DNA from: Giardia intestinalis
Taxonomy: Eukaryota
Reading direction: 5' to 3' (one strand)
Assembly (NCBI GenBank): GCA_000002435.2
Contig: CM018793.1
Length of the DNA stretch: 64,000 nucleotides
Shown here: piece after piece, positions 1-64,000 of the stretch
Numbering within the stretch: the first letter of the stretch is position 1
How the letters are laid out: each line of letters begins with the position of its first letter
Program-made: the position numbers and the translations under genes
The notes under the pieces: model-generated
The model's input: the letters and a program-made list of their open reading frames with translations, nothing else
What the model was told of the DNA's origin: nothing
Database searches by the model: none

Positions 1-3000
1 GCACTATTCCCAAGTCGGCAAAGTTAAAAACCGTCAGCTGTAATGTGCTGAACAGCTTATCCAGAAGATGCAAGTGTTCTGTATACTTTGCTATGTGTCG
101 TCGGCACTCTGCTTCTTTCGTCTGGATTGTCTGCTCAATAGTTTGAATTCCTTGCTCTAAGTCATGTAACTCTTTGAGAAGCTCTTCTCTTTGGCTGACA
201 ACACTGGAGTGTCTGTTGCCTGCTTCTGTTAGTTGAGTCTTTAACGTGGATGTTTCAGTTTGAAGGTGTGGAAGCTTTTCGCTACTCAGTGTTTCCCGCT
301 GCTGGTCCAGCTCTTGCAACTTGTGACGATAATTATTAATTTCGTTTTGGAATCGATGCCTGTTGTTCTGCAGCTCTGTTATTTGCTTGCGAGTCCTGGC
401 TATTCGAGGCTCCAGCTTCTTTTGATTGATGCTGGCCTCCTGAAGGGCTTTTGTTAGCTCTTTCTGTTTCTCTGAATGAATGTTAAGGTTCCGCTTGATC
501 TCTATTTGCTCGTTGTTTGCTTGGTTCTCTTCGATTTTCCTTGTTAAAGCTTCTAGCGCTTGAATCTCGTTGGAAAGGCGTTCCTCTTCTGACTTCAGCT
601 GCAGCTCCTGGTCCCCAAGAAGAATCATTTGTCTCATATCAGCATGAAAGATGAATATGCTGCACGGTATGCTTCTAGTTGTGAAGGCATCGGCACATTG
701 GTCCAGAACATCCGTAACATCTCTGTTCGAGGGCTCTCCTCCCGAAAAGATGTCTCCAAAAAGCCCCATCGATAGGATGGAAGCAAGGGCACTGTTCTTA
801 AGTGACTTTAGATGGTGTGACATTGATGTGCTGAGGAGTGCTGGACCTATGTCAGGAAACTCCGACAGAGTGTCCTCAGAGATGCTAAGAAGCGTAGGAC
901 ACAGTCCCATTAGGTTATGTAGAGCATTCTCAATATCTCCGCAACCAGAAACGTCCTGCTCCTCCAGAGCATGATAGAGATCAGAGACCTCATTTCTAAC
1001 TAGGGCAGTAATCTCAATGGCAGACTTAGCCAGTACTGAAGATGCAAACGAGCTGCGAAGAGAGCTAAGAGCGCGAAAGATCAACTCCCGTGCCTTTGAA
1101 AACTCGTCCTGGAAGGCGGTGATTTTTGCCGTTATGGCAGACTTAGCAGCAGCTTCTTCAGACAACGTGGTTTGCGCCAATGCTCGTCTACACGTTTCCA
1201 ATTCGCTATTCAGACCTTCCAGCTTTTCGTGTATAGTGTCAATCTCTACAGAAATGTCATTCTTCAGCTTTCTCCTGTGCACCGCTTCATCTTCTCCCAA
1301 GTCTCTCCCGCGGGCTCCAGAGGCGCCAGTGCCAAGAGCAAATCCCCTACCACCCCGAAGCGTTTTGGCCTTGTCTCCGCCGCCACTGATTACTCCAGAT
1401 GGGTCAAAAACATCTCCCTCATAGGTAACTACACGCTGAGTTGCACCCCTTCCAGATGTAAGCCTATTTGCAAGGTTCATGTCCTCACACAGAAGGGTGT
1501 CCCTGACCACATGCCACAGGGCTGGTCTGCAAGCCTCATCTCTTACATGTAGCTGATCCAGGAAGAGAACAGTGCCCGGCGGAACGTTAACTTGAGGTTG
1601 CCCCGCAATATACTTTCGATATTGGTCACTAACGCGGGATAGGTCTATGAAGTTTGTGACGCCTCTTCGTTGTTCCCGTAGAAAGCGAAGGGCAAGCTCT
1701 ATATTTTCCATGGAATCCACGACTATCATGTTCAGAGACCCCCCAAATGCAGATATTGCTGCCAAATTAATGTCTTGAGAAGCAACCAATGCTAAGCTTC
1801 CTACTCTGCCATAGATTCCTTTAAGTATTCCTTTCGCTTGAGCATCTAGAAGCATTCGTTCTGTTTCTGTTTGCTCCCTCAACACGTCCTGGGAGGCATC
1901 GACGGCCTTTAGACGCTCCTGCAGCTCTACTAGTAACGCTTGAAGCTGTGCCTTTTCTGCATGTAATAATCTATTTTTGTTCTGCACCTGTTGGTATTCT
2001 TGAAGCCTCTCCTCGATGCCAGACAGTAACTGCGAAGAATTGACGTAGGACTCGAGAGATTCCATCAACGATTTAAGGCTAGTGCCAATCAAAAGAATCC
2101 ACAACATAATGTTGCAGCAGAGTTCCCCTAAAGCCGCTGCTGTGGCAAGGCCAGACTGTCTAATGGTTGAAAGTCGCGCGGTAACACCTATTAATTGCTT
2201 GCGCAACGGTACAATATTCTGTGAGATTGTCTCTAACTCTTCTCCTGCTCCTTTCTTACCTGCTTGAGACCCTCCCGCTTTGAAAAGTTTGTCACTTAAT
2301 TCAGAAATTATACCATCCAGACTAGCAATCTCATGCCGCAAGGCCTGTTCTCGTGCCGGAAATTCATTCATTTCTGCTTGATATTGTTGAATAGCCGCTT
2401 CGTGTGAGGCTATCTCTACATCACACTTAGTCAACCAGGACACATGAAGGTCCAGCTTCTCCTCGGTTACTGTCTTCTCTACCTCCAATTCTCTCATGCG
2501 CTCTGTACATCCCTTTTCCAGTGCTGCTAGCTCCTTTAACCTATCATTGAGTTTACCAACTTCAGTTTCAATGGATGAGATTTCTACATTCAGTGGGGAC
2601 AGTCGCTCATTCACCAAGTGCTCGCTTTGTTGGCGAAGCTGTTGTTGCTCTATGCGCCTTGCAGCTATCAGCTTCCGTTGGCTGAAAGCTTGCACCTGAG
2701 AGTACCGTGCGTAAAGCTTGGTACCTTCTGCCAATGACTTTAGGGAGTCCACCACAGCAGCGTGCTGCTCCTCGAGCTCATCTCTATAGGAAACTGCAGT
2801 GCGTAGACGCGTTCGTACTTGGGATCGGGCCTCTTCGAGCAATTGGGTTTCAGCTGTGAGCTGAGCAATGACGGGCACATGCTTATGGGTCCCCACTATG
2901 TTCTCAAGAAACTCCAAAAGCCCACCCTCTCCCGCAGAGGTTACGGAATCCAGATTTGGAGGGTTTTGGGTCTTGTCTCTCAAGTGCTTCAGAAAGGCTT

Positions 3001-3514
3001 CTGTTTGTAAATCCAGTAGGGACTCTGCATTTCGGGGCTTCATAAGCGAAACTTGCTCTATCTCGCCCTGTAGAATTAGGAACCGGTGGCTGGAGAGGTC
3101 CATTCCCCGCTCTCGCATAAAGGTTACGATATCAGCTTGTGTGGCGCGCATTGCATTGATTTCATAATATGACTCCGAGCTTTTACGACGAACGGCTCTA
3201 GAAATAGTGAACTCTGCTCCTGGAACAGCTGCATCCTGGCTGTCATCCCAGAGCGTAAAGTAAACATCTACGCGCGCATGATCCAGCTCCGGATGCTCTG
3301 AGGACGTGTGTATTAAGTCTGCGAGCCTAGAGTGGCGCAGGGCACGGGCTCGCCACCCGAAAACAAAAAGGAGCGAGTCTATAACGTTACTTTTCCCCGA
3401 GCCATTAGCGCCTAGAATACACGAAAAGGATGGCTTGAACGGGCCCAGCACGTGCTCTCCTGCGTAAGACTTGAAGTTTACTAGTCTTAGCTTTGTCAGA
3501 ATGATGCGAGCCAT
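1..3514 (-). CDS. SMC4: SMC family ATPase, SMC4-like condensin subunit (partial; C-terminus lies beyond window start)
   Basis: Minus-strand ATG at 3514..3512 opens a frame with no stop to position 1. N-terminus MARIILTKLRLVNFKSYAGEHVLGPFKPSFSCILGANGSGKSNVIDSLLFVFGWRA carries the Walker A motif and matches the SMC4 head nearly residue for residue. Downstream hinge GIYGRVGSLALVASQD...MIVVDSMENIELALRFLREQRRGVTNFIDL sits between long coiled-coil arms. The ORF track omitted it because it runs off the window edge. Confidence 0.85.
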   Translation of the reverse strand, partial: MARIILTKLRLVNFKSYAGEHVLGPFKPSFSCILGANGSGKSNVIDSLLFVFGWRARALRHSRLADLIHTSSEHPELDHARVDVYFTLWDDSQDAAVPGAEFTISRAVRRKSSESYYEINAMRATQADIVTFMRERGMDLSSHRFLILQGEIEQVSLMKPRNAESLLDLQTEAFLKHLRDKTQNPPNLDSVTSAGEGGLLEFLENIVGTHKHVPVIAQLTAETQLLEEARSQVRTRLRTAVSYRDELEEQHAAVVDSLKSLAEGTKLYARYSQVQAFSQRKLIAARRIEQQQLRQQSEHLVNERLSPLNVEISSIETEVGKLNDRLKELAALEKGCTERMRELEVEKTVTEEKLDLHVSWLTKCDVEIASHEAAIQQYQAEMNEFPAREQALRHEIASLDGIISELSDKLFKAGGSQAGKKGAGEELETISQNIVPLRKQLIGVTARLSTIRQSGLATAAALGELCCNIMLWILLIGTSLKSLMESLESYVNSSQLLSGIEERLQEYQQVQNKNRLLHAEKAQLQALLVELQERLKAVDASQDVLREQTETERMLLDAQAKGILKGIYGRVGSLALVASQDINLAAISAFGGSLNMIVVDSMENIELALRFLREQRRGVTNFIDLSRVSDQYRKYIAGQPQVNVPPGTVLFLDQLHVRDEACRPALWHVVRDTLLCEDMNLANRLTSGRGATQRVVTYEGDVFDPSGVISGGGDKAKTLRGGRGFALGTGASGARGRDLGEDEAVHRRKLKNDISVEIDTIHEKLEGLNSELETCRRALAQTTLSEEAAAKSAITAKITAFQDEFSKARELIFRALSSLRSSFASSVLAKSAIEITALVRNEVSDLYHALEEQDVSGCGDIENALHNLMGLCPTLLSISEDTLSEFPDIGPALLSTSMSHHLKSLKNSALASILSMGLFGDIFSGGEPSNRDVTDVLDQCADAFTTRSIPCSIFIFHADMRQMILLGDQELQLKSEEERLSNEIQALEALTRKIEENQANNEQIEIKRNLNIHSEKQKELTKALQEASINQKKLEPRIARTRKQITELQNNRHRFQNEINNYRHKLQELDQQRETLSSEKLPHLQTETSTLKTQLTEAGNRHSSVVSQREELLKELHDLEQGIQTIEQTIQTKEAECRRHIAKYTEHLHLLDKLFSTLQLTVFNFADLGIV

Positions 3515-3563
3515 GTAATTGAAATGTGAATGCAGATTTTATTTCAGCTGCAACCTGAAGGGC

Positions 3564-3866
3564 TCAGTGGCCCGAAGCCTGGGGCGGCATGCACTGGAAG
3601 GCATCGAACCTTTGGATGTCGACGGTGTCTGCAGCGGGGGCAGGCTTGCGCTGACCACCGCGTGACTGGGGGATCTCCAGGTCCACCTCCTGGTGGAAGA
3701 GCTCGGCTGCCGGGATTTCCCGAAGGGGCGAGATCCGGGGGGCCTCGCTGTAGAGCGGGGCCTGCGCGACCGGGCCGAGGATGCCCCCGGGGCTGGGGGC
3801 GGGCGTGTCGGTAATCTTGTGGGGCGGCGGCTGCGGGGGCTGCGGCGCGCGGGTCTTCCGGGGCAT
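3564..3866 (-). CDS. hypothetical small proline-rich protein (about 100 aa) with extreme GC3 codon bias
   Basis: ATG at 3866..3864 and stop TGA at 3566..3564. About 88% of third codon positions are G/C (CCC, GCC, GAC, ATC, CTC...), typical of highly expressed Giardia genes. The other five frames are open only because the region is GC-rich. The track's upstream extension to 3929 starts on GTG. The ORF ends 49 bp upstream of the SMC4 ATG on the same strand. Confidence 0.45.
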   Translation of the reverse strand: MPRKTRAPQPPQPPPHKITDTPAPSPGGILGPVAQAPLYSEAPRISPLREIPAAELFHQEVDLEIPQSRGGQRKPAPAADTVDIQRFDAFQCMPPQASGH

Positions 3867-3929
3867 TTTCCAGCCACACAGCCCAAGCAGACACAGACAC
3901 GCCCGTCCTTCGCGCCCTCGCGCCCGCAC

Positions 3930-4003
3930 GTGCCCGTGGCGTAATTGGATAGCGCGCCTGACTACGGATCAGGAGGTTGCAGGTTCAAGTCCTGCCGGGT
4001 ACG
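3930..4003 (+). tRNA. tRNA-Arg (anticodon ACG)
   Basis: A manual cloverleaf fits. Acceptor GTGCCCG/CGGGTAC has one G-U pair. U8, D-stem GCGT/GCGC, and D-loop AATTGGATA are present. Anticodon stem CCTGA/TCAGG encloses loop CTACGGA with U33, anticodon ACG and G37. Variable loop AGGTT, T-stem GCAGG/CCTGC, and T-loop TTCAAGT follow. Discriminator is G and the length is 74 nt. Confidence 0.85.
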
Positions 4004-4013
4004 CTTTATCGAG

Positions 4014-6557
4014 ATGGCAGACGCCTGGTTTGCTGCGGCGCGCAAGGGCGACAGGGGGCGCGTCGAGCCTCAGCTATCCTCCTTTGCAGGCAGCAGAGAT
4101 TCCCGGGGACGCACTGCGCTCATGCACGCTGCAGAGTCGGGGGCAGTTGGGGTCATTTCCCTCCTTGTTCCAGAAGAGAAACTCATGGTCGATAACACAG
4201 ATAATTGCGCACTCTCACTAGCAATCTTAGCGGGAAACCTGGAGGCCGCGAAGGCCCTGGTTTATCACGAGTCTACCTTCCGTTATAAAGATGGCCGAGA
4301 CTGCCTCATGTTAGCCGCAGAAGTCGCGGATCTGGATATAGTCGCTCTCCTGGCACAACACGTTGAAAAGAATACAGATGCATACGGCCAAACGGCTCTT
4401 TCATTTGCCGTCCGTCGAGGGGATACCAAGATCATTAAGTATTTACTGCAGCGGTTTAGCTTTACAGAGCAAGAGCTTCTTAGCACTCTTCACAACTTCT
4501 CCGGGCCAAATTTTGTGGAAACCAGCAGCTTGATTTATCTGCAGAGTCGTCGCCTCAAATCCGAGCTTTGCTGCAACTGTCAAACGCTGACAACTAGAAT
4601 GCTGTCACTTGAGCAGGAGATCAGGAGGCTCCAGAACATTCTACAGACAGAACATGTGCAGAATAAAACATTGCATTCAAAACTTCAAGAGCTAGCAGAC
4701 AAGCTGGAATGCCCAAAGGACATTGTGTTTCAAAAACTGGACCAGATGCTATGTTATCTTCTCACTATCCCAGAGAGCCTGCTCAAGGTTCCCATGGAGC
4801 TTTTCGATCACGAGTGTTTCTCAACTAGAAGCTTAAAGGAGCTACCCTTACCCTCAATACAGGCGCTAGACCAATTAAATAAACACATTTTAAATGCAGT
4901 GGAAAAGTACAATCACCAAATTTTTATTCTCCGACAACAGATTGAAACACTCACAAACGAAAAAGACCTTCTTCGGAGGAAGCTCAGCAATTCAGAGCAT
5001 GCTCAGGAGAAACTAGCAGTTGTAATTAAAGCTAAAGAGCAGGAAATTGCAAAGGTTATTGATAAGCACAAGGAATTTAATATCCGGGTCTCTCTACAAG
5101 AAGATGAGCTAAGGAAAAGCAAAGACGCAATAGCTACCCTGACGAAACAGAATAATGAACTAGTACACCAGCTGGAGATATTAGCTTATGAAGATGCTAC
5201 AGTTACCAAAGACGGTATCACCCCGTTAATGAAAAGCATTATGCTGGGGGACTTTGACGCTGCTATGAGCTTTGTTAAGAGATATGCAGGAAGAAAGTCT
5301 GGCGACGGGTCGACAGCCCTACACCTGTTGTTGCAAGCGAAGCGTCTCTGTCCTAGTCCTGCGTCCGTTAAAGGCTATAGCTCGCTCCTGAGCAAACAGA
5401 AAGAAAAACAGCACGCTACTGGACGTATAGATATGCAGGTGTACACGCCTCTAGCGGACAGAGATACAGTCACATCCAATCAGCACCAAAAAGTGCATGC
5501 TCTGCAGTTCAAAGAGTTACCTACAGAAGATTGTCAAACAGTCATATCATCTCAGCCCCCCTGTATAGATGGTAGTGACACAGTCAGCTTAAGTAGCACA
5601 TTAGACCCATTTTTCAGTACATGTGCTCCGTTAAGGTTTATAGATTGCCAGCTGCAGATAGAGGTACTTATACCCTATTTTGACGCAATGATCACCGCAG
5701 AGTTAGAGCCTATGCTTTCCCCAGACGACATTACGGCGGTTTCTCTTTTCCGGCAACTTGCAGAGATAGAGGCTGATTTGCGAAATAAGAACAACGAGAC
5801 AGCTCTAGAGCTAGTACTAAACGATAAGAACATCTTCGCAATTGACATTCTTGCTCCCCACCAAGCACACATCACAACCTCTAAGGGGAACCTCCCCATA
5901 TTTGAGGCGATCAAAATGGCAGCGGACTATCCCCAAGAATGTCAAGACACTAATAGAGAGGAAAGAGCAAAGACTGCGACGGCATGCAGGATATTATTAC
6001 CGCACTCTGTTGGTCTTTGCAGTGACGAGGGTACCACACCACTGATGATGGCCGCACAGCAAAACGTTCAGGAAATCTCATCATTGCTAATGGAGTCTGA
6101 AGCACGAAAACAGAATCTTTATGGGGACACAGCCCTTATGATAGCCGTAGCGTGTGGTCATACCCAAATTGTGCAGGATCTAGCGCCACTGGAGGCGGGT
6201 ATTCTAAATAATGATGGAATTTCGGCCCTAATGTTGGCAATACGGCTGCAAAGGGAGGCAGAGCTAAGGATCCTACTACCGTACGAATTGACGATCCTCG
6301 ATAAACAGGACGAACAACCGCTCCTTACGGTACTTCATACACATAATGCTAGGCTCTCTTATCTTCTTATTGAGGAGCTCATGGTAAAGGTGAGAGCAGC
6401 GTTTGGCGCGGACTCGTCTGCTGAAGTTTCTCTTGACAAGATACAAGAGAATGTTCTGTCTTTTAAGTTTAACTCTGCAATCGCAAAGGCCATTAGTTGG
6501 AGCCATCACTGGCAGGCACTCCATTTGATAGGTAGTCACCCTACGACATCAGAATGA
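4014..6557 (+). CDS. ankyrin-repeat / coiled-coil protein (Giardia 'protein 21.1'-type)
   Basis: The first ATG (MADAWFAAARKG) lies 11 nt after the tRNA 3' end. The track start at 3945 is a TTG that reads through the tRNA. N-terminal ankyrin repeats (TALMHAAESGAVGV..., NCALSLAILAGNLEAAKALV, GQTALSFAVRRGDTKIIKYLL) are followed by a central heptad-rich coiled coil and C-terminal ankyrin repeats (TPLMMAAQQN..., GDTALMIAVACGHTQIV, GISALMLAIRLQ). Confidence 0.8.
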   Translation: MADAWFAAARKGDRGRVEPQLSSFAGSRDSRGRTALMHAAESGAVGVISLLVPEEKLMVDNTDNCALSLAILAGNLEAAKALVYHESTFRYKDGRDCLMLAAEVADLDIVALLAQHVEKNTDAYGQTALSFAVRRGDTKIIKYLLQRFSFTEQELLSTLHNFSGPNFVETSSLIYLQSRRLKSELCCNCQTLTTRMLSLEQEIRRLQNILQTEHVQNKTLHSKLQELADKLECPKDIVFQKLDQMLCYLLTIPESLLKVPMELFDHECFSTRSLKELPLPSIQALDQLNKHILNAVEKYNHQIFILRQQIETLTNEKDLLRRKLSNSEHAQEKLAVVIKAKEQEIAKVIDKHKEFNIRVSLQEDELRKSKDAIATLTKQNNELVHQLEILAYEDATVTKDGITPLMKSIMLGDFDAAMSFVKRYAGRKSGDGSTALHLLLQAKRLCPSPASVKGYSSLLSKQKEKQHATGRIDMQVYTPLADRDTVTSNQHQKVHALQFKELPTEDCQTVISSQPPCIDGSDTVSLSSTLDPFFSTCAPLRFIDCQLQIEVLIPYFDAMITAELEPMLSPDDITAVSLFRQLAEIEADLRNKNNETALELVLNDKNIFAIDILAPHQAHITTSKGNLPIFEAIKMAADYPQECQDTNREERAKTATACRILLPHSVGLCSDEGTTPLMMAAQQNVQEISSLLMESEARKQNLYGDTALMIAVACGHTQIVQDLAPLEAGILNNDGISALMLAIRLQREAELRILLPYELTILDKQDEQPLLTVLHTHNARLSYLLIEELMVKVRAAFGADSSAEVSLDKIQENVLSFKFNSAIAKAISWSHHWQALHLIGSHPTTSE

Positions 6558-9500
6558 TTCGCTTTGTTAAGCACATCATCTATGCCTTGCTTGAGGTTGG
6601 CCAATGTACTATCGACTTGGTTACAATACCCCCTGACATTGCTATACATCGTGTTGGATGCAGGTGACGTATGGTCACATAACATCTCGAGTACGCTCGG
6701 GTCTACTACAGCACTGCTCCATGCAAGGTTCTGCTGGTCTGTCGTTGAGTGTCGTATTGCCCGCGCAGGCGTCTGGTCTTGGTGATACGGTGAATCGACG
6801 TCCACTATTGGATCTTCAAGGGCAGAGTAGTCCTCAGACTTCATCTGCCTATTAGATTGAAATGTGTGTTTGGTACCTTGCAAGTCGATCATGCTTGTCT
6901 CACCGAGTCGAGCCGCTGATGACAGCAGCCCATTGAATGGTCGCGTTGATGATTTGTCTGTTCCGCTTGTGACAGTAGAAAAAGAGGGATCATCTACCTC
7001 GTTGAACTCCCCTAACTTGCGCCGCACAGACTGTAGCAAGTCTCTGGCAGTGCCTTTTAAGTTAAGGTCATTTGATCCGCTATCTTCAAGCGTTTCTATA
7101 TCCTTGTTGCCAAGGGTATAGCTCTGATCCCTATCTTGGATAATCACTTGCACAGGCAACTGGTTCTTCTGGGTCTGAAGCATGCTCCCTGCGCTCTTCT
7201 CATAATTGGTCATGGTGGCTGCGTACGTATTACTATTTTCATACCCCATGTTATCTACTCCTGTCACCTTCGTTATCTGAGAGTCGGATTTCTCTGGCCG
7301 ATGCATCCCAATCTGTCTAGGTGTCTGGCTATTTGTACGAGGATTTTGAGGCGGTACTGATCCTGTTCTCGAGGCACTACGAGACGGAATAGGCAAGGAA
7401 GTAGAGTGCGAAGGCAGTTGAGTTCCAAGTGGTTGTGAGGTTGAGGCATGCAAGGACACCGATGGTTGTGGTAAGAAGGTAGATGTCGTTGTCTCTAGAT
7501 AGTTTCGTGAAAACTCAGGCTGTGAATGGGAATGAGCCTGCTTACCCTGGTGAGCATCTGGTGCAAGTATGGGTTCCTGCACAGAGCTTATCGTCAAGTC
7601 TTTTTCATTGGCTGCCAGTGGAAACCCTGGCTCTGGCTGGTAGGAGGCTCGATGGGGTACAGGATGAACACTGAGATGCAGCGGCTCTATCGCTGTAGAT
7701 GAAACGGAAATACTCTCGAGAGCACTGCGGCGCGCTAAGATAGACCTATATGTGTCTTGCGGTTCTGTGCTCTCTGGAAGCATGAAACTGACGCTAGGCT
7801 TTTGGGTATTATCAGAATTTGTATAGGGGGACGTGCTTCCGCCTTCGGAACCGCGAGCTGCAGAAACAGATGGTATTGTGATACGCAAGTTGCTTTGTGG
7901 GGCTACCAATGGGATTTGGTAAGGAAGTTGTTGGGCCAATGAACTGATAGAGTTATGAGATACTCCTGTTGCATCACCCATCGATGAATCACCTAAAGCC
8001 CTGCCTCTACTAGCAGTCGTGCTAATAGAGGGAGCAGTTGTCTGCTGAGACACCGGGGTTTTTGAAGAGGCGGAGACAAAGCGAACGCTATCAACGGGAT
8101 GTAGTGTTTGTGGAGGCTGGGGATAATGTAGTAGATCTTCCTCACACTCGCTAAGGTAGGCGCTCTTGATCACTGGGCGTGCTTCGGGGTGAGTATACTC
8201 AAGCTGGGGGTCAACTCCAAGCTTTTCTGCAATGAGATCAGAGCCATTGCTTGACGGTATTGAATCCCGGAGAGCGTATGTAGACGGATCAGCAGATGCT
8301 ACTTGACGATCCAAGGTATCGATAAGGTCCAGAAGAGTGTCTCTGGGAGCCCGCTCCAATTCAAGCAACTCTCTCCGTGGAGCAAGGCGGTCTGTGTTGA
8401 GGAGCATGTCAACCTTATTAACAAGCTCCTGCGTCTCTTCTGTGTCGCTGGTTGTGCTACGCATACTCACATGCTGAACTCCCACAGAGGTTTTAAGTGA
8501 TTGTGCTCTTGAAGCAGCAACGGACCTATCTACAGAGCATACTGTGCGCTTGGGTTGACTGACCTTGGATCCTGTTGCAGGTCTTTTAGGTTGCTGTAGT
8601 TGCTGACGCTGGAGCTGGCGCTGACGTAGCTGATACGGTACTCCGGTGCTTTTAACTTGCGTTTTGGGCGTTCTGGAAGTGGCTCGTGGTGTTTGTGTTT
8701 CCACAGTTATGTGCTCAATACAGCGTGTTGGAAGGGCCTTTGGGGCACTCCTAGACAATGGAGTCTGTACAGAAATTGATACTGGTCTTGAGGACACCTT
8801 TTGTTGATTAGTCAAAGGCTTAACTTGTTCATTGCTTGCAGTTTGCCTGCATTTAGGAGATTCTCCTGGGCGTGGATCATACACTCCGCGATCTTCACAA
8901 ACTTGGCACAATGTAGACTCCGGTTGGGGTGGTAGGTCAAACTCGGTGCTCCTGGCGCGTGCTGGCCCGATAGAACTGGTCCCAGGTTCCTGCTTCAACG
9001 GAAGGTCTGCAGCCCGTGACCCCCGTTCTTTCCTGGAGCAGCTTCTGACCGCCGTGATACCTTTCAAAAGGGCATGCTGAACCGCGTTTCCAATAAGCTG
9101 CTTGTTCCTCTTATCGGATTCTGAGCGTTTTCGAGCCTGTTCGCTCAGATTTACCACAAATCCATTTGCATCATTGATGGCCCCTCTATAGGTAACCGAG
9201 TCTTGCTTTTGAACCGCAGGATGGACCGACCGTCTTTCACGCAGATCGCCTTCTATGGCACTAGTAGCTTCGCGTACATGCACATCTGTGGTTGCTACTT
9301 CCTGGGCCATTTCTCGTGCAATGTGTTCAGCTATCTGCTGGGACTTCGAAGAGCTGACTGGAATAAATTCAATGTCCTCTGTTTGCACTGCTCTACCGGA
9401 TTGATCGAGGCGCTGAGATCTGGGCTTAAATGCAGAGATGGTAAACGTTGAACCTAATTCATGATCGGCATTATCGTTGACAGCAGGCGAAGGTGGCTCG

Positions 9501-10780
9501 CAAGTCGTCGTACCCTGTCTGTAAGATTTAGCCGAACAAACAGAGCGCGCTAACCCATCCTGAACTGCAGCTGCTTGCGTGGTGTTCCCAGTATCTCCAA
9601 GATTGCGTGCAACTGTTTGAGTACTTTGCACTTTGTTAGGAAACACGGTGCTTGTGAGTCCAGACGATCTAAGGTTAGTTACTCCTGACCTACTCACATC
9701 AATCGCCCGCTGTGCTTTAGTTGGCATGCCATGTTGAGATAGATCAGAGTCTATGCTTCTGCTGATTGTGGTGTCAGAGTATCTAGTGTCAAGAGGGTCA
9801 TCTGCCATGTCACGAAAGTGGGCGCGCTTCATAATATTGACGAATTCCTTTTGCTCCTGCTCTATTAGCTTCAAATCCTGATTGTAATCTAGTATAGTCA
9901 TTCTTGGCAAAGCGATGGAACTCATGTGTTGCATTCCAGATGTAGGTATGAGCGTAAATCGAGATCGCAGAAAAGATGCCATATCCTCCTCAGTGGCAGA
10001 GTCTGGACAAGATAGAGCTCCATCTGTGTCATGGTAGGCAGGTGGATAGAGCCCCTGCTGCCGCTGCTGCCGCTTAAGCATGTTGATGATCTCTTTTGTG
10101 CGCTTTAGGAATTCAGTAATAGAAAAACCGTGATACGGTGCAGATAGTGATTCAGCTAAATAGCGTGGGGGGACTACCACGGGAAAAGCAGCTAAAGCAG
10201 CGTACAGAAAGATACGATGTCCGTCGCAAAACCAATGATCACAAAACCTCAACCATTCATCGCCAGATAATTGGTCTGTAAACAGGCCAATGAAGAGCCT
10301 CCAGGCCCAGTCTGCCGGTCTCTCTGTGCCAACTCCGTTACTGTTAGTGTACTTGGCGCTTATGGCATCGACAAAGACAACCTCTCTATTTGGAGGAACG
10401 TCGCGAAACTGCAGCCAAGATTGATAAGTAGAAAGAAGGATTACGCACGTTTCAAAAGCAGCAACTGTATCTCGCTCCCAGAACTTCACGAAAGGAAACA
10501 CAAACTGCGCAAGCCATGACACCGATGCCAGGTCTGGTGACCAGTAGTAGAGTGCTGTACATGTTTTCTGGAGCCTAACAAGGAGCCTGCGGTCACTGAT
10601 AGGGAAAAGCCTGGAGAGACTGTGTGCATCTTTGTGTATGCCTCTAGTCACCAGGCTGTCATAATAGTCTACGTCGTTGGGCAGCGCAAGCATGAACCGC
10701 CACGCTGTCTTTCGAAGGTCATCAGGGATGGACCCATAGTTCTCAAGAAGTGCTCTGAGGTGGCGAAGGGTCAGGGTCAT
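6536..10780 (-). CDS. large low-complexity protein with N-terminal TBC (Rab-GAP)-like domain
   Basis: First ATG is at 10780; the track start at 10789 is TTG. N-terminal about 230 aa (LRKTAWRFMLALPND...YDSLV...IHKDAHSL...YYWSPDLASVSWLAQFVFPFV...LSTYQSWLQ) resembles a TBC domain. The IxxDxxR arginine-finger position is substituted by Ser (IHKDAHS). The remaining about 1,150 aa are S/T/Q/P-rich low complexity. Its stop overlaps the convergent ankyrin gene by 22 nt. Confidence 0.6.
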   Translation of the reverse strand: MTLTLRHLRALLENYGSIPDDLRKTAWRFMLALPNDVDYYDSLVTRGIHKDAHSLSRLFPISDRRLLVRLQKTCTALYYWSPDLASVSWLAQFVFPFVKFWERDTVAAFETCVILLSTYQSWLQFRDVPPNREVVFVDAISAKYTNSNGVGTERPADWAWRLFIGLFTDQLSGDEWLRFCDHWFCDGHRIFLYAALAAFPVVVPPRYLAESLSAPYHGFSITEFLKRTKEIINMLKRQQRQQGLYPPAYHDTDGALSCPDSATEEDMASFLRSRFTLIPTSGMQHMSSIALPRMTILDYNQDLKLIEQEQKEFVNIMKRAHFRDMADDPLDTRYSDTTISRSIDSDLSQHGMPTKAQRAIDVSRSGVTNLRSSGLTSTVFPNKVQSTQTVARNLGDTGNTTQAAAVQDGLARSVCSAKSYRQGTTTCEPPSPAVNDNADHELGSTFTISAFKPRSQRLDQSGRAVQTEDIEFIPVSSSKSQQIAEHIAREMAQEVATTDVHVREATSAIEGDLRERRSVHPAVQKQDSVTYRGAINDANGFVVNLSEQARKRSESDKRNKQLIGNAVQHALLKGITAVRSCSRKERGSRAADLPLKQEPGTSSIGPARARSTEFDLPPQPESTLCQVCEDRGVYDPRPGESPKCRQTASNEQVKPLTNQQKVSSRPVSISVQTPLSRSAPKALPTRCIEHITVETQTPRATSRTPKTQVKSTGVPYQLRQRQLQRQQLQQPKRPATGSKVSQPKRTVCSVDRSVAASRAQSLKTSVGVQHVSMRSTTSDTEETQELVNKVDMLLNTDRLAPRRELLELERAPRDTLLDLIDTLDRQVASADPSTYALRDSIPSSNGSDLIAEKLGVDPQLEYTHPEARPVIKSAYLSECEEDLLHYPQPPQTLHPVDSVRFVSASSKTPVSQQTTAPSISTTASRGRALGDSSMGDATGVSHNSISSLAQQLPYQIPLVAPQSNLRITIPSVSAARGSEGGSTSPYTNSDNTQKPSVSFMLPESTEPQDTYRSILARRSALESISVSSTAIEPLHLSVHPVPHRASYQPEPGFPLAANEKDLTISSVQEPILAPDAHQGKQAHSHSQPEFSRNYLETTTSTFLPQPSVSLHASTSQPLGTQLPSHSTSLPIPSRSASRTGSVPPQNPRTNSQTPRQIGMHRPEKSDSQITKVTGVDNMGYENSNTYAATMTNYEKSAGSMLQTQKNQLPVQVIIQDRDQSYTLGNKDIETLEDSGSNDLNLKGTARDLLQSVRRKLGEFNEVDDPSFSTVTSGTDKSSTRPFNGLLSSAARLGETSMIDLQGTKHTFQSNRQMKSEDYSALEDPIVDVDSPYHQDQTPARAIRHSTTDQQNLAWSSAVVDPSVLEMLCDHTSPASNTMYSNVRGYCNQVDSTLANLKQGIDDVLNKANHSDVVG

Positions 10781-11116
10781 AGTGCCCAATTTTCTAAAAT
10801 CTGCGATGGATATCTATAAGGTGCCCAGGGAGATGTAGAACTAACTAGCTGTCTGTTTACAGAGGGAGCTTGCAGCTAAACCAATAGAGAGAGCTGTTTT
10901 CTGTTTATGGAATTTCTAAACTATATGCCGATCCTCTTTGGCCCCCTAGCAAACCTTTCTTAACTGGATACCTGGGTCGGCTCACAGTGTAAGAATTAGT
11001 CACAAGATCAGATCCACCAAGAATGCGATTTAACAACGCTTTGCTGCGGCACGGTTGATGGTGTGATAGATCTGGAAACATTGTGTGCTGAGATGGTTCA
11101 GCGGGGATAATCCTAT

Positions 11117-11650
11117 TTACTGATTGACATTATTCACGCAAAAATTGCTGTCTGCGCTTTTCGTGGACAAAATCAGTGCTATGATAAGACCATAGAGGGC
11201 AAGAGCTTCTGAGAATATCAATACAATAAGCATCACAACAAATAGACTGGGTTGTTTGGCGACAGCTTTCACAGCAGCGCTTCCAGAAACACCGATAGCA
11301 AGCCCTGCCGCCAGCGCAGCAAGGCCACAGCAAAGCCCCGCTCCAAAATGTGCGTATGAAACGTAAAGGGGCATGCCGTTTGTGTACGAACGAACCCGCG
11401 AGTTAATCAACAAGGAAGTAATCAGCCCGTAGATACTCAGAATACCTGCCATGATGACTGGAAGAGTAAGCTTTGTGACGGGGGCCGGATTGATCAGACC
11501 AGCGACACCAAGCCCCGAGCCGGCCTTTGCTGTGCCATATGCCGCGCCTATAGACGAAAAAACGACGGCCACAACCTGTCCAAGCATCGACCAGAAGGAC
11601 GCCCCTGCAGGACACTTCTCAACAGCGACGGGGCTGTCTATAGATGACAT
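11117..11650 (-). CDS. V-type H+-ATPase 16 kDa proteolipid subunit c
   Basis: Four TM helices. Signature GAAYGTAKAG is present, and the conserved TM4 glutamate lies in LIVLIFSEALALYGLIIALIL. ATG is at 11650. Confidence 0.9.
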   Translation of the reverse strand: MSSIDSPVAVEKCPAGASFWSMLGQVVAVVFSSIGAAYGTAKAGSGLGVAGLINPAPVTKLTLPVIMAGILSIYGLITSLLINSRVRSYTNGMPLYVSYAHFGAGLCCGLAALAAGLAIGVSGSAAVKAVAKQPSLFVVMLIVLIFSEALALYGLIIALILSTKSADSNFCVNNVNQ

Positions 11651-11746
11651 GGGAAAAGTAATTATATCCCTTACGCTAAATCCGCTGCAATATTTCTTGC
11701 AATGTAATCACTCATTTCAGACTTCTATTTCCAACGAGTCTAGGGA

Positions 11747-13024
11747 ATGCCCCTCAATCTCTACTATGCAGGTCTTTACGAGCAGTGCCTTTCGTCTATC
11801 GCAGTAGAGAAGAAGCGTGGGACCACGCACCAGCTGCTCCACACAGAGGGTCTGGCTCTGCGTGCACTCAACAGAATATCCGAGGCGATAAGCTCCTTTC
11901 TTGCATCCCAGAAGCTAGACCCCTTCGACCAGTCTACCACTCTAGAGTTGGCTAAGTGCTTCTATCTCCAAGGAAACTACCCCTCTGTTATCGCACAGTG
12001 TGATAGCATAATTTCAACAGAAGGTCGGGCGCCCTGGCTTGCACATCAACTGCGAGGATTGGCATCCTTCCGCATGGGTGACAGACATGCAGCAGAAAAA
12101 CATCTTTTTCTGGCATATGACCTTCATCCAACACTGCAAGCGAAGCAACTTATAGGAGAGCTACAGGCAGCAGCCGGCAAATCGCAAGAGGCTATAGCTA
12201 CAATGAACGATATTATAGCATTATCACCAGAGTCCATCAACGTGCTCATTGAGCTGGGACTCTTGTACGTTAAGTTGAACTCTCTAGATGATGCATTCGA
12301 ATGCTTCTCTAGAGCAGTGATAGCTGTACAAAAGCAGCTGGCATGTAGAAGCAGCATGACTCTCTCTACTCCGCAAGACTCGTTTATTTTCAGTCCGGCA
12401 TTTTTCTCTCTTGGGTACACAATTCAAGCTAAGGACCCACGGACTGCTTTGTTGAAATACAGAGTGGCAGCAAGCCTTAAAGGGGACAGCAAGGATCCGC
12501 ACATATGGGCTAATCTTACCTATGTGTTTGTCTCGTTAAGCAACTTAGAGGCCGCTCTCGTCTGTGCTACTCGTGCGTTTCAGTTGAACTCCACGTCTGA
12601 ACCTTGTAGGCGTGCCCTGGGCCACGTGTACATCTGCCTAGGTGACTACTGTAGGGCGTTCCAGATCCTTTCCCCAGCCATGGGAGACACCCGGGCATAT
12701 GAGTCCCAATGGCTACTTGGTATTGCAGCCGCGAAGCTGGGTGAACTTCGAATAGCTATGGTGTGCCTTTCAAAAGCTGCTGACGGAGGGCTTTATGCTG
12801 CATGCTTGACGGGACTCTTGATTTTTCTACAGGCCAACGACCTGACTACCGCGGCACAATTCTCCGTCAAACTCAAGGAACTGGATCCCGATAATGATGA
12901 GAATCTACGGCAAGGGAAGGCTGCTATTAAACGCTTACGCAAGCTTGTTCAAGAAGAGAATTCGACCGTGGAGGGACAGGCTGTTTCCGAAAAGAACGAG
13001 CAACTAACCACTACCGATGGCTAG
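11747..13024 (+). CDS. tetratricopeptide (TPR) repeat protein
   Basis: ATG at 11747. There are several 34-aa helical repeats with TPR-like W/LG/Y/A/F/A/P spacing ([16 protein letters not shown]..., [14 protein letters not shown]..., [21 protein letters not shown]...). Confidence 0.65.
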
Positions 13025-13637
13025 CTGCTGCACTCAGCATGAGTCCCCATGCCTCTTGCCACATGATCTCCCGGCCCTTGATCGAAAAGGCGGGACCCGT
13101 GCAGGGCTTTGAAAGACGGCCAGAAGAGGTGGAAAGGGTTGGCTGTGTTCTCTGCGTAGTGAGGGCAAACCGAGATGCTTGAGGTGGTGATTGAGAGCGT
13201 ATGTGGGGAATGCTAAGGGATCCAGAGCGGTATAGAGGAGAAGCAGCTCTGCTGTGTGCCTGCCGGCAAGGCGTGACGTTATATACTACTTGGGTTACCG
13301 GGCTGCGACGCATGTTAAGTGAATACGTAATCTCCTTTGCAGGAGGCGACGTGCTGCGATATGTTTCTGACCAAGGAGAAGGGAGTAAAGAGCCTTTAGT
13401 AGTCCTTTTGAGAGAAAGATCTTTATGCCCAGGTGATTTCCTCTCAGTGTGCGTCAGGTTAACAGGGCTTTGGCTCCTATTCAAAAGATTGACAGTCGTG
13501 GACCTCGAAGACAGCAAGGGATTGGTTGAGGGTCTCAGCTCGTTCTCTATGCGAGCCCCTCGAGGATCGAAGTCTCGCCTAATACTGTAAGCAGCCGGAC
13601 CAGGACTGGTCACTCCTGTTCTGAACCAACTCGCCAT
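13011..13637 (-). CDS. S/T/P-rich protein with N-terminal PG-rich (PGPAAY) motif
   Basis: ATG at 13637 gives [25 protein letters not shown], the same N-terminal architecture as the PG-rich repeat genes at 16644..17528 and 17588..18442. The track extension to 13703 starts on TTG. The frame differs from the upstream ORF 13700..14647. Confidence 0.5.
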
Positions 13638-13699
13638 TTTTCTAATATCAGATAAGATTTGGTAGCATCCGAGGAACTGCAAATTCACTCTTGCAAGCG

Positions 13700-14647
13700 T
13701 CAAAAATCGCTGATTCTAGAGCCCTGCTTGGATATCTTACTCAGGTTAGCACGCAGATTGTTTGTGATCGGCGTAGAAGTTAAGTATGATGACGTCGGAA
13801 GCAAAGACCCCGTGGACACACCCGTGACGGAGTCCACGCGGTTATCATACAGCAGGGTATCGGTTCCTCGCTTGAACGTGCTTATGTGGAGGTTCACAGG
13901 GTCCTTAGCCAGGACATAGTCAACCTCACGCCTATGCTCACGAATATCTTTGTTTATATTGTTTGCGTGAAACATGAATGTGTGTGCTGTGGTTGATGTA
14001 GGCTGGCGCTTGAACCACTCATCGTTATGTTGTGGCTCTTCCACACGCGTTTTCTGCTTCTTGGAGCCGATAGTTTTCATCATACTTTCTTTCTTTACGC
14101 TCAGAGAGTCAACAGGGGCCACCAATCTATCCCTGTACCTCTCTATGTAATTGGGGTCGCTCAGGGCTGGTGTGCGTCTGGTAGCTGCGCGCTTGGTCGG
14201 CGTGGTGAGGTGGTGATCCTTTTGAGTGGTGCCGTCCCCCTCTTTTCGCAGAATTTGTACATTCAACGTCTCGGGGTCGCGGGTTGTTTTGGGGGAATGA
14301 TCGACCTTAAAGAATTGCTCTACCTTAAACGAAGGCTCCAGGTCTGCCATCTGGGCCGCAGCACTGTGCTGCAAGCTGGGGTCCATAAGAGGATTCTCCA
14401 CAACATAGTGCGAGGGAGGCCCTGTAAGGCCTGATACGCTTTGAAATTTGATCGGAAGACCCTGAGATCTCGACCGCGTATATGTCCGTGGCTCAACCTC
14501 CTCTATTCCCAACTGGCGTGCAAAATCATCAGGCCGGGCCCGCGTGCGACCCCCCTGTGTGGACGTCATAGACATCGAAGCGCTAACACTCATAAAGGGC
14601 TGGTCTGGTATCCCAGAACTAAGGAGGTTTGCAGAGGTCTTGAACAT
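13700..14647 (-). CDS. hypothetical S/T-rich protein
   Basis: ATG at 14647. Low-complexity S/T/P-rich composition. It ends 62 bp upstream of the next ATG (13637), or is fused to the downstream ORF if a frameshift is present. Confidence 0.5.
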   Translation of the reverse strand: MFKTSANLLSSGIPDQPFMSVSASMSMTSTQGGRTRARPDDFARQLGIEEVEPRTYTRSRSQGLPIKFQSVSGLTGPPSHYVVENPLMDPSLQHSAAAQMADLEPSFKVEQFFKVDHSPKTTRDPETLNVQILRKEGDGTTQKDHHLTTPTKRAATRRTPALSDPNYIERYRDRLVAPVDSLSVKKESMMKTIGSKKQKTRVEEPQHNDEWFKRQPTSTTAHTFMFHANNINKDIREHRREVDYVLAKDPVNLHISTFKRGTDTLLYDNRVDSVTGVSTGSLLPTSSYLTSTPITNNLRANLSKISKQGSRISDF

Positions 14648-14788
14648 GCTTGCGTGGAATTTTTGGTGGGGGTAAAATTTATTTAGTTTTTCAGAAGCTC
14701 CGCACGCAAATCAGAGAAGCGAAGCTGTGGCTAGGCGAAGTAAGGGACGAGTTTGTTTACAAGTCTGTTGACAGCCCATAGGAGGCGC

Positions 14789-15778
14789 TCAAGAGAGGGT
14801 GCTCACTGTTAGAGGGCGGCTAGTAGAAGTGGCGTTCTGAGTGACGTTGCCGATGGTGCGTATCGTTGCGCTTCTGTCGAAAGTCCCCAGCTCAATTCGT
14901 GCATTACCATGCTCATACTCTGAACTGTACCGCAGAGGCCCATTAAGCGTCCCATTATTTTTAGGAGCGGTTATCACCCTGGTTGTGTCGACCTTCGGCT
15001 TCCCTATGAGGGCGTCCGGGAACAGGTCAGGATTGTAGCTGGACTGCGCAAGGGCCCGGTTCTTAATAACGCTACAAGAGCTATAGACACCCATGGGATT
15101 GTAGTCACTGATATCCCCCTGGTTGAATTGCAGGAGCTCCGGGAACGGCTTACCACTCAGACCAGAGTGGCTATTATCCACGTAGCTTCTCGTAGGACGG
15201 TACTCCCCAGACAGAGAGACAGGTGAGCGGCGATAGCCGGGCTCTGTGGTTGTGACGGCACCAGAGTAAGAGGGGGCGACATCTCTCGGCACATCCGCGC
15301 CGTAAAAGTCCTTTCTTGTGTACTTGGGTACCTCTATGTCAGGGTGTACCGTCAGCTGCGCATTGATCTCTTGCATTTGACTGTCCAAGGCCTGAAATAA
15401 GTTGGTCCTGGTACTCCTTTCGGGCAGCACGCGCATCGAGGCAGTGAGGCCCAGCTCTTCTGCCAACGAATCGCGGAGGATGGACTCGTGAAGGCTTGGC
15501 TTGGACATCCCCGGGCTCCTCCGTTCGCAATAGCTGGTGGACCTGCCTCCGGATGGGGTCAGGAGTGAAGCAGCACCGTTTGGCCGAGCACGGACACGGT
15601 TCTTTAGCGGGGTGAGTGAGCGGATTGCCGAGCCGTGGCGTCCATCGGTAATGAGAGAGTACCCAGGCATCCTTTTTTGAATTCTATTTTTGCGGCTGGC
15701 GCGCGGAAGCACCGGGCTACACGCAAATGGTCCAATGGCACCAACGAATACCAGCCCTGGTTTACTCTGCGGTCCCAT
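14789..15778 (-). CDS. hypothetical S/T-rich protein with degenerate PG motifs
   Basis: First ATG at 15778 (MGPQSKPGLVFVGAIGPFA...); the track start at 15805 is TTG. Contains PGY, GPFA and EPGYRRSP motifs reminiscent of degenerate PG-rich repeats. Confidence 0.45.
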   Translation of the reverse strand: MGPQSKPGLVFVGAIGPFACSPVLPRASRKNRIQKRMPGYSLITDGRHGSAIRSLTPLKNRVRARPNGAASLLTPSGGRSTSYCERRSPGMSKPSLHESILRDSLAEELGLTASMRVLPERSTRTNLFQALDSQMQEINAQLTVHPDIEVPKYTRKDFYGADVPRDVAPSYSGAVTTTEPGYRRSPVSLSGEYRPTRSYVDNSHSGLSGKPFPELLQFNQGDISDYNPMGVYSSCSVIKNRALAQSSYNPDLFPDALIGKPKVDTTRVITAPKNNGTLNGPLRYSSEYEHGNARIELGTFDRSATIRTIGNVTQNATSTSRPLTVSTLS

Positions 15779-15797
15779 ACCGGTGCAGGCTGGTCCT

Positions 15798-16550
15798 CTA
15801 CGCAAAAATCTGGCCGGCTGTGCTCTTGAAAAACGTTGTAGTATTGTAATTATGTAAATTCAGTCCAGTGTATGTTTGGTCCGAGAACCTGCGTCCAGCC
15901 AGCGTGTTGACACGCCCTGTACTGTAGGACTCCATGGTTGTAGGGTAGCACTTGATGCTAGAGTAGTTGCGGAGGGCAGACTCCGAAAGGCAGCCGTCGC
16001 GGAACGAGCCTGCCGTAGAGCCAAGAGTGTACTGAGAAGACAGCAGGCGGTTCACGCTGTCCACAGACGATCGCCTGTAGCTCTTCGTCTGGGCTCCCCC
16101 AATACCACTGACGGAAGACTCTGCCCTGCACTCATTGTACGGTGCGCCGCCAAACTTCCCATAGCCGCTGCTCCTGCGGGTAAGAGCGATGGACGCCTTA
16201 TCGCGTGGGAAGGCGTCATAGAACGACGATGCCTTGTACTCGTTAATCGGCGGAGCGTCCAGCTGGCTATACTTAATTGGGTCAGGATACATCGTCGTTA
16301 CCAGAGAGGCCTTGGAAAGTTCTGGGGCCTTGACACGTGTGTAATCCCCGTACTCATGGATGTGGCCGGTCGCAGCGTAGCAGGGATTTGAGGGAACTAT
16401 GTGAACTGCGTTGATGTGGCTGTGGTATGCATCCACGGGTCCTGTCGACTTCCCGGCCCGCGGGTAGAGGTCTACGGTGTGCATAGTCTTCTTTAGGGTG
16501 GTGGACGGGATGTTGCGGGCTACTGGGTCATGGGCGGTTGAGGATAACAT
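15798..16550 (-). CDS. hypothetical S/T/Y-rich protein
   Basis: ATG at 16550. Contains TGPVDAYH and many Y/S/T residues. Its stop lies 19 bp upstream of the ATG of the next ORF, in a different frame. Confidence 0.5.
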   Translation of the reverse strand: MLSSTAHDPVARNIPSTTLKKTMHTVDLYPRAGKSTGPVDAYHSHINAVHIVPSNPCYAATGHIHEYGDYTRVKAPELSKASLVTTMYPDPIKYSQLDAPPINEYKASSFYDAFPRDKASIALTRRSSGYGKFGGAPYNECRAESSVSGIGGAQTKSYRRSSVDSVNRLLSSQYTLGSTAGSFRDGCLSESALRNYSSIKCYPTTMESYSTGRVNTLAGRRFSDQTYTGLNLHNYNTTTFFKSTAGQIFA

Positions 16551-16643
16551 GATATTTTTTCGGGCATCTTTTTTAACGAGGCGGAAAAGCTAAAGGAAAG
16601 CCAGAGGAAAGTTTCCGCCAAGAAACATCAGGCTACGCATGTA

Positions 16644-17528
16644 TTAGGTCACTATATTCTGGTAAATGTAGTGTCTCCTTGAAAAGCTAAACGCAGGGGC
16701 TCTGCGTGTAGTTAATGTTAAACTACCAACATGGTAATGCCCTGGCCCGGGAGAAATCGTCTGAATCCCCTCGCAGACCTCGTTGAGTGACCTACCTTTC
16801 CGTTGGATCGTGAATGCAGGTGCGCTTCTTCTGAGCAGTCTAGGGTGGTATCCAGCCGGCCCTGGGCCTAATGTCTCTGTCGTCTGCCTGTGTCGAGACC
16901 CGAACGTGAACCCAGATGACGAGCACCACCGAGCAGGAACTTTAGGTGTGTAGTCTGCTGGGCCGGGAGCAGGGGCAGAGAGACTCAGGGGTCCTGTTGC
17001 GGGACTGGAGACAGGCCGCATGCCTATCGTCCCTCCGTGGATGCGGGGCCAGAGAGGCGTCATGCTCACCTGGTAATCTCCAGGCCCTGGAGTGGCATCC
17101 TGTGGCGGTGACCGGGGACGGCCCGAGATGCTTGAGGCTCTCGCAGACCGATGTGTTACAGCAATGCTTGGGATATGGTAATCTGCGGGTCCGGGGCTTC
17201 GCTCACGCAATACAGCAGACTGTGCTCTCCGAGGTTGGGTGCTAAATCGGTACGCTGGGGAGCGATGCCGGAGTGCGAGGGCGTTGCCATGATAATCACT
17301 GGGCCCCGGCGTGGACTGTATGCTAGATTGGCTTGTACGGCTCCTCATAGTGAACGCAGGCCCAGGATTGCGAAGGATTGGTGTGTAGTCAGCTGGCCCC
17401 GGAGATGACTCTACCGCCGAATTGTTGTAGCGCCTCTGAATTGTGAAGCGGGGACCGTCGTTTGTGCTTTTTGGACAATATCCGCCCGGACCAGGCCCGA
17501 TTGAGATGACATCGTTCCATTCTGGCAT
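16644..17528 (-). CDS. sperm-tail PG-rich repeat (SHIPPO/ODF3-like) protein
   Basis: ATG at 17528 (MPEWNDVISIGPGPGGY). At least eight repeats of PGP(G/A)xY...GPAFT(M/I) (PGPADYTPILRNPGPAFTM, SPGPADYHIP, TPGPGDYQV, PGPADYTPK, GPGPAGYHP...SAPAFTI, SPGPGHYHV). The track start at 17573 is TTG. Confidence 0.8.
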   Translation of the reverse strand: MPEWNDVISIGPGPGGYCPKSTNDGPRFTIQRRYNNSAVESSPGPADYTPILRNPGPAFTMRSRTSQSSIQSTPGPSDYHGNALALRHRSPAYRFSTQPRRAQSAVLRERSPGPADYHIPSIAVTHRSARASSISGRPRSPPQDATPGPGDYQVSMTPLWPRIHGGTIGMRPVSSPATGPLSLSAPAPGPADYTPKVPARWCSSSGFTFGSRHRQTTETLGPGPAGYHPRLLRRSAPAFTIQRKGRSLNEVCEGIQTISPGPGHYHVGSLTLTTRRAPAFSFSRRHYIYQNIVT

Positions 17529-17587
17529 GGCGTATACAGATTGCCCAGTGTTTTTGAACAAAAATTGTTGCAAATTTCAATTTTGCT
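17529..17587. promoter_or_regulatory. shared AT-rich divergent promoter / initiator region of the two PG-rich repeat genes
   Basis: A 59-bp AT-rich spacer (ttgcccagtgtttttgaacaaaaattgttgcaaatttcaattttgct) lies between two divergent ATGs. Giardia promoters are short AT-rich initiators close to the ATG. Confidence 0.5.
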
Positions 17588-18442
17588 ATGAGCTGCTATG
17601 AGTATGTTTCTGAGGGCCCAGGACCAGGAGCGTATAACATACCGAGCAGCTTCACTTCTGCACGCTCATCTTCTAGGTCCCAATCGGCTGGAGCTCGCAG
17701 TAAGCGAGTTTCGGAGTCATCAGCAACCATCTCTGCAGTGGCTCAGAACATGTCTCGTCTCCATAAGCGCGTGCCCACTAAGTTAAGCGCTTCTAACTAT
17801 CAAACCGACGTAACCCCAGGGCCTGGAGCTTACAACTCGACAGGTCTGGAGCTTAAGAGTCACGGCCCCTCATTCTCTATAGGCCCCTCTCGTTCTCTCT
17901 CTCAGTCAGGAATGAGGCAAACTAGTAGGTCGAATTCTAGATCTGCGTCCCGCTCGACCGCACTCTCTGCAGTTTCCTATTCCTTGCTTGGAACACGTGC
18001 GACCAACCGGAGTGGCATAGCGCAAGATACAGCGACAGCTGGTGAAGTGCCTGGACCTGGGATGTACGACGTAAACATCTCATATGTCACGAGTAGCTCT
18101 CCTTCTTACTCCTTTGGAATCCGCTCCAAGACTCCGAAGCAAGGCCCCGTCACCCCTGGCCCTGGTGCATACAATCCGCGACCTCAGAGTTCGGGCCCAT
18201 CTTTTTCGCTGAGTGGGAGAAGTCCAGTGCGTAAACCCCGTACAGAGTCTCCCGGCCCCGGGGCATATAATCCTCAGCTGAAGAACACTGGTCCTTCCTT
18301 CTCCATGGGTGGAACGAGGAGCCCTGTACGAATACCGCAAGCAGATATCCCCGGCCCTGGAGCCTATGACTACAAGTTGCGCAACAACGGTCCCGCATTT
18401 ACGATGAGGAGCCGCAGCCCCGTCAAGCAGTACGTTGTCTAG
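17588..18442 (+). CDS. sperm-tail PG-rich repeat (SHIPPO/ODF3-like) protein
   Basis: ATG at 17588 (MSCYEYVSEGPGPGAYNIP). Repeats TPGPGAYNST...GPSFSI, VPGPGMYDV, TPGPGAYNPRPQSSGPSFSL, SPGPGAYNPQLKNTGPSFSM, IPGPGAYDYKLRNNGPAFTM. It is divergent from the paralog at 16644..17528. Confidence 0.85.
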   Translation: MSCYEYVSEGPGPGAYNIPSSFTSARSSSRSQSAGARSKRVSESSATISAVAQNMSRLHKRVPTKLSASNYQTDVTPGPGAYNSTGLELKSHGPSFSIGPSRSLSQSGMRQTSRSNSRSASRSTALSAVSYSLLGTRATNRSGIAQDTATAGEVPGPGMYDVNISYVTSSSPSYSFGIRSKTPKQGPVTPGPGAYNPRPQSSGPSFSLSGRSPVRKPRTESPGPGAYNPQLKNTGPSFSMGGTRSPVRIPQADIPGPGAYDYKLRNNGPAFTMRSRSPVKQYVV

Positions 18443-18461
18443 CATCGGTCATTCGAAGAAA

Positions 18462-18468
18462 ATTCACT
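18462..18468 (-). promoter_or_regulatory. putative polyadenylation signal AGTGAAT after the arginyl-tRNA synthetase gene
   Basis: Minus-strand AGTGAAT lies 16 nt after the TGA stop (18486..18484). Confidence 0.45.
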
Positions 18469-18483
18469 ACCGTGTAGACAGCC

Positions 18484-20349
18484 TCACATTCTGTCGATCT
18501 CACGGATTCCAAGCAAGTGGAATGCCAGGCGGAGGCTCTGACGGGCCATTTCACACAGGACAAGACGAGATTTGTTGCAGACGCTGTCCCCAGACGCAGA
18601 AGTCTCAATGACTCGGCACTTTTCATAGAAGTCTGTGTACGCGGAGGCTACAGAGTACACCCAGTCACAAATACGGTGCGGACACAGATCTTCTAGAGTA
18701 AATAGAATGGTATCACGGACCTTCAACAGCGCAACTAAGAGATTAATTTCAGAGGGTTCTGTGATAGACAAGTTCCTGAGAGTGTCACTGGTGTAGAGCT
18801 CTTCCCGATCGATTCCGGCTTTGCGACAGATAGACGAGATTCGCGTAAAGCTATACAACAGGTATGCCGCAGTATTTCCTTTCAGATTGAGCATTCGCTT
18901 AGGGTCATACTTATAGTCCTTAATCCTGTGAGAGGACAAGTCAGCATATTTGACAGCTCCGTAGCCGACAGCCTCTGCAACCTGGCGCATTTCCTCTTGG
19001 CTGAACTCTTGGTCACGGTTGCGCTCCTCAAGGAGCCGCATGGACTCCGTGACCGCCTCATCGAGCAAATCCTCCAGCTTAACGGTCTCTCCTGCTCTTG
19101 TTTTGAGGCGCTTGCCATCGCTTCCGAGCACAACCCCGAATGGGACGTGCACGGCCTGGTCCTTTGTGATCCAGCCAGCCTTCTCAGCAGCTTTGAAAAC
19201 AAGATCAAAGTGACTCGACTGGCCGGCGTCAACAACGTACACGCACTTGTCCGCGTGAAGGACCTGGGTGCGGTGATAAATAGCTGCCATGTCTGTTGTG
19301 TCGTAAGTAAAGCCGCCGTCGGACTTGACGATGATGAGAGGATAGTCCATCCCCTCAATTGGTATGACAGTTGCCTTGTCGGACATCTGAGTCAAGTGGA
19401 GCCTTTTCAACCGCGCGACAGTGGTGCCCAGCTTGAACTTGTAGGAACTCTCTCCAAACTCATCAATCTTGATGTCTAGGCGATCATAAATGCGCTGAAA
19501 CTCGTGCCTAGAGATGTCACAAATCTTGCACCAGAGGTAAAACTCTGCCAAGTTGAGGCGTTGTAGCTTGACAACAGCCTCATAGGCCCGCTTCTGGAAG
19601 GCTGGATCGTTGTCAAATCTCTCCTTTGCTGCTTTGTAGAAGGCCACAAGGTTGTCGATTGGAAGCATTGTTATGCGCCTGCAGTGAGCCGCAGCATCAG
19701 CTATCTCTGGATGCATATCCGTTAGGTGAGTGATGAGCATGCCGAACTGCGTGCCCCAGTCGCCCACGTGGTTGATGCGGTGGACGTCATACCCCACATA
19801 CTCATAGAGACGGCAAATAGAGTCCCCGATAATCGTTGATCGCAGGTGACCCACGTGCATAGACTTTGCCACGTTAGGTGACGAAAAGTCGACGACAACG
19901 CGTTTTCTGGGTAGAGTGGGAGGCTTTGGCAGAGTCCCAAACGGCACGGCCATGTAGATGTCAAAGCACTTCGAAAGCAAATATGCAGGGGTGAGTGCAA
20001 TGTTTATGAAGCAGCCTGCTATATTAACTGCCTCTATGGGCTTGGGGCACCCCTTTTCCTCTGCATATTTGTCTTGGACACAAAGCATTGCTTGAGTGAA
20101 GAGACCAGACAGTTCGGCAGGATTTGACGGGAGTGCATCGTAGTGAAGATCCTTGATAAGCTTAGCAATGCCCATCGTGCTGTTGAACTGATAGTGCCCG
20201 TACTTAATGTTTGTGGTCGGCGTGACAAGAGGGGACGTGAAAACGCCGAGCATGCTCTCCTTCCAGCCTTCCTGAGCCGAGAGAGGGGCAATGTGATCTC
20301 CAAGAACGGTGTGCATGGCCTGGGCGCATATGTCCTTGAGGTCCTCCAT
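18484..20349 (-). CDS. arginyl-tRNA synthetase (class I)
   Basis: ATG at 20349. FSSPNVAKSMHVGHLRSTIIGD is the ArgRS HIGH-region variant. DWGTQFGM is also present, and the C-terminal anticodon-binding (DALR-type) region is present (NTAAYLLYSFTRI). Confidence 0.9.
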   Translation of the reverse strand: MEDLKDICAQAMHTVLGDHIAPLSAQEGWKESMLGVFTSPLVTPTTNIKYGHYQFNSTMGIAKLIKDLHYDALPSNPAELSGLFTQAMLCVQDKYAEEKGCPKPIEAVNIAGCFINIALTPAYLLSKCFDIYMAVPFGTLPKPPTLPRKRVVVDFSSPNVAKSMHVGHLRSTIIGDSICRLYEYVGYDVHRINHVGDWGTQFGMLITHLTDMHPEIADAAAHCRRITMLPIDNLVAFYKAAKERFDNDPAFQKRAYEAVVKLQRLNLAEFYLWCKICDISRHEFQRIYDRLDIKIDEFGESSYKFKLGTTVARLKRLHLTQMSDKATVIPIEGMDYPLIIVKSDGGFTYDTTDMAAIYHRTQVLHADKCVYVVDAGQSSHFDLVFKAAEKAGWITKDQAVHVPFGVVLGSDGKRLKTRAGETVKLEDLLDEAVTESMRLLEERNRDQEFSQEEMRQVAEAVGYGAVKYADLSSHRIKDYKYDPKRMLNLKGNTAAYLLYSFTRISSICRKAGIDREELYTSDTLRNLSITEPSEINLLVALLKVRDTILFTLEDLCPHRICDWVYSVASAYTDFYEKCRVIETSASGDSVCNKSRLVLCEMARQSLRLAFHLLGIREIDRM

Positions 20350-20407
20350 TTATTTCTAAATTCAATTGAAAAACGCTAGCAAAAGATAGTCTAGCAAGAG
20401 ATAGTCT

Positions 20408-20414
20408 ATTCACT
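20408..20414 (-). promoter_or_regulatory. putative polyadenylation signal AGTGAAT after the acyl-CoA synthetase gene
   Basis: Minus-strand AGTGAAT lies 3 nt after the TAA stop (20420..20418). Confidence 0.5.
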
Positions 20415-20417
20415 TTG

Positions 20418-22832
20418 TTACTGACGACTCATTTCCGAGAGCCCAGACGCCCCTGTGATCTGCGTTGAGACCTCGCTCAGTGTAGCCCCGTCAATTACCT
20501 TGATGACGGTGAGCGCGATTTGTTGCATAGACGGTTTGTGAGAAGATATTTTATTTATATGATGATAGAGAGAACTTAGACAAGGTTTGTAACGATTGGT
20601 AAGCATTGTTCGCCGTATCTTCAGAGCAGGTGTTAAAGATTCATCTTTTTGTGTCCAAGGTTGATGCTCTAAGATCACAGCCCTTGGGATTTCATAGGGT
20701 CTAAAGTTGCGGGCTACACATGCTTGATCGACCTCGCGCAGTATAGTGATTATTGCCGCTTCTTTGATAACTAATTCGCTGTTAGATAGATGGGCAAGGT
20801 CCTTGACTGTGCCTGGCGTCGCAGAGAGAACAGCTCGAAGTTCGGTAAAGTTTGGCACTATGATAGCAAGCAGATATGACTGAAGTCTGTCACCATAGAC
20901 AAAACACTGATCTATAAGTTTAGATTGGAGCAGAGTATTTTCAATGGTCGTTGTACAAATGAACTCTCCCTGAGATAATTTGAAAATACAGCCCTTGCGG
21001 TCAATCAGACGCAGTTCCCCAAGGGACCTATCGTATTCCCCTATGTCTCCCGTCATGAACCAGCCGTCCTCGGTGAGCGTCTCTTTGGTCTTGGCGTCGT
21101 CGTTGTAGTAGCCACTGAAGACCGAGGGCCCCTTGATCCAGACCTCTCCGCGCGGGTTTGGCTTGTCCGTCACAAGATAGTCCATGTCAGGGACAGAGGT
21201 AAGGCGTATCTTGGTGGAACTATCCAGGGTCACACCGACATAGCCCCAATGGTTCGTGTTTATGGACTGAACCGTCCCATGTGCTGCCGTCTCAGTCATC
21301 CCCCAGCCTTCTATCACTTGTGTATCGCATGCGATATGTAGAAACTCGCCAACTTTCTGTGAAAGAGGAGCAGATCCTGTCACGCAAAGAGAGCAGCGGC
21401 CTCCCAAGAGAGCCTTTGTTGCTGAGAAGAATATATTTGTCCATCTGGGCCAGCTGGTGTTACGCCTCATGGCTTTACGCCGGGTTGAGAACACCAAGAA
21501 AAAAAGAAATCTCCGAAATACTGAGAGCTTTTCAATGCTGGCCATAATTCCTTCGAAGAGCCTGTTGAGGATACGCGGCACGGCGATAAAGATAGTGGGA
21601 CGCAGAGCTTGGATATCATTTGTCAATCCTTTGATAGAGCCGCACCAGAAGCCCGTGGCACCGCTACAGTACCACATGACCCCCTGAATGACTCGCTGAT
21701 AAATGTGCGCATTAGGAAGGTAAGAGAGATTAAATTCTTGCACATTTGGGCGCTTTTCAACCCGATGCTCAGCCATTGATGCACTAGTCCAGAGGACGTT
21801 TCCCTGGGTCAGCTTAACTCCTTTTGGGTTTCCAGTAGTTCCAGATGTGTAGACCAATGTCATCAGATCGTCTGGCCCTGTGAGGTCTAGGGCATACACA
21901 GGTGTGATCAGTGTATCTGGACTGAGGTACGCCTTTCTGAAGTCGACGCCACGGTAAGCAGAGGCTTTACGGCCACAGGCCATCACTCCGTGCAGCGTAT
22001 AGCTCACCAAGTGCAACACATTAATTGGTGAACCAGTCTTGTCAAGATCGTGAGAAACTTCTAGGGAAGGAAGGTAGGTGTACTGACAAGTGAATGGATC
22101 ATCAACCTGCTCAGATGGAATGCTATTGCAAACAAGGCGACGTGGATAGCGAATTTTGGTTCCTGCCTTATGGGCCTTCTCTGCAGGAGTAAGGGCTCGC
22201 TCAAAGGCAATCCCATCTACTCTATCGTCAGCATCGCACTCTTCAAAAGATTTATAAGCAACTGGAACAGATGACGGAAGAGGATGCTTAATCTTCGTAG
22301 CGTGGGCCCAGGCCTTGTGGAGAAACCATCTGTCGTCATACCTATCATCGAAAAGTATAACAGTCTTGACCATGGGGCAGCTGAGCGCAGCAGTGCTCCA
22401 CGTGTGAAGTGTATCGAGAGTAAGAAAGACGGTTGTGACATGGGAGTCGTTGGCTATGAAAATAGTATCAGTCAAGGAGAGGGTGTCATAGATGGGGACT
22501 GTCACGACTCCCAGTGCACTACATGCTAGATCTACCAACGCCCACTCAACCCTATTAGCTGACATGATCCCCGCATGGTCTCCTTGCTTGATCCCAATTG
22601 CTTGCAATCCATAGAAGAGCTCACTGGACATACGAAGAACATCAAGATACGAGTACCACTCATAATCACCCCGTGCCTCGGGGTTTTCATCGTTCCGGGC
22701 AAGGAACTCGCGTGTACCGAGACAGCGTCTTCTTGGTGTCTTCAGGGCTCGTTGACAGAAAAGCCGTGAAATAGTGGCAATTGAGTCGTCAACAATGAAC
22801 TCAGGAGCCTCGAAGGGTATAAGAAACGTCAT
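20418..22832 (-). CDS. long-chain acyl-CoA synthetase (AMP-forming)
   Basis: First ATG at 22832 (MTFLIPFEAPEF); the track start at 22889 is GTG. AMP-binding motif I is YTSGTTGNPKGV, followed by GWGMTE and GWFMTGDIG motifs. Confidence 0.9.
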   Translation of the reverse strand: MTFLIPFEAPEFIVDDSIATISRLFCQRALKTPRRRCLGTREFLARNDENPEARGDYEWYSYLDVLRMSSELFYGLQAIGIKQGDHAGIMSANRVEWALVDLACSALGVVTVPIYDTLSLTDTIFIANDSHVTTVFLTLDTLHTWSTAALSCPMVKTVILFDDRYDDRWFLHKAWAHATKIKHPLPSSVPVAYKSFEECDADDRVDGIAFERALTPAEKAHKAGTKIRYPRRLVCNSIPSEQVDDPFTCQYTYLPSLEVSHDLDKTGSPINVLHLVSYTLHGVMACGRKASAYRGVDFRKAYLSPDTLITPVYALDLTGPDDLMTLVYTSGTTGNPKGVKLTQGNVLWTSASMAEHRVEKRPNVQEFNLSYLPNAHIYQRVIQGVMWYCSGATGFWCGSIKGLTNDIQALRPTIFIAVPRILNRLFEGIMASIEKLSVFRRFLFFLVFSTRRKAMRRNTSWPRWTNIFFSATKALLGGRCSLCVTGSAPLSQKVGEFLHIACDTQVIEGWGMTETAAHGTVQSINTNHWGYVGVTLDSSTKIRLTSVPDMDYLVTDKPNPRGEVWIKGPSVFSGYYNDDAKTKETLTEDGWFMTGDIGEYDRSLGELRLIDRKGCIFKLSQGEFICTTTIENTLLQSKLIDQCFVYGDRLQSYLLAIIVPNFTELRAVLSATPGTVKDLAHLSNSELVIKEAAIITILREVDQACVARNFRPYEIPRAVILEHQPWTQKDESLTPALKIRRTMLTNRYKPCLSSLYHHINKISSHKPSMQQIALTVIKVIDGATLSEVSTQITGASGLSEMSRQ

Positions 22833-22876
22833 AGTACGACAGAAAGTTCTTTCTAGGAATTTAAAAAGACGGTCGA

Positions 22877-23737
22877 ATGGCTCATACACTCGAGTCCGAC
22901 TATACTAAAGGGGCACTGATTGGAGAAGGCCGTTTCGCAAAGGTATTCCTTTGCATTCCTCCGGATTCTGGGGATCTCTACGCGGTTAAGGAGGTGGTCT
23001 ATGGAGGACCAGACCAAGAGTGTAGCTCTGAAGCCCTGTTAGCGATGCTTCGAAAGGAGGCCAACCTGTTCTCAAGGCTTGCTCATAGATGTCTTCCAAA
23101 GACGGTGTCTGTATACAACAACCCCCTAACAAGTACCTGGCATACCGTGATAGAACTCTTTGACAACGGGGACCTGGCCACAATGATCTCAGAGTATAGC
23201 CAGGCAAACGTTCGAATTCCCGAAGAACGGGTGTTAGAGATCTTCGGTCAACTTACGGACGTGTTAGCCTATCTGCATGAGACATACAAGACCGACTCAG
23301 CAGAAGTCCACCAAATTGTGCACAGAAACCTGCGGCCAGAGAACATCTTACTGAAGCTCAACGGGCTTATCGGTCTTGCAACCCTTCGTCTGGCTGAAGA
23401 GCAAGAGCTTCCCCGCAGGCATATGGATCGCCTTGCTCCGAGCCCATACCTGGCCCCCGAGGCTCTTGCAGGCGAGCCCTACGGTGCAATGGCTGATGCC
23501 TGGTCCCTGGGTTGCATCATCTCAGAAATGTGTACTCTGGAGCGTCTATTCGACGCCTCTGGCCCGGCGCCTGGCAAGCTCCCAGTGAACTTGACGGGCT
23601 TAGGTTACTCCAAGACCCTGGAGGTACTTGTGAATGCGCTCCTTCAAGAGAATGTCAATGTCCGCTGCTCTGTGGTAGATATGCGGCATAACCCTGTTCT
23701 AATTCAGGCCCGTTCGGCGGTCTTTATCAGAGATTAG
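22877..23737 (+). CDS. NEK-like protein kinase, predicted catalytically inactive (HRN)
   Basis: Gly-loop IGEGRFAKVF and VAIK-type YAVKEV are present. The catalytic loop is VHRNLRPENILL, with Asn replacing the HRD aspartate. DFG is degenerate (LIGLA). APE is conserved (YLAPEAL). Confidence 0.8.
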   Translation: MAHTLESDYTKGALIGEGRFAKVFLCIPPDSGDLYAVKEVVYGGPDQECSSEALLAMLRKEANLFSRLAHRCLPKTVSVYNNPLTSTWHTVIELFDNGDLATMISEYSQANVRIPEERVLEIFGQLTDVLAYLHETYKTDSAEVHQIVHRNLRPENILLKLNGLIGLATLRLAEEQELPRRHMDRLAPSPYLAPEALAGEPYGAMADAWSLGCIISEMCTLERLFDASGPAPGKLPVNLTGLGYSKTLEVLVNALLQENVNVRCSVVDMRHNPVLIQARSAVFIRD

Positions 23738-23784
23738 TTTGAGGTAGTCCTCGCATTTAAAAAAGGATTTTGCTTTCAGGGAAG

Positions 23785-25239
23785 ATGCAACTTCAAGATG
23801 TTGAAATACGTAAATACTACAGGAACGGGCGCCAAATTGGCGGTGGAGGGCTAGGCCGGGTTTATATGGTCACCAGGATCTCAGATGGTTGCACCCTTGT
23901 TGCCAAGGAGATCACCTATGCGACTCTGAGCGACGACGCCGTCAACGGCCTCATAAAGGCAGCGATAGAAGCTTCCGCTTTCGACCACCCCAATATTGTC
24001 CGCATACACGCTATTCTTCGCGATCAGAAGCGACAACTGATATCTATAGTACAAAGCTACCTGCCCGGCAGCAACCTTAGTAATGTTGCCAAGAAATACC
24101 ACATACTCAAGAAGCACTGCCCCGAGCAACTGGTTTGGTCGATCATCCGTCAGGTTGCAGAGGCTTTTAATTACATACACAGCCGTCATTACGACTTCAA
24201 CCGTATCTACCACCGAAATGTCAAGGGCACCAATATTATACTTACTCCCGGTGGACGCGCGGTTCTCACGGATTGCTGCCTGGTTGGACACAACCTGGAA
24301 GGTGTTTATGACCCTTACCGCGTGATTTCAGATGCGGGGTACATAGCCCCAGAAATAGCGGAGTATTGTCCCTTCAAGCCTCCGGCAGATGTGTGGAGTC
24401 TTGGTACGTGTCTTTATGAGCTTTGTCAGGGCCGCAAGCTCTTCCACACCCACACGGAAGCAACTCTCTTGACTGAGCAGAAGGGATTGAAGCGACCGAT
24501 CCCTATCGCCTGTTCCGAAGAACTCGCCAGGTTTATTAATAAGATGTTGGAGCCGTCCCCCGATGATAGGCCTACAGTTGGGGCAATCCTCTCAAATCTT
24601 CGTGTTGCAAATGCTTACCTGCCTGAAAACCTTGACCCTTCCCGTCTTGCGAGGGGCGATCCTGTTCACTGTGACGCGTCTCCTGAAAGCTGTGAAGAGC
24701 ACTATCTCGTCCCTGTCGACATACTCTTGGATTGGGACTCGAAGTCTTCTACATCTGCACCTACAGCGGTGCCTCAGGAGCCTTCTGGGGCACATGAAGA
24801 GGCTCTGGCGACCGCTCCCCCTGCTGACCCTCACGCTGGGACATCCTCACTTGCACAGGAGTTGCCTTCTCAGACTAGCAATTTGCCCCCGAATCGTCTA
24901 AGCGATCCAGAATCGGTGTCTGTTCCCGCTCTAAATTACCAGGCCCCCTTGATTCCAGAGCAAGTTACCACAAAACCGAAACAGGGATCTATTTCGGCTC
25001 GCACTGAAACCCCTTTACAATCAAGGCTTCCTGTGGGTGTCATCCCCCCGAAGGCTTATTCAATGAAATTGTCTCCAGTGACGGCTCCTCGGGATTCTAT
25101 GAACAACACTAGCGTATTTACTAACCCTAGTATAAGTGCTCATCATGAAGTCGACGCAATTGTGGAGGATGATGACCTGGCCGTTGCTGCTGCTCCCTTA
25201 ATGACTAAATTAGAAAGCGTTGCCCGTGAAGTTATGTAA
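23785..25239 (+). CDS. NEK-like protein kinase, predicted catalytically inactive (HRN), with S/P-rich C-terminal tail
   Basis: First ATG at 23785; the track start at 23770 is TTG. Gly-loop IGGGGLGRVY, LVAKEI, catalytic loop YHRNVKGTNIIL (HRN), DFG replaced by DCC, APE conserved (YIAPEIA). Confidence 0.8.
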   Translation: MQLQDVEIRKYYRNGRQIGGGGLGRVYMVTRISDGCTLVAKEITYATLSDDAVNGLIKAAIEASAFDHPNIVRIHAILRDQKRQLISIVQSYLPGSNLSNVAKKYHILKKHCPEQLVWSIIRQVAEAFNYIHSRHYDFNRIYHRNVKGTNIILTPGGRAVLTDCCLVGHNLEGVYDPYRVISDAGYIAPEIAEYCPFKPPADVWSLGTCLYELCQGRKLFHTHTEATLLTEQKGLKRPIPIACSEELARFINKMLEPSPDDRPTVGAILSNLRVANAYLPENLDPSRLARGDPVHCDASPESCEEHYLVPVDILLDWDSKSSTSAPTAVPQEPSGAHEEALATAPPADPHAGTSSLAQELPSQTSNLPPNRLSDPESVSVPALNYQAPLIPEQVTTKPKQGSISARTETPLQSRLPVGVIPPKAYSMKLSPVTAPRDSMNNTSVFTNPSISAHHEVDAIVEDDDLAVAAAPLMTKLESVAREVM

Positions 25240-25327
25240 ATAGCTCCTTCTGTACTACGGTGACAATCTAAAGCTTATGTGCCCCTTGAAGCTACGCCGA
25301 CACCCGTTGCGCTGACTGTAAAAACTT

Positions 25328-26095
25328 ATGATACCAGGCTATGTTGGTGATGACACAGAATCTGGCCCTTTAGTTCCGCCAATGCCTAGCAACGGTAACT
25401 CTAGCAAAAAGAAGGGCGTCTGGCAGCTGTTTGAAGGTAAAAGCAAAAAGGCCGTAGGAGGCCCACAGGTGTCTCCGCCCCTCCAACAACCTAGCTTCAC
25501 TATGCAGCAACCCCCACAAGTACGTCAGACAGCGGAGCAAAACGAAATGGATCTATACTACGGGTCTCTGGTGCAAGAATTGGGGATAGATCTGCGTCTA
25601 GTGGGGAAAAAGCTTCTCTCCATCCTGCCTTTTGTCCCCGTCTCAGACGAAGTTGCGCAGAGCGGAGACATGATTATCGGTATTTGCGTGCTAATAGTGT
25701 TCACCTTTGTCAACCTCCTCACCAAGTCGACCGGTACGCACCTAGGCTTCCTGTTTGGAGTGTACATCTACGGATCACTTCTTCTAACGTTTCTTCTGTC
25801 CATGCTCCAGCAAACAGCAGTCCACCTGGACCTCTATACGGTCATGTCTGCGCTCTCATATGGGCTACTTCCCCTGCTGATCCCTATGATAATCTGTTCA
25901 TTTTTAAGGCAAGAGGCTTTAGAACATGCCCAGAAGGTGGTCGTTATCGGATATTTGGGGGCTGCAGTAGCGTCTAGTCTCATATCAACAAAACTACTAA
26001 ATGCTGCAGTAAGGTTGGAGAATGTAAAGACTCTGATTGCAATTCCAGCATTTCTTATAACAATGTGTTATGTTCTTGTGCAAATATCGAAGTAA
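25328..26095 (+). CDS. five-TM membrane protein, Yip1-domain-like topology
   Basis: An N-terminal soluble region of about 115 aa is followed by five closely spaced hydrophobic helices in the C-terminal 140 aa (MIIGICVLIVFTFVNLL; HLGFLFGVYIYGSLLLTFLL; LYTVMSALSYGLLPLLIPMIICSF; VVVIGYLGAAVASSLI; LIAIPAFLITMCYVLVQI). The family assignment rests on topology only. Confidence 0.5.
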   Translation: MIPGYVGDDTESGPLVPPMPSNGNSSKKKGVWQLFEGKSKKAVGGPQVSPPLQQPSFTMQQPPQVRQTAEQNEMDLYYGSLVQELGIDLRLVGKKLLSILPFVPVSDEVAQSGDMIIGICVLIVFTFVNLLTKSTGTHLGFLFGVYIYGSLLLTFLLSMLQQTAVHLDLYTVMSALSYGLLPLLIPMIICSFLRQEALEHAQKVVVIGYLGAAVASSLISTKLLNAAVRLENVKTLIAIPAFLITMCYVLVQISK

Positions 26096-26101
26096 ATATC
26101 A

Positions 26102-29100
26102 TTAATCCCTGTCTAGATGCAGCCCGTTGATTCTATCAAGCTCTTGTTGGACGGCTTCGATGTACCGTGCAGTTGCGGCCTTGAGCCATGCAAGAGACTC
26201 GGCTCCTTCTTTCAGCTGAGTCTGAAGCTGTGCAAAGTTACGCTCCAACTTTTTATGTGCCTTTTCGACCTTAATCCGTAGTGCGTTTTCTGTCCTCGCG
26301 CGCGCCCGCATCTCCTTTCTTTCTGCGTTAGCCTTTTCATACTTCAGGCGCCAATTGCAGGCGCTTTCCGTCAGCTCTATAAGCTTTTCTTCCACTGCTT
26401 CAATTCCTTTGCTCTCCTTCGTTGGAGCAGTAGCGTTTTCCTCTCCATCACTGCGATCACTCTGAATACAGGTCTTGATCTCGATGAGTGTCGAACGAAC
26501 GTTTCGAATTTGCTCTGTAATGCCCTGTCTGGTGTGTTCTGCCATCTGGATCTGCTCTTGAAACGAATTGTGCTCAGCAATCTTCAGAGAAAGCTGATGA
26601 TTGATGCTCTGCAGGCGGGTTATCTCCTCCGTCTGCTCTGCGAGCTTCTTCACATAGCTAGCGTTGTACTCTTTAAAGCGTGTGTTCTCTACCTCGAGGA
26701 TCTCAATTTGCTCTTCCAAGTACTTTTGCTTTGCATCGTTGCAGTTGCTCGTGGCGTCAACTATACTCTTCAGTGTCTGCTGGATGCTTTCATGAGCGGA
26801 CCGTATGTCGTGTGACGTGCTTTGCTGCAAGATGTGCTCCACTGTATTTGGTACCGTGCCCTCTGTATGATGACTAGACTGCTCATGTGCTTGTTTAACA
26901 TCTATATTAGACAGCTGCAAGGCTAGGGCATCTGCCTTGACACCTGATAACGACGCGCTTTTATCATGGTCCAAAATAGCGAGGGCGTTGGCAGCAATAG
27001 GAGCAGATGCTGCGCGCACGTGTTCCCGCACGTGTTCTTCCCAAGCTTGAAGCTGAACATTTGTTTCTAATACCCCCTTCTTCAGATCTGCTATATTTTC
27101 TATCAAAACACCAGGGTCGATGGTTGTCTTTGCCGTGGCTAAATCTCGAATGTACTCTTTGAGAGCTGTCTCGTTTGTAGACTGCGGCAGTCCAAGATGT
27201 AGAGCTAAGTCAACAATAAGGCTTTGCCGGTCTTGCTCCATCGTATCTAGTCTGCTATTGAGGCGGACGATGTTCTCAAGAAGCGCCTGCAGGAGATCCG
27301 CATACAGGAGGAGCTCTGGAGATGCCGCATTTTCTGTGTGAGCATCCTGCTTTTGAGACTGCTCGGGTGTACGAGTAGCAAGTGCTTTCCGTACTCTGTT
27401 AAATGCAAGTTCAGTGGTGCGTGCTACAGAAGAAATGTTTTCGTTATTTGTCCGAACATGATCAGAAATAAGCCGAAGCTCATTCTGCAGCGTCGCAATG
27501 ACGTCTAGAGAGAGACCCGTTTTACAGGGGTAGTTGGTGGGATTTAGCTGAGCACTCTCTACACTAAAGGCCTGCTCGGAAATCCGAACCTGTTGATCAT
27601 CCTTACTACATTGCGCTTGAAGATTGACGAGCTTAGCGTATTCGTTGAGCCGCTTCTCCATTCGTGCTGTGTGCTGATCAATGAGGCGTGCAAGTGTGGT
27701 AGTTGAGTTCTTCACGTCGTCGACAATGGTAACTGGCTCTTGCTCTAGTCCCAATATGCGATTTGTCTTAGCTATAGACTCCAAGAATCTATCTATTGTC
27801 AGGGAAGCAGAAGACGCTGCTGGGTCTTCGCCACCGGACTCTTTTTCTGAGAAGGTGGATACGAAGGGTTGAGTGTCCACTTGGACCCCCTGTGTGACCG
27901 TTACCAGTTGGTTAGGTTGTGTCCATCTTTCCTCTGTAGGCACAACAGGTCTGTGGAGCATTGCAGTGGAAGCCACAGGGAGAGGCTTTTCCATGGAGGA
28001 CATTTCTTCTTTCAAGTGACGTATCTGATTTTCGTACTTAGAAATTAGCTCGGTAGTATGCTTATAAGCTTGCTCTACTTCTGCTAACTGAAGAGTCAGA
28101 TGCTGATTTGATGCAGCGTAGTCCCGGTTTTCCTTCTGTAGAAGAGCACACATGTCAGTTGTTGAGGCCATGCTGGACAGCTGTTCCTGAAGCTCAGAGA
28201 TTTGCACTGCAGCCTGGTCATTCTGAGTAATTAATCTATCAATTATCTCTCTATTAGTACTGCAATCTGGACATCGGCTCACCGTGCTCTTCTCTAACAA
28301 ATCTACACCAGCTAACGTTGTAGGAACAGATGTAACGTTATTAGACACAAGAAGAGAAACATCATTAGTAGCTACCTTTTCTGTTTCCATAGAAACCGAA
28401 CGCCGTTTGGGCACAGGAAGCTCCGTCGCTTGCTTCATCTCATTTTGCTGATTATTATTGTCTGTCTGATTGATTTTAGACCTATCTAATTGAGCTGTCA
28501 GCTGCCGTATTTGTTCTGTCAATTCTCTGTTGGTTGCGTTGACAGTATCTAGCTCAGCCGTCTGTGTGTGAAGCTTTGCAATACAGACATTGAGCCTGTC
28601 AATCTCTGCTTGAAGCTCTACTACTTTGCCAGACAAGGCCTTAATTTCCTCTGTCTTTTGATTCAAAGTGTGGTCTTTCGCTGCTGATTCTGCATAAAGA
28701 GAGTCTATCCTGGCCTGCAAAGATCTGATTTCATTGGCAAATACTGTGGCTGCCTCCTGGTGCTTGTCAGCTTCTCCTCGCAGTGCTACGAGCTCTACAC
28801 CCAATTCAGTCACCATTTTATTAACATCGTCCTCTGCAAAAACCTTGCCAGGTGAGTTGTTATGAACGGCCTCGCCCAGATCTCGTGTCTCTTCTACCAA
28901 AAGAGTGGTCAAAGGAGTGGTATTGGTCATGGTACGAGCTACCTCTTTGGAAGCCGATGTGGTTGAATAGGCAGAATTAACGAGTAGCTCCTTCAGTTGC
29001 TTTCTAATCCCGTCGTTGGTGGTTCTAAACAGCAGAACCTCGGCTTGAGCTTTGTCGAGAAGCGTCTTGAGGCGATCTATCTCTGCAATTAGCTCTTTAT

Positions 29101-31144
29101 TGGTAGCCTCCAATCTTTTATATTGCTCATCAAGCTCTTCGAGTTCTTCTTCCAAATCACGCTTTTCCTGCATTAGAGTGTTGGCCTTTTTCACCGCAAA
29201 GTTGACCTGCGATTCTAATTGCGAGCACTTCTCCTTCAACACTAAGACAGTCTTTACCTTCCCTGTCTTATTATCTCCATCTGGTAACTCTGCAAAAGAC
29301 TGGGTAGATGTGGATGGAGGATCTTCTAAGAACCTTTCTCCTTCGGTTATATGATGCCCTGAACTCGTGAGGTCACAGACATCCAAGTCAGATTCACGGA
29401 TCCGCACCAAGGGGCGAATGGGTCTTGCGTTTTTTTCCTGCTGTGAAGATTGACTGACATCAATGCTTGAAATATGCCGGTCTGGAGACTTCATATTGAA
29501 TAGTTCCTGCATTCGCAGGTGTGTCTCCTCAAGCTGGTTGATTCTATTCTCCTGAATGGCGTACTTGCGGACAAGCTCGTCATATTGCCTCCGTAAATCT
29601 TCATGTGTGTCTTGTAATGCTTTGTAGGCAGTTTCGATCTGCTCAATCTCTCGGACCGCGTTGATTTTTTCTGTTTCCAGCATGGCCAGCTGCTGAGCAA
29701 GCTCTGCCATCTGAGTTTCTGAAAGCTCGACCTTTGGGTCTCGTTGTAATGCCGGTCCTGTGTCTTTGCCTGTAGTTGGACTAACAGTGAGAGGAACGGG
29801 CTTCTTTGGGGTGTCTGCCATAGCCTGCCGATAGGCTGGAGAGATACTTTTGGAATCACCATAATCGACACCCCCACGAGAAACCGGAGACACAGCAGAA
29901 GACGTTCGGGTTATATCCACAGCAGCAGGATCTCCCGGATTATTCATCATGACCTGAATCTCTGTTCTTGGCGGGCAGACCTGGCTTTCCTCAGCTGCTA
30001 GTTCGTCAAAGAAGTCTGTCGCCCTGAAGTTACTCGCTGTTCCAGCGTCTATAGTTAGCTCCGTGAGGTTGATTGGTTGGTGATTCTTCGCTCTTCCCCC
30101 ACGAGTAGATTGCAAAGTGCTTGCTGCATTGATTGGTTTTTCAGTCATCCCAAATGTTATGCTTTCTGGTGTGATCGATGAAACGTCTAGGCGTACCTTA
30201 AGGGGAACTTTCTTTGGCACACTCTCCTTGTTCTCTTCGTCCTGGCCGCCTGGACACTTGCCAGTATTTTCAGAATAAACTCTATCCAATTCTGCAGCCA
30301 AGATCTGGTTTTCTTCATAGAGCTCCTGGTTTAGCTTGATAAGCTCAGAGAGTTTCTGGGACATTGCAGGTTCCAAGTCTTCTGTGCCAACTCCTTCATT
30401 GACCCTGACTTTAGGACTATCCTGAGACTCGTGGTGGGAGTCTGTTTGAAGGCCGTTGCGTCTGAGTTCTTCTAGAGCTGCAGCAAGGTCGTTTCTCTCA
30501 TGTGTCAATGCGTCTATTTCTGCAGCATAGTTTTCCTTAGTAAGTAGTAGCGCCTTATAGTTTTCTATCTTGTTAGCGAGTATCTGGAGGTGAGCATCTG
30601 CTTCTAAGTGCTTCTCTCTCTCCTGCTCAAGCTCCTTCAGACGCTCAGTAATGCTATCTTTCTCTAAAATAAGAACTTTATTCTCTTCTCGGAGAGCCTC
30701 TAGTTCGCGTTGGAAGCCAGCATTAAGATTTGTAATTGACTGAGGAAGTGTTGTTCCACCTATATAACTAGGAGCAAACACGGGCTCACCTGCATAAGAA
30801 TCATCTATGTGTGCTACAGTATTTGTCCTTATCAACTCTTCTGGGGCCAGGTCCCGACCTAAATTCAATTGCTGCTCCAAGAAATTACATCGGTCTCTCA
30901 CTAGAAAATACTCCCTTTCAAGGGCTCTATACTTCTCATCATGAGGCTTCTTGATGCTAGATACCAGGTCGTGGGCGTCCACTTCCGTAAATCCCTTTCT
31001 AACGAGAACCTTAATGGCATTATCGATAGCACCTTGAATTTTGACATCCTGGCGAACAGAGATGTTCATGCTAAGCCCTGGCCTGGAGGTGCTATCCATC
31101 ATGGGCTGCGGGGCGAAACTGACCGTTTTGCCCGAGTTGGCCAT
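26102..31144 (-). CDS. large coiled-coil protein (1,680 aa)
   Basis: ATG at 31144. Heptad-rich sequence runs through most of the length (LEALREENKVLILEKDSITERLKELEQEREKHLEADAHLQ...), typical of Giardia cytoskeletal coiled-coil proteins. Confidence 0.8.
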   Translation of the reverse strand: MANSGKTVSFAPQPMMDSTSRPGLSMNISVRQDVKIQGAIDNAIKVLVRKGFTEVDAHDLVSSIKKPHDEKYRALEREYFLVRDRCNFLEQQLNLGRDLAPEELIRTNTVAHIDDSYAGEPVFAPSYIGGTTLPQSITNLNAGFQRELEALREENKVLILEKDSITERLKELEQEREKHLEADAHLQILANKIENYKALLLTKENYAAEIDALTHERNDLAAALEELRRNGLQTDSHHESQDSPKVRVNEGVGTEDLEPAMSQKLSELIKLNQELYEENQILAAELDRVYSENTGKCPGGQDEENKESVPKKVPLKVRLDVSSITPESITFGMTEKPINAASTLQSTRGGRAKNHQPINLTELTIDAGTASNFRATDFFDELAAEESQVCPPRTEIQVMMNNPGDPAAVDITRTSSAVSPVSRGGVDYGDSKSISPAYRQAMADTPKKPVPLTVSPTTGKDTGPALQRDPKVELSETQMAELAQQLAMLETEKINAVREIEQIETAYKALQDTHEDLRRQYDELVRKYAIQENRINQLEETHLRMQELFNMKSPDRHISSIDVSQSSQQEKNARPIRPLVRIRESDLDVCDLTSSGHHITEGERFLEDPPSTSTQSFAELPDGDNKTGKVKTVLVLKEKCSQLESQVNFAVKKANTLMQEKRDLEEELEELDEQYKRLEATNKELIAEIDRLKTLLDKAQAEVLLFRTTNDGIRKQLKELLVNSAYSTTSASKEVARTMTNTTPLTTLLVEETRDLGEAVHNNSPGKVFAEDDVNKMVTELGVELVALRGEADKHQEAATVFANEIRSLQARIDSLYAESAAKDHTLNQKTEEIKALSGKVVELQAEIDRLNVCIAKLHTQTAELDTVNATNRELTEQIRQLTAQLDRSKINQTDNNNQQNEMKQATELPVPKRRSVSMETEKVATNDVSLLVSNNVTSVPTTLAGVDLLEKSTVSRCPDCSTNREIIDRLITQNDQAAVQISELQEQLSSMASTTDMCALLQKENRDYAASNQHLTLQLAEVEQAYKHTTELISKYENQIRHLKEEMSSMEKPLPVASTAMLHRPVVPTEERWTQPNQLVTVTQGVQVDTQPFVSTFSEKESGGEDPAASSASLTIDRFLESIAKTNRILGLEQEPVTIVDDVKNSTTTLARLIDQHTARMEKRLNEYAKLVNLQAQCSKDDQQVRISEQAFSVESAQLNPTNYPCKTGLSLDVIATLQNELRLISDHVRTNNENISSVARTTELAFNRVRKALATRTPEQSQKQDAHTENAASPELLLYADLLQALLENIVRLNSRLDTMEQDRQSLIVDLALHLGLPQSTNETALKEYIRDLATAKTTIDPGVLIENIADLKKGVLETNVQLQAWEEHVREHVRAASAPIAANALAILDHDKSASLSGVKADALALQLSNIDVKQAHEQSSHHTEGTVPNTVEHILQQSTSHDIRSAHESIQQTLKSIVDATSNCNDAKQKYLEEQIEILEVENTRFKEYNASYVKKLAEQTEEITRLQSINHQLSLKIAEHNSFQEQIQMAEHTRQGITEQIRNVRSTLIEIKTCIQSDRSDGEENATAPTKESKGIEAVEEKLIELTESACNWRLKYEKANAERKEMRARARTENALRIKVEKAHKKLERNFAQLQTQLKEGAESLAWLKAATARYIEAVQQELDRINGLHLDRD

Positions 31145-31204
31145 GAGCTCTTTTGCAGTACAAAGTTAATTTACGTTGCCCTACGACCAAGCAGCCTGCC
31201 TCAA

Positions 31205-34129
31205 TCAGAGGAGTAAGTTGGTAGGGTCGTATCTAGATGCTTCTTCATGCTTCTTGATTGCCTCCGTAAAACTAGAGACAAGATGGTACCGAGCATCAAG
31301 CATTTTATAAGATCTCACCCCGGTCGATGGCAGCGGGTGCGATGCAGTCAGTCTGGAGTCCCTCTGCTCCGTGCTCAGAGTTACTACAGCATTCTCTTGA
31401 CGTTCTACCGGAAGTGCGATTACAGACTCATTCAGCTGGCCTGTACTAAATGAGATGATCTGCATACCAGCGAACATATCTGACGTAAGGTCCTCCGGGG
31501 AAAGAGGCACAGGTGGAGGTGCCGATGAACTCAGCGATCCTTCTGGGCCTTCTATTAGAATACCTTCGCATTCTTTGTTGAAGTCGCTGGGCGTGTCTGG
31601 CATTTGCATCGGTGGTAGTTGCTCGGAAAAATCAGCAGTGACTGGCCTGGTAGACTGTTCTCGCGCAAAGTGAAACGGTGAAGCTGTCTCTGAATATACA
31701 GAAACATCATTTGGGTGTCTGGGAGAAGCTACTTCAAGCGTAACTTGATTCTCGTACACAACAGACGATATCTCCTCCACGCTAGAAGACCCTGCGCCAG
31801 CCTCGCTACCTCGCTTCCCTGTTGTACTATGTCTTTCTATGATAAATTGAGTTCGCAGTTGCTGTGCTGATCTCACCCGATGTACTTGCCTCAAGATTGG
31901 TAGCTGCTTGGGACTCTGGCTCCGCTGAGGACTTCGGACAAGCGGCGAAACGATTTTTGTAACGCAATAGGTTTCGTCGGAGTCTTCACTTTGAACAGGT
32001 GCATTCTCGGTGACTGGCTCTGCAGGGGACGGCTGCTCATTGATCGGTTGACGCCTATATTTGTTAATAATCTGCCGCACTGTTGTTGGTGAATGAGTAA
32101 GCACCGTATTCAATTTCTGTACGTCCACATGAGTGTGTGACAGTTCCACCTGGGTAGAGGAATCTCTTCTGTTTGCTGTGTCTTCTTTACACATGCTATA
32201 GAACCCTCCACATGATCTGCTCATCACCAAGGGTGGCTGACATGGTTGGGCATGAAAATCAACTGGGAGGACCTGGACTCCAATCTCAGCGTAGAGGGCT
32301 CCAGATTCCATTGTAGCATCTTGCTTGTTCTTAGCTTTATACCTATGAGCATCTAAAAAGATTAACTTAGGTGTGTCTGTGCAAAGACTATTACTCTCCG
32401 GCACACCTTTAACATCTAGCTTGTCCAATTCATGAGTAGCTGCATCCTCTTGACCCTTCCAATTAATAGACGTCTCCCGTTTGCAATACGCCAGCACAAT
32501 CCTCTCAAAAACCCTCCTCTTAAGTATTATAACAACAAGCTTTTCTTTTATCAGCAGAAGGCGGGCTCTGTCACGTAAGTACTCGAACGCACCTCTAAAT
32601 ATCGTCTCAACCCGTGGATGAATGCCTCTATATGTACAATTGTAGCCTGCCTCATCATCACTTAGGCAACTAAATCTGCTCGTCCCAGAATACCTTCTGA
32701 TAAGAAACCGGGCTGTGCATAGCTTTCGCCATCTGCGGAAGGCTACTGATATTCTCAGTTGTTCATGCCACATAGTAAATGCCAAGAGTAATGAGCGCTT
32801 AGTGACGATGGAGGAAACAGCATCATAGCTCGCATACACACGAAGACGCCTAAAAAAGACATATTGCCAGCAGTCTAGAGCCCTCTGTGTTAACGCTAGA
32901 GATCTACGATGAGCAAGGTTGCGAATTGCCGCGTGAATCTTTATTATAGAGTAAAAGGATGTTGTAACTAGATAGGTGGCCCGGAGAGATACGCAGGAGT
33001 TCTCGCAGGCTGAGAGATGTCTGGTCTTGCAGCACATACTGCGAAGTGATACCCTACGCAAGAGCGAACAATGGTGCAGCGCTGCCTGTGCACACGCTCC
33101 CACCAGTTCACGATAAGCAAAGATCAGCCCGTGGCAGAGGCATCGCCGCATCACTATCGTTCGGTAGTGCAAGGAGGCCTGCATACTCAGTGTACTTATC
33201 AGCAAAGCCTTGGATTGAAAGCTCTTAAAACTCTTCCGAAGAAGGAAAGCCTCATGCAACGCTTTACATGTTCTGAAACGGTACGCACTAGTGTATCTCT
33301 GCCGTAGGGTAAACCATGCCCAGTGAAGAAGCATCTTATTGCAGATATTCTTTGCATAAGCTAGCTTGACAGATGAGAGTGCCTCGCCCATCAACCTTTT
33401 CTTTATGGAACTCTGGAGTACCGACACTCTATCTTTTCTAGAAACGTACCACGCCTTCCAATATGTAAAATAAAGAGAGCATATCCTCCCCTTGATAACG
33501 TGTCCAAAGGAGACATGCATACCTGGAGTGGCCCTGGGCTCACAAGCGAAGTGCGCACAAATGGGGGATATTACCAAAATGTTTTCATCATCCGACAAGA
33601 TGCATCTGGATCTATTGTCAGAAGATGAGGCGGCGGATGGAGAGCGCAAGAAGGGAGAGCGTGTTCGCAAGGCTGTTTCGGGAACGTCTTCTTGACAGTC
33701 TTGTTGGCACCGTTGGCCAGATGAGTCCGCAGTGTTGTTGCTGAGCAGAGAAGTTGTAATAACAGCGGTGTCGGTACCTACATCGTTAGCAGAAAGAGAA
33801 AGAGAATTCCTCGCTAGCTGAGATAACCTGACATCTTTGCCATCATAGGTGGTAGGCATAGCAAGGGCAGACGCAGAAAGGGACAATGAATTTGCTTGAA
33901 GGTCTACCGCAGGGGCGCCTAGAGACGAAGGCAAGAAGATACCCGATGACGATGAGGACAGTGGCGAAATAGATCTAAGAGGAAGTGGGGCCGGCCTGCT
34001 TGAAATGCGAAACCGCAGCTGCATGAGAGTAGTCTCGGTGCTTGGCAAGGAACTTGGCAAGGAGCTTGCACTCAATTCTGTCGCCACAGCTGTAAAGTCG
34101 TTGGCCTCCGCTAGGGCAGAGAGAGTCAT
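31205..34129 (-). CDS. hypothetical protein with central basic/aromatic repeat region
   Basis: First ATG at 34129; the track start at 34174 is GTG. The central roughly 350 aa hold reiterated [AL]x3-7[LF]Lxx[WF]xxx[RK] segments (MLLHWAWFTLRQR; ALDCWQYVFFRRLR; LAFTMWHEQLRISVAFRRWRK; RGAFEYLRDRARLLLIKEK). The termini are S/T-rich. Confidence 0.65.
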   Translation of the reverse strand: MTLSALAEANDFTAVATELSASSLPSSLPSTETTLMQLRFRISSRPAPLPLRSISPLSSSSSGIFLPSSLGAPAVDLQANSLSLSASALAMPTTYDGKDVRLSQLARNSLSLSANDVGTDTAVITTSLLSNNTADSSGQRCQQDCQEDVPETALRTRSPFLRSPSAASSSDNRSRCILSDDENILVISPICAHFACEPRATPGMHVSFGHVIKGRICSLYFTYWKAWYVSRKDRVSVLQSSIKKRLMGEALSSVKLAYAKNICNKMLLHWAWFTLRQRYTSAYRFRTCKALHEAFLLRKSFKSFQSKALLISTLSMQASLHYRTIVMRRCLCHGLIFAYRELVGACAQAALHHCSLLRRVSLRSMCCKTRHLSACENSCVSLRATYLVTTSFYSIIKIHAAIRNLAHRRSLALTQRALDCWQYVFFRRLRVYASYDAVSSIVTKRSLLLAFTMWHEQLRISVAFRRWRKLCTARFLIRRYSGTSRFSCLSDDEAGYNCTYRGIHPRVETIFRGAFEYLRDRARLLLIKEKLVVIILKRRVFERIVLAYCKRETSINWKGQEDAATHELDKLDVKGVPESNSLCTDTPKLIFLDAHRYKAKNKQDATMESGALYAEIGVQVLPVDFHAQPCQPPLVMSRSCGGFYSMCKEDTANRRDSSTQVELSHTHVDVQKLNTVLTHSPTTVRQIINKYRRQPINEQPSPAEPVTENAPVQSEDSDETYCVTKIVSPLVRSPQRSQSPKQLPILRQVHRVRSAQQLRTQFIIERHSTTGKRGSEAGAGSSSVEEISSVVYENQVTLEVASPRHPNDVSVYSETASPFHFAREQSTRPVTADFSEQLPPMQMPDTPSDFNKECEGILIEGPEGSLSSSAPPPVPLSPEDLTSDMFAGMQIISFSTGQLNESVIALPVERQENAVVTLSTEQRDSRLTASHPLPSTGVRSYKMLDARYHLVSSFTEAIKKHEEASRYDPTNLLL

Positions 34130-34355
34130 CGGGGCTGAAATACTTTTGTGGGAAACAACGGTGTCTGCAGGCACCAGTGCAGACTGACTCTGCCCATTAA
34201 ATACAGAATGAGCATCTCCGGCGCCACGAAAGTCAGAAAAAACAGGGGAAAAGTCTCTTGGTGGCTCTCTAGGCCGTCTCTGCCGTGAAATGGCGCTGTA
34301 AAAACCGGTATGGAGAGCAGCTATGGGTTAAATTAAAGGAACAAACTAAAAAATA

Positions 34356-34811
34356 ATGACCGTGTTGGGTGGCGCCGCTCTCCCCCCGTTCGTAAGGATC
34401 GGAAAGCTAGTATCCTTAGACACAAAGACTACCTATGCCAAGCCAGACTACGACGAAGCGAAACTTCTGACATACGTTGTGACATTCCGCAATGGCATCG
34501 GAGTGAAGGTTCCTACAGACCTTAATATTAACTATGATAAGCTGGAAATAACGCTGACAGAGCCTGATAATGGGAAGAACGTCGCGACGATCCCGGCGTC
34601 CCAAATCATCCAAGCTATCCCATCTCAGAACGTGGCGAGTCAGGTGACAATACTGGTTGCAAACGTCAAAGGGCGCGAGTCTTACAAGGTCTGGGTCCCT
34701 CTCGATGAGATCCGTCGCGTCAATTACATTCTCCGTGACATCAACAAGATGGTGGAGCTCTATCGCGACCTGTTGGAAGAAAACGCAAATCCATTCATGA
34801 CAGCGTACTAG
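34356..34811 (+). CDS. hypothetical small protein (151 aa)
   Basis: Clean ATG at 34356 preceded by an A-rich initiator (aaaaataATG). Compact globular composition. No motif recognised. Confidence 0.5.
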   Translation: MTVLGGAALPPFVRIGKLVSLDTKTTYAKPDYDEAKLLTYVVTFRNGIGVKVPTDLNINYDKLEITLTEPDNGKNVATIPASQIIQAIPSQNVASQVTILVANVKGRESYKVWVPLDEIRRVNYILRDINKMVELYRDLLEENANPFMTAY

Positions 34812-34955
34812 GCTCGTACTATCTAAGGGCAGCCTTGCATGCCGAGGCCTAGCAAAGGTGTAAACTCATCCGTGTCATGCTGTTCATAGTTCACTCGATC
34901 ACTCCTTAATTATCTGAAACCGATACCTTCAGTCGCTGATCGGTAGGCGCCAACA

Positions 34956-35477
34956 TCACTGCTGCACGCAAATGTTCCCACCATTGCTGCCGCTGAAGTT
35001 GAGAATTAGGGCAATGATAAGACCATAGAGGGCCAGAGCCTCGCCAAAGACGAGGGTCAAGAGCATGACAACAAAGAGCTTGGGCTTTCGCGCCACAGCA
35101 CGGACACCAGCGTTACCAGTCACCCCAATGGCTATCCCAGCTGCAAGCGCAGACAGACCCGTGCAGAGCCCGGCTGCAAGGTGAGCAAAGCTGCGGAAGA
35201 GAGGAACCTCAGTCCCAAGACTGCTGAGGCTTGTATTGGTGACTATAGCGTTGATGAGCCCATAAATCCCAAGGATACCTGCCATGATGACCGGAAGAGT
35301 ATTCTTCATGGCTGCGCTGGGCTTCATGACCCCAGAGGCCACAACTCCTTTCCCAGATTTCGCGGTGCCATATGCGCTTCCAAGACACGAAAACGCAAGA
35401 CCGCAGGCTATCCCCAGGTACGAATAGAAGACAGATGTGTAGGGGCAGGCCTCGAGATTCCTGGATGTTGTCGACAT
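34956..35477 (-). CDS. V-type H+-ATPase proteolipid subunit (paralog of the gene at 11117..11650)
   Basis: GSAYGTAKSGKG signature is present. The TM4 glutamate lies in LTLVFGEALALYGLIIALIL. The fold is four TM helices. Confidence 0.9.
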   Translation of the reverse strand: MSTTSRNLEACPYTSVFYSYLGIACGLAFSCLGSAYGTAKSGKGVVASGVMKPSAAMKNTLPVIMAGILGIYGLINAIVTNTSLSSLGTEVPLFRSFAHLAAGLCTGLSALAAGIAIGVTGNAGVRAVARKPKLFVVMLLTLVFGEALALYGLIIALILNFSGSNGGNICVQQ

Positions 35478-35554
35478 CGACTTTTAATTTTCCACCTTTC
35501 CACTATGCGTTGTCACATATTCCATTTTACGATGCGTAACTGGTGCTTGGCAAA

Positions 35555-36649
35555 ATGACAGAATCCGCAGCCTCGGAGGCGGTCGCTCAATCCCCACAAA
35601 GGGAGGCGCCCCCGGCTCAGCCCAGCGCGGGGGTGGACTACTCTATGGAGGTGGAGGTCAATCAGGCCTTTGCAAATGCACAAGCAGAGCAACAGCAGCA
35701 GCAGATTCAAATGGACGAACTGCCTGAAAAGAAGTTCAGCCACTGGGATAACCTCCCTATTCTTTTACGGCGCACCCTAATGGATTCGGGAAATGTGCTT
35801 TGGTCCGAAGCCGTCAAAGCACTTACCAGGGCAGCGAAGCTGCCGCCCCTCTACCAACCGATGCACTCATATGCCAAGACGGCCAACCTGGGCTCACTTG
35901 TTAACATTCCAAAGCCCAACAACGAAATAAATAAGCGCATCTGCGTGGTTCAGGGCGATCTGACGGCTCTACGGACCGAGGCCTATATAGTCCCGGTGTC
36001 CCCCTCCCTCTCGGGCGCAGATGGAAGCGAGGTGAACGCTTTGGTTCATGCTAAGGCAGGACCGCAGCTTCACACGGAGTTGAAGCGAGTGGGAGCCACA
36101 TTGCGTACCGGAGAAGCGTGCTTGACCCGGGCATACAACGTAGGCGCCGATGACCCCGATGAGGAGACAGGGCTCCTTTATCCTATGTTCTTGCTGCACA
36201 CGCTCACTCCAAAGACAGAGGACGCGGCAGCATTAAAGTCTTGCTATGAAAGAACTCTTTACATAGCTCTGTCCGAAGAGCTGCGGACCATCGCCACGCC
36301 CATTCTTGCTGGGGTTCCGTATCCCCGTGCTGGAACGGAGTACTATCCGTTAGTTGGCAGCATTCACGTCATGCTCTCTGTTCTCCGGTCTTGGCTAGAT
36401 CGGCAGGATGTAAGAGATAGGGTCGATCTCTTCATAATCTGTTGTGCAACTGACAGGGAGACCCATATTCTTCAGGAGCTTATGCCCTTATACTTTCCGC
36501 GTGACTATGAGGCAGAGGAGGATGACATATTGAACGACCCACCTCCACCGCCTGTTGAGGAAGCTCCTCCTCCTCCACAGGGTAAAAAGTCCCGGAAGAA
36601 TAGCAAACAGGGAAGTCGCAAGAGTTCAAAGAGTAAGAAGAAACGGTAA
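35555..36649 (+). CDS. Macro-domain protein with lysine-rich C-terminal tail
   Basis: First ATG at 35555; the track start at 35543 is GTG. The core ICVVQGDLTALRTEAYIVPVSPSLSGADGSEVNALVHAKAGPQLHTELKR...LRTGEACLTRAYNVGA...LLHTLTPK aligns to the Macro consensus (IxGDIT...DAIVNAAN..LxGGGGVDGAIHxAAGxxL...TGxAxxT.GYxLxAKxVIHTVGP). The Gly-rich diphosphate loop is replaced by SGADGSEV. C-terminus is PPPPVEEAPPPPQGKKSRKNSKQGSRKSSKSKKKR. Confidence 0.75.
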   Translation: MTESAASEAVAQSPQREAPPAQPSAGVDYSMEVEVNQAFANAQAEQQQQQIQMDELPEKKFSHWDNLPILLRRTLMDSGNVLWSEAVKALTRAAKLPPLYQPMHSYAKTANLGSLVNIPKPNNEINKRICVVQGDLTALRTEAYIVPVSPSLSGADGSEVNALVHAKAGPQLHTELKRVGATLRTGEACLTRAYNVGADDPDEETGLLYPMFLLHTLTPKTEDAAALKSCYERTLYIALSEELRTIATPILAGVPYPRAGTEYYPLVGSIHVMLSVLRSWLDRQDVRDRVDLFIICCATDRETHILQELMPLYFPRDYEAEEDDILNDPPPPPVEEAPPPPQGKKSRKNSKQGSRKSSKSKKKR

Positions 36650-36655
36650 TTACCT

Positions 36656-36662
36656 AGTAAAT
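36656..36662 (+). promoter_or_regulatory. putative polyadenylation signal AGTAAAT after the Macro-domain gene
   Basis: AGTRAAY consensus 7 nt after the TAA stop. Confidence 0.5.
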
Positions 36663-36690
36663 ATCAGTACTTACACCGCTCAAGCTCTGC

Positions 36691-39108
36691 ATGAGCTGGA
36701 CCGCGTTCGAGCAGGGATCAGCTCTTTCAGAACCCCACCAGGCTCCTGTCTCGTTCATGGAGCTCACACGACCCAAATTCAAGAGCTACCAGCCTTTGCC
36801 CTCCAGCAGCCGTAGGTTCAGCGATGGTATGCCCTTAGCCCCGTTTCAGACAGAACTGAATAGAGACACCAGACATACTGAGCTTGGCAACGAACTGACC
36901 GATCTCCTCCGCCTAGTGACTGCGCGGCCTGGTGCTATACCTAAGCTAGTGCATGCACGCTACCAGGAGAAGCCGCGACTCAGCTCTGCGCCCCCTGCAG
37001 TTCCTGAGGCAATACGTGCGCCCCCTATTGAGGAAACGAATCTTGCACTCTCGGTATCCACAGTTCCTATCGTGACTCCGCAGTTTCTGCAGTTCAAAAC
37101 GATGAGTCCAAAACGGCTCAGAAGCCCGCAACACAAAAGGGGAAAGACAGACAAATCCAATAGATCCCCTACCAGTACATTAGAAGAGCTTGAAGACCGG
37201 ATTCGTCAGTTGGAGGCTGACAGAGATGCTATCACCCTGAAGTACCAACATAAACTTCAAAGCGAGCGTAATCAGCTCACCTGTGACAGATTAGACGCGC
37301 AGAAGACAGCAGTTATGGACACACAGCAGGAGTCCCAGATACAGCAGCCAACATCAGCTACCACCCACCTCACCACCTCACAACAGGAGGAGCTACGCCT
37401 CATGTCGCAACATGCATGGAATCCCCAGCAATTCTGGGGCACAGTTGACGCAGTTAAACCTCTCATCACACAGGACGCAGACCTTTCACCGACTCCAGAG
37501 GCAGAGAGTGTAGTGCTTGCAAGTAAGGGCATCACTCCGCCTTTAACACACGATGTTCACTGTCATCTTACAAAGCAATTCCTCGTTTCAGATGAGCACA
37601 GTGCTTTGGGGCTTTCTCTTGGTCCCAAGTCTGTCTCGCCAAGAGAATTCAAACGTCAGCAGGAAAAACAAGTTGTCCCAAATGTTGACATACATGCACA
37701 CAGATCTCGCGTTCCAAGGCCTCGCGATCCGCAAGATGTCTACATGGATGTCAATGTGCATGCTACACCCCTATATCCACAGCCTGTGACATGTCCCGCT
37801 AGAAAAGATCAGGAATCTTCTCAGTCACAGACAAATCCTCTTACGTATGATGAGTCTCACTTATTATTTGCAAGTTGGGGCGATGGACACCGTCAAAGGG
37901 AGCATTCTGTCAATACCAATGATATGGTATCTTCATCTGGTGGCGGATTGTCACCGGTTCAACCAGACATTAAGAAAACAAAGAGACGCAGTAAGAAGAG
38001 CGCTGTTGAACGAGCCACGACGCCATCTGTCGATGCTCTCGAAGATGCCCAGAAGTCCCTAGAGCAACTGTACCGCAACAAGCTGCGCCCCATGAACAAG
38101 CCCACAAAACCTTCGAATAATCATGCCGTGCCAGTTTATTCTGAGTTTACTGAGCTGGAGCCTCAGGAACAGCCACAAATTCTGGCACATCTGAGGAAGA
38201 CAATCACACCGCGTCTCTTGGACGCGACAGAAATTTACAATCAATATGCTCCAGTTAATACACCCGAGCAGGACCAACGAATGGCCAAGACGCTGACTCA
38301 ACGACACGAATTCATTCCCATTATATCGTCTGCACTGTTTGAGGACGGCGATGCCATTCAAATGAAGCCAACCCTCCAGGAATCTCAGGGAGGGTGTGTG
38401 TCTCAAGGAAAAGTGGCGACTGCATCCAGCGTCCTCGGCACAAGTGGCCTCATTGGCCAAAGCACGCACACACAGTTTTTTGCTAAGAGCATTCTAGACA
38501 AGAATGTCCTCATCGGAAGCACGTGCTATCTTGCTGAACGAAGCACAAGTCACTCAGACTATCGCAGTGACTGTATCTTGCCTCAACTAGTTCCGGTCAA
38601 GATAGACGACATAAACAACATAGAGGAAGCGCTCACAGAATCCGTTATTGACATCACCAAAGATGAGTCACCAATCTTTTCCGGGGCAACTGTGCGGATG
38701 GATGCTGGTCGGGGAAAGCAAACAAAGCTGTTAACCCGAAAGCAGGTGACTATAGACAACACGTCTAGGCAAACCAAGAAGCCTCGAAGCCGGAGCCGTG
38801 TGATGTTTGCTGGAATTGACATGAGTGAGACAGGCAGCGCACTGTCCTCGTCACCGCAAGTCCAGCGCGAACTTGTGCCCACCACTACACAACCGAAGAT
38901 CGCTGCACATGTGACACGAAGGCTGGAGCCAAACGAAGATAACTTTCAGCGTGCCATCGCGGTGCCCGATGCCATGGCAGGTTCAACCTCTGAAGTCTCA
39001 AGGATTGAATTGCTGGGACCGGTACCTATGGCCACTAGTTTTAATTCACAGTTACTCACCGATGACCTCGGAGCGCACAATTACACTCTCTTGCTGGAAT
39101 CTCATTAG
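36691..39108 (+). CDS. hypothetical S/T/Q-rich protein with short coiled-coil segment
   Basis: ATG at 36691. Long ORF with a coiled-coil stretch (LEELEDRIRQLEADRDAITLKYQHKLQSERNQL) inside low-complexity sequence. Confidence 0.65.
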   Translation: MSWTAFEQGSALSEPHQAPVSFMELTRPKFKSYQPLPSSSRRFSDGMPLAPFQTELNRDTRHTELGNELTDLLRLVTARPGAIPKLVHARYQEKPRLSSAPPAVPEAIRAPPIEETNLALSVSTVPIVTPQFLQFKTMSPKRLRSPQHKRGKTDKSNRSPTSTLEELEDRIRQLEADRDAITLKYQHKLQSERNQLTCDRLDAQKTAVMDTQQESQIQQPTSATTHLTTSQQEELRLMSQHAWNPQQFWGTVDAVKPLITQDADLSPTPEAESVVLASKGITPPLTHDVHCHLTKQFLVSDEHSALGLSLGPKSVSPREFKRQQEKQVVPNVDIHAHRSRVPRPRDPQDVYMDVNVHATPLYPQPVTCPARKDQESSQSQTNPLTYDESHLLFASWGDGHRQREHSVNTNDMVSSSGGGLSPVQPDIKKTKRRSKKSAVERATTPSVDALEDAQKSLEQLYRNKLRPMNKPTKPSNNHAVPVYSEFTELEPQEQPQILAHLRKTITPRLLDATEIYNQYAPVNTPEQDQRMAKTLTQRHEFIPIISSALFEDGDAIQMKPTLQESQGGCVSQGKVATASSVLGTSGLIGQSTHTQFFAKSILDKNVLIGSTCYLAERSTSHSDYRSDCILPQLVPVKIDDINNIEEALTESVIDITKDESPIFSGATVRMDAGRGKQTKLLTRKQVTIDNTSRQTKKPRSRSRVMFAGIDMSETGSALSSSPQVQRELVPTTTQPKIAAHVTRRLEPNEDNFQRAIAVPDAMAGSTSEVSRIELLGPVPMATSFNSQLLTDDLGAHNYTLLLESH

Positions 39109-39237
39109 AATCCGGCCACCTCGATTTGAACTGATAGAAGTAAGCGCATCAGGTTGTTTTCAGGTGTACCTACTGTGCTGCGGATGCCTGAGTTAAAGTG
39201 AATGTGACAAGGGCAAATTCCCATGGTCCAACATTAA

Positions 39238-42200
39238 ATGTTATCAGACAGCGCTTCCCAGAGGTACACAGTGCCGTCTATCTTGGGTCAAGGAGCGCTA
39301 GGGAGAACGTATGTTGCAGAACGAACAAGCGATGGACGGCAGGTAGTAGTCAAGGAGATTGACTTAGGTGCCTTCTTTACCGATGAAGCAATCGCCATTG
39401 AGACAGAGCTGAACGTTTTATTAGACGGAAATAGCGATTATTTGGTTAATGTGTATAGCATTTTTCGTGATAGCGCGCTTAATTACTTATATTTGGAGTC
39501 AGAGTATTGTACGGGCGGCTCTCTCGAGGATCTTATCAAGCAGCATCGAAAAGGTGGCACTTCTGCTCCAGAGCCATTTGTCTGGGAGGTCCTATCGCAG
39601 ATGGCCTATGGACTCCGCGACCTGCATAGACTGTACAAGCAGACAGAAAGAAAAGTGCTTATACGTCTTAGACCTTCGAGTGTGTTATTTACCAATGCTG
39701 GAAGGCTAAAACTTGGTGACCTAAGCCCTTGTTCTCTTAGTCACAGTCTTCCGATGCGTGTTACTTCCTCTCTGCCACCTGAGCTCTTTGAAGATAAGAG
39801 AGCGCCTCGTGGGCCAGACGGCGGTTACGGATTTACACCTAGTTCAGATATATGGTCACTGGGCTGCATACTTCTTGAGCTGTGTACGCTTCAATCAGTT
39901 ACGGCACTAGCAGACCCTATAGATGATGTGATCACCACGAAGATGGATCACTACTCGGAGGATCTTAGAATAATGGTGCGAATGTGTCTTCGAAAACATG
40001 CATCTGATCGTATTTCTAGCGAAAATCTTTGCTTGCTACCCCAGGTGAAGCAAGCCCTTTCTCAGTTTCAATCTATCACGGCATCGTGTGCCTCCCCACC
40101 CTCCCCCGGAGTTTTACGGTCAGAGTCGCGAGGACAACGGTATAACATGGTAGAGGGAGACACAGAGCTTATCTTGGCTGCGGCAGTTGGAAAAGCATTT
40201 GCAGTTCAACAATACATTATGCAAGCAGGTGTATCTAACGCTCAGGGCCAAACAGCCATGATGTTGGCAGCCATGTACGGCCATTCAGATTGTGTTGCTT
40301 TGCTCCTGGAGTGTGAACACGGTTTACGAGATGCAGCAGGCAAAACCGCCCTCATGTATGCTGCAGAACATGGGCATGCGGGGTGTGTAGGACTTCTTAA
40401 AGAGGCAGAGGGCGGTCTGACCAGCTCCATCGGGCAAACAGCCCTTATGCTGGCGGCTACAACCGGCTCCGAGGTCTGCGTTCATCTACTTCTTACCCTT
40501 GAAAGTGGTATGAAGGATGCGGCAGGGATGACAGCACTGATGCATGCTGTCCTCCACGAGAAGCTCTCTTGTGTTAACATTCTGATGCTTTGTGAGGCAC
40601 GTATCACCAATCTAGAGGGTGAAACGGCCCTGATTTCTGCTATTCGCTTTGAGAACATAGAGTGTGTTAAGAAGCTAGCTGAGCTGGAAGCAGGCATCTC
40701 TAGTGTCGAAGGAAAGTTGGCCATCATTATAGCACTTGAGCAACACTATTTGGAAGGCTTCACTATTCTTCTAGAACATGAAGCAATGACAGAGGAAGGT
40801 TGCCGTCTTGTACTTAGGTCTTTGATGCAAAGCGAAAGTGAGGAGTTCTATCAGACCCTAGAGGCACACGCGGCAAAGCATAGTATTGCGCTCGGAAGCG
40901 GACTAAGAAACCCCAAGTCTGTATGTAAGAACAAGACAGACCTGATGCTTGCAGCAGAGGCAGGAGACACGCAAAGAGTCAAGCAGTACCTCGAGCAGCA
41001 GGGCCAAATCACCACTGATGGTTGGACTGCCTTAATGCTTGCAGCCAAGAACAACCACCTACAGTGTTGCGAGTTACTTCTGCACGAGGGAAATATCGGT
41101 GTGAAGGGCAGAAACACTGCACTTACCCATGCCATGGCAGCGAATGCTGGACCTTGTGCAGACATCCTTTATCCTGTAGAAAAGTACAGTAGCAATGTTA
41201 CTAGCTTGATGTGGCACTCTTACAAGGGAGATATAGAATTTGTCGTCCAAAACCTCCGAGATGTGCGCAAACAAACTATTACGGGAGTAACAGCGCTGAT
41301 GTATGCTGCACAACAGGGTCATATTGCATGCGTCCAAGTTCTGGTAGACTATGAGCTCAAGCTGCGTAGTCAAGCTGGCTGGACGGCACTCATGTATGCA
41401 GCCGCCTTTGGGAACGCCGCTTGCATCTGGCTTCTCTTTGCAGAGGCCCGGCTTGAAAATAGAGACGGAGAAACTGCACTTATTCTGGCCACCAAGGGCG
41501 GCCATTCGTCGTGTCTCGATCGTCTCTGCCAGTATGAGCACAGGCTTCGAAACAGACACGGGTGGACTGCGCTGATGCACGCTGCTGCACAGAACGACAT
41601 CGGTGCAGTGAAACTACTGGTTCAGCACGAAGCAGGAATTCAAGACAGAAAAGGTCAGACAGCCCTCATGATCGCAGTGACGAATGGCCATCTGGAGTGC
41701 GCAGAGATACTTCTGATGGAGGCTCAACTAACAACGCATAAGTCGCTACCATTTACGGGAGCGTTGTCAGGATCATCAGATACTAAGGGAACAACTGCCC
41801 TTCTAATTGCCATGAGAATGGGCTTTGCCGAGGGAACGCGGCTATTAGGACGGCTAGAGGATAAATCCACTCCTGTTACCAATTTGATGATTGGTGCCAG
41901 TGCGGGAAGCGTTGACCAGGTTCGGTATTATATCAATCAAGCAGGAATGACAGATGAAATAGGCGCAACTGCTTTGATGTACGCCGCAGCCGCCGGGAAC
42001 GCTGCATGTGTTGAGCTCTTGATGGACATCGAGGCAGGAAGAAAGACAGATGCGGGAGATACGGCGTTGATGCTGGCCCTAAGGCAGAACCATCTGGCAT
42101 GTATGATGCTCCTGTTGGATAGTGAAGAGCACCTTCATGAGTCCTCAAAGCAGTCAATTATTCGCACAGCAATAGCACTAGAGAGGCGACTCTGCTTTGA

Positions 42201-43677
42201 TACAATTATTGACTATTATTTCGAGAAGGGGAAAATGGATATAAAAGAAGTGCTTAGTACCGTGGTATCCATGAGGAAGACAGAATATATGACTTCCCTT
42301 GGTGCATCTGCACGGAAGTATGGGCGTCCAGTCTGCTCAGAGCCTTTGCTACCTCGGGAACGTGTTAGACAGCCCACTGAGCTCATGATTGCCACTCGGG
42401 CAGGGGACACAACAGCAATTGCTAAGCACATTTCGCAGTTAGGAGCTCTATGTGAAGGGAAGCTGCTTGCAGGCGGGGGAACTGCCTTACAATGGGCAGT
42501 CTGTGCAGGACACATTGAAGCTGCCCGGCTGTTGCTGGCGGAAGTGGGTATTCTTAGTGATGATGGATATAGCTCTCTGCTGCGAGCATGTGAAAGAGGG
42601 GACCGGGACATGATAGCCCTTTTGATCCCTTACGAGTTGGACTTAGTTGGAGTGACCCAGCTTATAGCAAACGCGAGTATGGGTAACTGTAATGCGTGTG
42701 AGCATATTTTAGGGGCTCCAGAAGGTGTTAAACTGCTGGGTCGGGCTACAGACACAGGCCTCACTGCCTTAATGCTAGCAGCCAGGTACGGGCATGAAGA
42801 CGTTATTGCCCTCTTGCGTTCCCACGAGAGCAACCTTCGTAATCCAAAAGGTGTCACAGCACTGATGGAGGCCGCGGTGAACAATCACGTCGAATGTGTC
42901 AGGCTTCTGATTGATGACGAAGGGGGAATACAAAACAGTGATGGGTTCAGTGCACTTATGCTGGCGGCTTCGCTAGGACATCTGGCTATCATAGAAGCTC
43001 TTATCCCAGAGGAGCATGGGATGCAAACACACACAGGAACAACCGCCCTAATGCTGGCAGCAAGCAGCGGTCATGCAGAATGCGTGCAGAAACTCGCAGC
43101 CCATGAGGCGTGTATCCAGAACGAAACAGGCTGGACTGCGTTGATGTATGCTGCATCAAGGGGGCATGCAGATTGCTTATTTCATCTTTTCGCGGAAGCG
43201 TTCATCCGAAATAGGGACGGTCAGCTTGCGCTAGATATAGCTCTGCAACACAATAAGTATAAGTGTTTTGAGATACTCCAGGGGCGTGAGGCACGAATTC
43301 GAGGGATGACTGACCTGATGCTGCTAACCATTCGCAACGATGTGGACGCCGTGGCGCTATTAGCAGAGTTGCAATCCAATTGTGAAGATGCTGAGAGATG
43401 CACGGCATTAATGTATGCGTGTAAGTTTGGACACTTAAAGTGTGCAGAGATCCTGGCCAAGTATGAAGCTGGGCACCTGGATAAGCGCGGATATAGCGCC
43501 CTTATGTATGCAATTGAAGAAGGAAACGTGGCTTGCATTATGGCTGTTATTGCTCTAGAGATCGACGTTTGGCGAGAAAACGGTCCCAGTCCCCTTGATA
43601 TTGCCATCACAAAAGGGGACCACGAGCTAATCCGGCTTGTGAATGAAAACCTCGGATCTAATGTTTATCCTGCATAA
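39238..43677 (+). CDS. NEK-like pseudokinase domain fused to about 30 ankyrin repeats
   Basis: N-terminal kinase fold (LGQGALGRTYVAE, VVVKEI, SDIWSLGCILLELCT) lacks HRD (LIRLRPSSVLF) and DFG (KLGDLSP). The remaining roughly 1,250 aa are tandem 33-aa ankyrin repeats (GQTAMMLAAMYGHSDCVALLLE; GKTALMYAAEHGHAGCVGLL; GWTALMYAAAFGNAACIWLL...). Confidence 0.85.
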   Translation: MLSDSASQRYTVPSILGQGALGRTYVAERTSDGRQVVVKEIDLGAFFTDEAIAIETELNVLLDGNSDYLVNVYSIFRDSALNYLYLESEYCTGGSLEDLIKQHRKGGTSAPEPFVWEVLSQMAYGLRDLHRLYKQTERKVLIRLRPSSVLFTNAGRLKLGDLSPCSLSHSLPMRVTSSLPPELFEDKRAPRGPDGGYGFTPSSDIWSLGCILLELCTLQSVTALADPIDDVITTKMDHYSEDLRIMVRMCLRKHASDRISSENLCLLPQVKQALSQFQSITASCASPPSPGVLRSESRGQRYNMVEGDTELILAAAVGKAFAVQQYIMQAGVSNAQGQTAMMLAAMYGHSDCVALLLECEHGLRDAAGKTALMYAAEHGHAGCVGLLKEAEGGLTSSIGQTALMLAATTGSEVCVHLLLTLESGMKDAAGMTALMHAVLHEKLSCVNILMLCEARITNLEGETALISAIRFENIECVKKLAELEAGISSVEGKLAIIIALEQHYLEGFTILLEHEAMTEEGCRLVLRSLMQSESEEFYQTLEAHAAKHSIALGSGLRNPKSVCKNKTDLMLAAEAGDTQRVKQYLEQQGQITTDGWTALMLAAKNNHLQCCELLLHEGNIGVKGRNTALTHAMAANAGPCADILYPVEKYSSNVTSLMWHSYKGDIEFVVQNLRDVRKQTITGVTALMYAAQQGHIACVQVLVDYELKLRSQAGWTALMYAAAFGNAACIWLLFAEARLENRDGETALILATKGGHSSCLDRLCQYEHRLRNRHGWTALMHAAAQNDIGAVKLLVQHEAGIQDRKGQTALMIAVTNGHLECAEILLMEAQLTTHKSLPFTGALSGSSDTKGTTALLIAMRMGFAEGTRLLGRLEDKSTPVTNLMIGASAGSVDQVRYYINQAGMTDEIGATALMYAAAAGNAACVELLMDIEAGRKTDAGDTALMLALRQNHLACMMLLLDSEEHLHESSKQSIIRTAIALERRLCFDTIIDYYFEKGKMDIKEVLSTVVSMRKTEYMTSLGASARKYGRPVCSEPLLPRERVRQPTELMIATRAGDTTAIAKHISQLGALCEGKLLAGGGTALQWAVCAGHIEAARLLLAEVGILSDDGYSSLLRACERGDRDMIALLIPYELDLVGVTQLIANASMGNCNACEHILGAPEGVKLLGRATDTGLTALMLAARYGHEDVIALLRSHESNLRNPKGVTALMEAAVNNHVECVRLLIDDEGGIQNSDGFSALMLAASLGHLAIIEALIPEEHGMQTHTGTTALMLAASSGHAECVQKLAAHEACIQNETGWTALMYAASRGHADCLFHLFAEAFIRNRDGQLALDIALQHNKYKCFEILQGREARIRGMTDLMLLTIRNDVDAVALLAELQSNCEDAERCTALMYACKFGHLKCAEILAKYEAGHLDKRGYSALMYAIEEGNVACIMAVIALEIDVWRENGPSPLDIAITKGDHELIRLVNENLGSNVYPA

Positions 43678-43685
43678 GTTTTAAA

Positions 43686-46600
43686 ATGAGGGTGCTCTTG
43701 CTCCTCTGCTCTACTCTAGCAAACTACTCTTTTGTTTCCCCGCCCATTGCTGCGAAGACGCCGATTAGCCTCGTGGTCTATGAAAGAACAAATACGGATA
43801 TGCTTCCTCAGGAGTCTCCAACGTGTGGTTCAAAGTCTATAACCTGTCCAGGATATACGGATCCTGCCTCTCAAGTAATCTCGTCGTCTACTTGTGTCTA
43901 TACATATCCCTACACTGCATCATCTGCCTCTTCACCTAGCACCTGCACTATTGATAGTGTGAGTATTCCCATTGCTAATAAGGTTGATGGGTACATAGAC
44001 TATCTTCCTCTGCTCCACAATACGTCGTTCTTTGACACGGACGAAAGTTACAGTAGTATGTACGCGTCTTTTAAAACGTATGAAGTCAACGGAAAGACGT
44101 ATGCAAACGTGAGTGAGCTGCCCATCTATGGCACCGCTATCTCTCCGTCTGGGAGAATAGCAGCATGCTACACAGCCAACAGGGTCACTGTCTACTTCGA
44201 CCAGGATACGTCTTCAAGCAACTTTAAAGTTCTCTCAGGAGCAGACCTATTTCCAACTGAAATTCTCCCAGGAGAGATGACCGTCATGTCAGTTGACATC
44301 TCGGATGAGTTTCTTATCATCATGTTCGGCCAAACCAATGGTGGGTCCCAGATTGGCTTTAGAATATTTGAATTAAACATAACCGAAAGTACATTGGATA
44401 AAAAGATTAAGCAATTCTCTGTTAAGACCAAGACAACAGACATGCTATTTCGTGGGAGCACCAGCGGGACAAAGATAGGGTCATTCACTGCAAACAGCTG
44501 TCATAAAGGGAGTGTCGCCCTGGACAAGGTAGGCACAAAAGAATACATCCTGGGGGCAATAGTAACTTGTCCAAACAGTAGCTATACGCACAACTTCATC
44601 TTTACGGCCACAAACGTTGGGACCGCGTTTGCCTTTGTCCTAAAGAAGGATGGCACCTGGCTGGGTCAAACCACACCTCTGCTCCTTGTCCCCGACATAC
44701 CCTCAGACGCTCCACTGACAGAAATAATGAGGAATTACCAATTTACTACAGCAGCCATTCAAAACGGACGAGTGTTTCTTTCTGGAGGAAGCCAGGTGTT
44801 ATACTACACATTTCTGAGCTCTGGTGACTATGGTAGCCTTCAGGGTAAGACAAAGACCCTGAGCTCAATCACTGTTTTTCAAGACAACGCTTCTCCGTTG
44901 ACGCCTGGCCCGGAACCAAGGGACAGAACGTCAACCGTTGGTCCAGCAATGACCTTCACGTACAACAACACCTTCCTCGTTGGAATAGACTCTGGGCAAT
45001 CTCCTGCTGTCGTTTTGGAGTACAATCTAAGCGATTCCACAAACGTAGTCAAACTGGGAGCTATCGTTAACATGTCCACTCCTCATATATTATCCCCCCT
45101 GGGATTTGGGCTAGATAGCGTGGCCATTATAGACAATCAAGATAGAAGTCAAGTGAGGTTTGCTCGTCTTCCGAGCGCGCAACCAGTTACAGCCGACACA
45201 GTGCTCTCCACGACCTCCACCATTGAGTGGATGACCATTACAGCACCTACCACCGTAGAAACAACAGAAGAAGACTCAGACTTTCAGGTACAGTCAGATA
45301 AGATTATTCCCCGGTCGAGAAGGAACCTTGTCTCCCTCTCCTACAGCAATGGCCGGATCGTTGCGTTTAATCCGACCAATATCAGAACTCAAACGCTATA
45401 TCTTGGAAACCTAAGCATGTACAGTGTTCTTGTCGGCGATAAACTTCCAGAACTTGAACTCAACACAAGTACAGCTTCTGCGGGTAGTAATATCACCATC
45501 ACGTATAACACTTTATTTTCAACTACCTCACCACCCAGTGGAAGCGGCACAGACTCGGCCAAGTGCTTGCTATTCAGTTTGCAATATACTGGCAGCAACA
45601 TCGGTCTTTTGCCGAGTGATATCTCTACTAAGTCATATACCAGCACTACATCAGCTAATGCTGGTACATACCTCTCATGTGTGTACACGTTTCAGGTCCC
45701 TATATATGCACACAACTACCAACTGGGCCTGTATTCAGCAGGAGTATTGGTTGCAACTGGCAACCTTTCTGTCACTCCCACTGAGCAAACTACTGTCAAC
45801 GCGGTGATATTCAACCCGTCTATACTACGAAAAGATCGGCAACTCAGTGTCTCGGTCATACCCGGAGACAAGTACGGAAACAGACTAGTGTTTGCAGACA
45901 CTCGCGCGGCTGCTTCTCTACCGAACTGTGACTTTTTCAAGCTTATAGTGTACAACATCTCACAGTATCCCGAGGACGTTGATTACTCTACCGTTAGTAG
46001 CGCGCAAGGACTCGACGAGGTGGCAGAGCTACACTTTGTCAAAAACGGGACACATTATTGCACAACAAAACCGGTTGTTATTAATGCCCAAGGCCAGTAC
46101 CTCTTCAAATTGACAGATAAAGATGACCATGACCTGGAGCTTTCTCCAAGCGTTATGCAACAATTGGTGACGTGGGTGAACGAGCCAGCGGGGCTTAACC
46201 ACCCAAAAATGGCGTGGGGAGTACTTGTTTTGGCGATTGCATTACTCACGCTGGTTATCTTCATTGTACCATTCCTCCTGTATAGGTTTTTCAACAGGCC
46301 TCCGGAGACTATCTTCAAAGGGTCTTACGTGTCTGCAAATAAAGGGGCGACCATAGAAGAGCGCGAGGCCATGCGCAAAAAGTACCAGAATGCAACCCTG
46401 AGTACATCTGGCCAGAGAGTATTGTCGGGAATCCCGTTACTTTCTGTCCTTAGAAATGAGCTGGGAAAGAATCTGTTAGCAAAAAACACAGACGAAGCAG
46501 CAGCATCTATATCTGTTGTTGATGAGCCCAACAAATCAAGTTCTGCATCATTCACGGCTAAGTTCGCAAGACAACTCCATGAGATCCGCTCTACAATCTC

Positions 46601-47390
46601 ACCGAATGTAATCAGCCAGCTCCAATCTGTGAGGAAATACATTAGTACCGGCGCAAATCAGTACGCTAGTACTGATGATTGTTCTGGTTGTAGTAAGTGG
46701 ACGCAAGAAAGCGGGACCTTTTTCATATACACATTTCCCGCAATGGTAGGAGAACCCCCCGAGCCTGCCCTTGTTTTCGCATCTGAGTTTTCTTCTGCTA
46801 ATGTGGTAGAAACATATGTAGACCAGCTCACTTTATGGACGTTGTTGCCAGATGTAGAGGGCCGCCTCGCCATCAAGGGGATCTTTACCTACGAAAACAA
46901 ACCAATTGCAGGCAATAAGTGTGATGGTATTCAATCAGTCCTCAATGCAATATCTTTGACCTCCTCGCACTTCGTCATAGTGCTAGCAGAACCAGCCTCA
47001 CTCTTGAGCAGCCCATCCAAGGCCGATGTTCAGTGTGTTGTTCACGCTCTCAGAGCAGCCATATTCAACTGCATCCCGTCCAGGGGGCTTGGAGGAGCTG
47101 TCCCTTCGTCCCTTTGGAGAGACCGGACAGGAGCTGCCAAGCTCGGCCCGCCAACTATTATGAGCAAGGCCTATATGCTCCAGGGACTTTCAAGCGAGAG
47201 TTCTGCCGACTACGAATTACGCTGTTTGATTGTAGCGCTAGTAGTCTTGTCGTGTGTTCCAGCTGTGGATTACAGAGAGGCACTTGAGTGCAAGATCAAC
47301 AGTGCAGCGATCAGAAACCCTTATCTCGCTGGCTTGTACTCCCAAATCCAATCGGTAGGATGGGCAACCCTGCGTGCTGAGACAGAGTAG
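43686..47390 (+). CDS. type I membrane protein: signal peptide, about 820-aa ectodomain, single TM, about 370-aa cytoplasmic tail
   Basis: ATG at 43686, only 8 bp after the preceding stop. N-terminal signal peptide MRVLLLLCSTLANYSFVSP. One TM helix MAWGVLVLAIALLTLVIFIVPFLLY is followed by basic residues RFFNRP. Not CXXC-rich, so it is not a VSP or high-cysteine membrane protein. Confidence 0.75.
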   Translation: MRVLLLLCSTLANYSFVSPPIAAKTPISLVVYERTNTDMLPQESPTCGSKSITCPGYTDPASQVISSSTCVYTYPYTASSASSPSTCTIDSVSIPIANKVDGYIDYLPLLHNTSFFDTDESYSSMYASFKTYEVNGKTYANVSELPIYGTAISPSGRIAACYTANRVTVYFDQDTSSSNFKVLSGADLFPTEILPGEMTVMSVDISDEFLIIMFGQTNGGSQIGFRIFELNITESTLDKKIKQFSVKTKTTDMLFRGSTSGTKIGSFTANSCHKGSVALDKVGTKEYILGAIVTCPNSSYTHNFIFTATNVGTAFAFVLKKDGTWLGQTTPLLLVPDIPSDAPLTEIMRNYQFTTAAIQNGRVFLSGGSQVLYYTFLSSGDYGSLQGKTKTLSSITVFQDNASPLTPGPEPRDRTSTVGPAMTFTYNNTFLVGIDSGQSPAVVLEYNLSDSTNVVKLGAIVNMSTPHILSPLGFGLDSVAIIDNQDRSQVRFARLPSAQPVTADTVLSTTSTIEWMTITAPTTVETTEEDSDFQVQSDKIIPRSRRNLVSLSYSNGRIVAFNPTNIRTQTLYLGNLSMYSVLVGDKLPELELNTSTASAGSNITITYNTLFSTTSPPSGSGTDSAKCLLFSLQYTGSNIGLLPSDISTKSYTSTTSANAGTYLSCVYTFQVPIYAHNYQLGLYSAGVLVATGNLSVTPTEQTTVNAVIFNPSILRKDRQLSVSVIPGDKYGNRLVFADTRAAASLPNCDFFKLIVYNISQYPEDVDYSTVSSAQGLDEVAELHFVKNGTHYCTTKPVVINAQGQYLFKLTDKDDHDLELSPSVMQQLVTWVNEPAGLNHPKMAWGVLVLAIALLTLVIFIVPFLLYRFFNRPPETIFKGSYVSANKGATIEEREAMRKKYQNATLSTSGQRVLSGIPLLSVLRNELGKNLLAKNTDEAAASISVVDEPNKSSSASFTAKFARQLHEIRSTISPNVISQLQSVRKYISTGANQYASTDDCSGCSKWTQESGTFFIYTFPAMVGEPPEPALVFASEFSSANVVETYVDQLTLWTLLPDVEGRLAIKGIFTYENKPIAGNKCDGIQSVLNAISLTSSHFVIVLAEPASLLSSPSKADVQCVVHALRAAIFNCIPSRGLGGAVPSSLWRDRTGAAKLGPPTIMSKAYMLQGLSSESSADYELRCLIVALVVLSCVPAVDYREALECKINSAAIRNPYLAGLYSQIQSVGWATLRAETE

Positions 47391-47618
47391 CGACCACGAG
47401 TGCCTCGGCAGCTTAAGTAAAGGGTCAGAGCATTGTAAGACGGCAAACGTCACAAGGTAAGACGGGCGGCCGTCGTCCTCAAGATAGGTCGCTCCCAATC
47501 ATCATATCTCATACGAATGGATCGGAGGGCGATGAATTTCAAAGTCTAATTCCAATTCTAAATAGATGACTCCAGCTGTAACCTTTACAGCGTCACATGG
47601 GTCGGGTCTTGGAACAAT

Positions 47619-49646
47619 ATGCTTATATGGACACTACTCTTCTCTGCAGTGGCCCAGCAGGCTGCTCTTCTTGACATATATTTGCGAGGCCAAAAGGCAT
47701 ATGGGGACATCGCTGCGGCCGCAAGTGAGCACAACTGCATAGCAGAGGTGAGCAAGGATATGGTCCCCATGTGCAAGAAAATCCTACTCCAGTCGGACCA
47801 CGAAGCAGAAGGCGAGACCATTCAAAGAATTCTTGCACTGCGATTGACAAACTGCTACCTCGAGATGGCAGGAATGTCTCCAATAAACTGCTCTGTGACT
47901 GGCTGGAAAGGCACTATTTTGGGAAGCTTCGGGGTATCTAAGGCAAAGAGTGTGAGTCGGGCCATGGCAGAATGCCTCAAAAGGATTGGTGAGCAGAACT
48001 CTGGTGCTGCCTTTCAGGTGTTTGTACAGCAGCTAGGGCGCGTCTTTGATATTTGCATGTATCTAGATGCGAAAGACTTCCAGCGACAGTCAGCCGAGGC
48101 GGCAGAAACCCTCCTTAGGTCATCCAAGGACGCGTCTGCTTTGATAACATCGGTTCTCGGAACCGTCCAAGGCAGTTATGAAATTCTTGAGGGGTATGTC
48201 CGTCTGCTTGACACTCTATCCAAAAATCTTACCCGCGTTGAGACTACTGCCCGAGAAGATCAAGACCACATACTACGCTCTTTAATGGCGATTCGTCTGA
48301 GCATGCAAGATGGCGAGAAAGAGCTCAACGACCTAATGCTGCATACTGCATCGCTCCAAGAGCAGGTCTTGCACAAGGTTGACTACTCCGTCACGACTCT
48401 CTATTCTCGTTTAGACACCATCAATGACCAGCTTGAAGTTCTTGGAGAAGGAGCCAAGCAACTCACAGACAACGTGAGTGCAATTTCCCAGAGGCTAGAA
48501 ACGGTAAGCAATGACACAGATGCATTGTCAGAGAAATTCCAGCATCTATCGGAGGCTGTAGATGAGAGCAGAAAGGTGATTGAGGCTAACCAAGAAGCTA
48601 GCAGAGATATCATGGTCAATACGCGATTAGCAATGGAATCTATAGAGCAGCAGGCCAAGAAGCAGGCAAAAACACTATCTAACATAAATAGTGCAGTAGG
48701 CAGCATTAGCAGTGGATTAGGAGGTGATGGCTCCTCAGAGTCATCTTGGAAAAGAGTAGGGCCATTGCAACTGCTATGGAAGCTAGAAAGAGCTGCTCCC
48801 GGTGGAATCCTTTGGTATCTTGCACTGCACATATGTGCACAGACGCTGATTAAGCTAGGAGCCAGCGGGAGACATGCTGTATCAGTAAAGCGTGTTGCTC
48901 TTCTGGTCGTTCTCCTTTCATACGGTGCAGAACTCCTGATAAACACGACACTGAACAAGATCCTGACGGCCATATGGCTTTACGGTTGTGCACCGTTCAT
49001 AGCTTTGTTCGGGCGGGTTGCCGAGTGGTTTCGAATCCGTCGCATTCGGAGATTTCTTTTTCTAAGCTGCGAAGGCAATGAGCCTTGCCTGCGGTCCTAC
49101 GAGTCACAGGTTCGCATCACTCCCGGAATGGGATATAAAGAAATATTCTATGGCTACATGTATGGTTTGTGGGAATCTGACTATGTGGACGTACTGAGTG
49201 CTACGTCCCTGCACAGTAAGTTTGGGTGCTCTAGTGAGACTCACGACTGCTTTTTACAGTACGCCCACGATGTGACCAAGTTCAGCATCAGTTCAGGAGC
49301 TGTTTCTACCGTTGTACGGCTAGTATCATCCGCAGGTCTTGCGCTTTATGTCCTTACAGCGGTGCTTAATATACCACGTCTGCGCTTTCCCTTCGAGAAT
49401 ATATACACAAGCTTTATACAGGAAAGAGATGCAATTGGTGAACCAGCCGCCGGATTACAGCGTCAAAACTTTCGCATTAATGAAGAGACTCTCCGATTGT
49501 CTACCTTGGAAAGTCAGCGCCGCACAGAACCGGGAGTTTCCGACCACTCTGTAGTAGCCGCCAAGAAGGGAAATGTACGTGCTGCACGAAGAGAGTACAC
49601 TCTTGCACACAAAAAGCGTTCCAGAGCGAGCTCGGTCTCTCTGTAA
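47619..49646 (+). CDS. signal-peptide / Cys-containing N-domain / coiled-coil / multi-TM protein (KAR5/GEX1-like candidate)
   Basis: Signal peptide MLIWTLLFSAVAQQAALL. Six Cys in the first 150 aa (HNCIAE, PMCKK, TNCYLE, INCSV, AECLK, DICMY). Coiled coil runs roughly residues 160-370. Three TM segments follow (ILWYLALHICAQTLIKL; VALLVVLLSYGAELLI; ILTAIWLYGCAPFIALFG), then a basic stretch RIRRIRRF and a further hydrophobic helix. Confidence 0.7.
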   Translation: MLIWTLLFSAVAQQAALLDIYLRGQKAYGDIAAAASEHNCIAEVSKDMVPMCKKILLQSDHEAEGETIQRILALRLTNCYLEMAGMSPINCSVTGWKGTILGSFGVSKAKSVSRAMAECLKRIGEQNSGAAFQVFVQQLGRVFDICMYLDAKDFQRQSAEAAETLLRSSKDASALITSVLGTVQGSYEILEGYVRLLDTLSKNLTRVETTAREDQDHILRSLMAIRLSMQDGEKELNDLMLHTASLQEQVLHKVDYSVTTLYSRLDTINDQLEVLGEGAKQLTDNVSAISQRLETVSNDTDALSEKFQHLSEAVDESRKVIEANQEASRDIMVNTRLAMESIEQQAKKQAKTLSNINSAVGSISSGLGGDGSSESSWKRVGPLQLLWKLERAAPGGILWYLALHICAQTLIKLGASGRHAVSVKRVALLVVLLSYGAELLINTTLNKILTAIWLYGCAPFIALFGRVAEWFRIRRIRRFLFLSCEGNEPCLRSYESQVRITPGMGYKEIFYGYMYGLWESDYVDVLSATSLHSKFGCSSETHDCFLQYAHDVTKFSISSGAVSTVVRLVSSAGLALYVLTAVLNIPRLRFPFENIYTSFIQERDAIGEPAAGLQRQNFRINEETLRLSTLESQRRTEPGVSDHSVVAAKKGNVRAARREYTLAHKKRSRASSVSL

Positions 49647-49674
49647 CCAAATCTAAATCAAGAGCCATTAAAAA

Positions 49675-50475
49675 ATGGGGTCCTCTGCATCTCTTGCCAA
49701 GGCATTTAAAATTAACAGTGGGGGATATAATACGTACGAGCAGTTTATTAGCGCTGTTAGAGATGCTAAAATAGAGTGTGCTCGCTTTGTGGTGGCTGTT
49801 GATTTCAGCCGGTCCAACATTAGTAGGGGTCAGAAGGACCCCAAAAGGGGCGCAAGCCTTCATAGCTCGAAGGACATATATGGGAATGTAATCCCAAACG
49901 ATTATAGATACGCTCTAGAGAAGCTCATCGAGGTCATACAGCTCTTTGACTCTGAAACAGAGATCAAGTTCCTCACCTTCGGGATGAAAAAGAAGCTGAC
50001 CGCCGAGCAGATCTCTGTCGATGACCTTGTAAAGCATTATGATGTCATGACTGCAGAGTTCTTTTCACGGATTGAAGCCAACGCAGAAGCGGAGAGCAGC
50101 ACCATCGCCCCAGTTATATATGAAACAATCAAGGACACAGTGAAAAATAAGGACTACCAGATTCTCATTATCCTCACGGATGGAGACCTCACAGATATCG
50201 GTCGAGATGCACAGGCTATCATAGACGCCAGTAACTTCTCCATTTCCATAATTGCACTAGGCATCGGAATCGGGCCTTTCACATCTTACAGCGAGTTTGA
50301 TAACGTCCTTTTCCAGAGAAGATTTGATAACTTTAATTTTGTCAATTTATCAGAACTTCTACGAACAAAGGAGCGAGCAGACGAACCACCCTTGAATGCA
50401 CGGGATTTTGCAAGAATAATCTTATCAGAATGCCCCGCCCAGTATCGCGACATCCGGGAGTTGAACATAGTTTAG
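49675..50475 (+). CDS. copine-type vWA (A-domain) protein with N-myristoylation motif, no C2 domains
   Basis: MGSSASL fits M-G-x-x-x-S. FVVAVDFSRSNISRG...DP..SLH...NDY..ALEKLIEVIQLFDSETEIKFLTFG and YQILIILTDGDLTDIGRDAQAIIDASNFSISIIALGIGIGPFTSYSEFDN...RFDNFNFVNL match the copine A-domain consensus (IDFTgSNg...LH; LLIiTDG.ItD...T..aIv.AS.LPlSIIiVGVG...F..M..LD). Confidence 0.8.
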   Translation: MGSSASLAKAFKINSGGYNTYEQFISAVRDAKIECARFVVAVDFSRSNISRGQKDPKRGASLHSSKDIYGNVIPNDYRYALEKLIEVIQLFDSETEIKFLTFGMKKKLTAEQISVDDLVKHYDVMTAEFFSRIEANAEAESSTIAPVIYETIKDTVKNKDYQILIILTDGDLTDIGRDAQAIIDASNFSISIIALGIGIGPFTSYSEFDNVLFQRRFDNFNFVNLSELLRTKERADEPPLNARDFARIILSECPAQYRDIRELNIV

Positions 50476-50527
50476 TAAGAAGCTGAGATTTAAATGTATT
50501 TTTTAGGGACCGCGTGTAATTCTTGCC

Positions 50528-52342
50528 ATGCATTCTGCCGGCTTCCACGTACAGGACCCAGCTGTATCTTCGCAACGGTTTGTCCCAATGCCTCTCAAGT
50601 TCATCGAGAAGGCTATTGGGCAGCACGAAGTTTCGTTGGGAGCAGACCAGGGCCTTTTTAAGATTACCATCGCAGACCAGGACTCGACGTGTCTGACATC
50701 CGATGCTCCTCGTCCCACGTGTTATGTCACGTCCCCCGAACTGGTGCGTGATGCTCTTTCTGGACCGCTTCTCGGACCCGCGGAATTGTCTAAATGCTTT
50801 GTTGTCGGAATGCACAACCATGGCGTTACATGCTATGTTAATGCATGCATCCAGATGTTACAGGCTAGCGTCCATGCAATGAAGTTGCTTATCAGCACGC
50901 AATATCGCGGACTACTCGCAAAGGATCAGCTTTCTCGTGCTGTTTTCAGCACCCTTGACGATCTCCGTGATGCAGCCAGGAGCTCTCACAGGAGCTCCGG
51001 TGCGTCGTATGGGACGATGTATCCTAAGCAAATCATCAACCAACTGCCGCGCTTTCACATGTCTCCGTACTCAATGGGCGATGCTTATGAGCTTCTTCTG
51101 CTGATCCTGGACAATATTTCCACTGCAGAAATCCGAGTAGCCAGGGCAGATGAGTACGTTCCCCCAAATCGCGACACAACAGCGATTGATCAGCTATTCG
51201 GGCAGCTACAACGAACAACAATTTCCTGCAGCACATGCAAAAAGGATACTATCAGCTACTCTTTGACACGGTCCCTCCAGCTTCCTCTGAACACCTCGCT
51301 CTATGGGGCGATGAAGAAGTATTTTAGGGGCAGCGAGGTGGACGGATATCGATGTGAAAAGTGTGGACAGAAGACAAAGATATCTATGGTTCAGAACATA
51401 TGTAATACACCAACGATTGCCCTTTTCTGCATTTCGCGGTGGGACAGCTATGGAATGAAGAACTCTCAGCCATGTGCGTGTCCGCTGGAGCTTGACATGT
51501 CTCGAGGTCTGTCACGGGATATAGTTGAGCCTCTTGCTCCAAAGCATAGCAAACAGAAGAAGCACGGTAAGCAGAGGGGTTCGTTGGCAAGCATGCTAGC
51601 CAACCCTGACAAACATATTGGCGCCCCATCCACTGTGACTCATCGGCTTGTTGCAATGATAAATCACCACGGTTCTACCATGAATTCGGGCCACTATACC
51701 GCGTTTGTTCGAGATGTCACCTCGGGGGTCTGGTACCTTGTGGATGACTCGATAGTCACGCGGGCATCTGAGGCAGAAGTTTCAGCAGGAACCGATGCAT
51801 ACGTGCTACTGTACGAAAAAGCAGACATATCTGTAAGAGGGGCTGCTGTAGCTCACGAAGTTATTGCATCTGTACATGAGGACGAGGAGATCTTAAGTTC
51901 CCTACCCTCCTCAGCTCAGCAGAATACAAAGAAGACGTCAACTGTTGCGGCTAGCAGCATTGTAGAAGGCAACAATCCAGTTGACACACCCCCTAGGAGG
52001 AGTTCTAAGATGTGTACCGATCCAAGTTCACTTGAGAAAGTCCTCTATCCAAACAAAGTGGAAACATGGACCGGCGAGGACCTTCCACCAGAAATATTGA
52101 CAGCCAAAGCACCGAATGGAGAACTTGCACTGGTAAGCGACTACTTGCATAGAGGTCCCGATGAGATGGACGCCGAAATTGATCGAGGTAGGCGTCGGAA
52201 AACTAAAGCTATCAGAGAAGAGAACCACCGGCAACACACGCTCGAGGCAAGAAAGAAAAAACACGAGCGGACGCAGCAGTGGAAGAAAAGGATTGCTTCG
52301 CGTACGATAGTTAATATATTTAAGAGAATACGCAAGCAGTAG
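50528..52342 (+). CDS. ubiquitin carboxyl-terminal hydrolase (USP/UBP family deubiquitinase)
   Basis: Cys box GMHNHGVTCYVNACIQML and His box GHYTAFVRDVTSGVWYLVDDSIVT are both present. A basic C-terminal tail follows. Confidence 0.85.
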   Translation: MHSAGFHVQDPAVSSQRFVPMPLKFIEKAIGQHEVSLGADQGLFKITIADQDSTCLTSDAPRPTCYVTSPELVRDALSGPLLGPAELSKCFVVGMHNHGVTCYVNACIQMLQASVHAMKLLISTQYRGLLAKDQLSRAVFSTLDDLRDAARSSHRSSGASYGTMYPKQIINQLPRFHMSPYSMGDAYELLLLILDNISTAEIRVARADEYVPPNRDTTAIDQLFGQLQRTTISCSTCKKDTISYSLTRSLQLPLNTSLYGAMKKYFRGSEVDGYRCEKCGQKTKISMVQNICNTPTIALFCISRWDSYGMKNSQPCACPLELDMSRGLSRDIVEPLAPKHSKQKKHGKQRGSLASMLANPDKHIGAPSTVTHRLVAMINHHGSTMNSGHYTAFVRDVTSGVWYLVDDSIVTRASEAEVSAGTDAYVLLYEKADISVRGAAVAHEVIASVHEDEEILSSLPSSAQQNTKKTSTVAASSIVEGNNPVDTPPRRSSKMCTDPSSLEKVLYPNKVETWTGEDLPPEILTAKAPNGELALVSDYLHRGPDEMDAEIDRGRRRKTKAIREENHRQHTLEARKKKHERTQQWKKRIASRTIVNIFKRIRKQ

Positions 52343-52374
52343 CGTCCCAACATCTAAGGATCTTATGGGGAGGG

Positions 52375-52767
52375 CTATCGCAAAGGGTCGTTCAACAGTT
52401 CTCTTGGTGGGGTTTTATCAGTACTACCTGCGCCTGGGCTCTGTTTGGCGTATGACGGTGCTTGTGCTTCTCTGCCTTTCATTGGCTCTATGCCCTTGAA
52501 AATACTCAAATCCATTTGAGCAAAGGCCTTCCTGTTATCGAATACAAGTGTAAATGACTCTGCGGCGGTATTTTCCAGAACCTTATGAAAGTCTTCTTTG
52601 GCCGCGTTGGGCTTGTTCATTAACTGGTCTAGTTTATTTAGAGATAGTAGCTGGTTCCCCAGCTCTTTTGTAAAGTAGTGGAACGCTGGATTGTGGGCAT
52701 GCTCTAACGAAGACTTTATGTTAATAAGAGACGAGCGCAAGGCTTTAATTTCTCTACTAATCTCCAT
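52375..52767 (-). CDS. hypothetical small helical protein (130 aa)
   Basis: ATG at 52767. No recognisable motif. Convergent with the USP gene across a 32-bp gap. Confidence 0.45.
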   Translation of the reverse strand: MEISREIKALRSSLINIKSSLEHAHNPAFHYFTKELGNQLLSLNKLDQLMNKPNAAKEDFHKVLENTAAESFTLVFDNRKAFAQMDLSIFKGIEPMKGREAQAPSYAKQSPGAGSTDKTPPRELLNDPLR

Positions 52768-52858
52768 GCACAGAACTACTCTCGCTCTAGTACGCTCTTA
52801 GGACAGAAAGTGAACAGCAGAGACTCTGGCTGTTTTCCAGGGGACTCAAAAATAAATC

Positions 52859-55800
52859 ATGAATTTAGTACATCCGTCAATCAAGCCACTGGCATATGCT
52901 TTAATCGATCAATCATTCGCAGACAAATGTTCGCAGATATGCAGTGGGTCTGCACTGTTATTTGCTCTGTGTGGTACAAGCAAACTTTTCTTTTTTCAGA
53001 GGCCTGAGATTAACGAGGAGCTTCTTAACAACGATGAAGCGGTTACAGGTTCCCCTTTGCTAGCACTAAAACTACCGTGCATGGCTGATGCTGCCACCAT
53101 TGTTTGGCCCTATTGCGTGCTCCTAAACGAGCGAACAGTCTCTATTCTATCAATTAATGTCAGTGACACAAACGTCACGTTGAAAAGCGTCTCTACTATA
53201 CGCCTCCACCATTCAGCTGCGCACCTCGTGGGCCAGAAGCTTCCAGAAGGGTGCATATTTATGGCGTACTCGTCCATCGGTATGTACACGATCTTCAAAG
53301 GAGATACTATACTTGCACATGCTTCTATTCTCAACCCTATTCTAGGTTGCTATTTTTGGAACGATCTTCTGGCTATCATTGGTCCAGCGGAGATAAGACT
53401 CTACGGAAAGCTCACCGATCTCTATTCTGGAAACACCGAGGGAAAATTAGAGTGCTTTGCGACTTACTCATTCGCAACCATTATCCCCACACCTATACGT
53501 TCTCCGATAAACGTACAGTTTCATCCATCAAATGAGTCCAAAGAATTATACGTGATAATAGGTAACAACTTGTTACTACTTGACGCTAACCAGTTGAGGG
53601 AAATTTCTTATGCCAAAGAACTTTTCCCTGATGAGACCCCCCAGATTCGCGGTCTTTCCTTCATTCAGAGCTGGGCAGAACAGGACATGCTCCTTGCCCA
53701 CACCGAAGATACAATGATTGTTTCTACTGTTACACACATGCGTCCACTGCTAAAGCTTAGCGCTGATGGTGACATGTCAGTTACTTTCTCTGCAGCCGTT
53801 GCAGATGATCTTCTGCTCTGCATTTCGCGGACAACAGGTGCCTTCTATATCCCCACCTTTCAGCCGCTACCGAATATTCTCTCAGAAAACAGCCTTAAGG
53901 AGCTGGATTATGTCTACACTGATAACCTTATTCTTTCAGACACTATATATGGCACGTTTATTACAGCTCCTGACCTGCCACTGCACTATGTTTTAATAAC
54001 GGAAAATGAATCGGTTCTACTTTGTGAAACGCCCAATGTCAACGCAGAATTTCTCGGATCCATGGTTCTCCGTGATACAGAAGGTGTCAGCGTCTTATCT
54101 GCAGGACAGCTTGTTATTTGTGAACGGAATATCTACTGCCGAGGCTATTGGCAGTACCCTATGCAGGAGCCCACCAGAGACACTGTTCAACAAGTCTATG
54201 CACTCGAGGGCAATCATGCAGCACCGACCGACTACTACTTATTTGTTACAAACAATCAGCTCGTTGTCTACAGAATCATCTTTATAGAAGTAGATGATGG
54301 AGGTGGCAAGCAACCAAGTCTCAAACTCATCACACAAATAGACATCCCGCATAGCTACGGTCATGGCATGGTTGTTCACAACATGGTCAGCAAAATAGTG
54401 TATGAAGAGATAGATATCATCTCTATAGCCCTGCAATCAGACGAGAAGGGCCAGATACTCGACTTCCCGTGCGCATGGGACCCCGTCTCTGAAACGTATA
54501 ACTTTATGGAGCCTAATAGCCTGGACAACTTTCAATTCCCCCGTATACTGACAGAAAAAAGCATGAATAGGATGCTCTATGGCTTTCCGAACAACTCCGA
54601 TGTTGCGTTCTTTGTCTCTACGCTAAACGGAGAGGTCCTGTTTAGATATTCTAACCCCGACTCCAAGTCCTTCGACAGTAGATGCGTAGCAGAGCACATA
54701 GATGTGAGTAATAGCGGTGAAACAGATATCCTCATCCAGCTTAAGGACAAGGCTGACAAGATCCCCATATGCTGTCAGTTCTTCTGTGACAACCTTCTCT
54801 GCATGATGAAGCTGTCCCACACTCTCATCGTGTTTGACTTCCAAACGTTTCAGCAGAAGGTCTATGAGCTTCGGGAGATTGTGTGCACAGTAACGGATGC
54901 CAAGATGGACATCAAGTCGTTGGGTGTGCCAAAGGCAATCATGCAAACAAGCGATCGTTTGGTAGTCTTTATAGGCTCTAATCTCTACTATGTCAGCTGG
55001 TCAGAAACGGATGGGTATTACGATCTATACTACATTTATTCTCAACCAATCCTAGGGATACATCGTATCAACTCTGTGGCTACTCGGTTTGTTGCTCTAA
55101 GCTCCTTCAATGAAAAGGTCTGCTTCTTCGAACTTTCGATAGCTCAATCCAGCAACGGTCTTTTCTTTGAGGACAAGTGGACATTTGAAGGTCATCATCT
55201 ATTTATCGATGACATCAACGATCGCGTGCAAGACATAGACATCCAGATGCAGACAGTTCAGGTCTTTCAAGCCGCCAACACGATGCTGCTGTATCTCCCC
55301 AAAAAACAACAGATTCTAACCTACAGTGTCACCACAAAGGCTAGAGAGATGGACCTAACAAGCCTGGATGTCCCAGCTGATGACGCAGGTGGGAATCTTT
55401 GCAATATCCTCATGAAGAGGCGAAAGTATCGCAAAGTACAAATTAATCTGGAAGCAATCAATCACATACACAAATATGAGCATCAATTTGTTCACCTACA
55501 CTTCTTCAGTACACAAAACCCAAGGCTTATGTCAACTATTTTCAAGCACCTTGACCTGAACTTGCCTGAGATAATGAAGCTCCATGACTCTAGCACCAAC
55601 CAACGCGTTCAGACGGAACTTACTGTGTTGCAGGACGCGCTTTCGCGCGGAGAAGACCTCAGTCAGAAGAGTGCTATCCTCTATGGCGTCTTTGGGTATT
55701 GTAGCAGGGCTCGACGGCTCTTTCTTCTGGCGCTTTTTCTAGATTGCGTGGCATGTCCCTTCTTGTTTTTAAAGGATAAGAGCTTTGAATACGCACGAGA

Positions 55801-56548
55801 CTTGAGCATGCAAGATTGCAAAGGCTACATGACTGCAATTAAAAAGGATCCCGCATTCATATTTCTTCAGACCTCTGCTCGGAATTGCTCTCCTGAGCTC
55901 AGCGAAATCACTTCAGGACAAACAGAAGTACTTGACAGTTGTCAGATTAACGACAAGGTTATTGTTTTTACCTCTGCGGGGCACTGTTATATGTACGAGT
56001 TGATTGAAAACCCCACCTTGAACAACCACGGGGGTGGCTCTAAGCAAGCACTTTCGCTCGTGACTGATTTGATAACCTTCCGCCTTAATAGCCACGTAGA
56101 TGTTTGTGGATTGGTGCGTACTTGCGCGACTGGAAACCCGTCATTGGTTTGTGTTGGTAAGCCGGCCGTCGCCTTGCCAAATGCATCCACTGATCCACTG
56201 ATCAATTACAGCATACACAGTCTCCATCTTATCTTACGCATAGCAGATGGCTACTATCTCCTCATTGTGGACTTTTATGATACATTGCACACAGCAACGT
56301 ACAGCTCACTGACGCCGCTCTTGTGTGCAAAGCCCACAGCCATGCTCATTCTAAAAGATTACGCAGTCATAGCCTGGAAGAACAAAATCCTACTTCTACA
56401 CCTCCCAGAGGCTGTTCTGCTCAAGACGTACATCGTTTCAAATGAAGTACTCAATGTGCACTATTCTGGGGGATACATTATAATCTTTACTATGGAGGGG
56501 AAGATATGGCGGTTAAACCTTCTCGATGACAAGTCACTTGAAAACTAA
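52859..56548 (+). CDS. hypothetical large protein (1,229 aa)
   Basis: ATG at 52859. Uninterrupted ORF with mixed beta-rich composition. No confident domain call. Confidence 0.7.
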   Translation: MNLVHPSIKPLAYALIDQSFADKCSQICSGSALLFALCGTSKLFFFQRPEINEELLNNDEAVTGSPLLALKLPCMADAATIVWPYCVLLNERTVSILSINVSDTNVTLKSVSTIRLHHSAAHLVGQKLPEGCIFMAYSSIGMYTIFKGDTILAHASILNPILGCYFWNDLLAIIGPAEIRLYGKLTDLYSGNTEGKLECFATYSFATIIPTPIRSPINVQFHPSNESKELYVIIGNNLLLLDANQLREISYAKELFPDETPQIRGLSFIQSWAEQDMLLAHTEDTMIVSTVTHMRPLLKLSADGDMSVTFSAAVADDLLLCISRTTGAFYIPTFQPLPNILSENSLKELDYVYTDNLILSDTIYGTFITAPDLPLHYVLITENESVLLCETPNVNAEFLGSMVLRDTEGVSVLSAGQLVICERNIYCRGYWQYPMQEPTRDTVQQVYALEGNHAAPTDYYLFVTNNQLVVYRIIFIEVDDGGGKQPSLKLITQIDIPHSYGHGMVVHNMVSKIVYEEIDIISIALQSDEKGQILDFPCAWDPVSETYNFMEPNSLDNFQFPRILTEKSMNRMLYGFPNNSDVAFFVSTLNGEVLFRYSNPDSKSFDSRCVAEHIDVSNSGETDILIQLKDKADKIPICCQFFCDNLLCMMKLSHTLIVFDFQTFQQKVYELREIVCTVTDAKMDIKSLGVPKAIMQTSDRLVVFIGSNLYYVSWSETDGYYDLYYIYSQPILGIHRINSVATRFVALSSFNEKVCFFELSIAQSSNGLFFEDKWTFEGHHLFIDDINDRVQDIDIQMQTVQVFQAANTMLLYLPKKQQILTYSVTTKAREMDLTSLDVPADDAGGNLCNILMKRRKYRKVQINLEAINHIHKYEHQFVHLHFFSTQNPRLMSTIFKHLDLNLPEIMKLHDSSTNQRVQTELTVLQDALSRGEDLSQKSAILYGVFGYCSRARRLFLLALFLDCVACPFLFLKDKSFEYARDLSMQDCKGYMTAIKKDPAFIFLQTSARNCSPELSEITSGQTEVLDSCQINDKVIVFTSAGHCYMYELIENPTLNNHGGGSKQALSLVTDLITFRLNSHVDVCGLVRTCATGNPSLVCVGKPAVALPNASTDPLINYSIHSLHLILRIADGYYLLIVDFYDTLHTATYSSLTPLLCAKPTAMLILKDYAVIAWKNKILLLHLPEAVLLKTYIVSNEVLNVHYSGGYIIIFTMEGKIWRLNLLDDKSLEN

Positions 56549-57980
56549 AAAATCACTGAGCAGCCGGATGGATGGGCTCACACAGCCGTTCACCGACCAG
56601 CCAATGGAGGTCATGACCGATGAGCAGCTCAAGGAAATACATGAAAAGAAGATCATCGACGCAATCAACGGCTCCATTTTTGGACTTGCCAAAGTGGTCA
56701 AGGAAACTCAGCACATCGAAGTCCCAGTGGCCACTCTGGATCAGGGGTTGCCTCTGAAGCCGTCAAGCGTCCTTGCAACCCTTATGATGTTCTACAACAC
56801 AGCATATCTCCTTCCCTTGTCCAAAGTTATCGATGACATCCCCCCGCAATTTAAAGCGCTTTTCAGCGAGCATTACGCCGAAAAGTATCAATATATCCTC
56901 AATATCTATGCTCAATACGGTATTTTGAAAGAGTTCCTAGCCGATTGCAAGTATCCGGGCTTTTCCTTTACTGACATCTTTATGCCTGCATTCAAGCGCT
57001 ACAAAGCCCAGCTGCACAATATCTCTGAATTTTTATGGTTCCGTGAGGCGGTAATTGAAATCCTTCACTCAGCCCTAACAGAATACAAAACTGCGTACAC
57101 TCAAAATAAGCCTGTTTTGGAATCTGCATCAGCCCTTAAGCTAGGAATTAGTCGCATAACAGATGAAACTGTAAAGCTCCGGGAGACGGCCTCTCAGCTG
57201 CCATCGCGGATCGATCCCCTTATTCAACGATACAACAGAGCACTCGAGAGCCAACAACGTCTTGATAAGGAAAATAGCGAGTTCACCAACCGGATACTTG
57301 TGCTGACTAACGAACTAGTTGAGCTGGAAGGTCAAGTCAAGAAGAAAACCGAAGAATATGAATCTGAAAAAAGCACTCTAATCACTAAAAAACAAAACGA
57401 TGCCGTTCTTCAGGACATACAAGCTGCTGAGGCCTTAGGAAATGACCTGAGAACTCAGTGCGATGCTCTCTTATCATCGATCAATATTTTTGAGCAGCAC
57501 AACAATGATCTTCTGGGGATAACCGACAAGATAACCGAACTGATTGACACAGCTGATCAATATAGTAGCTCCAGTGACAATCTGCAGGCACAGTTGGAGA
57601 GCCTACAGGTAATGAAGGATACCGTTAATACCCTGGACGCGCAGATTAATGCATCCAAACAAGAAATAGAGAATATGAACAATGCAATGCAGTATGGATC
57701 TGCCGTAGAGCAAGAACAGGACAACCCTAGTCTTCGCGCAGATGAAGAGGAGCTTCGGCGACTCACCGAAGATTGCGAAGGCCTGGAAGCCACATATGCT
57801 AAGAAGCTCAGTCAGGTTAGAGCCCTACAGCAAGAAATCAATGACGAGAATGCAAAAATAACCAGGGTGAGAGTGGATACCGCTGAAAAGATCGACCAGC
57901 TGTCTGACAAGGCCAATGAAATGATGTCAATGTTTGTAGCGCAACTCACAGGAATGATAAGCAAGCTCAGCTCCATGTAA
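56526..57980 (+). CDS. coiled-coil protein with N-terminal globular domain
   Basis: ATG at 56526 overlaps the upstream stop by 23 nt; alternative in-frame ATGs exist at Met15 and Met27. An N-terminal roughly 180-aa globular part is followed by a roughly 300-aa heptad coiled coil. Confidence 0.65.
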   Translation: MTSHLKTKKSLSSRMDGLTQPFTDQPMEVMTDEQLKEIHEKKIIDAINGSIFGLAKVVKETQHIEVPVATLDQGLPLKPSSVLATLMMFYNTAYLLPLSKVIDDIPPQFKALFSEHYAEKYQYILNIYAQYGILKEFLADCKYPGFSFTDIFMPAFKRYKAQLHNISEFLWFREAVIEILHSALTEYKTAYTQNKPVLESASALKLGISRITDETVKLRETASQLPSRIDPLIQRYNRALESQQRLDKENSEFTNRILVLTNELVELEGQVKKKTEEYESEKSTLITKKQNDAVLQDIQAAEALGNDLRTQCDALLSSINIFEQHNNDLLGITDKITELIDTADQYSSSSDNLQAQLESLQVMKDTVNTLDAQINASKQEIENMNNAMQYGSAVEQEQDNPSLRADEEELRRLTEDCEGLEATYAKKLSQVRALQQEINDENAKITRVRVDTAEKIDQLSDKANEMMSMFVAQLTGMISKLSSM

Positions 57981-57989
57981 TCATGTAAA

Positions 57990-60797
57990 CTAGATATTCA
58001 GCGCCTCCATAGCCTTGGCGAGGACCAGATCTTCTTCTGGCGTCAGGGAACAGTTCGCAAGCTCTACCAACGAAGGGATATCATGTTCACCTTCGACAGA
58101 AGGGATTGAGCTAGTAGTCGGATTGTGGGAAACATAGGTGTAGCTAGGGGGTAGGAATCTCTCATGAATGTGCTGGTAAGTTGGAGGGATTTCCCCCTCT
58201 TCCAGATTAGAAAAGGTTTCTTCCCGCATGTCAGGCGTAAATAACCCTCCTGCAATATAGAATGGTTGGTTAGGGGACAGATAGGAGGACGCATGCTGTA
58301 AGGACCCGCCCATAATGGATGAGTCGCTGTGGTAGTGCTGAAAACGCTCTGGTGTGTCACTGACAGCGGAGACAGAGTGCAGGTCCATGATGTTATTTAC
58401 GCACGAGAGATAGCTGAGATCAGAAGGCGTTTTGGGAACAGGCTTGGCGACTATTGGAGCTCCGCTGGGACGAAACGGGTGGGCAAGAATGGCCTGAACT
58501 TCTTCCCGACTATCTATAGAGTGCTTTTCAGAGGGCTGTGCTTGATGCGGTGTAACCTTTTTTGAAACGTTAGGAACCTCCTGTTGAATGGAAGCAGAGT
58601 TGTAGGCAGGCGTTGATATAGGGGGTGACAAGTCCTTTACTGTTCGTGGAGGAAGCCGCCCCCTCGTAGAGTATGGAGTGGAGCTAGGTGTGCTGTCAAT
58701 ACATGCACTACTCTTCTCTCGTGAGAGTACGAAAAGGACTTCGTTATAATCTGTACTATCAGGGTCCTGAATCGTAAAGCCGCTAGCGTTATAATTCAGA
58801 TCTACTGTAGGTGCAATATGATTAGATGCATGGGCCAGATTATCAGCAATTGGTGTGTTAGAGGCAGGGGCTACTTCAGGGCGACGGATAGCTGTAACGA
58901 TTATCTCTTTAGCTTGCGGTCCTGACTCTTTTGCAGATGTTCTTTTCTGCGCTATAGTGTGCTGGAGGCGTGTTATTTGATGAGCATGGACCGGCTCGCC
59001 AGTACAGTTATCTTCGTATGAGTGTTGTGGAGCTGCTTGGTGAACAACTAGCTGAGCAGAGGGAAGTGATGCTTCCAGTGTGATATCTTTTGGAGCAATC
59101 CTGGTAAGAGAGCTTCTATGTAGATAGTTCAATTGCGGCTCTAAGGAAGGTGAGTCGCTGGGAGGAGGCTGTGCATCTACCTGCTTCAAAGCCTCAGAGG
59201 CACACTCTATTGGGTGATTACCTGATAATATCCCAGCCTTATGTTGGCATTTCCCACAAGGGGCGTATTTGGTTACATATAAAGGATAATTGGCAAGGTC
59301 CTTACCCAGAGATAGCCACTTTACCTTTTCATTGCTATCCTCAGAATAACTAGAATAGTAATATGACGAAGAGCTGCTCTCTGTACTAGAGGATCTTTTG
59401 GAGCAGGGCTTTTTGCTTGATCTTCTCTTAGACTTCGTGCTAACTTTTGGCTTGGCTGATGTCTGGGTCGTAGATATAGATTGATCAGTTTTAGAGTTAG
59501 ATTCCCTGTTAGAGTTAGAGAATGTAACCGACGAGAGATGCTCATTCGCTTGTCCAAAACATGGCGTCAAAACGCTGGCAGGTTGAGACAATCTGTTTTC
59601 TATATCATAAGCGTTTTTCATCTGTTGTGCTCGAGCAGCTATCTCTGTCATTTTATCTGGAGCCTTATCCAGCTTCTCTTTGTGTTGTCTTAGTATGGCT
59701 TTTTGAATGAGAACACTCAGCGGCTCTGGTTCCTGCTTATCGTTATAAGAATTTTTGACTGAAACAATCTCCACGATATCTGGTGATGTAGCGGATTCAT
59801 TTGGATTTAGTTCCCGCTGATCAATTGAAGGAGCTGACTTAGCAGATGGCATCATAGGTAGTAGCTCTGGTTTAGAAATGACAGGAATGATACCAGAAGG
59901 TACAATAGATGGAGAACTTGTGGCGCGATCGAAGTAACTCGGCTGAATAGCTGCAGGTGCTGGTATCCGATTGGCTAAAACTGTTCTTGTTATGCTCAGT
60001 ACTTGTCCAGCACCAGTGGGTAAAGGTACAGTTTTCGTGTCTCTATCTACATGTGCTATGACGCCAGGGAGATCTACACTATCATTGCTGAAGGACGATA
60101 AAGTCTCCTGTATCCCAGCCTTGTTCAAAGCCGGTGATATCGCATATGGAGGTGGAGTTTGATTGGGTGCATGTGGAAACATTCTACCAGGAGGTGTATG
60201 CGCGTTAAGGACCTTACATGAGGTCTCATTATTCTCGGCAAGACTTTCCCCCGCGGTGGGAAGATACTTAGCGGTAATTGGCCGCTGAAATTTCGTATCT
60301 AGTACATCGTGGTGATTGAGGTGAACAGAGGGGGCAATATCCTCTGGTATCTTGTCTGCTGGCTGACGCGTCTTGTTGTGAGGAACAGCAAGAAGCTCTA
60401 ATGGACCAGCTCTATAGTGTTGATGCCACGGAGGCAAGTTTCCAGCAGTTCTAGCTATTGAGATATCAACCACTGCATCCGATATCCCAGAATTGTCTTG
60501 AGTCATAGTGTGTCTGGGAGCGATGGGTGACATAGATGAAACTGTTCGTAATGCTTGTGAAACAGCACTTTGCGCAGAATTACTTACAAGATCTGCCTGT
60601 ATCCGTCTTGAAATTAGATCAGAGAGGGTTGTTGTGGGAGAACTATGGATGTCATGTAGATCGGGTTCTGGACTTGTCGGTTGGCCTGATAAGGAAATTG
60701 TGTGCACAACAGATGCTACCACAGGATCTGAAGATTCGCTGAGGGATGGAGTGTTCGTAAGCCTTGGCCGTGTGCGTGCTAAAAGTCTACTTGACAT
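57990..60797 (-). CDS. hypothetical S/T/P-rich protein (935 aa)
   Basis: ATG at 60797. Low-complexity Ser/Pro/Thr-rich composition throughout. Convergent with the previous gene across a 9-bp gap. Confidence 0.65.
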   Translation of the reverse strand: MSSRLLARTRPRLTNTPSLSESSDPVVASVVHTISLSGQPTSPEPDLHDIHSSPTTTLSDLISRRIQADLVSNSAQSAVSQALRTVSSMSPIAPRHTMTQDNSGISDAVVDISIARTAGNLPPWHQHYRAGPLELLAVPHNKTRQPADKIPEDIAPSVHLNHHDVLDTKFQRPITAKYLPTAGESLAENNETSCKVLNAHTPPGRMFPHAPNQTPPPYAISPALNKAGIQETLSSFSNDSVDLPGVIAHVDRDTKTVPLPTGAGQVLSITRTVLANRIPAPAAIQPSYFDRATSSPSIVPSGIIPVISKPELLPMMPSAKSAPSIDQRELNPNESATSPDIVEIVSVKNSYNDKQEPEPLSVLIQKAILRQHKEKLDKAPDKMTEIAARAQQMKNAYDIENRLSQPASVLTPCFGQANEHLSSVTFSNSNRESNSKTDQSISTTQTSAKPKVSTKSKRRSSKKPCSKRSSSTESSSSSYYYSSYSEDSNEKVKWLSLGKDLANYPLYVTKYAPCGKCQHKAGILSGNHPIECASEALKQVDAQPPPSDSPSLEPQLNYLHRSSLTRIAPKDITLEASLPSAQLVVHQAAPQHSYEDNCTGEPVHAHQITRLQHTIAQKRTSAKESGPQAKEIIVTAIRRPEVAPASNTPIADNLAHASNHIAPTVDLNYNASGFTIQDPDSTDYNEVLFVLSREKSSACIDSTPSSTPYSTRGRLPPRTVKDLSPPISTPAYNSASIQQEVPNVSKKVTPHQAQPSEKHSIDSREEVQAILAHPFRPSGAPIVAKPVPKTPSDLSYLSCVNNIMDLHSVSAVSDTPERFQHYHSDSSIMGGSLQHASSYLSPNQPFYIAGGLFTPDMREETFSNLEEGEIPPTYQHIHERFLPPSYTYVSHNPTTSSIPSVEGEHDIPSLVELANCSLTPEEDLVLAKAMEALNI

Positions 60798-61142
60798 TTT
60801 TTAGATATCCAGAGCAAGATGCCGAGAGGTATCTTAGAAGATGCAACTAGGTTACTGATGAATGGCTTAGGGGCTTGCGTGCGCCTGCTGAAAAGGATAG
60901 GTACTTGAAGCCGTCCAAATTTTCAAATTGAAAGAAATATTCTTGATGCTGACATACGTTTGCAACTTATAGAATAAGCGTGCACGAACATATTGATGAA
61001 GTAGAGGAACAACTGTGGCTAATGCCTTGTTGTGAAAACTAATCGGTATCGAACAGATGACTGGACAACAAAACCTATCGTACTTGGCAACCTATTCTCA
61101 CGCTAACCAGCTGGACACGTGACCAACAACACTGGCAGCAAC

Positions 61143-61237
61143 TTGGAGTGCCGGGAGTCGAACCCGGGTCGTAACCGCATACGTAGTTGATAGCCATGCC
61201 ATCAAAGGCCACTGTGCTCCCGCTGCACCACACCCCA
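61143..61237 (-). tRNA. tRNA-like gene, probably intron-containing (tentative anticodon UUG, Gln)
   Basis: On the minus strand the acceptor TGGGGTG/CACTCCA pairs fully with one G-U. U8, D-stem GTGC/GCAC, and D-loop AGCGGGA (A14, GG, A21) are present. Anticodon stem GTGGC pairs with GTTAC across a 25-nt insertion that follows loop CTTTGA (U33, TTG, A37). The insert contains TCAAC, complementary to the anticodon. T-stem CCGGG/CCCGG and T-loop TTCGACT are present; discriminator is A. The variable loop is only 3 nt (GAC), so this is not fully canonical. Confidence 0.4.
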
Positions 61238-61289
61238 CGGGGAAGGGCAGCAGCGTAAACGTGTGTGTGTCGTACTTGGAAGTGGAGGG

Positions 61290-61620
61290 ACGCGGATAGC
61301 ACTGGTTGCTCAGACGTGGGGGCTCACCGAGGGTAGCTGGCCAGCCCTCATCGCCCCAGCTCCCCCCACCTCACTCACCGGCCGGCCTGCTGTGGAACCC
61401 AGGTGACCGCGACTGTAGAGCACTGCCCGGGACACAGCCGGACGGACACCGAGGGGCCCAGCCAGCGGAGGGCCCGATGGCAGACGGGGCATCTAAAAAG
61501 GACGGCGACCAGAGCTTCACCCACCGTGAAGGGAGACCAAGGAGAGGCGCCACCGGTAGAGCAGAGGGTCTGCGAGAGGACCCGAACCCCTAAAGGACCG
61601 ACGTGCACACTCGGACCGAG
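61290..61620. other. GC-rich (about 65-70% GC) non-coding island upstream of the tRNA-like gene; candidate structured ncRNA or regulatory region
   Basis: No frame shows codon bias and all track ORFs here start on GTG. Palindromic GC segments are present (ccggccggcc; cccgggacacagccggacgg). It lies in a 1.28-kb gene-free spacer between two divergent genes. Confidence 0.3.
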
Positions 61621-62100
61621 TACACCTCTGCGGAGCGACCAGGGAAGGTGCCAGGTTTTAGATATACTAAAAGAGAGGAGCTCCTCGTTATATCATCCAC
61701 AACCAGCCCTCGTCTCCGGACACGACCACAGGAGCGAGACTTACTCCTGGGATTTCTGGGTGCCCCTACAGGTAATCCCAACAGCACAGCGCTTCTTCCC
61801 GTCCAGGCAGCTCTTGTGAAGAGCATCGGTCCAGTTTCATAGCAGTGGGTGCATTCATTATTTGAGTGGACCATTCGTGGGGTGATGGCTACTGTCGTAA
61901 GCACCGGTGATGTGCGAGGGGCCGTTCTTGAGATGCCACAACGCCCATTCTCTCCTTGGTCCCTAGAGACACCACACACAGGAGAGGCCGCTAGGACACC
62001 AGAGATCCGCTACACCGGGGTAAGCCTGTAGGGTGCACATTATCCTCACTCACCACGTGGCAGCGTCGCCTGGTGTTGCGTGCTCTATGGGCTGCCGGCA

Positions 62101-63948
62101 ATGTTCGAGAAAATCATCTTCGGAATCGCCATCCTGCAAGTGGTATGGGCAGCAACGACATGCACAGAGGCTAGCAGTGACCCGCAAACAGGACAGTGCG
62201 CAACAGGAAAGTGCGACGTCTGGATTGGGGGCTCAAACTTCTGCTCCCAGTGCTCGACAGCAGCAGAGCATCTTATCAATGGAAAATGTGTGCCTGAAGG
62301 TGAAGACACTGAAGGAAAATGTACAGCAAAGAATGATGGCACATGTGAATCTTGTAAAGCCGGCTTTTTCCTGCACAGAGGAGGGTGCTACGAGATGGGA
62401 AGCGATATCGGGCTCCTTGTGTGCAACGATAGAACTGCCACGGCTGATAAGGATGGAATATGCATAGCTTGCCACGACGGGTACTTCAAGAATCCTGCAT
62501 CTGACGCTGATAAAACGAAGGAGTCCTGTATTGCATGCAACAACACGGCCGGCGTGGATCATAATAAGGGGGTTCAGAACTGTGCGACGTGCGACGCCCC
62601 GAAAACTCCCGGACAAAGCAGTGCAGAACAGACGGCCACATGTAAAAGCTGTGTGGACGGATACTATGGCACTACAAGCTGTCAGCAGTGCCATGCAGAT
62701 TGTAGAACGTGCACCGGCAACGGTGAGGATAAATGCACCTCCTGCAAGGATACTGGTAAGCAATACTTCAAAGAAGGGGCCAATAGCGACGGGACAGGCA
62801 CGTGTGTTGACGAAAACGGATGTGGTAACACACACTTCCCAATAGCAGAGGACAAAAAGTGCCATCTCTGCGGTAGTGTCAGTGAGGGCGGTGTGGCCGA
62901 CTGCAAGACGTGCTCAAAGACTGGAGATTCCGTTAAGTGTCTTACCTGCGAGGGTACTAAAAAACCCAATGAAGCCGGAACAGGCTGCTTTGTGTGTCCC
63001 ATGGAGCATTGCGAAAAGTGCAGTAAGGACAACGTCTGCGAAGCTTGCGGATCAGAAAAGAAGCTGAGCCCCTTGGGAGACGCGTGCTTAGATGCCTGTC
63101 CCGCGGGAACTCGCACTGACGCTAACGTTTGTAATCTGTGCCACGAATCGTGTGCAAGCTGTAGCACTAACGCAGAAGCGTCGTGCACGGCCTGCTATCC
63201 AGGGTATGTGTTGAATCGGTCATCTGATGACACAGGAACGTGCATAAAAGAGTGCACGGGAGACTTTATGGCCCACTGCAAGGCCGACGGCTGCTCACTG
63301 AACGTCGGAGGCTCGAAGTACTGCGATCAGTGCGAGGAGGGGTACGCCCCAGTCGACGGCGTTTGCACATCCATACCTGCAGCAGCGAGGGATGCCTCCG
63401 GATGTAAGGCAAGTGGCGGGAAATGCACTGAGTGTGGAGCAAACTACGCTCTGTTATCGGGCGGATGCTACAACACACAGAAGCTTCCTGGTAGCTCTGT
63501 GTGTACGGCTGCACAGAATAAGGGACAATGCCAAACGTGTGCCAATGGACAAAGCCCAGCTGGAAGAAAATGTCCGGCGTGTACTGAAGGATGTGTGAAG
63601 TGTGCGGGTAGTAAGGAAACCTGCACAGATTGCTTAGCAGGGTATTACAAAGATGCCGGTGATAAATGCTTCAAATGCACGGATAGTGATAAGGCTAGCT
63701 CTAATGCAATAACTGGTGTAGAAAACTGCATAAGCTGTGCCCCGCCAGCTGGTGGCAATGGCCCTGTCACCTGTTACGTAACGCAACAAAAGGCTGACGA
63801 TGGCACCGGCGGAGATACTGGAGGAGACAGCACGAACAGGAGCGGCCTCAGCACGGGGGCCATAGCAGGGATCTCCGTCGCTGTCATCGTCGTGGGGGGC
63901 CTCGTGGGCTTCCTCTGCTGGTGGTTCATATGTAGAGGGAAGGCGTGA
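62101..63948 (+). CDS. vsp: variant-specific surface protein (VSP)
   Basis: First ATG at 62101 gives signal peptide MFEKIIFGIAILQVVWA; the track start at 62080 is GTG. More than 25 CXXC motifs and two GGCY motifs are present. C-terminal TM AIAGISVAVIVVGGLVGFLCWWFI is followed by the invariant cytoplasmic tail CRGKA and a stop. Confidence 0.9.
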   Translation: MFEKIIFGIAILQVVWAATTCTEASSDPQTGQCATGKCDVWIGGSNFCSQCSTAAEHLINGKCVPEGEDTEGKCTAKNDGTCESCKAGFFLHRGGCYEMGSDIGLLVCNDRTATADKDGICIACHDGYFKNPASDADKTKESCIACNNTAGVDHNKGVQNCATCDAPKTPGQSSAEQTATCKSCVDGYYGTTSCQQCHADCRTCTGNGEDKCTSCKDTGKQYFKEGANSDGTGTCVDENGCGNTHFPIAEDKKCHLCGSVSEGGVADCKTCSKTGDSVKCLTCEGTKKPNEAGTGCFVCPMEHCEKCSKDNVCEACGSEKKLSPLGDACLDACPAGTRTDANVCNLCHESCASCSTNAEASCTACYPGYVLNRSSDDTGTCIKECTGDFMAHCKADGCSLNVGGSKYCDQCEEGYAPVDGVCTSIPAAARDASGCKASGGKCTECGANYALLSGGCYNTQKLPGSSVCTAAQNKGQCQTCANGQSPAGRKCPACTEGCVKCAGSKETCTDCLAGYYKDAGDKCFKCTDSDKASSNAITGVENCISCAPPAGGNGPVTCYVTQQKADDGTGGDTGGDSTNRSGLSTGAIAGISVAVIVVGGLVGFLCWWFICRGKA

Positions 63949-63955
63949 CTTAGGT

Positions 63956-63962
63956 AGTAAAC
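63956..63962 (+). promoter_or_regulatory. putative polyadenylation signal AGTAAAC (Giardia AGTRAAY) 8 nt after the VSP stop
   Basis: Matches the Giardia poly(A) signal consensus AGTPuAAPy and is positioned immediately downstream of TGA. Confidence 0.55.
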
Positions 63963-64000
63963 GCGTCACCGTATATGGCTTATTGCACTATGCTGTTGGG

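Follow-up and report, generated by a model that had tools for sequence, protein, structure and literature searches.

The 64,000-nucleotide stretch of Giardia intestinalis DNA analyzed here (assembly GCA_000002435.2, contig CM018793.1), referred to below as the window, has an overall GC content of 0.49. Near its start, a short GC-rich patch lies between a gene for an SMC4-like protein and a tRNA gene, with the following features in window coordinates:

1..3514, minus strand: SMC4-like gene, the downstream neighbor on the same strand as the small gene; its ATG is at 3514, and the window start cuts it off.
3515..3563, minus strand: AT-rich gap of 49 nt (39% GC) from the small-gene stop to the SMC4 ATG.
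3535-3542, minus strand: conserved element ATAAAATC inside the 49-nt gap, about 20 to 28 nt before the SMC4 ATG.
3564..3866, minus strand: coding sequence of the small gene, 100 amino acids, with ATG at 3866 and TGA at 3566-3564 (GL50803_0060537; XP_037902386.1).
3867..3929, no strand assigned: divergent spacer of 63 nt from the small gene to tRNA-Arg.
3867-3870, minus strand: A-rich start context GGAAAATG inside the 63-nt spacer.
About 3910-3929, no strand assigned: GC-rich stretch of about 20 nt inside the 63-nt spacer, directly 5' of the tRNA.
3930..4004, plus strand: tRNA-Arg(ACG), the divergent neighbor (ARAGORN; Rfam tRNA, 64.1 bits).
4014..6557, plus strand: gene (ORF) for an ankyrin-repeat protein, beginning 9 nt past the tRNA, with Ank Pfam families recorded on its orthologues.

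A first-pass annotation of the window had described a patch of about 70% GC in a locus of about 50% GC, and the measured values agreed, at 0.67 over 3515-3929, 0.71 over 3564-3929, and 0.716 over 3564-3866. The flanking genes were also as described. The SMC4 gene is 98 to 100% identical to 'SMC4-like protein [Giardia duodenalis]' (XP_001708534.1), and a tRNA-Arg(ACG) occupies the equivalent position in isolate DH (A2) and in probable assemblage B. The accompanying statement that every frame is open was too broad; over 3564-3866 all three minus-strand frames are indeed open, but the plus-strand frames carry one to two stops each. Overlapping ORFs, put at five, numbered seven when all those of at least 30 codons were counted.

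Both intervals bordering the small gene contain invariant sequence. At its start, AAAATG is present in all five aligned sequences, in keeping with the A-rich motif described as adjoining Giardia start codons (PMC7000408). The 20 nt adjoining the tRNA are identical between assemblage A and probable assemblage B, and the 63-nt spacer may serve as a promoter. In the gap on the other side, AAAATC is likewise found in 5/5 sequences, in the form ATAAAATC in four and GAAAAATC in the outer lineage L003. This element and the gap around it could mark the 3' end region of the small gene, the initiator of SMC4, or both.

The minus-strand ORF running from the ATG at 3866 to the TGA at 3564 translates to exactly the 100-residue protein quoted in the first-pass annotation, and all 100 residues are identical (100%) to GL50803_0060537 (XP_037902386.1, KAE8306082.1) of G. 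intestinalis WB. The counterpart in isolate DH, DHA2_150500 (ESU39098.1), differs at one residue and was called five codons longer at the N terminus. These database entries represent the same gene, and neither records a function. It had been hinted that a gene of this size was overlooked; it is not a missed gene, because the 2020 WB reference annotation already lists it as a hypothetical protein. That re-annotation was guided by RNA-seq and also used start-codon motifs and homologues known in other genomes of Giardia (PMC7000408), and identifiers of the 0060xxx form, such as GL50803_0060288, denote genes new in it. No mention of GL50803_60537 or GL50803_0060537 was found in the literature searched. 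The gene is an ordinary, already annotated orphan.

Codon usage distinguishes this ORF from the frames that overlap it. GC content at the first, second, and third codon positions is 0.73, 0.55, and 0.86, the last value (GC3) close to the roughly 88% proposed earlier, and C or G is the last base in 87 of the 100 sense codons. Among the 70 ATG-initiated ORFs of at least 80 amino acids in the window, none has a higher GC3; the next real gene reaches 0.67, and the long ORFs of the window range from 0.39 to 0.61. The maximum-minus-minimum difference in GC between phases was 0.31, a value reached by 0 of 100,000 mononucleotide shuffles, and phase and GC were associated (chi-square 23.6, p = 7e-6). 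Scored with the 'Giardia hi' table (PMC1805757), the ORF frame had a codon adaptation index (CAI) of 0.70, the highest of the six frames, versus 0.38 to 0.57 in the other five and 0.38 to 0.53 across the 20 long ORFs of the window. Its codon usage also gave the best log-likelihood ratio of the six frames for the highly over the weakly expressed pattern (+27.7 bits). The bias is confined to the ORF frame, as the first-pass annotation had proposed.

Comparison among relatives covered four G. duodenalis lineages, with five sequences in the alignment and stop comparison. Orthologues lie 49 to 71 nt upstream of SMC4 in the three other lineages (loci L005-L008, from human gut metagenomes and probably assemblage B; L002-L004; and L010), and the order small ORF then SMC4 holds in every G. 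duodenalis lineage compared; an extra A-type contig, L013, added no further divergence. Only the ORF frame is stop-free in all five sequences, the coding body has a single indel, which spans one complete codon (3 nt), and differences at codon positions 1, 2, and 3 number 5, 6, and 39 (p = 2e-10). The dN/dS ratio was 0.05 to 0.07 between assemblages A and B and 0.11 to 0.16 to the outer lineage L003, L010 being left out of this calculation. An ORF kept open in four lineages at such ratios encodes a protein under strong purifying selection across G. duodenalis. SMC4 is an essential gene, and by sequence identity between A and B (89% for the small protein, 81% for SMC4) purifying selection on the orphan is at least equal to that on its neighbor. 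At the G. muris locus, no counterpart was found beside SMC4, where an LRR gene lies 18 nt upstream instead. As far as sequence searches reach, the protein is confined to the G. duodenalis complex.

At 70% GC, stop codons are infrequent, and long ORFs can arise by chance in noncoding GC-rich DNA. The three open minus-strand frames in WB and the seven overlapping ORFs fit such an origin for the whole spacer, as does the fact that gene callers passed over the ORF on contigs L010 and L013. Against it stand the three-base periodicity that no shuffle equaled, the low dN/dS with changes mostly at third positions, and the behavior of the frames in lineages with 54 to 60% GC here, where the ORF frame alone stays open. 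A second GC-rich island in the window, noncoding and located at 61250-61650, has neither three-base periodicity nor a conserved ORF signal. A chance origin of the ORF is very improbable and, given how the ORF is conserved, in effect refuted. Other overlapping ORFs, among them one at 3781-4221 on the plus strand whose third positions coincide with those of the gene, were tried as alternatives and rejected, since all the alternative frames have stops in lower-GC orthologues; in WB already, no antisense frame is free of stops. That the segment is a structured noncoding RNA gene with an incidental ORF is scarcely credible: although Giardia has GC-rich snoRNAs, snRNAs, and RNase P/MRP RNAs, the segment adjoins a tRNA gene, and GC-rich noncoding RNA genes exist in the window (GlsR13, 47423-47522), Rfam at E up to 10 returned only the tRNA over 3300-4200, folding energy was no better than that of dinucleotide shuffles (z = -0.7 and -1.5 for the two strands), and substitutions track codon positions, unlike those expected of RNA structure.

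Frame-specific codon bias and conservation in other Giardia lineages support the earlier proposal of a real small protein-coding gene and establish the coding status of the ORF. With high confidence, what makes up the GC-rich island is a real, short minus-strand gene without introns, spanning 3866 to 3564; it is probably well expressed, and its silent sites would be held GC-rich.

The encoded protein is proline-rich, with Pro, Ala, Gly, and Arg all abundant, and is predicted to be intrinsically disordered. An AlphaFold model built from a 3-sequence alignment had a pTM of 0.13, a mean pLDDT of 64, and essentially no secondary structure. Within this sequence, the motifs HKITD.PA.SP, YSEAPRISPL, ELFHQE.DLEIPQSR, and FDAFQ are invariant, as are S25-P and the full CDK-type site S46-P-L-R/K. 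The most likely mode of action would be the binding of partners through short linear motifs. Proline-directed phosphorylation probably regulates the protein, since both S-P sites are invariant. Tryptic peptides expected from the 100-residue product include APQPPQPPPHK, ISPLR, EIPAAELFHQEVDLEIPQSR, and KPAPAADTVDIQR.

Homology searches returned little beyond the family. Pfam gave no meaningful match (sole hit, 'Phage_zn_bind_4', E = 0.11, 13 bits versus a cut-off of 27), and a PDB profile search, in which human and yeast SMC4 were included, gave none at E up to 10. When 1.84 billion representative proteins were searched with the profile, it recovered the family itself and one other protein, P0032, a repeat protein with four repeats of HEAQLDEICQSKGGKRL (E = 5.7e-4). 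This match of 25 residues was taken as chance because the Giardia protein lacks the Cys and His residues of the P0032 zinc-binding repeat. By these searches, the protein appears to have no credible remote profile relative.

One conserved segment invites comparison with Cip/Kip-like cyclin-dependent kinase inhibitors. By eye, 'ELFHQEVDLEI' followed by 25 residues and 'RFDAFQ' resembles p27 RNLFGPVDHEEL followed by 25 residues and 'WNFDFQ', the conserved Asp and the Phe-Asp motif being equally far apart in both. When the four Giardia sequences were set against 13 Cip/Kip kinase-inhibitory domains (p21 and p57 among them), profile-profile comparison with hhalign did not recover this alignment and returned a probability of 0.6%, and Pfam CDI (PF02234) was unmatched at E up to 10. 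Moreover, the linker is Pro/Gly-rich rather than helical, and the protein stops before the kinase-entering portion of the domain is reached. A protein search with p27 found vertebrate p27 orthologues only. Membership of the small protein in this inhibitor family is extremely unlikely.

The position of the gene suggests a different connection. Giardia SMC4 begins at its head core, MARIILTKLRLVNFKSYAGE, and has no tail, whereas human SMC4 and yeast Smc4 carry disordered N-terminal tails of 80 and 150 residues (PDB 9f5w_B and 6yvu_B), and in all four G. duodenalis lineages SMC4 is immediately preceded, on its own strand, by the small gene. A gene fission could thus have detached the regulatory tail of SMC4, leaving it to act in trans on condensin under control by CDK phosphorylation. 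The human protein starts MPRKGTQPS...PPPPSPDG and the Giardia protein MPRKTRAPQ...TPAPSPGG, both beginning with MPRK and both having P.PSP[DG]G near residues 22 to 28, and the small protein has invariant S-P sites, S46-P-L-R/K among them. Local alignment to the human tail did not, however, consistently exceed composition-matched shuffles (p = 0.10, 0.05, 0.003, and 0.09 in the four lineages), the alignments all being different. Tails are poorly conserved even between known SMC4 proteins, which limits what sequence comparison can decide here. The PDB search already described, with both SMC4 proteins included, matched neither. SMC4 also lacks a tail in G. muris, in its relative L012, and in P0017, and no small ORF lies upstream of SMC4 in G. 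muris or L012. Descent from a detached tail is improbable, and we see a similarly slim chance that the protein is a trans-acting stand-in for the CDK-regulated tail, with the invariant S-P-L-R/K as a phospho-switch. Were it such a substitute, it would be a lineage-specific regulator of condensin and hence of chromosome condensation. Giardia is not known to have an anaphase-promoting complex. Fusion of the ORF to SMC4 by read-through or frameshifting was considered separately and rejected: the offset from ORF to SMC4, modulo 3, is 1, 2, 2, and 1 across the lineages, and the gap is unconserved except for the AT-rich element. Because the frame offset varies in this way, no read-through or fusion product is expected.

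A separate question is why the silent sites of this orphan gene are so GC-rich. The high GC of the patch reflects two stacked contributions, the Pro, Ala, Gly, and Arg content, which lifts GC at codon positions 1 and 2, and the near-exclusive use of G- or C-ending codons. Giardia genes show a correlation of 0.90 between GC3s and CAI, all 26 optimal codons end in G or C, and small gene size is linked to codon bias (PMC8393687). Since G/C-ending codons are enriched in highly expressed Giardia genes (PMC8393687; PMC1805757, Table 2), the small gene is probably well expressed, with silent sites that would be held GC-rich by codon-usage selection or by a gene-local, GC-favoring process.

The alternative that the gene is real but owes its extreme GC3 to a local neutral force, rather than to selection for optimal codons or high expression, is the most serious of those considered. 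Candidate forces are GC-biased gene conversion and, near the tRNA locus, a mutation bias tied to transcription or recombination. Choice among G/C endings in the small gene is unlike that of highly expressed genes. The non-optimal codon CGG accounts for 3 of 7 Arg codons in WB, versus 7 of 509 in the highly expressed set, and given G/C endings, the log-likelihood ratio for highly versus weakly expressed usage comes out at -8.9 bits for WB, while the other lineages score about 0 to +2. The gene's enrichment in GC3 is generic, not specifically 'optimal'. The neighborhood is GC-rich as well: the 63-nt spacer has a GC content of 0.68 in A (0.60 in probable B), and GC3 is 0.68 over the ankyrin gene's first 40 codons, so that the GC-rich zone reaches about 4150.

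Variation among lineages follows the same direction. The orthologues have GC3 values of 0.86 in assemblage A, 0.81 in another lineage, 0.56 in probable B, and 0.52 in a fourth, tracking the SMC4 background in the same order (0.49, 0.46, 0.42, and 0.36), and noncoding spacer GC roughly parallels ORF GC3. GC-biased mutation or gene conversion fits this pattern equally well as translational selection. On the other side, the edges of the island are sharp, with 39% GC in the 3' gap and a GC3 of 0.49 to 0.57 in SMC4 (0.5 to 0.6 at the adjoining edge), and expression-linked codon bias in Giardia correlates above all with GC3. High GC3 is also retained in two non-sister lineages and looks ancestral at invariant codons (outgroup votes, SS 7 versus WW 3), which fits long-term maintenance. 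A purely neutral origin of the GC3 is possible but less likely than maintenance of GC-rich silent sites in a well-expressed gene.

Here the three-base periodicity of GC within an island of high GC pointed correctly to a real short gene. Since that gene is already in the reference annotation, the gene catalogue gains nothing new. What is added is evidence of purifying selection, apparent restriction to the G. duodenalis complex, and a silent-site GC of 0.52 to 0.86 that tracks lineage background. Tagging and knock-down of the orphan protein in Giardia would be reasonable, and its gene offers a modest example of how codon bias turns over between assemblages.

Compared with known systems, the protein resembles the Cip/Kip inhibitors (PF02234) in being small and disordered and, by eye, in having LF ... 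FD.F at similar spacing; it differs in having no RxL arginine for cyclin binding and no linker helix, and in missing the inhibitory domain's C-terminal half. With the eukaryotic SMC4 tails (residues 1-80 in human, 1-150 in yeast) it shares disorder, Pro richness, S/T-P sites, and a coding position just before the SMC4 head, but its gene is a distinct one that ends in its own stop and stands at a frame offset that varies, and its similarity to the tails is without statistical support. The remaining comparison is with highly expressed Giardia genes. As far as that class is described in PMC8393687, citing Lafay and Sharp 1999, the small gene does not share the optimal subset among G/C-ending codons, and two of the four lineages show far less bias (CAI, 0.54 and 0.50). 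To the extent that the class is represented there and in Table 2 of PMC1805757, the gene shares with it a GC3 of 0.86, a CAI of 0.70, and short length.

The spacer between SMC4 (ATG at 3514, minus strand), whose SMC4-like product is a 98-100% match to XP_001708534.1 of Giardia duodenalis WB, and tRNA-Arg(ACG) (3930-4004, plus strand) has a GC content of 0.67 at 3515-3929 and 0.71-0.72 at 3564-3929, compared to 0.49 for the whole window. The first-pass annotation had placed a GC3-biased 100-codon gene in this GC-rich island, and the island, the biased ORF, and the flanking genes were confirmed. Translation of the minus-strand ORF from ATG 3866 to TGA 3564 returned exactly the 100 residues it quoted. 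With GC1, GC2, and GC3 of 0.73, 0.55, and 0.86, this ORF has the highest GC3 among the window's 70 ATG-initiated ORFs of at least 80 aa, and its three-base GC periodicity was matched by 0 of 100,000 shuffles (chi-square p = 7e-6). Using codon counts from 33 putatively highly expressed Giardia genes as the reference for codon adaptation (CAI; PMC1805757 Table 2), this frame scored 0.70, versus 0.38-0.57 in the other five frames and 0.38-0.53 in the window's 20 long ORFs. The description of every frame as open was overstated, with 1-2 stops in each plus-strand frame inside 3564-3866.

The small gene is already annotated: its product matches, at every residue, hypothetical protein GL50803_0060537 in the WB reference (XP_037902386.1, KAE8306082.1), and differs at one residue from DHA2_150500, its counterpart in isolate DH. 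When WB was re-annotated in 2020, RNA-seq, motifs at start codons, and homologues from further Giardia genomes led to the addition of 69 hypothetical proteins, and new genes received 0060xxx identifiers, such as GL50803_0060288 (PMC7000408). From its own 0060xxx identifier and new-style RefSeq accession, we infer that the small gene was one of these 69. The analysis described here adds evidence of strong purifying selection, restriction to the G. duodenalis complex, a swing in GC3 between lineages, and the lack of a detectable homologue or fold. Automatic gene calls skipped the intact ORF in L010 (1-402) and in the extra assemblage A-type contig L013 (1-420), and the DH record starts it at a TTG, 5 codons too early. 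These pipelines call short GC3-rich genes inconsistently.

Exact-sequence look-ups of hits and SMC4 orthologues provided the orthologous loci of three further lineages.

Further lineages carrying the locus, with identity to WB
L005-L008, human gut metagenomes, probably assemblage B: SMC4 81%, small protein 89%
L002-L004 (runs ERR3333379, ERR3333382, SRR17450158), outer lineage 1: SMC4 75%, small protein 72%
L010 (run ERR3333380), outer lineage 2: SMC4 77%, small protein 73%

The two outer lineages are at roughly equal distances from A, from B, and from one another, a pattern that would fit dog assemblages C and D. Every lineage has a 92-100-codon ORF that precedes the SMC4 ATG by 49-71 nt and shares its strand. 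Differences at codon positions 1/2/3 numbered 5/6/39 between A and B (p = 2e-10) and 17/15/48 between A and L003. The dN/dS ratio (Nei-Gojobori) was 0.05-0.07 for A versus B and 0.11-0.16 for comparisons to L003, with L010 left out, and was 0.06-0.07 for SMC4. The coding body contains a single indel of one codon, and only the small-gene frame, of six, is stop-free in all five aligned sequences, the others having 1-4 stops in the lower-GC orthologues. Together, the dN/dS values, codon-position pattern, codon-sized indel, and open frame indicate a translated gene under purifying selection, and this signature across lineages rules out a chance ORF. Conservation begins exactly at the ATG, where AAAATG is invariant, and ends at FDAFQ, beyond which C-terminal tails vary in length and sequence. 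Frame-specific bias and conservation across G. duodenalis lineages thus support the earlier reading of a real small protein-coding gene.

Short conserved elements flank this gene. AAAATC at 3535-3542 (minus strand; columns 407-414 of alignment A3), some 20-28 nt ahead of the SMC4 start codon in an otherwise diverged gap, is invariant in all five sequences, reading ATAAAATC in four and GAAAAATC in L003, and is probably an AT-rich initiator for SMC4 and/or a 3'-end signal for the small gene. Immediately next to tRNA-Arg on its 5' side, a segment of about 20 nt (3910-3929; L005 2938-2957; plus strand ...GCGCCCTCGCGCCCGCAC) is identical in A and probable B and partly kept in L003, while the remaining spacer has diverged; this segment may be an upstream tRNA element or part of a divergent promoter. 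On the other side of tRNA-Arg, the ATG of an ankyrin-repeat gene (4014) lies just 9 nt past the tRNA 3' end (4005-4016), a layout shared by DH and probable B, so the ankyrin-gene promoter must overlap the tRNA gene.

GC richness at codon positions 1 and 2 (GC1 0.61-0.73 and GC2 0.48-0.56 across all lineages) results from the high content of Pro (20%), Ala, Gly, and Arg in the protein. The lineage-specific share lies in third positions.

GC3 of the small gene and SMC4 by lineage
A: small gene 0.86, SMC4 0.49
L010: small gene 0.81, SMC4 0.46
Probable B: small gene 0.56, SMC4 0.42
L003: small gene 0.52, SMC4 0.36

Small-gene GC3 exceeds that of SMC4 in every lineage, and the excess rises with the background GC3 of the lineage. 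At 56 codons of invariant amino acid, GC3 was 0.86 in A, 0.88 in L010, 0.57 in B, and 0.48 in L003. Of the sites with G/C in A but A/T in B, both outer lineages agree with A at 7 and with B at 3, with 8 split, which suggests that the GC3-rich state is probably ancestral and was eroded in B and L003. The ankyrin gene also differs (GC3 of 0.48 in A versus 0.39 in B), and the steady difference by lineage in SMC4 and ankyrin backgrounds points to a genome-wide shift in silent-site composition between assemblages.

In highly expressed Giardia genes, every enriched codon has G or C at its third position (PMC8393687; PMC1805757), and GC3s correlates with CAI (r = 0.90; PMC8393687). Given these expression-linked endings, the simplest reading of the extreme GC3 is that the small gene would be well expressed. 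A neutral GC-favouring process is a live rival: in WB, CGG makes up 3 of 7 Arg codons though the highly expressed set hardly uses it, codon choice given G/C endings is not optimal (-8.9 bits), and GC richness extends to the 63-nt spacer between the small gene and tRNA-Arg and to the ankyrin gene's first 40 codons (0.68 each). The sharp edges of the island, with 39% GC in the 3' gap and SMC4 GC3 of 0.5-0.6, argue against a regional force.

Searches for a non-coding role detected only the tRNA at this locus in Rfam (E up to 10) and no excess folding on either strand versus dinucleotide shuffles (z = -0.7 and -1.5). Another island in the window, at 66-68% GC, served as an internal contrast.

61250-61650, second GC-rich island, between tRNA 61143-61237 and a VSP-like gene with a CRGKA tail (62101-63948, plus strand)

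Its GC by phase (0.60/0.69/0.68) showed no three-base periodicity, no ATG-initiated ORF carried coding-like bias, Rfam returned no match, and folding tests gave no signal (z = +2.6 and +0.5); the island remains unexplained non-coding GC-rich DNA. The adjacent 95-nt minus-strand tRNA, implausibly called His with anticodon ATG by ARAGORN, scores 43 bits against the Infernal tRNA model, in an alignment that places roughly 25 extra nt after the anticodon arm; an intron or a long variable arm is probable, and the isotype is uncertain. A third patch (16851-17250, 62-64% GC) lies within a 309-aa minus-strand ORF (16644-17573, listed start TTG), and is GC-rich because of the composition of its repeated PGPxxY (SHIPPO/PG-rich) motifs. 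Elsewhere, 47423-47522 (minus strand) encodes the box C/D snoRNA GlsR13 (129.5 bits versus a gathering score of 100), which confirms a Giardia origin for the window. Together with the SMC4 match, this identifies the sequence as G. duodenalis assemblage A, from WB or an isolate nearly identical to it.

AlphaFold gave the small protein hardly any secondary structure (pTM 0.13, mean pLDDT 64). Pfam searches returned no family above noise, PDB sequence searches no relative, and a profile search across 1.84 billion representative proteins only the family itself plus one 700-aa repeat protein (E = 5.7e-4). We treated the latter as a chance match because it rests on a 25-residue zinc-binding module, repeated four times, the Cys/His residues of which are missing from the Giardia protein. 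At the SMC4 locus of G. muris and a relative, no small ORF precedes SMC4, and an LRR gene lies 18 nt upstream instead. As far as sequence can tell, this is an orphan protein confined to the G. duodenalis complex. Conservation is blockwise (MPRK; HKITD.PA.SP; P.YSEAPRISPL; A.ELFHQE.DLEIPQSR; G.RKPA; T.D.Q.FDAFQ), a pattern that, for a disordered protein, suggests possible action via several short binding motifs. Two S-P sites are invariant, one a full S-P-x-[KR] CDK-type consensus, consistent with possible proline-directed phosphorylation. By eye, the core resembles the p27 kinase-inhibitory domain; a Cip/Kip-like CDK inhibitor was rejected, since profile-profile comparison to 13 Cip/Kip domains gave a probability of 0.6% and did not recover the by-eye alignment.

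It is improbable that the small gene is a detached SMC4 tail. Alignment scores did not consistently exceed composition-matched shuffles, SMC4s of the G. muris type have neither the tail nor an upstream ORF, and the frame offset between the small gene and SMC4 differs by lineage, which also excludes read-through into SMC4. The idea draws on comparison with other eukaryotes. Giardia-clade SMC4s (from the window, L011, the G. muris relative L012, and a further protein, P0017) start at the ATPase head core, 0-7 residues before ...NFKSYAG, and those seen lack the disordered N-terminal tail, which spans 80 aa in human SMC4 and 150 aa in yeast Smc4. The human tail (PDB 9f5w_B) begins MPRKGTQPS...PPPPSPDG and the Giardia small protein begins MPRKTRAPQ...TPAPSPGG.

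Follow-up and report, generated by a model that had tools for sequence, protein, structure and literature searches.

A divergent pair of SHIPPO repeat genes and a probable degenerate paralogue in a Giardia intestinalis gene cluster

Six open reading frames (ORFs) lie in close succession between positions 13011 and 18442 of the window, a 64,000-nucleotide stretch of Giardia intestinalis WB DNA. All six were found at the coordinates reported by the first-pass annotation, and all are identical to WB proteins. That annotation had grouped them as a tandemly expanded, partly decayed family of cytoskeleton- or axoneme-type proteins with sperm-tail PG-rich (SHIPPO-type) repeats. The explanation that we favor, and regard as fairly probable when taken as a whole, is that the locus holds three members of the SHIPPO/sperm-tail PG-rich repeat (ODF3/CIMAP1/STPG) family, not six, and that three unrelated Giardia-specific genes lie between them. 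The locus is ordinary and mostly known already, and the family reading is partly supported. Gene identifiers are shortened below to their numbers.

Table 1. Features of the locus, with positions numbered along the window
Feature	Coordinates	Strand	Description
GL50803_29229	13011..13637	-	208 aa, probable degenerate SHIPPO paralogue
GL50803_10527	13700..14647	-	315 aa, Giardia-genus-specific, strongly constrained; outside SHIPPO family
GL50803_17468	14789..15670	-	293 aa, conserved start MPGYSLI; outside SHIPPO family
GL50803_10524	15798..16550	-	250 aa, Giardia-specific ventral-disc-associated protein; outside SHIPPO family
GL50803_29227	16644..17528	-	294 aa, SHIPPO (sperm-tail PG-rich) repeat protein
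Divergent spacer	17529..17587		59 bp between SHIPPO ATGs, promoter region for both genes
Quasi-palindrome GTTTTTGAACAAAAA	17550..17564		Motif within the spacer
AT-rich initiator-like element AAATTTCAATTTT	17572..17584	+	3 nt upstream of 10522 ATG
GL50803_10522	17588..18442	+	284 aa, SHIPPO repeat protein

The divergent SHIPPO pair

The genes 29227 and 10522 are arranged head to head, with ATGs at 17528 (minus strand) and 17588 (plus strand), and Pfam matches, repeat maps and profile alignment agree that both are true SHIPPO/STPG repeat genes, as had been proposed. When all six ORFs were compared with Pfam PF07004 (SHIPPO-rpt), for which the gathering cutoff is 20 bits, 29227 scored 74.5 bits (E=5.6e-21, five stretches) and 10522 scored 111.4 bits (E=8.7e-33, six stretches). 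The corresponding values for the orthologues in G. muris are 36.2 and 87.5 bits, and PF07004 homologues of the pair number in the hundreds across eukaryotes. The expected six to eight repeats are present: 29227 carries eight PGPxxY units (at amino acids 12, 43, 74, 112, 147, 188, 222 and 260) spaced by 31-41 residues, and 10522 carries six PGPGxY units (at 11, 77, 155, 190, 222 and 255) spaced by 32-35 residues, plus two longer gaps formed by Ser-rich, double-length linkers of 66 and 78 residues. Both proteins begin with a PG-rich segment, although the exact forms are M-x10-PGPGGY and M-x9-PGPGAY rather than the x7-9 spacing described previously, which is a trivial discrepancy.

The two proteins are full-length collinear homologues (hhalign probability 98.5%, E=2e-15, 258 columns) under purifying selection, with dN/dS values of 0.07-0.10 for 29227 and 0.04-0.08 for 10522. 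Both genes are annotated as SHIPPO repeat proteins already; 29227, whose identifier was assigned from gene order in the supplement of PMC8866875, is identical to XP_001708524.1 (‘SHIPPO repeat domain-containing protein’) and has a P15 orthologue named H-SHIPPO 1, and 10522 is identical to XP_001708523.1. Searches with phmmer also connect the pair to chains of solved structures at E values from 3.8e-9 to 5.7e-5. Specifically, 29227 matches the ODF3/CIMAP1A chains in 8snb, 8otz and 8iyj, and 10522 matches 9e5c_0r (3.8e-9) as well as ODF3/CIMAP1A chains.

Gene order is unchanged in three further G. intestinalis lineages, and the syntenic G. muris region reads BBS4, three genes, SHIPPO (minus), SHIPPO (plus), ArgRS, with the divergent arrangement of the pair retained. 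In the reading that we favor, 29227 and 10522 probably arose by an ancient inverted duplication, before G. intestinalis and G. muris diverged. Sequence searches could not show, however, that the two are more closely related to each other than to any other paralogue. For both proteins, ciliate ODF3L-like proteins of about 400-450 residues score better than the partner does, and thus the duplication may be very ancient, or the two genes may have become neighbors secondarily.

Membership of the remaining four genes

The three ORFs that separate 29229 from the pair had been described as carrying degenerate PGY/GPFA motifs, and a single tandemly expanded SHIPPO-type family with a decayed central trio would account for several traits of the locus. 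All six ORFs are rich in Ser, Thr, Pro and Arg, five of the six lie on one strand, 10524 is a cytoskeletal (disc) protein, and comparison of the G. muris orthologue of 10527 with SHIPPO proteins gives z-scores that are slightly positive (1.2-2.9). However, the motifs in these ORFs are not above chance. Neither the three proteins nor their G. muris counterparts have a Pfam match at E<=1, their scores on a custom HMM built from 14 Giardia repeat units fall inside the shuffle range, and their Smith-Waterman z-scores do not exceed 1.6. Profile-profile comparison (hhalign) with both SHIPPO families, for which the positive control reaches E=2e-15, yields P values of 0.25 and 0.5 for 10527, 0.5-0.7 for 17468 and 0.3-0.5 for 10524, and the three compared among themselves give P=0.18-0.48. 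Similarity between neighboring genes is clearly above background solely for 29227 and 10522 (z=11.9) and is marginal for 29229 and 10522 (z=2.8), whereas every pair that includes a middle ORF sits at composition-matched background. The GPFA motif itself lies outside the conserved coding region, within a 36-residue N-terminal extension of 17468 that is unconserved in other lineages and is not part of the current gene model. This extension belongs to an older 329-residue model starting at 15778, which we rejected in favor of the conserved start at 15670 that is also found in P15 and L005.

The middle ORFs are not decayed either, given that their dN/dS values (0.03-0.06 for 10527, 0.03-0.05 for 17468 and 0.03-0.07 for 10524) equal those of ArgRS, BBS4 and a V-ATPase subunit and reflect strong purifying selection. 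The first-pass annotation had allowed that its proposal would fail if only the two central genes hit the PG-rich repeat model and the flanking ORFs lacked self-similarity. Essentially this was observed, because only the central pair passes the model and the middle three ORFs resemble neither SHIPPO proteins nor one another. A six-member family is effectively refuted at the sequence level, and we assign it a very slim chance of being correct.

Judged by similarity and by selection, the middle three are unrelated, well-conserved, Giardia-only genes. For 10527, the G. muris orthologue is recovered by BLASTP at E=1e-51, and an exhaustive phmmer search of 1.84e9 representatives returned only two matches, both from Giardia; its AF2 model (pLDDT 44) predicts a protein without a globular fold. 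For 10524 (AF2 pLDDT 31), the G. muris orthologue is found at E=2e-24, and matches from a word-indexed protein search are confined to the G. intestinalis complex. No similarity was detected between 17468 and the G. muris gene that occupies the same slot. Peptides for all three are present in the one proteome examined (nine for 10527, eleven for 17468 and seventeen for 10524). The suggestion of cytoskeleton-type proteins does hold for 10524, which PMC8866875 describes as ‘localized to the adhesive disc’, citing it among the 87 disc-associated proteins (DAPs) of Nosala et al. 2020, but this property is not owing to SHIPPO homology.

The status of 29229 is more nuanced. Its N-terminal start sequence is as described previously, and it includes a lone PGPAAY (residues 12-17) present in all four lineages, which is matched near the C-terminus by GPAFSIKGR (residues 181-189). 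The interior is fast-evolving and rich in Ser, Thr, Pro and Arg, and multiple regularly spaced PGPxxY motifs are absent from it; internal positions aligned to PG motifs of the G. muris SHIPPO protein read, for example, PSPWSETY. We consider 29229 to be probably a decayed SHIPPO paralogue, and the statistical support for its descent from SHIPPO members is moderate. The competing view is that 29229 is unrelated to SHIPPO proteins, being either a low-complexity protein that evolves quickly or an ORF without function, and that its PGPAAY and GPAFSI segments arose by chance or convergence. Consistent with this view, the protein carries a single PG motif and falls below the PF07004 gathering cutoff (12.3 bits, E=0.43), one of its orthologues reaches 16 bits and the others give no match, and a counterpart is absent from G. 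muris. Its RNA is very low (log2 about 3.3, about 25-fold under its neighbors), and it yields zero peptides in the same proteome.

Comparisons with SHIPPO proteins nonetheless argue against such an unrelated origin. The half-motifs occupy the very ends of the protein, one N-terminal and one C-terminal, which is precisely their placement in 29227 and 10522, and both termini are invariant in four lineages that are separated by dS values of up to 1.9. Alignment of these termini by hhalign gives P=0.005 (N-terminus) and 0.004 (C-terminus), although with probabilities of just 7-8%. On the custom repeat HMM, 29229 scores 19.5 bits, a value attained by none of 500 shuffles. A collinear alignment also links it to the orthologue of 10522 in G. 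muris (BLASTP E=2e-6, 27% identity over 205 residues; Smith-Waterman z=9.9, with 0 of 1000 shuffles reaching the score), and its score of 97 against G. muris SHIPPO drops to 36 for the reversed-sequence control. When the 29229 orthologues of the four lineages are compared with nine SHIPPO orthologues, 36 of 36 z-scores are positive and controls center on 0, but several are below 2, and the three non-WB orthologues give weaker values against the same target (0.7-4.2 versus 9.9 for WB). Because the ORF is intact in four lineages with dN/dS of 0.21-0.29, 29229 is coding. An unrelated origin is therefore unlikely in our estimation, and the earlier assignment of this third gene to the family is retained in the form of a degenerate member that fails the Pfam threshold. 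As a SHIPPO paralogue, 29229 would be restricted to its lineage and weakly expressed, with decayed internal repeats and a conserved first PG motif and last GPAFS half-repeat. Its rate of evolution, 4-8 times that of its neighbors, would reflect selection that is relaxed yet still purifying.

The 59-bp spacer and expression of the pair

The spacer between the two ATGs is constrained, yet ordinary for a compact genome. Across four G. intestinalis lineages it measures 57-60 bp, and its identity to WB (83, 70 and 60%) exceeds that of fourfold-degenerate sites in neighboring genes (65, 50 and 39%). The best-conserved block of the four-lineage alignment, AAATTTCAATTTT, is similar to two initiator variants published for Giardia, ATTTCAAAAAA and ATTTTAATTTT, and to the CAATTT element (PMC3792122), and is a putative transcription start region for 10522. 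On the minus strand the quasi-palindrome reads TGTTCAAAAAC, an initiator-like sequence whose end lies 21 nt upstream of the 29227 ATG. It contains a GTTTTT run that is invariant in four lineages and resembles the published variants AATTCAAAAAA and ATTTCAAAAAA (PMC3792122), suggesting that it may serve as the initiator for 29227. Taken together, the spacer appears to carry two opposed AT-rich initiators, such that each gene would be transcribed from its own element, and this layout would represent the usual compact Giardia arrangement with no special co-regulatory device.

The pair had been put forward instead as a co-regulated unit with a shared bidirectional initiator. In such a reading, the spacer would act as one element that ties the two genes together, and selection might have favored it, for example, because flagella or the disc need both proteins in stoichiometric amounts as they assemble. 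Spacer conservation beyond that of synonymous sites, the maintained length, the central quasi-palindrome TTTTTGAACAAAAA, the divergent orientation retained in G. muris and the inherent bidirectionality of Giardia promoters (Teodorovic et al. 2007, PMC1885649) all fit this proposal. However, the corresponding G. muris spacer spans 410 bp, and so tight coupling is not conserved, and the block with the highest conservation is a distinct initiator-like element immediately next to the ATG of 10522. Short gaps are also typical: of the seven divergent gaps between ORF models in the window, five measure 44-96 bp. RNA levels of the two genes correlate at r=0.49 and 0.26, which 28% of local gene pairs equal, in a sole data set that compares drug-resistant lines rather than cell-cycle or differentiation stages and hence is a weak test of co-regulation. 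Mean RNA differs about 2.6-fold between 29227 and 10522, and the one proteome holds four peptides of 10522 and none of 29227. Thus the co-regulated-unit reading is weakly supported, and a shared initiator seems improbable to us relative to two separate elements. In a peripheral-vesicle fraction proteome, 10522 has been detected together with the disc protein 10524.

Bidirectional pairs account for 23-29% of transcribed regions genome-wide (PMC1885649; TSS-seq study, PMC3792122). The spacer shares with these bidirectional or apposed initiators its short length, AT-rich composition and initiator-like elements close to each ATG, and apart from having a paralogue on either side it shows nothing that sets it apart from them.

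Relation to known SHIPPO systems

The ODF3/CIMAP1A proteins of animal sperm doublet microtubules (8otz, 8iyj, 8snb) have the same PF07004 repeat as the Giardia pair, organized in repeated PGPxxY ... GP(A/S)F(S/T) units, and are of similar size (251-277 versus 284-294 residues). Direct sequence matches range from E=6e-7 to 6e-5, but identity is low, at about 25-35%. Unlike ODF3/CIMAP1A, 10522 has its Ser-rich double-length linkers, and the Giardia proteins share a conserved M-x-x-W/Y...GPGPG N-terminus. Giardia is also not known to have outer dense fibers.

Outside Giardia, both pair genes have their best matches, among those listed, in ciliate ODF3L-like proteins, and these are longer, with up to 12 motifs. 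In Tetrahymena STPG1A, STPG2 and ODF3L, PGPGxY recurs every ~40 residues, and structural work (Kubo et al. 2023, PMC10105768) showed that the motif binds microtubules and that the linker serves as an 8-nm spacer. The Giardia linkers, at 31-41 residues, are shorter than these spacers, and a similar binding mode is an extrapolation. Within Giardia, the SHIPPO proteins DAP9148 and DAP103164, encoded at other loci, localize to the disc, axonemes and median body (bioRxiv 10.1101/361105). The main text of that preprint does not mention 29227 or 10522, and neither DAP is among the best 120 matches listed for either pair protein.

By homology to the proteins solved on doublet microtubules of Tetrahymena and sperm, 29227 and 10522 probably encode extended, non-globular microtubule-associated proteins. 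Each PGPGxY motif would dock on one tubulin dimer in the groove between protofilaments, with the linkers serving as 8-nm spacers. The eight motifs of 29227 would then track about eight dimers. Simple arithmetic on linker lengths would give 10522 a comparable span, since two of the linkers between its six motifs are of double length.

A divergent pair of SHIPPO repeat genes

The eight proteins examined between 11.7 and 20.3 kb are all identical to proteins of Giardia intestinalis WB (ATCC 50803). GL50803_ identifiers are shortened to their numbers in the text, and the number 29227 was deduced from the order of genes in the PMC8866875 supplement.

Genes and candidate initiator elements in the region of the SHIPPO pair
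Feature	Position	Strand	Remarks
BBS4 homologue	11747-13024	+	flanking gene
GL50803_29229	13011-13637	-	exact WB protein match
GL50803_10527	13700-14647	-	exact WB protein match
GL50803_17468	14789-15778	-	older 329-aa model; current 293-aa model begins MPGYSLI, window 15670
GL50803_10524	15798-16550	-	exact WB protein match
GL50803_29227	16644-17528	-	exact WB protein match
GTTTTTGAA	17550-17558	minus-strand reading	21 nt before 29227 ATG; resembles published Giardia initiator variants
AAATTTCAATTTT	17572-17584	+ side	3 nt before 10522 ATG; similar to Giardia initiator variants in the literature
GL50803_10522	17588-18442	+	exact WB protein match
Arginyl-tRNA synthetase (ArgRS)	18484-20349	-	flanking gene

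As the first-pass annotation had noted, 29227 and 10522 are divergent, with ATGs 59 bp apart (spacer 17529-17587), and both carry PG-rich repeats. There are eight PGPxxY units in 29227 (aa 12, 43, 74, 112, 147, 188, 222 and 260) and six in 10522 (aa 11, 77, 155, 190, 222 and 255), and the proteins score 74.5 and 111.4 bits, respectively, against Pfam model PF07004 (cutoff 20). They are collinear, full-length homologues of each other (hhalign 98.5%, E=2e-15, 258 columns; Smith-Waterman z=11.9). Both also match ODF3/CIMAP1A chains in structures of sperm doublet microtubules (8otz, 8iyj and 8snb), and 9e5c contributes a further match, to a chain named 'Sperm-tail PG-rich repeat'. This core feature of the region is real and ordinary, and it was annotated before now: both genes are already called 'SHIPPO repeat domain-containing protein', and the orthologue of 29227 in lineage P15 is named 'H-SHIPPO 1'.

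Repeat number varies among 10522 orthologues, with six PGPGxY motifs in WB (284 aa), five in G. muris (219 aa; L001 10001-10660) and seven in one G. intestinalis-complex lineage (314 aa; L002 10001-10945) that has an extra 32-aa unit. An apparent truncation of the 29227 orthologue in a metagenome locus reflects only the start chosen by the gene caller, and the ORF is intact.

Synteny places the inverted pair in G. muris as well, and it is thus older than the split between G. muris and G. intestinalis. Each member scores higher against ciliate ODF3L-like proteins of ~400-450 aa than against its neighbour, in a comparison where longer repeat proteins inflate scores. A local inverted duplication is the likely, but unproven, origin of the pair.

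The P-G-P-G-x-Y sequence was shown to be a microtubule-binding motif in Tetrahymena, where linkers of ~40 aa serve as 8-nm spacers and so place successive motifs on successive tubulin dimers in the outer inter-protofilament wedge (Kubo et al., PMC10105768). The motif spacings of 31-41 aa in the Giardia pair fit this scheme, and their PG motifs would most likely bind consecutive tubulin dimers in the same manner. Two linkers of 10522 are long, at 66 and 78 aa roughly double the repeat unit, so that each protein may span about eight dimer positions. Of the other SHIPPO proteins of Giardia, DAP9148 and DAP103164 are found on the disc, axonemes and median body. A literature search for the localization of 10522, 29227, 29229, 10527 and 17468 yielded expression and proteomic tables only.

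The spacer between the pair is 57-60 bp long in four G. intestinalis lineages and contains several conserved blocks. Its identity to WB (83, 70 and 60%) exceeds that of fourfold-degenerate sites in the adjacent genes (65, 50 and 39%), which argues that it is functional. From their sequences, the two elements listed in the table appear to be separate, closely apposed initiators, and not a single element used by both genes. The divergent arrangement is ordinary, because ORF models give seven divergent gaps in the window (96, 59, 44, 226, 77, 91 and 1303 bp), because closely apposed or bidirectional initiation occurs throughout the Giardia genome (PMC1885649, PMC3792122), because G. muris keeps the orientation with a spacer of 410 bp (L001 9591-10000), and because RNA levels of the two genes co-vary unexceptionally. 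Their correlation in RNA-seq data from metronidazole-resistant lines is r=0.49 (n=20) and 0.26 (n=18), and the former value is reached by 28% of 1711 pairs among 59 neighbouring genes. As the proposed check on co-expression this is a weak test, since drug-resistant lines do not address the cell cycle or differentiation. The 410-bp G. muris spacer holds no convincing ORF and is unusually long for a compact genome; the divergent V-ATPase/BBS4 gap at the same locus is 14 bp.

Constrained genes between GL50803_29229 and the pair

The first-pass annotation had described six ORFs as a tandemly expanded, partly decayed SHIPPO family. When Pfam was searched with all six ORFs and their G. muris counterparts, only the pair gave matches, and 10527, 17468 and 10524, like their G. 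muris counterparts, had none at E<=1. A custom HMM built from 14 Giardia repeat units, which is expected to be the most forgiving detector of degenerate repeats, scored these three middle ORFs within the range of composition-matched shuffles. Smith-Waterman comparisons with shuffles gave z<=1.6 against the SHIPPO genes and among the middle ORFs themselves, and in profile-profile comparison of five-sequence orthologue alignments P was 0.25-0.7 when they were set against either SHIPPO family and 0.18-0.48 when they were set against one another. For the middle ORFs, then, family membership has essentially been refuted on the terms that the first-pass annotation itself had set, and the six-gene decayed family is best discarded as an artefact of Ser/Thr/Pro-rich composition.

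Nor are these genes decayed. WB was compared with three further G. intestinalis lineages, namely P15 and two contigs, one from a Nepalese gut metagenome and one from Logan, and the resulting dN/dS values of 0.03-0.07 equal those of ArgRS, the BBS4 homologue and the V-ATPase proteolipid. The 'GPFA' motif reported in 17468 lies inside a 36-aa upstream extension that is not shared with other lineages. Both the 329-aa model and a 338-aa TTG ORF of this gene include an unconserved N-terminal extension; the start that is conserved is the methionine of MPGYSLI, as in current RefSeq XP_001708526.2.

G. muris has orthologues of 10527 (E=1e-51) and 10524 (E=2e-24). When 1.84 billion representatives were searched exhaustively with 10527 by phmmer, two sequences matched, both from Giardia, and a word-indexed search with 10524 returned G. 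intestinalis-complex proteins only. Within G. intestinalis, 17468 is strongly constrained (14789-15670, minus strand; dN/dS 0.03-0.05). The G. muris gene at the equivalent position, flanked by the 10527 and 10524 orthologues (L001 7161-7811, minus strand), bears no detectable resemblance to it (Smith-Waterman z=-0.2), reflecting either extreme divergence or non-orthologous replacement.

Trophozoite proteomics recorded 9-17 peptides for each of the three middle proteins. PMC8866875 reports, second-hand, that 10524 localizes to the adhesive disc and counts it among 87 disc-associated proteins, and the cytoskeletal character proposed for the region is therefore right for at least this protein, but not by way of SHIPPO homology. 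AlphaFold, working from shallow alignments, gave no confident fold for 10527 (pLDDT 44) or 10524 (pLDDT 31), and the models are too poor for fold searches. Thus two abundant proteins with dN/dS of 0.03-0.07 have essentially no predicted fold. Such constraint without a predicted fold would be the pattern expected of extended lattice-binding proteins, as far as very shallow alignments can indicate.

GL50803_29229 and the wider neighbourhood

The remaining ORF, 29229, has the N-terminal start originally described for it. Its Pfam score of 12.3 bits is below threshold and counts against membership. In contrast, the Giardia repeat HMM gives 19.5 bits, a score equalled by none of 500 shuffles, which consists of two half-repeat matches (SPGPAAYSI at aa 11-19 and a C-terminal segment at aa 177-189). 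In a four-lineage alignment both termini are invariant and the interior is 47-78% identical. By hhalign, 29229 matches the 10522 family N-terminus to N-terminus (P=0.005) and the 29227 family C-terminus to C-terminus (P=0.004). In a single BLASTP comparison, WB 29229 is collinear with the G. muris 10522 orthologue over 205 aa (27% identity, E=2e-6), with decayed positions such as PSPWSETY opposite SPGPGSY. The Smith-Waterman score for these two proteins is 97 (shuffle mean 37.5, z=9.9, 0/1000; reversed control 36). Moreover, all 36 z-scores of four 29229 orthologues against nine SHIPPO targets are positive (0.4-9.0), whereas those of the middle genes centre on zero.

The dN/dS of 29229 (0.21-0.29) is 4-8 times that of its neighbours and remains below 1; compared with 10527, 17468 and 10524, its RNA is ~25-fold less abundant, and proteomics recorded no peptides for it. 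The gene has no counterpart in G. muris, where the BBS4 homologue runs tail-to-tail into the 10527 orthologue with a 48-bp overlap. The corresponding overlap between the BBS4 homologue and 29229 measures 14 bp in both WB (13011-13024) and P15, against 4 bp in the two remaining lineages. We conclude that 29229 is probably a lineage-restricted, degenerate SHIPPO paralogue, and its earlier assignment to the family holds in this form despite the sub-threshold Pfam score.

A different reading is that the conserved neighbourhood comprising the BBS4 homologue, 29229, the middle genes and the SHIPPO pair is a functional cytoskeletal cluster of the genus Giardia. The middle proteins could bind the disc or axoneme lattice in extended form, jointly with 10522, and 29229 could be a neofunctionalised derivative with a single PG motif rather than a dying gene. 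This reading is supported by RNA data, in which 10524 is the best correlate of 10522 among 58 neighbouring genes even though one gene separates them (r=0.93, which ranks within the top 1.2% of the 1711 pairs, and r=0.69 in a further data set), and by the occurrence of Gl17468, Gl10524 and Gl10522 in one peripheral-vesicle fraction proteome list (PMC3986054). On balance, we regard such a cluster as unlikely.

Our understanding of SHIPPO proteins and of Giardia transcription is unchanged by these results, whose practical value is chiefly corrective: the pair was known, and the wider family is spurious. As one additional degenerate member, 29229 is a modest new annotation, and the record of this 'hypothetical' protein could note that it is probably a degenerate SHIPPO paralogue, one confined to the G. 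intestinalis complex. Finally, 10527 and 17468 encode abundant proteins that are specific to Giardia and highly constrained. Their neighbours include a disc protein already known and the two PG-repeat proteins, so both are reasonable candidates for localization screens.

Follow-up and report, generated by a model that had tools for sequence, protein, structure and literature searches.

GL50803_005536 of Giardia intestinalis, a probable GEX1/KAR5/Brambleberry family member listed among genes up-regulated in encystation

It has long been asked whether the two nuclei of Giardia ever fuse and exchange DNA, a matter relevant to the low heterozygosity of the parasite and to how sex originated. The occurrence of karyogamy in cysts is debated. 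Fusion between nuclei of one cell has been reported in Giardia cysts (Poxleitner 2008). From yeast, plants and algae to malaria parasites and fish, proteins of the GEX1/KAR5/Brambleberry family are involved in nuclear membrane fusion (PMC4291462, PMC7586128). The window analyzed here (64,000 nucleotides of G. intestinalis contig CM018793.1) raises the question of whether Giardia encodes such a protein. A sequence-only reading of the open reading frame (ORF) located at 47619..49646 had proposed this identity on the basis of the order of its parts: a signal peptide, six Cys in 150 aa, a long coiled coil and two to three transmembrane helices near the C-terminal third. Our analysis leads to the same identity, with a correction concerning the helices: very probably, the gene encodes the Giardia member of the family, whose action would be that known from Kar5p, GEX1 and Brambleberry. 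An encystation-induced homologue of GEX1/KAR5 would provide a concrete handle on the question of nuclear fusion in Giardia.

The ORF is complete (675 aa plus stop; plus strand, as for all protein features given below), with an ATG at 47619 and a stop at 49644-49646. An exact-sequence look-up indicates that its product is identical to GL50803_005536 (XP_037902389.1) of G. intestinalis WB, which is named hypothetical protein in its NCBI/UniRef record. Five Giardia assemblage-level orthologues share 71-89% identity with it. The copine and UCH genes that lie downstream are also conserved at the corresponding loci of P15 and assemblage B. Upstream, an inverted repeat (CTGTAA-N3-TTACAG; 47576..47590, unstranded, -43 to -29 from the ATG) is a candidate promoter element: across WB, P15 and assemblage B, its two six-base arms do not change and the spacer differs at one base. 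The TTACAG arm has one mismatch with the Myb2 motif CWACAG, and the gene is listed without a canonical Myb2 motif in WB (PMC8700996). The strongly conserved intergenic DNA found upstream was also considered as a regulatory feature of the gene and was rejected, as it corresponds to the GlsR13 snoRNA gene carried by the opposite strand.

The N-terminal Cys-rich domain (CRD; aa 37-154, 47727..48080) was delimited by hhalign comparison with plant GEX1 CRDs and by the invariance of its cysteines, C40, C52, C79, C91, C119 and C146. The number of cysteines in the first 150 aa is exactly six, as first counted. All of them are invariant in the five assemblage-level orthologues (5/5) and also align in G. 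muris, in two more diplomonad-like proteins and in a group of algal and haptophyte proteins. Their spacing is 12, 27, 12, 28, 27 in G. intestinalis and 12, 23, 12, 14, 27 in G. muris, to be compared with 12, 23, 14, 11, 25 in yeast Kar5p (C56/68/91/105/116/141) and 12, 20, 13, 9, 22 in plant GEX1. The spacing check proposed by the sequence-only reading thus gives a pattern compatible with both known proteins. The C4-C5 gap is wider in G. intestinalis (28, versus 14 in G. muris) because of a G. intestinalis-specific insertion of ~19 residues (about aa 92-115). The AF2 model of the CRD is all-helical with a pLDDT of 84, confidence being low in this insertion only.

The profile comparison that had been suggested along with the spacing check was done with nine plant GEX1 CRDs, machine-read (OCR) from a published PDF alignment and containing a few errors. 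The diplomonad alignment matches them with a probability of 96.4% (hhalign, E 1.1e-9, 89 columns, aa 37-154). The score is 67. Both controls are negative: 200 column shuffles score 11.8±2.0 (maximum 18) and the reversed alignment scores 11.1. The Giardia and plant CRDs share only 18% identity, and their fourth Cys are offset by one residue in the alignment. The Giardia CRD and plant GEX1 have in common the motifs RLA-x-x-LT(N/D)C(F/Y)L and C-x-x-LQ-x-x-x-F. Furthermore, when 1.84 billion proteins were searched exhaustively with the CRD profile (HMMER), diplomonad proteins and the algal/haptophyte group alone were retrieved (E 3e-5 and 4.7e-5). This group matches Giardia (97.5%, E 6e-12) and also plant GEX1 (98.7%, E 2.6e-16) in hhalign comparisons.

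Single-sequence Pfam scans of the Giardia protein, of its N-terminal 198 aa and of four orthologues gave no match to Tht1 (PF04163) and nothing beyond sub-threshold coiled-coil noise; the weak matches of the Giardia protein are all to coiled-coil families and over aa 187-372. Several algal members have a weak Tht1 match on the CRD (10-11.6 bits), which is usually their sole Pfam match. The diplomonad-only consensus does not match Tht1 in Pfam. For the pooled consensus of all CRDs, Tht1 is the sole Pfam match (E 0.0014), with 17.9 bits for a gathering threshold of 21 bits. At the sequence level, the Giardia protein is therefore outside PF04163 itself, this threshold not being reached. As a control, the nine bona fide plant GEX1 CRDs were scanned and none (0/9) matches PF04163 at E up to 10. 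Therefore, the model covers the fungal branch only and the lack of a Tht1 match is not discriminating. Word-index homology searches, a method blind to relatives so distant, returned close Giardia and algal relatives only, named GEX1, KAR5 or Brambleberry proteins being absent. A phmmer search of PDB sequences with the Giardia protein gave no match. The sequence-only reading had thought of no other family with this exact order of parts, and no competing ER/Golgi family was detected in these Pfam and PDB searches.

The other parts of the protein were mapped by hydropathy, heptad scoring, alignment and AF2. The predicted signal peptide covers aa 1-12 (MLIWTLLFSAVA; 47619..47654), with cleavage probably after A12. 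These residues are hydrophobic and differ among orthologues, and invariance begins at Q13, just after an A-V-A motif. According to this heuristic, which combines hydropathy and conservation, aa 1-12 behave like the signal peptide found in the family, in agreement with the first reading. Downstream of the CRD, the long coiled coil that had been claimed corresponds to a helical region predicted to be lumenal (aa 152-369, 48072..48725). A home-made heptad heuristic rises above the 99.5th percentile of shuffles at aa 152-369 and nowhere else, Pro is absent from aa 160-375, and AF2 gives two long helices (aa 129-247 and 250-366). The full-length AF2 model is poor (pLDDT 54, pTM 0.30) and secondary structure alone was taken from it.

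The coiled coil is followed by three clustered hydrophobic helices (Kyte-Doolittle scan; aa about 395-415, 419-446 and 445-469, 48801..49025) and by a basic RIRRIRR stretch. The first of these helices has only moderate hydrophobicity (KD 1.39). AF2 places helices at aa 397-415, 423-456 and 458-483, and both G. muris and P0015 have hydrophobic segments at matching C-terminal positions. A loop of ~87 aa comes next (49026..49286); alignments indicate that it carries invariant cysteines (C484, C490, C537 and C544) and an invariant FYGYMYGLWESDY motif. This loop is missing from the 455-aa G. muris protein in the alignment, and no similarity of the loop to any family was found. A fourth hydrophobic helix (aa 557-590, 49287..49388; AF2 helix 559-583) is the most hydrophobic of the protein (KD maximum 1.94). 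The C-terminal tail (49389..49643) is basic and probably disordered, as judged from composition, conservation and a pLDDT <50; aa 587-675 include 17 K+R versus 10 D+E, and the tail has a conserved end, ...AHKK(R/H)(S/A)RASSVSL. The sequence-only reading was therefore right about C-terminal helices and has to be amended on their number: they are three to four rather than two to three, and they start at 58% of the length. The two or three C-terminal helices typical of the family correspond to the cluster at aa 395-469, to which the helix at aa 557-590 is added. The descriptions of the family in PMC4291462 and PMC7586128 do not mention the CRD insertion, the four-Cys loop, the fourth helix or the basic tail seen in Giardia.

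By these comparisons of sequence, the N-terminal domain is homologous to the six-Cys domain of the family and the parts follow one another in the same order. Family membership of GL50803_005536 is thus supported at the level of the CRD and of the architecture. The same gene has already been assigned to Gex1/KAR5, independently, in the supplementary table of a survey: Salas-Leiva et al. 2021 (PMC8516963, supplementary file 4) list GL50803_5536, GL50581_3767 and five G. muris genes as Gex1/KAR5, and their file also gives accessions for Gex1 of Trichomonas, Monocercomonoides, Carpediemonas and Kipferlia. The five G. muris copies are near-identical and of a truncated 455-aa form. The present work adds a controlled test of homology, a domain map that includes the lineage-specific parts and a tie to the encystation time course. 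A rise in expression during encystation, another check suggested at the outset, is supported by membership of a published list: in Table S3 of Rojas-López et al. 2021 (PMC8700996), GL50803_5536 is one of the up-regulated genes, with the heading '14 hours (no motif in WB)'. Since the gene appears once in this table, it is absent from the 3.5, 7 and 10.5 h lists.

By analogy with the characterized family members, the protein may take part in the fusion of nuclear envelopes during encystation; neither such a role nor a nuclear-envelope localization of the Giardia protein was found in the literature searched. The protein would be inserted into the ER and the nuclear envelope, with the CRD and the coiled coil in the perinuclear lumen and the helix cluster as membrane anchor. 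It might act when two nuclei meet, by coupling inner and outer membranes, and might support the passage from outer- to inner-membrane fusion. Lumenal self-association, dependent on the cysteines and on the coiled coil, is a possible mechanism. The likely setting would be mid-to-late encystation and the cyst, the gene being on at about 14 h. Moreover, supplementary file 4 of PMC8516963 has no Hap2 entry for Giardia, which fits nuclear fusion without cell fusion. Hence, we tentatively propose, as a possibility that falls short of probable, that Giardia retains GEX1 without a listed HAP2 and that GEX1 would fuse, in mid-encystation, nuclei that share a cytoplasm ('diplomixis'). The ancestral sexual machine of nuclear fusion would then operate by itself, independently of any cell fusion, and homogenize both genomes; the parts specific to Giardia (loop with four Cys, helix at aa 557-590, basic tail) might be adaptations to this intracellular role.

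Alternatively, a true GEX1/KAR5 member may have been re-used in Giardia for another task at the nuclear envelope or ER that does not involve fusing nuclei, for instance envelope remodeling in the nuclear divisions of encystation or organization of ER membranes. The lineage-specific loop, helix and tail could be viewed in this way, as could the upkeep of five near-identical truncated copies in G. muris, an unusual situation if karyogamy were the sole purpose of the protein. The up-regulation at 14 h also coincides with a broad remodeling, HAP2 is unlisted and a sexual cycle is unobserved. However, family members act in nuclear fusion in every organism tested (PMC4291462, PMC7586128), the six Cys that are essential to Kar5p function (PMC4291462) are strictly kept in Giardia, and nuclear fusion in Giardia cysts has been reported (Poxleitner 2008). 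Overall, we consider such a re-use unlikely. Far less probable still, the protein could be an unrelated secretory or ER/Golgi coiled-coil membrane protein of the Giardia lineage, for instance from the encystation secretory machinery, whose cysteines would resemble those of the family by chance. Against this, the match with the plant GEX1 CRDs spans the whole domain and is about 27 SD over column shuffles, the algal group provides independent transitive links, and the pooled consensus matches Tht1 alone in Pfam. Lastly, the annotation as nothing more than a 'hypothetical protein' might evoke a frame left open by chance or a pseudogene in decay, a view effectively refuted by intact full-length frames in at least five Giardia lineages, synteny in two of them (P15 and assemblage B), 25 positions invariant as far as G. 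muris, a reported regulation of the transcript (PMC8700996) and overlapping antisense ORFs that are all short in the ORF list.

Membership of the GEX1/KAR5/Brambleberry family being the preferred reading, the Giardia protein can be compared with characterized members. The likeness to zebrafish Brambleberry relies on literature descriptions only and concerns the CRD, the coiled coil and two membrane helices (PMC4291462, PMC7586128). Brambleberry is needed for the fusion of pronuclei and of karyomeres (PMC4291462, PMC7586128) and acts in open mitosis, once the envelope has broken down, whereas diplomonad mitosis is semi-open and the nuclear envelope persists. Kar5p and Tht1 have, like the Giardia protein, six conserved lumenal Cys of similar spacing, a signal peptide, coiled coils and C-terminal helices (PMC4291462). 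However, Kar5p has two membrane helices versus three to four in Giardia, and it works in S. cerevisiae with Prm3p and the spindle pole body (PMC4291462). In the case of S. pombe Tht1 (PF04163), the pooled CRD consensus is under the gathering score and the Giardia sequence alone is unmatched. GEX1 from plants, Chlamydomonas and Plasmodium differs from the Giardia protein by a CRD of which ~18% is identical and in which the C4-C5 insertion of ~19 residues is lacking, and by the lack of what Giardia adds past the helix cluster, namely the loop with four Cys, one more helix and the basic tail; in addition, the partner gamete fusogen HAP2 is unlisted for Giardia (PMC8516963). In Arabidopsis, GEX1 was mislocalized when GFP was fused to its C-terminus (PMC7586128). 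Besides these differences, GEX1 and the Giardia protein are alike in having a signal sequence, a six-Cys domain, coiled coils and a cluster of three membrane helices (PMC7586128), in the homology of their CRDs as indicated by profile comparison, and in an expression induced at a reproductive or differentiation stage (PMC7586128; PMC8700996 for Giardia).

The ORF at 47619-49646 (+) encodes a protein that has both the architecture of the GEX1/KAR5/Brambleberry family and an N-terminal cysteine-rich domain (CRD) homologous to that of this family. Its frame is uninterrupted over 675 aa in the ORF listing (ATG at 47619, stop at 49644-49646) and an exact-sequence look-up identified its product as GL50803_005536 of G. 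intestinalis WB clone C6 (XP_037902389.1, KAE8306106.1, UniRef D3KGQ0), which confirms that the ORF is real and places the window in the chromosomal DNA of Giardia assemblage A. Full-length orthologues are present in assemblages E and B, at 89% identity for GLP15_1342 of P15 and 77% for the GL50581_3767 cluster of GS, and others in two more Giardia lineages (74% and 71% identity). The P15 and assemblage B loci share the gene order, i.e. upstream a large hypothetical protein (here 1234 aa, 43686-47390, +, hydrophobic near its N-terminus, with a further internal stretch resembling a membrane helix, and without match in a Pfam scan) and downstream a copine/vWA-domain protein (49675-50475, +; Pfam Copine, E 7e-26), then a UCH-type ubiquitin hydrolase (50528-52342, +; E 1e-34). 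Just 28 bases separate the ORF stop from the next ATG. The window also contains two tRNA genes detected by Rfam at gathering threshold (3930-4003, + and 61143-61237, -), the second match being 95 bases long and possibly including an intron.

Kar5p orthologues are defined by four features, including an N-terminal CRD and two or three C-terminal membrane helices (Rogers and Rose, PMC4291462). GEX1 is defined identically, with three membrane helices versus two for Kar5 and Brambleberry (Nishikawa et al., PMC7586128). The sequence-only reading had proposed a signal peptide, six cysteines in the N-terminal 150 aa, a long coiled coil and two to three membrane helices, and most of this description holds. 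Exactly six cysteines lie within aa 1-150 (40, 52, 79, 91, 119 and 146) and all are invariant in the alignment of five Giardia orthologues. Residues 1-12 (MLIWTLLFSAVA) are hydrophobic and variable among orthologues, the sequence being invariant from Q13 onward; this pattern is what a cleaved signal peptide should produce, and one is predicted here from a heuristic reading of hydropathy and orthologue variation. For the coiled coil, a simple heptad score rises above the 99.5th percentile obtained with shuffled sequences in aa 152-369 only, proline is absent from aa 160-375 and AlphaFold2 gives two very long helices (129-247 and 250-366). Hydrophobic helices, all encoded on the + strand, are located at aa about 395-415 (moderate hydrophobicity), 419-446, 445-469 and 557-590; hence, their C-terminal presence stands while their number has to be revised to three to four spans. 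A strongly basic RIRRIRR stretch comes after the third helix, which points to a cytoplasmic or nucleoplasmic orientation of this side, and the C-terminal tail is basic in composition.

The loop of about 87 aa between helices 3 and 4 carries four further invariant cysteines (484, 490, 537 and 544) and an invariant FYGYMYGLWESDY motif. Together with the very hydrophobic fourth helix, these constitute a lineage-specific module (49026-49388, +; aa 470-590) for which a similarity search yielded no related sequence. P0015 is a more distant relative, in which the region aligned to this module is strongly diverged and only one of the four cysteines is kept. In G. muris, the gene is present in five copies that group into a single cluster at 90% identity (GMRT_20199, 20508/20520, 24442 and 23984; P0016 and P0025-P0027). 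They encode shortened proteins of 454-455 aa that terminate after the helix cluster and have neither the four-Cys loop nor the fourth helix and basic tail that follow it. This module and these near-identical truncated copies hint at an unusual evolution and speak for a family member re-used in Giardia for another envelope task, a scenario that we consider rather improbable. We favor a role in nuclear envelope fusion, in line with what is established for other members of the family.

In a single-sequence Pfam scan, no family reached threshold and Tht1 (PF04163) was wholly absent; a search against PDB sequences gave no match either. When the Giardia CRD profile was compared exhaustively by HMMER with 1.84 billion representative proteins, seven proteins only were returned at E ≤ 0.001. 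On the diplomonad side, these are the assemblage B orthologue, P0015 (686 aa), G. muris GMRT_20199 and two short diplomonad-like proteins (P0017 and P0018), one of which is an 87-aa fragment. The two others, P0019 (E 3e-5) and P0020 (E 4.7e-5), are of G+C-rich algal/haptophyte type and have a Pavlovales hypothetical protein as relative. The algal proteins share all six cysteines and also have a stretch resembling a coiled coil, with two clear hydrophobic helices in two of the three long ones. Furthermore, profile-profile comparison aligned the diplomonad and algal sequences with 97.5% probability (E 6e-12), their cysteines being in register.

The decisive comparison was made with an alignment of the nine land-plant GEX1 CRDs printed in PMC7586128 Supplementary Figure 6A. 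Using hhalign, with each E-value applying to one comparison, the diplomonad alignment (Giardia first) matched it with 96.4% probability (E 1.1e-9, score 67) over Giardia aa 37-154 and the entire plant domain, and the algal family with 98.7% (E 2.6e-16). The plant sequences were machine-read from the PDF with a few errors, which could only weaken the match. As a control, the columns of the Giardia domain were shuffled 200 times and the alignment was reversed; scores were 11.8 ± 2.0 (maximum 18.0) and 11.1, respectively, far below 67, so that composition does not account for the match. These matches and the negative shuffle control make it unlikely that the protein is an unrelated coiled-coil membrane protein, and the profile comparison sustains the proposed GEX1/KAR5/Brambleberry identity.

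Shared motifs can be recognized on inspection: ILALRLTNCYL of Giardia aligns with Physcomitrium RLAMRLTNCFL, and Giardia ICMYLDAKDFQR with MCHHLQSEAFKQ. All cysteines but the fourth align exactly with those of plants; the fourth is offset by one residue because most plants carry one extra residue between C3 and C4. From C1-C2 to C5-C6, the spacings are 12, 27, 12, 28, 27 in Giardia WB, 12, 23, 12, 14, 27 in G. muris, 12, 24, 12, 9, 28 in algal P0019, 12, 23, 14, 11, 25 in yeast Kar5p (C56, C68, C91, C105, C116 and C141) and 12, 20, 13, 9, 22 in Arabidopsis. Cysteine spacing thus agrees with the family, the long C4-C5 interval of G. intestinalis being an insertion, to which low confidence is confined in the all-helical AlphaFold2 model of the CRD (mean pLDDT 84).

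Several algal members weakly match Tht1 (E 0.12 to 0.36), always on the CRD (profile positions about 65-168), and it is the sole Pfam match for three of them. It is also the sole match for the consensus of all thirteen CRDs (E 0.0014), although the 17.9 bits obtained do not reach the gathering score of 21. None of the nine plant GEX1 CRDs, scanned as a control, matches PF04163 at E ≤ 10. Therefore, this Pfam model describes just the fungal branch and cannot serve as a criterion for the whole family. The protein is assigned to the GEX1/KAR5/Brambleberry family as the literature defines it, not to PF04163.

In a published dataset the gene is regulated during encystation, a positive outcome for the expression check that the sequence-only reading had suggested. 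Genes up-regulated 3.5, 7, 10.5 and 14 h after induction of encystation had their upstream regions scanned by Rojas-López et al. 2021 (PMC8700996). In their Table S3, GL50803_5536 is listed once, in the block '14 hours (no motif in WB)'. According to this list, it is up-regulated at 14 h and not earlier, and is devoid of a canonical Myb2 site (CWACAG). A candidate element is the inverted repeat CTGTAA-N3-TTACAG (47576-47590, -43 to -29 from the ATG). Neither of its arms varies among WB, P15 and assemblage B, and each has one mismatch to this encystation motif. The 228-bp spacer immediately upstream of the ORF also includes the C/D-box snoRNA gene GlsR13 (47423-47522, -; Rfam RF02479, E 1e-28, 129.5 bits where 100 is the gathering score), which explains why the spacer is near-invariant among assemblages A, E and B. 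Conservation and regulation exclude that the ORF is a non-gene.

By analogy with Kar5p, GEX1 and Brambleberry, the protein would enter the ER and nuclear envelope, with a lumenal CRD and coiled coil and the helix cluster serving as anchor. It may act at or after outer-membrane fusion, coupling both envelope membranes and permitting inner-membrane fusion, a step that in yeast requires the Kar5p cysteines and coiled coil 1 (PMC4291462, PMC7586128). Its natural substrate would be the nuclei that lie side by side in encysting cells and cysts, for which karyogamy and exchange of episomes have been reported (Poxleitner 2008 and Carpenter 2012, as cited in the literature).

Salas-Leiva et al. (PMC8516963, supplementary file 4) list GL50803_5536, GL50581_3767 and G. 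muris GMRT_20199, 20508, 20520, 23984 and 24442 as Gex1/KAR5, exactly the genes recovered by our searches. This entry and the CRD homology agree that the identity is correct. The assignment is therefore already in the literature, as a table entry only; the gene identifier is absent from the main texts in the literature searched, and the gene record, still named 'hypothetical protein', lags behind. In the same table, G. intestinalis WB, GS and G. muris have no entry under Hap2: that survey found the karyogamy factor in Giardia but not the gamete fusogen. Its main text describes Hap2 and Gex1 as conserved by metamonads, in which a sexual or parasexual process has never been directly observed. 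Hence, the interest of this known family member is that it makes the question of Giardia karyogamy testable, rather than that it represents a new kind of system.

Follow-up and report, generated by a model that had tools for sequence, protein, structure and literature searches.

The spacer at positions 60798-62100 of the window (the whole stretch of 64,000 nucleotides analysed here, which comes from Giardia intestinalis WB) is, with a probability that we put at roughly 80%, a composite of ordinary parts, located at the junction between a conserved block of synteny and a VSP cassette that varies. Because it consists of a catalogued intron-containing tRNA-Gln gene and one non-coding arm of an inverted repeat, it does not represent a novel RNA element linked to tRNA. 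Overall, the spacer is an ordinary finding, and its sole mildly new element is a VSP cassette that is bracketed by repeats and is apparently invertible.

The preliminary description of this DNA, made from the letters alone, was right to single out a 1.3-kb gene-free spacer upstream of a VSP gene: no CDS is annotated in 60798-62100, and at 1303 nt this is the largest ORF-free gap of the window, the runner-up having ~336 nt. The flanking genes, GL50803_002947 (KAE8306112) and the gene for VSP AS8 (KAE8306113), carry consecutive accessions. The first part of the spacer (60798..61142, with no strand assigned) is unique intergenic DNA as delimited by identity comparisons, and it comprises the GL50803_002947 5' region together with the 3' trailer that belongs to the tRNA. 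Over this part, WB (A1) and DH (A2) are ~98-100% identical, identity to the more distant isolate L013 is 75%, and no Rfam match is found.

Beside this unique DNA lies the tRNA-Gln(UUG) gene (61143..61237, minus strand), with a 25-nt intron in a pre-tRNA of 95 nt. An Rfam search gives a match to RF00005 at this position and on this strand; it scores 43.2 bits, where the gathering score is 29, covers the full length of the model (1-71) and has E=7.7e-6 for the whole window. ARAGORN also detects a tRNA at 61143-61237 on the minus strand, and a B box, GGTTCGACTCC, can be read directly from the sequence. Together with the 25-nt insert and the pairing of UUG with CAA described below, these results bear out the earlier proposal of an intron-containing tRNA-like gene.

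Which amino acid does this tRNA carry? The anticodon loop reads C-U-U-U-G-A at 61207-61202 (minus strand), with U33, the anticodon UUG (61203..61205, minus strand, placed by sequence reading and by the Rfam alignment) and the purine A37, and the gene is therefore assigned as tRNA-Gln(UUG). ARAGORN returns Gln(ttg) for the spliced form in either of the two intron registers considered below; for the unspliced gene it returns inconsistent isotypes, His or Ala with a 4-nt intron, and these calls are artefacts caused by the insert. Readings as a selenocysteine, Leu(CAA) or Tyr(GUA) tRNA, or as a class II tRNA with a long variable arm, were tried manually and rejected because they are without U33 or without a closing stem. 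Additionally, a comparison of the 3' half of the tRNA with JGI metagenome contigs gave two matches, both of which are chance matches to unrelated DNA and not tRNAs.

Exact copies of the tRNA are present in DH (L015 9561-9655) and in the isolate assembly ERZ28528424 (L020 721-815), and in assemblage B (L011) an identical tRNA 3' end is found at the syntenic site, upstream of the ortholog. Nine independent WB short-read contigs end at one base inside the tRNA (window position 61154), as expected for a repeated gene, and these breaks within the gene support its multi-copy status. Published tRNAscan-SE counts for WB list introns in Gln-TTG x4 and in Tyr-GTA x1 (Franzen et al. 2009, PMC2723961 Text S1; Jerlstrom-Hultqvist et al. 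2010, PMC3091692). In that published output the WB Gln-TTG genes are classed as intron-containing, with three of the four functional and one flagged as a pseudogene, and the counts for other isolates are six to seven Gln-TTG genes with an intron plus one without in GS, and five intron-containing tRNAs in P15 (PMC2723961; PMC3091692). The gene at 61143-61237 is almost certainly one of the four published WB Gln-TTG copies, a match inferred from tables that give counts and not coordinates.

Canonical eukaryotic pre-tRNA introns sit at position 37/38, pair with the anticodon and are excised by the Sen endonuclease and a ligase. For tRNA-Gln, two registers come into consideration, each of which would remove 25 nt: the canonical 37/38 register (61177..61201, minus strand), predicted from sequence and folding and from ARAGORN, and an alternative register (61170-61194, minus strand) that follows from the Rfam alignment, which puts the insert in the variable loop. 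Removal of 61177-61201 creates the stem GUGGC/GUUAC, with three Watson-Crick and two G-U pairs among its 5 bp, and a CUUUGAG loop; in the Rfam register, a G-G mismatch is present. The calculated energy of the pre-tRNA is -34.4 kcal/mol in the canonical register versus -26.5 in the Rfam register, and ARAGORN scores the spliced forms at 120.0 and 116.6, respectively. Both registers leave an unusually short variable loop of 3 nt (GAC). In the minimum-energy fold and in the centroid fold alike, an 8-bp helix (UUGAUGGC/GCUAUCAA) includes the pairing of the anticodon UUG with CAA of the intron. The splice junction is predicted to fall between ...GGCCUUUGA and GGUUACGACC... (CUUUGA and GGUUAC) in the canonical register, and between ...UUUGAUGGCAUG and ACCCGGG... 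in the alternative one; inspection by eye found no bulge-helix-bulge motif near either. On these models, a 25-nt intron at the canonical 37/38 position is most likely.

Since all of the counted WB Gln-TTG genes are intron-bearing, splicing would be needed to read CAA codons, and from the same counts we infer that Giardia cells transcribe and splice this tRNA-Gln. Transcription of the minus-strand copy would be by RNA polymerase III from internal A and B boxes, and the tRNA splicing endonuclease and ligase would have to excise the 25-nt intron from tRNA-Gln(UUG).

The VSP side of the spacer is organized around a repeat. Arm 1 (61341..61792, ~450 nt, plus strand) is one side of an imperfect inverted repeat around the VSP gene and a member of a VSP-flanking repeat family, as recognized from an inverted copy in DH and from further copies. 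It is followed by the VSP-proximal upstream region (61793..62100, plus strand), which lies inside the cassette, is 94-100% identical between WB and DH despite their differing VSP bodies, and ends in the initiator CAATGTT (62099-62105). The initiator consensus published for VSP genes is PyAatgTT (Adam et al. 2010, PMC2996952), which CAATGTT at the start of VSP AS8 matches on reading of the sequence. The VSP AS8 gene itself (62101..63948, plus strand) encodes 615 aa with a CRGKA tail and is an exact match to KAE8306113.1 / AAN52111.1; a search with its N-terminus toward other VSP-side contigs found distant VSPs only. Arm 2 begins 37 nt past the VSP stop codon and is cut by the window end, such that 16 nt of it are available (63985..64000, minus strand), an inverted copy of 61777-61792 in which 14 of the 16 positions are complementary to arm 1. 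The short sequence after the stop codon and the start of this arm are collinear with the DH sequence downstream of its VSP. In other words, because an inverted partner follows 37 nt after the stop codon, the VSP gene and ~310 nt of its own upstream sequence are bracketed by inverted repeats, and in WB as in DH only one VSP lies between the arms.

Outside WB, the DH arms are found at L015 6180-6745 (the inverted copy, 72-93% complementary to arm 1) and 9000-9457, on a contig of a 454-era assembly. This contig is joined to the GL50803_15977 ortholog in a way that disagrees with the order of genes in WB, which would reflect either a real inversion of ~88 genes relative to DH or a chimeric DH contig. 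Further arm copies are present on contigs L020 and L022, and both DH arm 2 and the L022 copy adjoin VSP 3' ends in surroundings that contain no tRNA. The fall of A1/A2 identity from ~100% to 46-88% coincides exactly with the outer arm boundary (~61341). From 61341 onward, the GC-rich island that adjoins the tRNA is, judged by these copies, best assigned to a family of repeats associated with VSP genes and not with tRNAs.

Have the arms exchanged sequence with one another? Segment by segment, identity switches partners among WB arm 1, DH arm 1 and DH arm 2, giving patchwork copies, and the fact that the copies are mosaics of each other points to gene conversion among them. The L020 copy is 98-100% like DH arm 1 up to ~61526 and arm-2-like thereafter, and continues into a VSP 3' end in reverse-complement orientation. 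The cassette thus appears in the opposite orientation, with a crossover within the arm, in one assemblage-A isolate assembly, where it is represented by one SPAdes contig from one sample (NODE_294, ERZ28528424). A chimeric join through the repeat is an unlikely source of this contig because the arms are only 72-93% identical. The arms may accordingly be viewed as putative substrates for homologous recombination, and an inversion through a crossover inside an arm could have produced the orientation found in this isolate. In an invertible DNA switch (phase variation through inversion of a promoter or gene), the two orientations differ in what is expressed; here the bracketed segment includes the VSP initiator and ~310 nt of upstream sequence, which an inversion would carry along with the gene.

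A more far-reaching proposal is that the diverged inverted repeats are active recombination substrates that flip a whole VSP expression cassette beside a Pol III-transcribed tRNA-Gln gene and swap patches with other VSP-flanking copies. Orientation with respect to the adjacent transcription units of the tRNA and GL50803_002947 could then alter read-through or antisense transcription and feed into RNAi-based and epigenetic VSP choice, and copies elsewhere might underlie larger rearrangements that distinguish sub-assemblages A1 and A2. We consider this proposal unlikely as a whole. Could the arms instead be what is left of an ancient inverted duplication at a VSP locus, i.e. a head-to-head or tail-to-tail pair minus one gene, with no ongoing recombination, such that the flipped isolate represents an assembly artefact or a different ancestral arrangement? 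In WB, VSP genes do occur as inverted pairs, and the similarity of their duplicated flanks ends abruptly at 139-729 bp from the ORF (Adam et al. 2010, PMC2996952). Additionally, the arm normally abuts VSP 3' ends (DH arm 2, L020, L022), from which it follows that arm 1 could once have flanked the 3' side of a partner gene since lost, and only a single contig shows the flipped orientation. However, the mosaic formed by WB arm 1 and the two DH arms, with its changes of partner, requires exchanges more recent than the separation of A1 and A2, and the switch in L020 from DH arm 1 to arm 2 and on into a VSP 3' end is the expected product of a crossover. A relic is, in our judgment, quite improbable.

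The preliminary description had reported a GC-rich segment beside the tRNA and one other such island in the window, and both are there: GC content is 0.66-0.69 at 61200-61600, and the sole comparable island, at 3601-3900, has 0.70. The island beside tRNA-Gln is made up of ~100 nt of unique tRNA 5' flank and the outer ~300 nt of the repeat arm (61341-61792). Its left part, the GC-rich flank (61238..61340, no strand assigned, delimited by identity comparisons), is 100% identical across WB, DH and ERZ, and it is placed outside the repeat because it is only ~46-53% identical to DH arm 2.

Might the island nevertheless be a novel structured ncRNA, or an element that is associated with Pol III and accompanies tRNA genes, as was first suggested? 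It is GC-rich and T-poor and adjoins a tRNA, a 24-nt block (GGTGACCGCGACTGTAGAGC.CTG) is invariant in five copies, and a similar GACACA(C/G)ACACG motif occurs upstream of both tRNAs of the window. On the other hand, folding of 61290-61620 predicts a structure that is less stable than those of dinucleotide shuffles on both strands (z=+2.0 for the plus strand and +1.3 for the minus strand), and RNAalifold on five copies of the island core yields a covariation term of +1.4 (a positive value is a penalty), with compensatory change in two of 37 pairs; the description of the island as structured does not survive these calculations. Apart from the tRNA, no Rfam family is matched in 60700-62200 with a cutoff of E<=10, and none over the two DH arms with a cutoff of E<=1. 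The 12-nt motif for 3' end processing of Giardia ncRNAs is HCMTTYHHTHAA (Hudson et al. 2012, PMC3510501), and the spacer contains no exact match to it, with the sole 1-mismatch match falling within the tRNA; as a positive control, the same motif search recovered the match beside GlsR13 (47413-47424). Other copies of the repeat, as noted, have no tRNA nearby. A telomerase-RNA template was also considered for the island and dropped, inspection by eye giving just 6-nt matches to CCCTAA or CCCTAC.

The second island, which would be required for a recurring unit of tRNA and GC island, is a protein gene dissimilar to the island beside tRNA-Gln. It is the CDS of GL50803_0060537 (3567..3866, minus strand), a hypothetical protein of 100 aa with an exact match to KAE8306082.1, and it is divergent from tRNA-Arg(ACG) (3930-4003, plus strand). 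GC by codon position is 0.74/0.55/0.87, the codon score of 0.153 is in the coding range, DH has an ortholog (DHA2_150500), and more distant isolates show 89-90% protein identity with an in-frame one-codon indel. This gene fully explains the 'other GC island' at 3540-3929; it is conserved, it lies on the strand opposite to tRNA-Arg, and it is unrelated to the tRNA-Gln island, with no sequence similarity between the two. The claim that the spacer has the same layout as the tRNA-Arg locus consequently falls, the likeness being superficial, and of the forms proposed for the recurring unit, the Pol III element and the ncRNA are not supported, while the small GC3-rich gene applies at the tRNA-Arg locus only. 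A structured or Pol III-associated RNA in the island is thus very unlikely. By these folding models the island is not a structured RNA, and its GC-richness would be a property of the repeat and the tRNA flank rather than the mark of an RNA gene.

The island could also be thought of as a present or recent small protein gene (a GC-rich ORF or a pseudogene, e.g. a decayed member of the VSP or another family), given several open frames of 60-160 aa, a plus-strand frame at 61300-61590 that is purine-rich at the first codon position, and a DH open frame upstream of the VSP that is annotated as a 92-aa N-terminal extension, but this is extremely improbable: GC by codon position is 0.8/0.67/0.7 or flatter, without the GC3 enrichment of the gene beside tRNA-Arg; codon log-odds are ~0 or negative in the island frames; A1 and A2 differ by indels of 1, 2 and 11 nt, and DH arm 2 has an insertion of ~90 nt, indels between isolates that are not multiples of three arguing against coding; six spacer ORFs have no Pfam match; and the island ORFs are unannotated, uncalled and absent from a collection of 15 billion proteins. 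An exhaustive HMMER search against 1.84 billion representatives gave no real protein family, only two weak matches to short unnamed ORFs, of which the traceable one (P0042) sits on another arm copy. With no sign of coding in any of these comparisons, we take the island to be non-coding.

This reading of the spacer has several consequences for annotation. The tRNA should be recorded as the known intron-containing tRNA-Gln(UUG), the GC island beside it warrants annotation neither as an RNA gene nor as a protein gene, and the island at tRNA-Arg is GL50803_0060537. Wider interest is limited to the diversification of the VSP repertoire, for which the locus offers a single VSP, mosaic inverted repeats and, apparently, a cassette that differs in orientation from one assemblage-A isolate to another. 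Should this arrangement be confirmed by long reads, it would provide a PCR-testable locus for homologous recombination or gene conversion around antigen genes and would help to explain why Giardia assemblies break at VSP-flanking repeats.

How do these parts compare with known systems? The tRNA shares with the published intron-containing tRNA-Gln(TTG) genes of Giardia intestinalis its organism, its anticodon, an insert in the anticodon arm and its multi-copy status, with no substantive difference. Like canonical eukaryotic pre-tRNAs with introns, it has a 25-nt insert, an 8-bp helix between anticodon and intron, and intact acceptor, D and T arms; unlike them, it would have its 5' splice site within a helix rather than in a loop, and a variable loop of only 3 nt after splicing. 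The AS8 locus shows the inverted copies and abrupt divergence points that characterize VSP-flanking inverted duplications, and it shares with the inverted VSP pairs of WB (PMC2996952) an inverted duplication, divergence that sets in abruptly a few hundred bp away from the ORF, and breaks in assemblies at the repeats. In contrast to those pairs, it does not have two identical VSP ORFs; only non-coding flanks are duplicated, with one VSP between them, the two arms have diverged (72-93%) and are mosaic, and the cassette is apparently flipped in one isolate.

The 1303-nt spacer at 60798–62100 is the longest gene-free gap in the window, as had been claimed from the sequence; on a crude ORF map, the runner-up is ∼336 nt. 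It is bordered by GL50803_002947 (57990–60797, minus strand), whose 935-aa ORF is KAE8306112.1 of Giardia intestinalis WB (assemblage A1), and by the VSP AS8 gene (62101–63948, plus strand), whose ORF is KAE8306113.1 of the same isolate. Both genes map to a 4.02-Mb WB chromosome, and since the two accessions are consecutive, no CDS is annotated between them. The preliminary description of this spacer was largely right, although it erred in calling the GC-rich island at 61290–61620 structured and in equating the layout with that of the tRNA-Arg locus; the island combines a tRNA flank with a non-coding repeat arm associated with VSP genes. As a side observation on the bordering gene, the GL50803_002947 ortholog is called at 847 aa, not 935, in several assemblage-A isolates (contigs L020, 1216–1425, and L021, 415–624), with a 68-aa opposite-strand ORF called over the N-terminal region absent from the shorter calls; a real frameshift or stop, or the gene caller alone, may account for this.

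The proposed tRNA-like element with a 25-nt insert is detected as a tRNA by both ARAGORN and Rfam (RF00005), as a 95-nt gene at 61143–61237 on the minus strand that scores 43.2 bits with Rfam (gathering score 29; E=7.7e-6). It has a canonical 7-bp acceptor stem, D arm (GUGC/GCAC) and T arm, and a perfect B box, GGTTCGACTCC. The anticodon loop, C-U-U-U-G-A, lies 3′ of the anticodon-stem strand GUGGC, and its U33 and A37 give the anticodon UUG and thus the isotype Gln; the His(atg) label and the Ala(tgc) label with a 4-nt intron that ARAGORN assigns to the unspliced gene are spurious, caused by the insert. The D and T arms are separated by 45 nt versus the usual ∼21, leaving a surplus of ∼25 nt that can be removed in two registers. 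The Rfam alignment places the insert in the variable loop (61170–61194), with a GUGGC/GGCAU stem that contains a G-G mismatch, whereas removal at the canonical 37/38 position (61177–61201) yields a GUGGC/GUUAC stem with three Watson–Crick and two G-U pairs. The canonical register is the more stable one under constrained folding (−34.4 versus −26.5 kcal/mol), and its spliced product has a slight edge in ARAGORN score (120.0 versus 116.6). Because both registers leave an unusual 3-nt variable loop, we take the exact insert boundaries as inferred. The suggested complementarity between insert and anticodon is borne out: in the minimum-energy fold, the anticodon pairs with a CAA of the insert within an 8-bp helix.

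This tRNA-Gln is an already catalogued gene type and is not new. In WB, tRNAscan-SE found five intron-containing tRNAs, four Gln-TTG and one Tyr-GTA; for isolate GS, the tables list six assembled Gln-TTG genes plus one in unassembled reads, and in the main text seven copies have an intron and one lacks it (Franzen et al. 2009, PMC2723961). Isolate P15 has five tRNAs with introns (PMC3091692). The WB counts of three standard and four intron-bearing Gln-TTG genes (PMC2723961) imply that all carry the intron and that one was flagged as a pseudogene. In nine independent sequencing runs of WB, the contigs end at the identical base within the tRNA, window position 61154, which fits a multi-copy gene. 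Exact copies are present in DH, an assemblage A2 isolate, and in isolate ERZ28528424. The assemblage B contig that lies upstream of the GL50803_002947 ortholog starts with a matching tRNA 3′ end (CGACTCCCGGCACTCCAAGTTGC) and then diverges, so the syntenic position is common to A and B.

What, then, is the GC-rich island? It is no protein-coding gene: GC3 is not enriched in any frame, codon log-odds trained on the long genes of the window are ∼0 versus 0.15–0.18 for real genes, and WB and DH differ by indels of 1, 2 and 11 nt. Spacer ORFs have zero Pfam matches, and none of ten candidates was found by exact look-up in a collection of 15 billion proteins. An exhaustive HMMER search with a 160-aa open frame returned two weak matches to short ORFs (E about 1e-7), one of which (P0042) traces to a different copy of the repeat DNA described below and the other of which (P0043) is not placeable on any contig. 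Negatives from a separate, word-indexed protein search are untrustworthy for GC-rich or low-complexity queries, since it failed to return an identical 100-aa protein placed within a long query of low complexity and, given the VSP N-terminus, did not return the VSP AS8 cluster representative. Nor is the island a structured RNA: its fold on either strand is less stable than those of dinucleotide-preserving shuffles (z=+2.01 and +1.26), and the covariation term of an RNAalifold consensus built from the best-conserved core in five copies is positive, a penalty. A permissive Rfam scan of 60700–62200 (E≤10) returned the tRNA alone, besides a chance Y-RNA-like match overlapping it, and the homologous DH region including both arms gave nothing beyond the tRNA. 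The 12-nt 3′ processing motif common to Giardia ncRNAs, HCMTTYHHTHAA (Hudson 2012), is absent from the spacer; as a positive control, the search recovered the copy CCCTTTACTTAA (47413–47424, minus strand) overlapping the 3′ end of snoRNA GlsR13 (47423–47522; Rfam, 129.5 bits), as published. Finally, the island at 3540–3929 beside tRNA-Arg (3930–4003, Rfam) bears no similarity to the one at 61290–61620 and is the minus-strand ORF 3567–3866 (GC by codon position 0.74/0.55/0.87; codon score 0.153), identical to GL50803_0060537 (KAE8306082.1), for which there is an ortholog in DH and, in more distant isolates, 89–90% protein identity and a one-codon in-frame indel, so that the two loci share merely something GC-rich 5′ of a tRNA.

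In the 5′ flanks of both window tRNAs, a GACACA(C/G)ACACG motif is followed by a C-rich stretch, at 61260–61271 (minus strand; −34 to −23) for tRNA-Gln and at 3890–3901 (plus strand; −40 to −29) for tRNA-Arg; with two loci, the motif may be a coincidence or an upstream Pol III element.

The repeat emerges when the whole spacer is compared with the DH contig that spans it. Identity is about 99–100% from the gene to 61350, tRNA included, 46–88% with indels over 61351–61750, and 94–100% over 61750–62150, beyond which the VSP bodies differ. BLAST against the DH locus places an inverted copy of 61341–61790 beyond the DH VSP, beginning about 35–40 nt 3′ of its stop codon. The same layout is present in WB, as the window closes with 16 nt (63985–64000), 37 nt past the stop codon of VSP AS8, that match 61777–61792 in reverse complement, and the 37 nt in between align collinearly with DH. 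The outer edge of arm 1, the tRNA-side copy, is at about 61341, the point where A1/A2 identity falls; outside it, 61238–61340 is 100% identical between WB and DH and only 46% identical to arm 2, the copy beyond the VSP. By these alignments, the island is unique tRNA 5′ flank joined to the GC-rich outer portion of a repeat arm.

For the enclosed genes, the syntenic VSP bodies (WB 62150–63750; DH contig L015, 6950–8850) share a mere 40–70% identity, and the 5′ 50 nt, the upstream 350 nt and the 3′ 250 nt share 84–100%, a pattern consistent with cassette replacement or rapid ectodomain diversification. The VSP AS8 frame is open from 61843 (61843–63945) save for one TAG (62029–62031); the homologous DH frame (L015, 6781–8904) is unbroken, and its VSP is annotated at 707 aa from the equivalent of 61885. 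Given the initiator CAATGTT and signal peptide MFEKIIFGIAILQVVWA at 62101, the N-terminal extension in DH probably reflects misannotation.

The arms are mosaic, and the closest partner among WB arm 1, DH arm 1 and DH arm 2 switches segment by segment: WB is closer to DH arm 1 (92%) than to arm 2 (60%) over 61471–61560, the DH arms are closer to each other (72%) than to WB (48–53%) over 61561–61620, and WB is closer to DH arm 2 (78%) than to arm 1 (61%) over 61621–61700. An assemblage-A contig (ERZ28528424 NODE_294, L020) has the GL50803_002947 ortholog, an identical tRNA and the same unique flank, followed by an arm that is 98–100% DH-arm-1-like to about 61526 and arm-2-like thereafter, directly adjoined by a VSP 3′ end in reverse complement. 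This junction is the product expected of cassette inversion via a crossover within the arms; because one contig alone supports the inversion, we grade it as probable, not proven. In the same sample, NODE_7612 (L022; at about 2.4 times the coverage) has an arm copy adjacent to another VSP's 3′ end, with no tRNA, from which it follows that the repeat moves with VSP genes and not with tRNAs.

Outside its arm, L022 has 72 nt (1132–1203) with 92% identity to positions 2–73 of another contig, L018, which are the end of a unique-looking GC-rich region upstream of GL50803_15977, where WB contigs stop; the repeat family thus seems to extend past the arm. Short-read contigs from WB and A2 (about 30 read) all end 310–430 nt upstream of that gene. 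Its ortholog comes after arm 2 in DH (L015, 2863–6800); in WB, it is KAE8306024, 89 CDS accessions from VSP AS8 and on the opposite side of the window. Either an A1/A2 inversion of about 88 genes has its breakpoint at the repeat, or the DH contig is chimeric there.

The novelty here is modest: a VSP cassette bracketed by repeats, mosaic arms, and one apparently flipped instance. In WB, inverted VSP pairs are documented with flanking duplications that end abruptly where the copies diverge, and such repeats were noted to break assemblies (Adam et al. 2010, PMC2996952). The arrangement described here is like those pairs in kind but differs in that the flanks alone are duplicated, with a single VSP inside.
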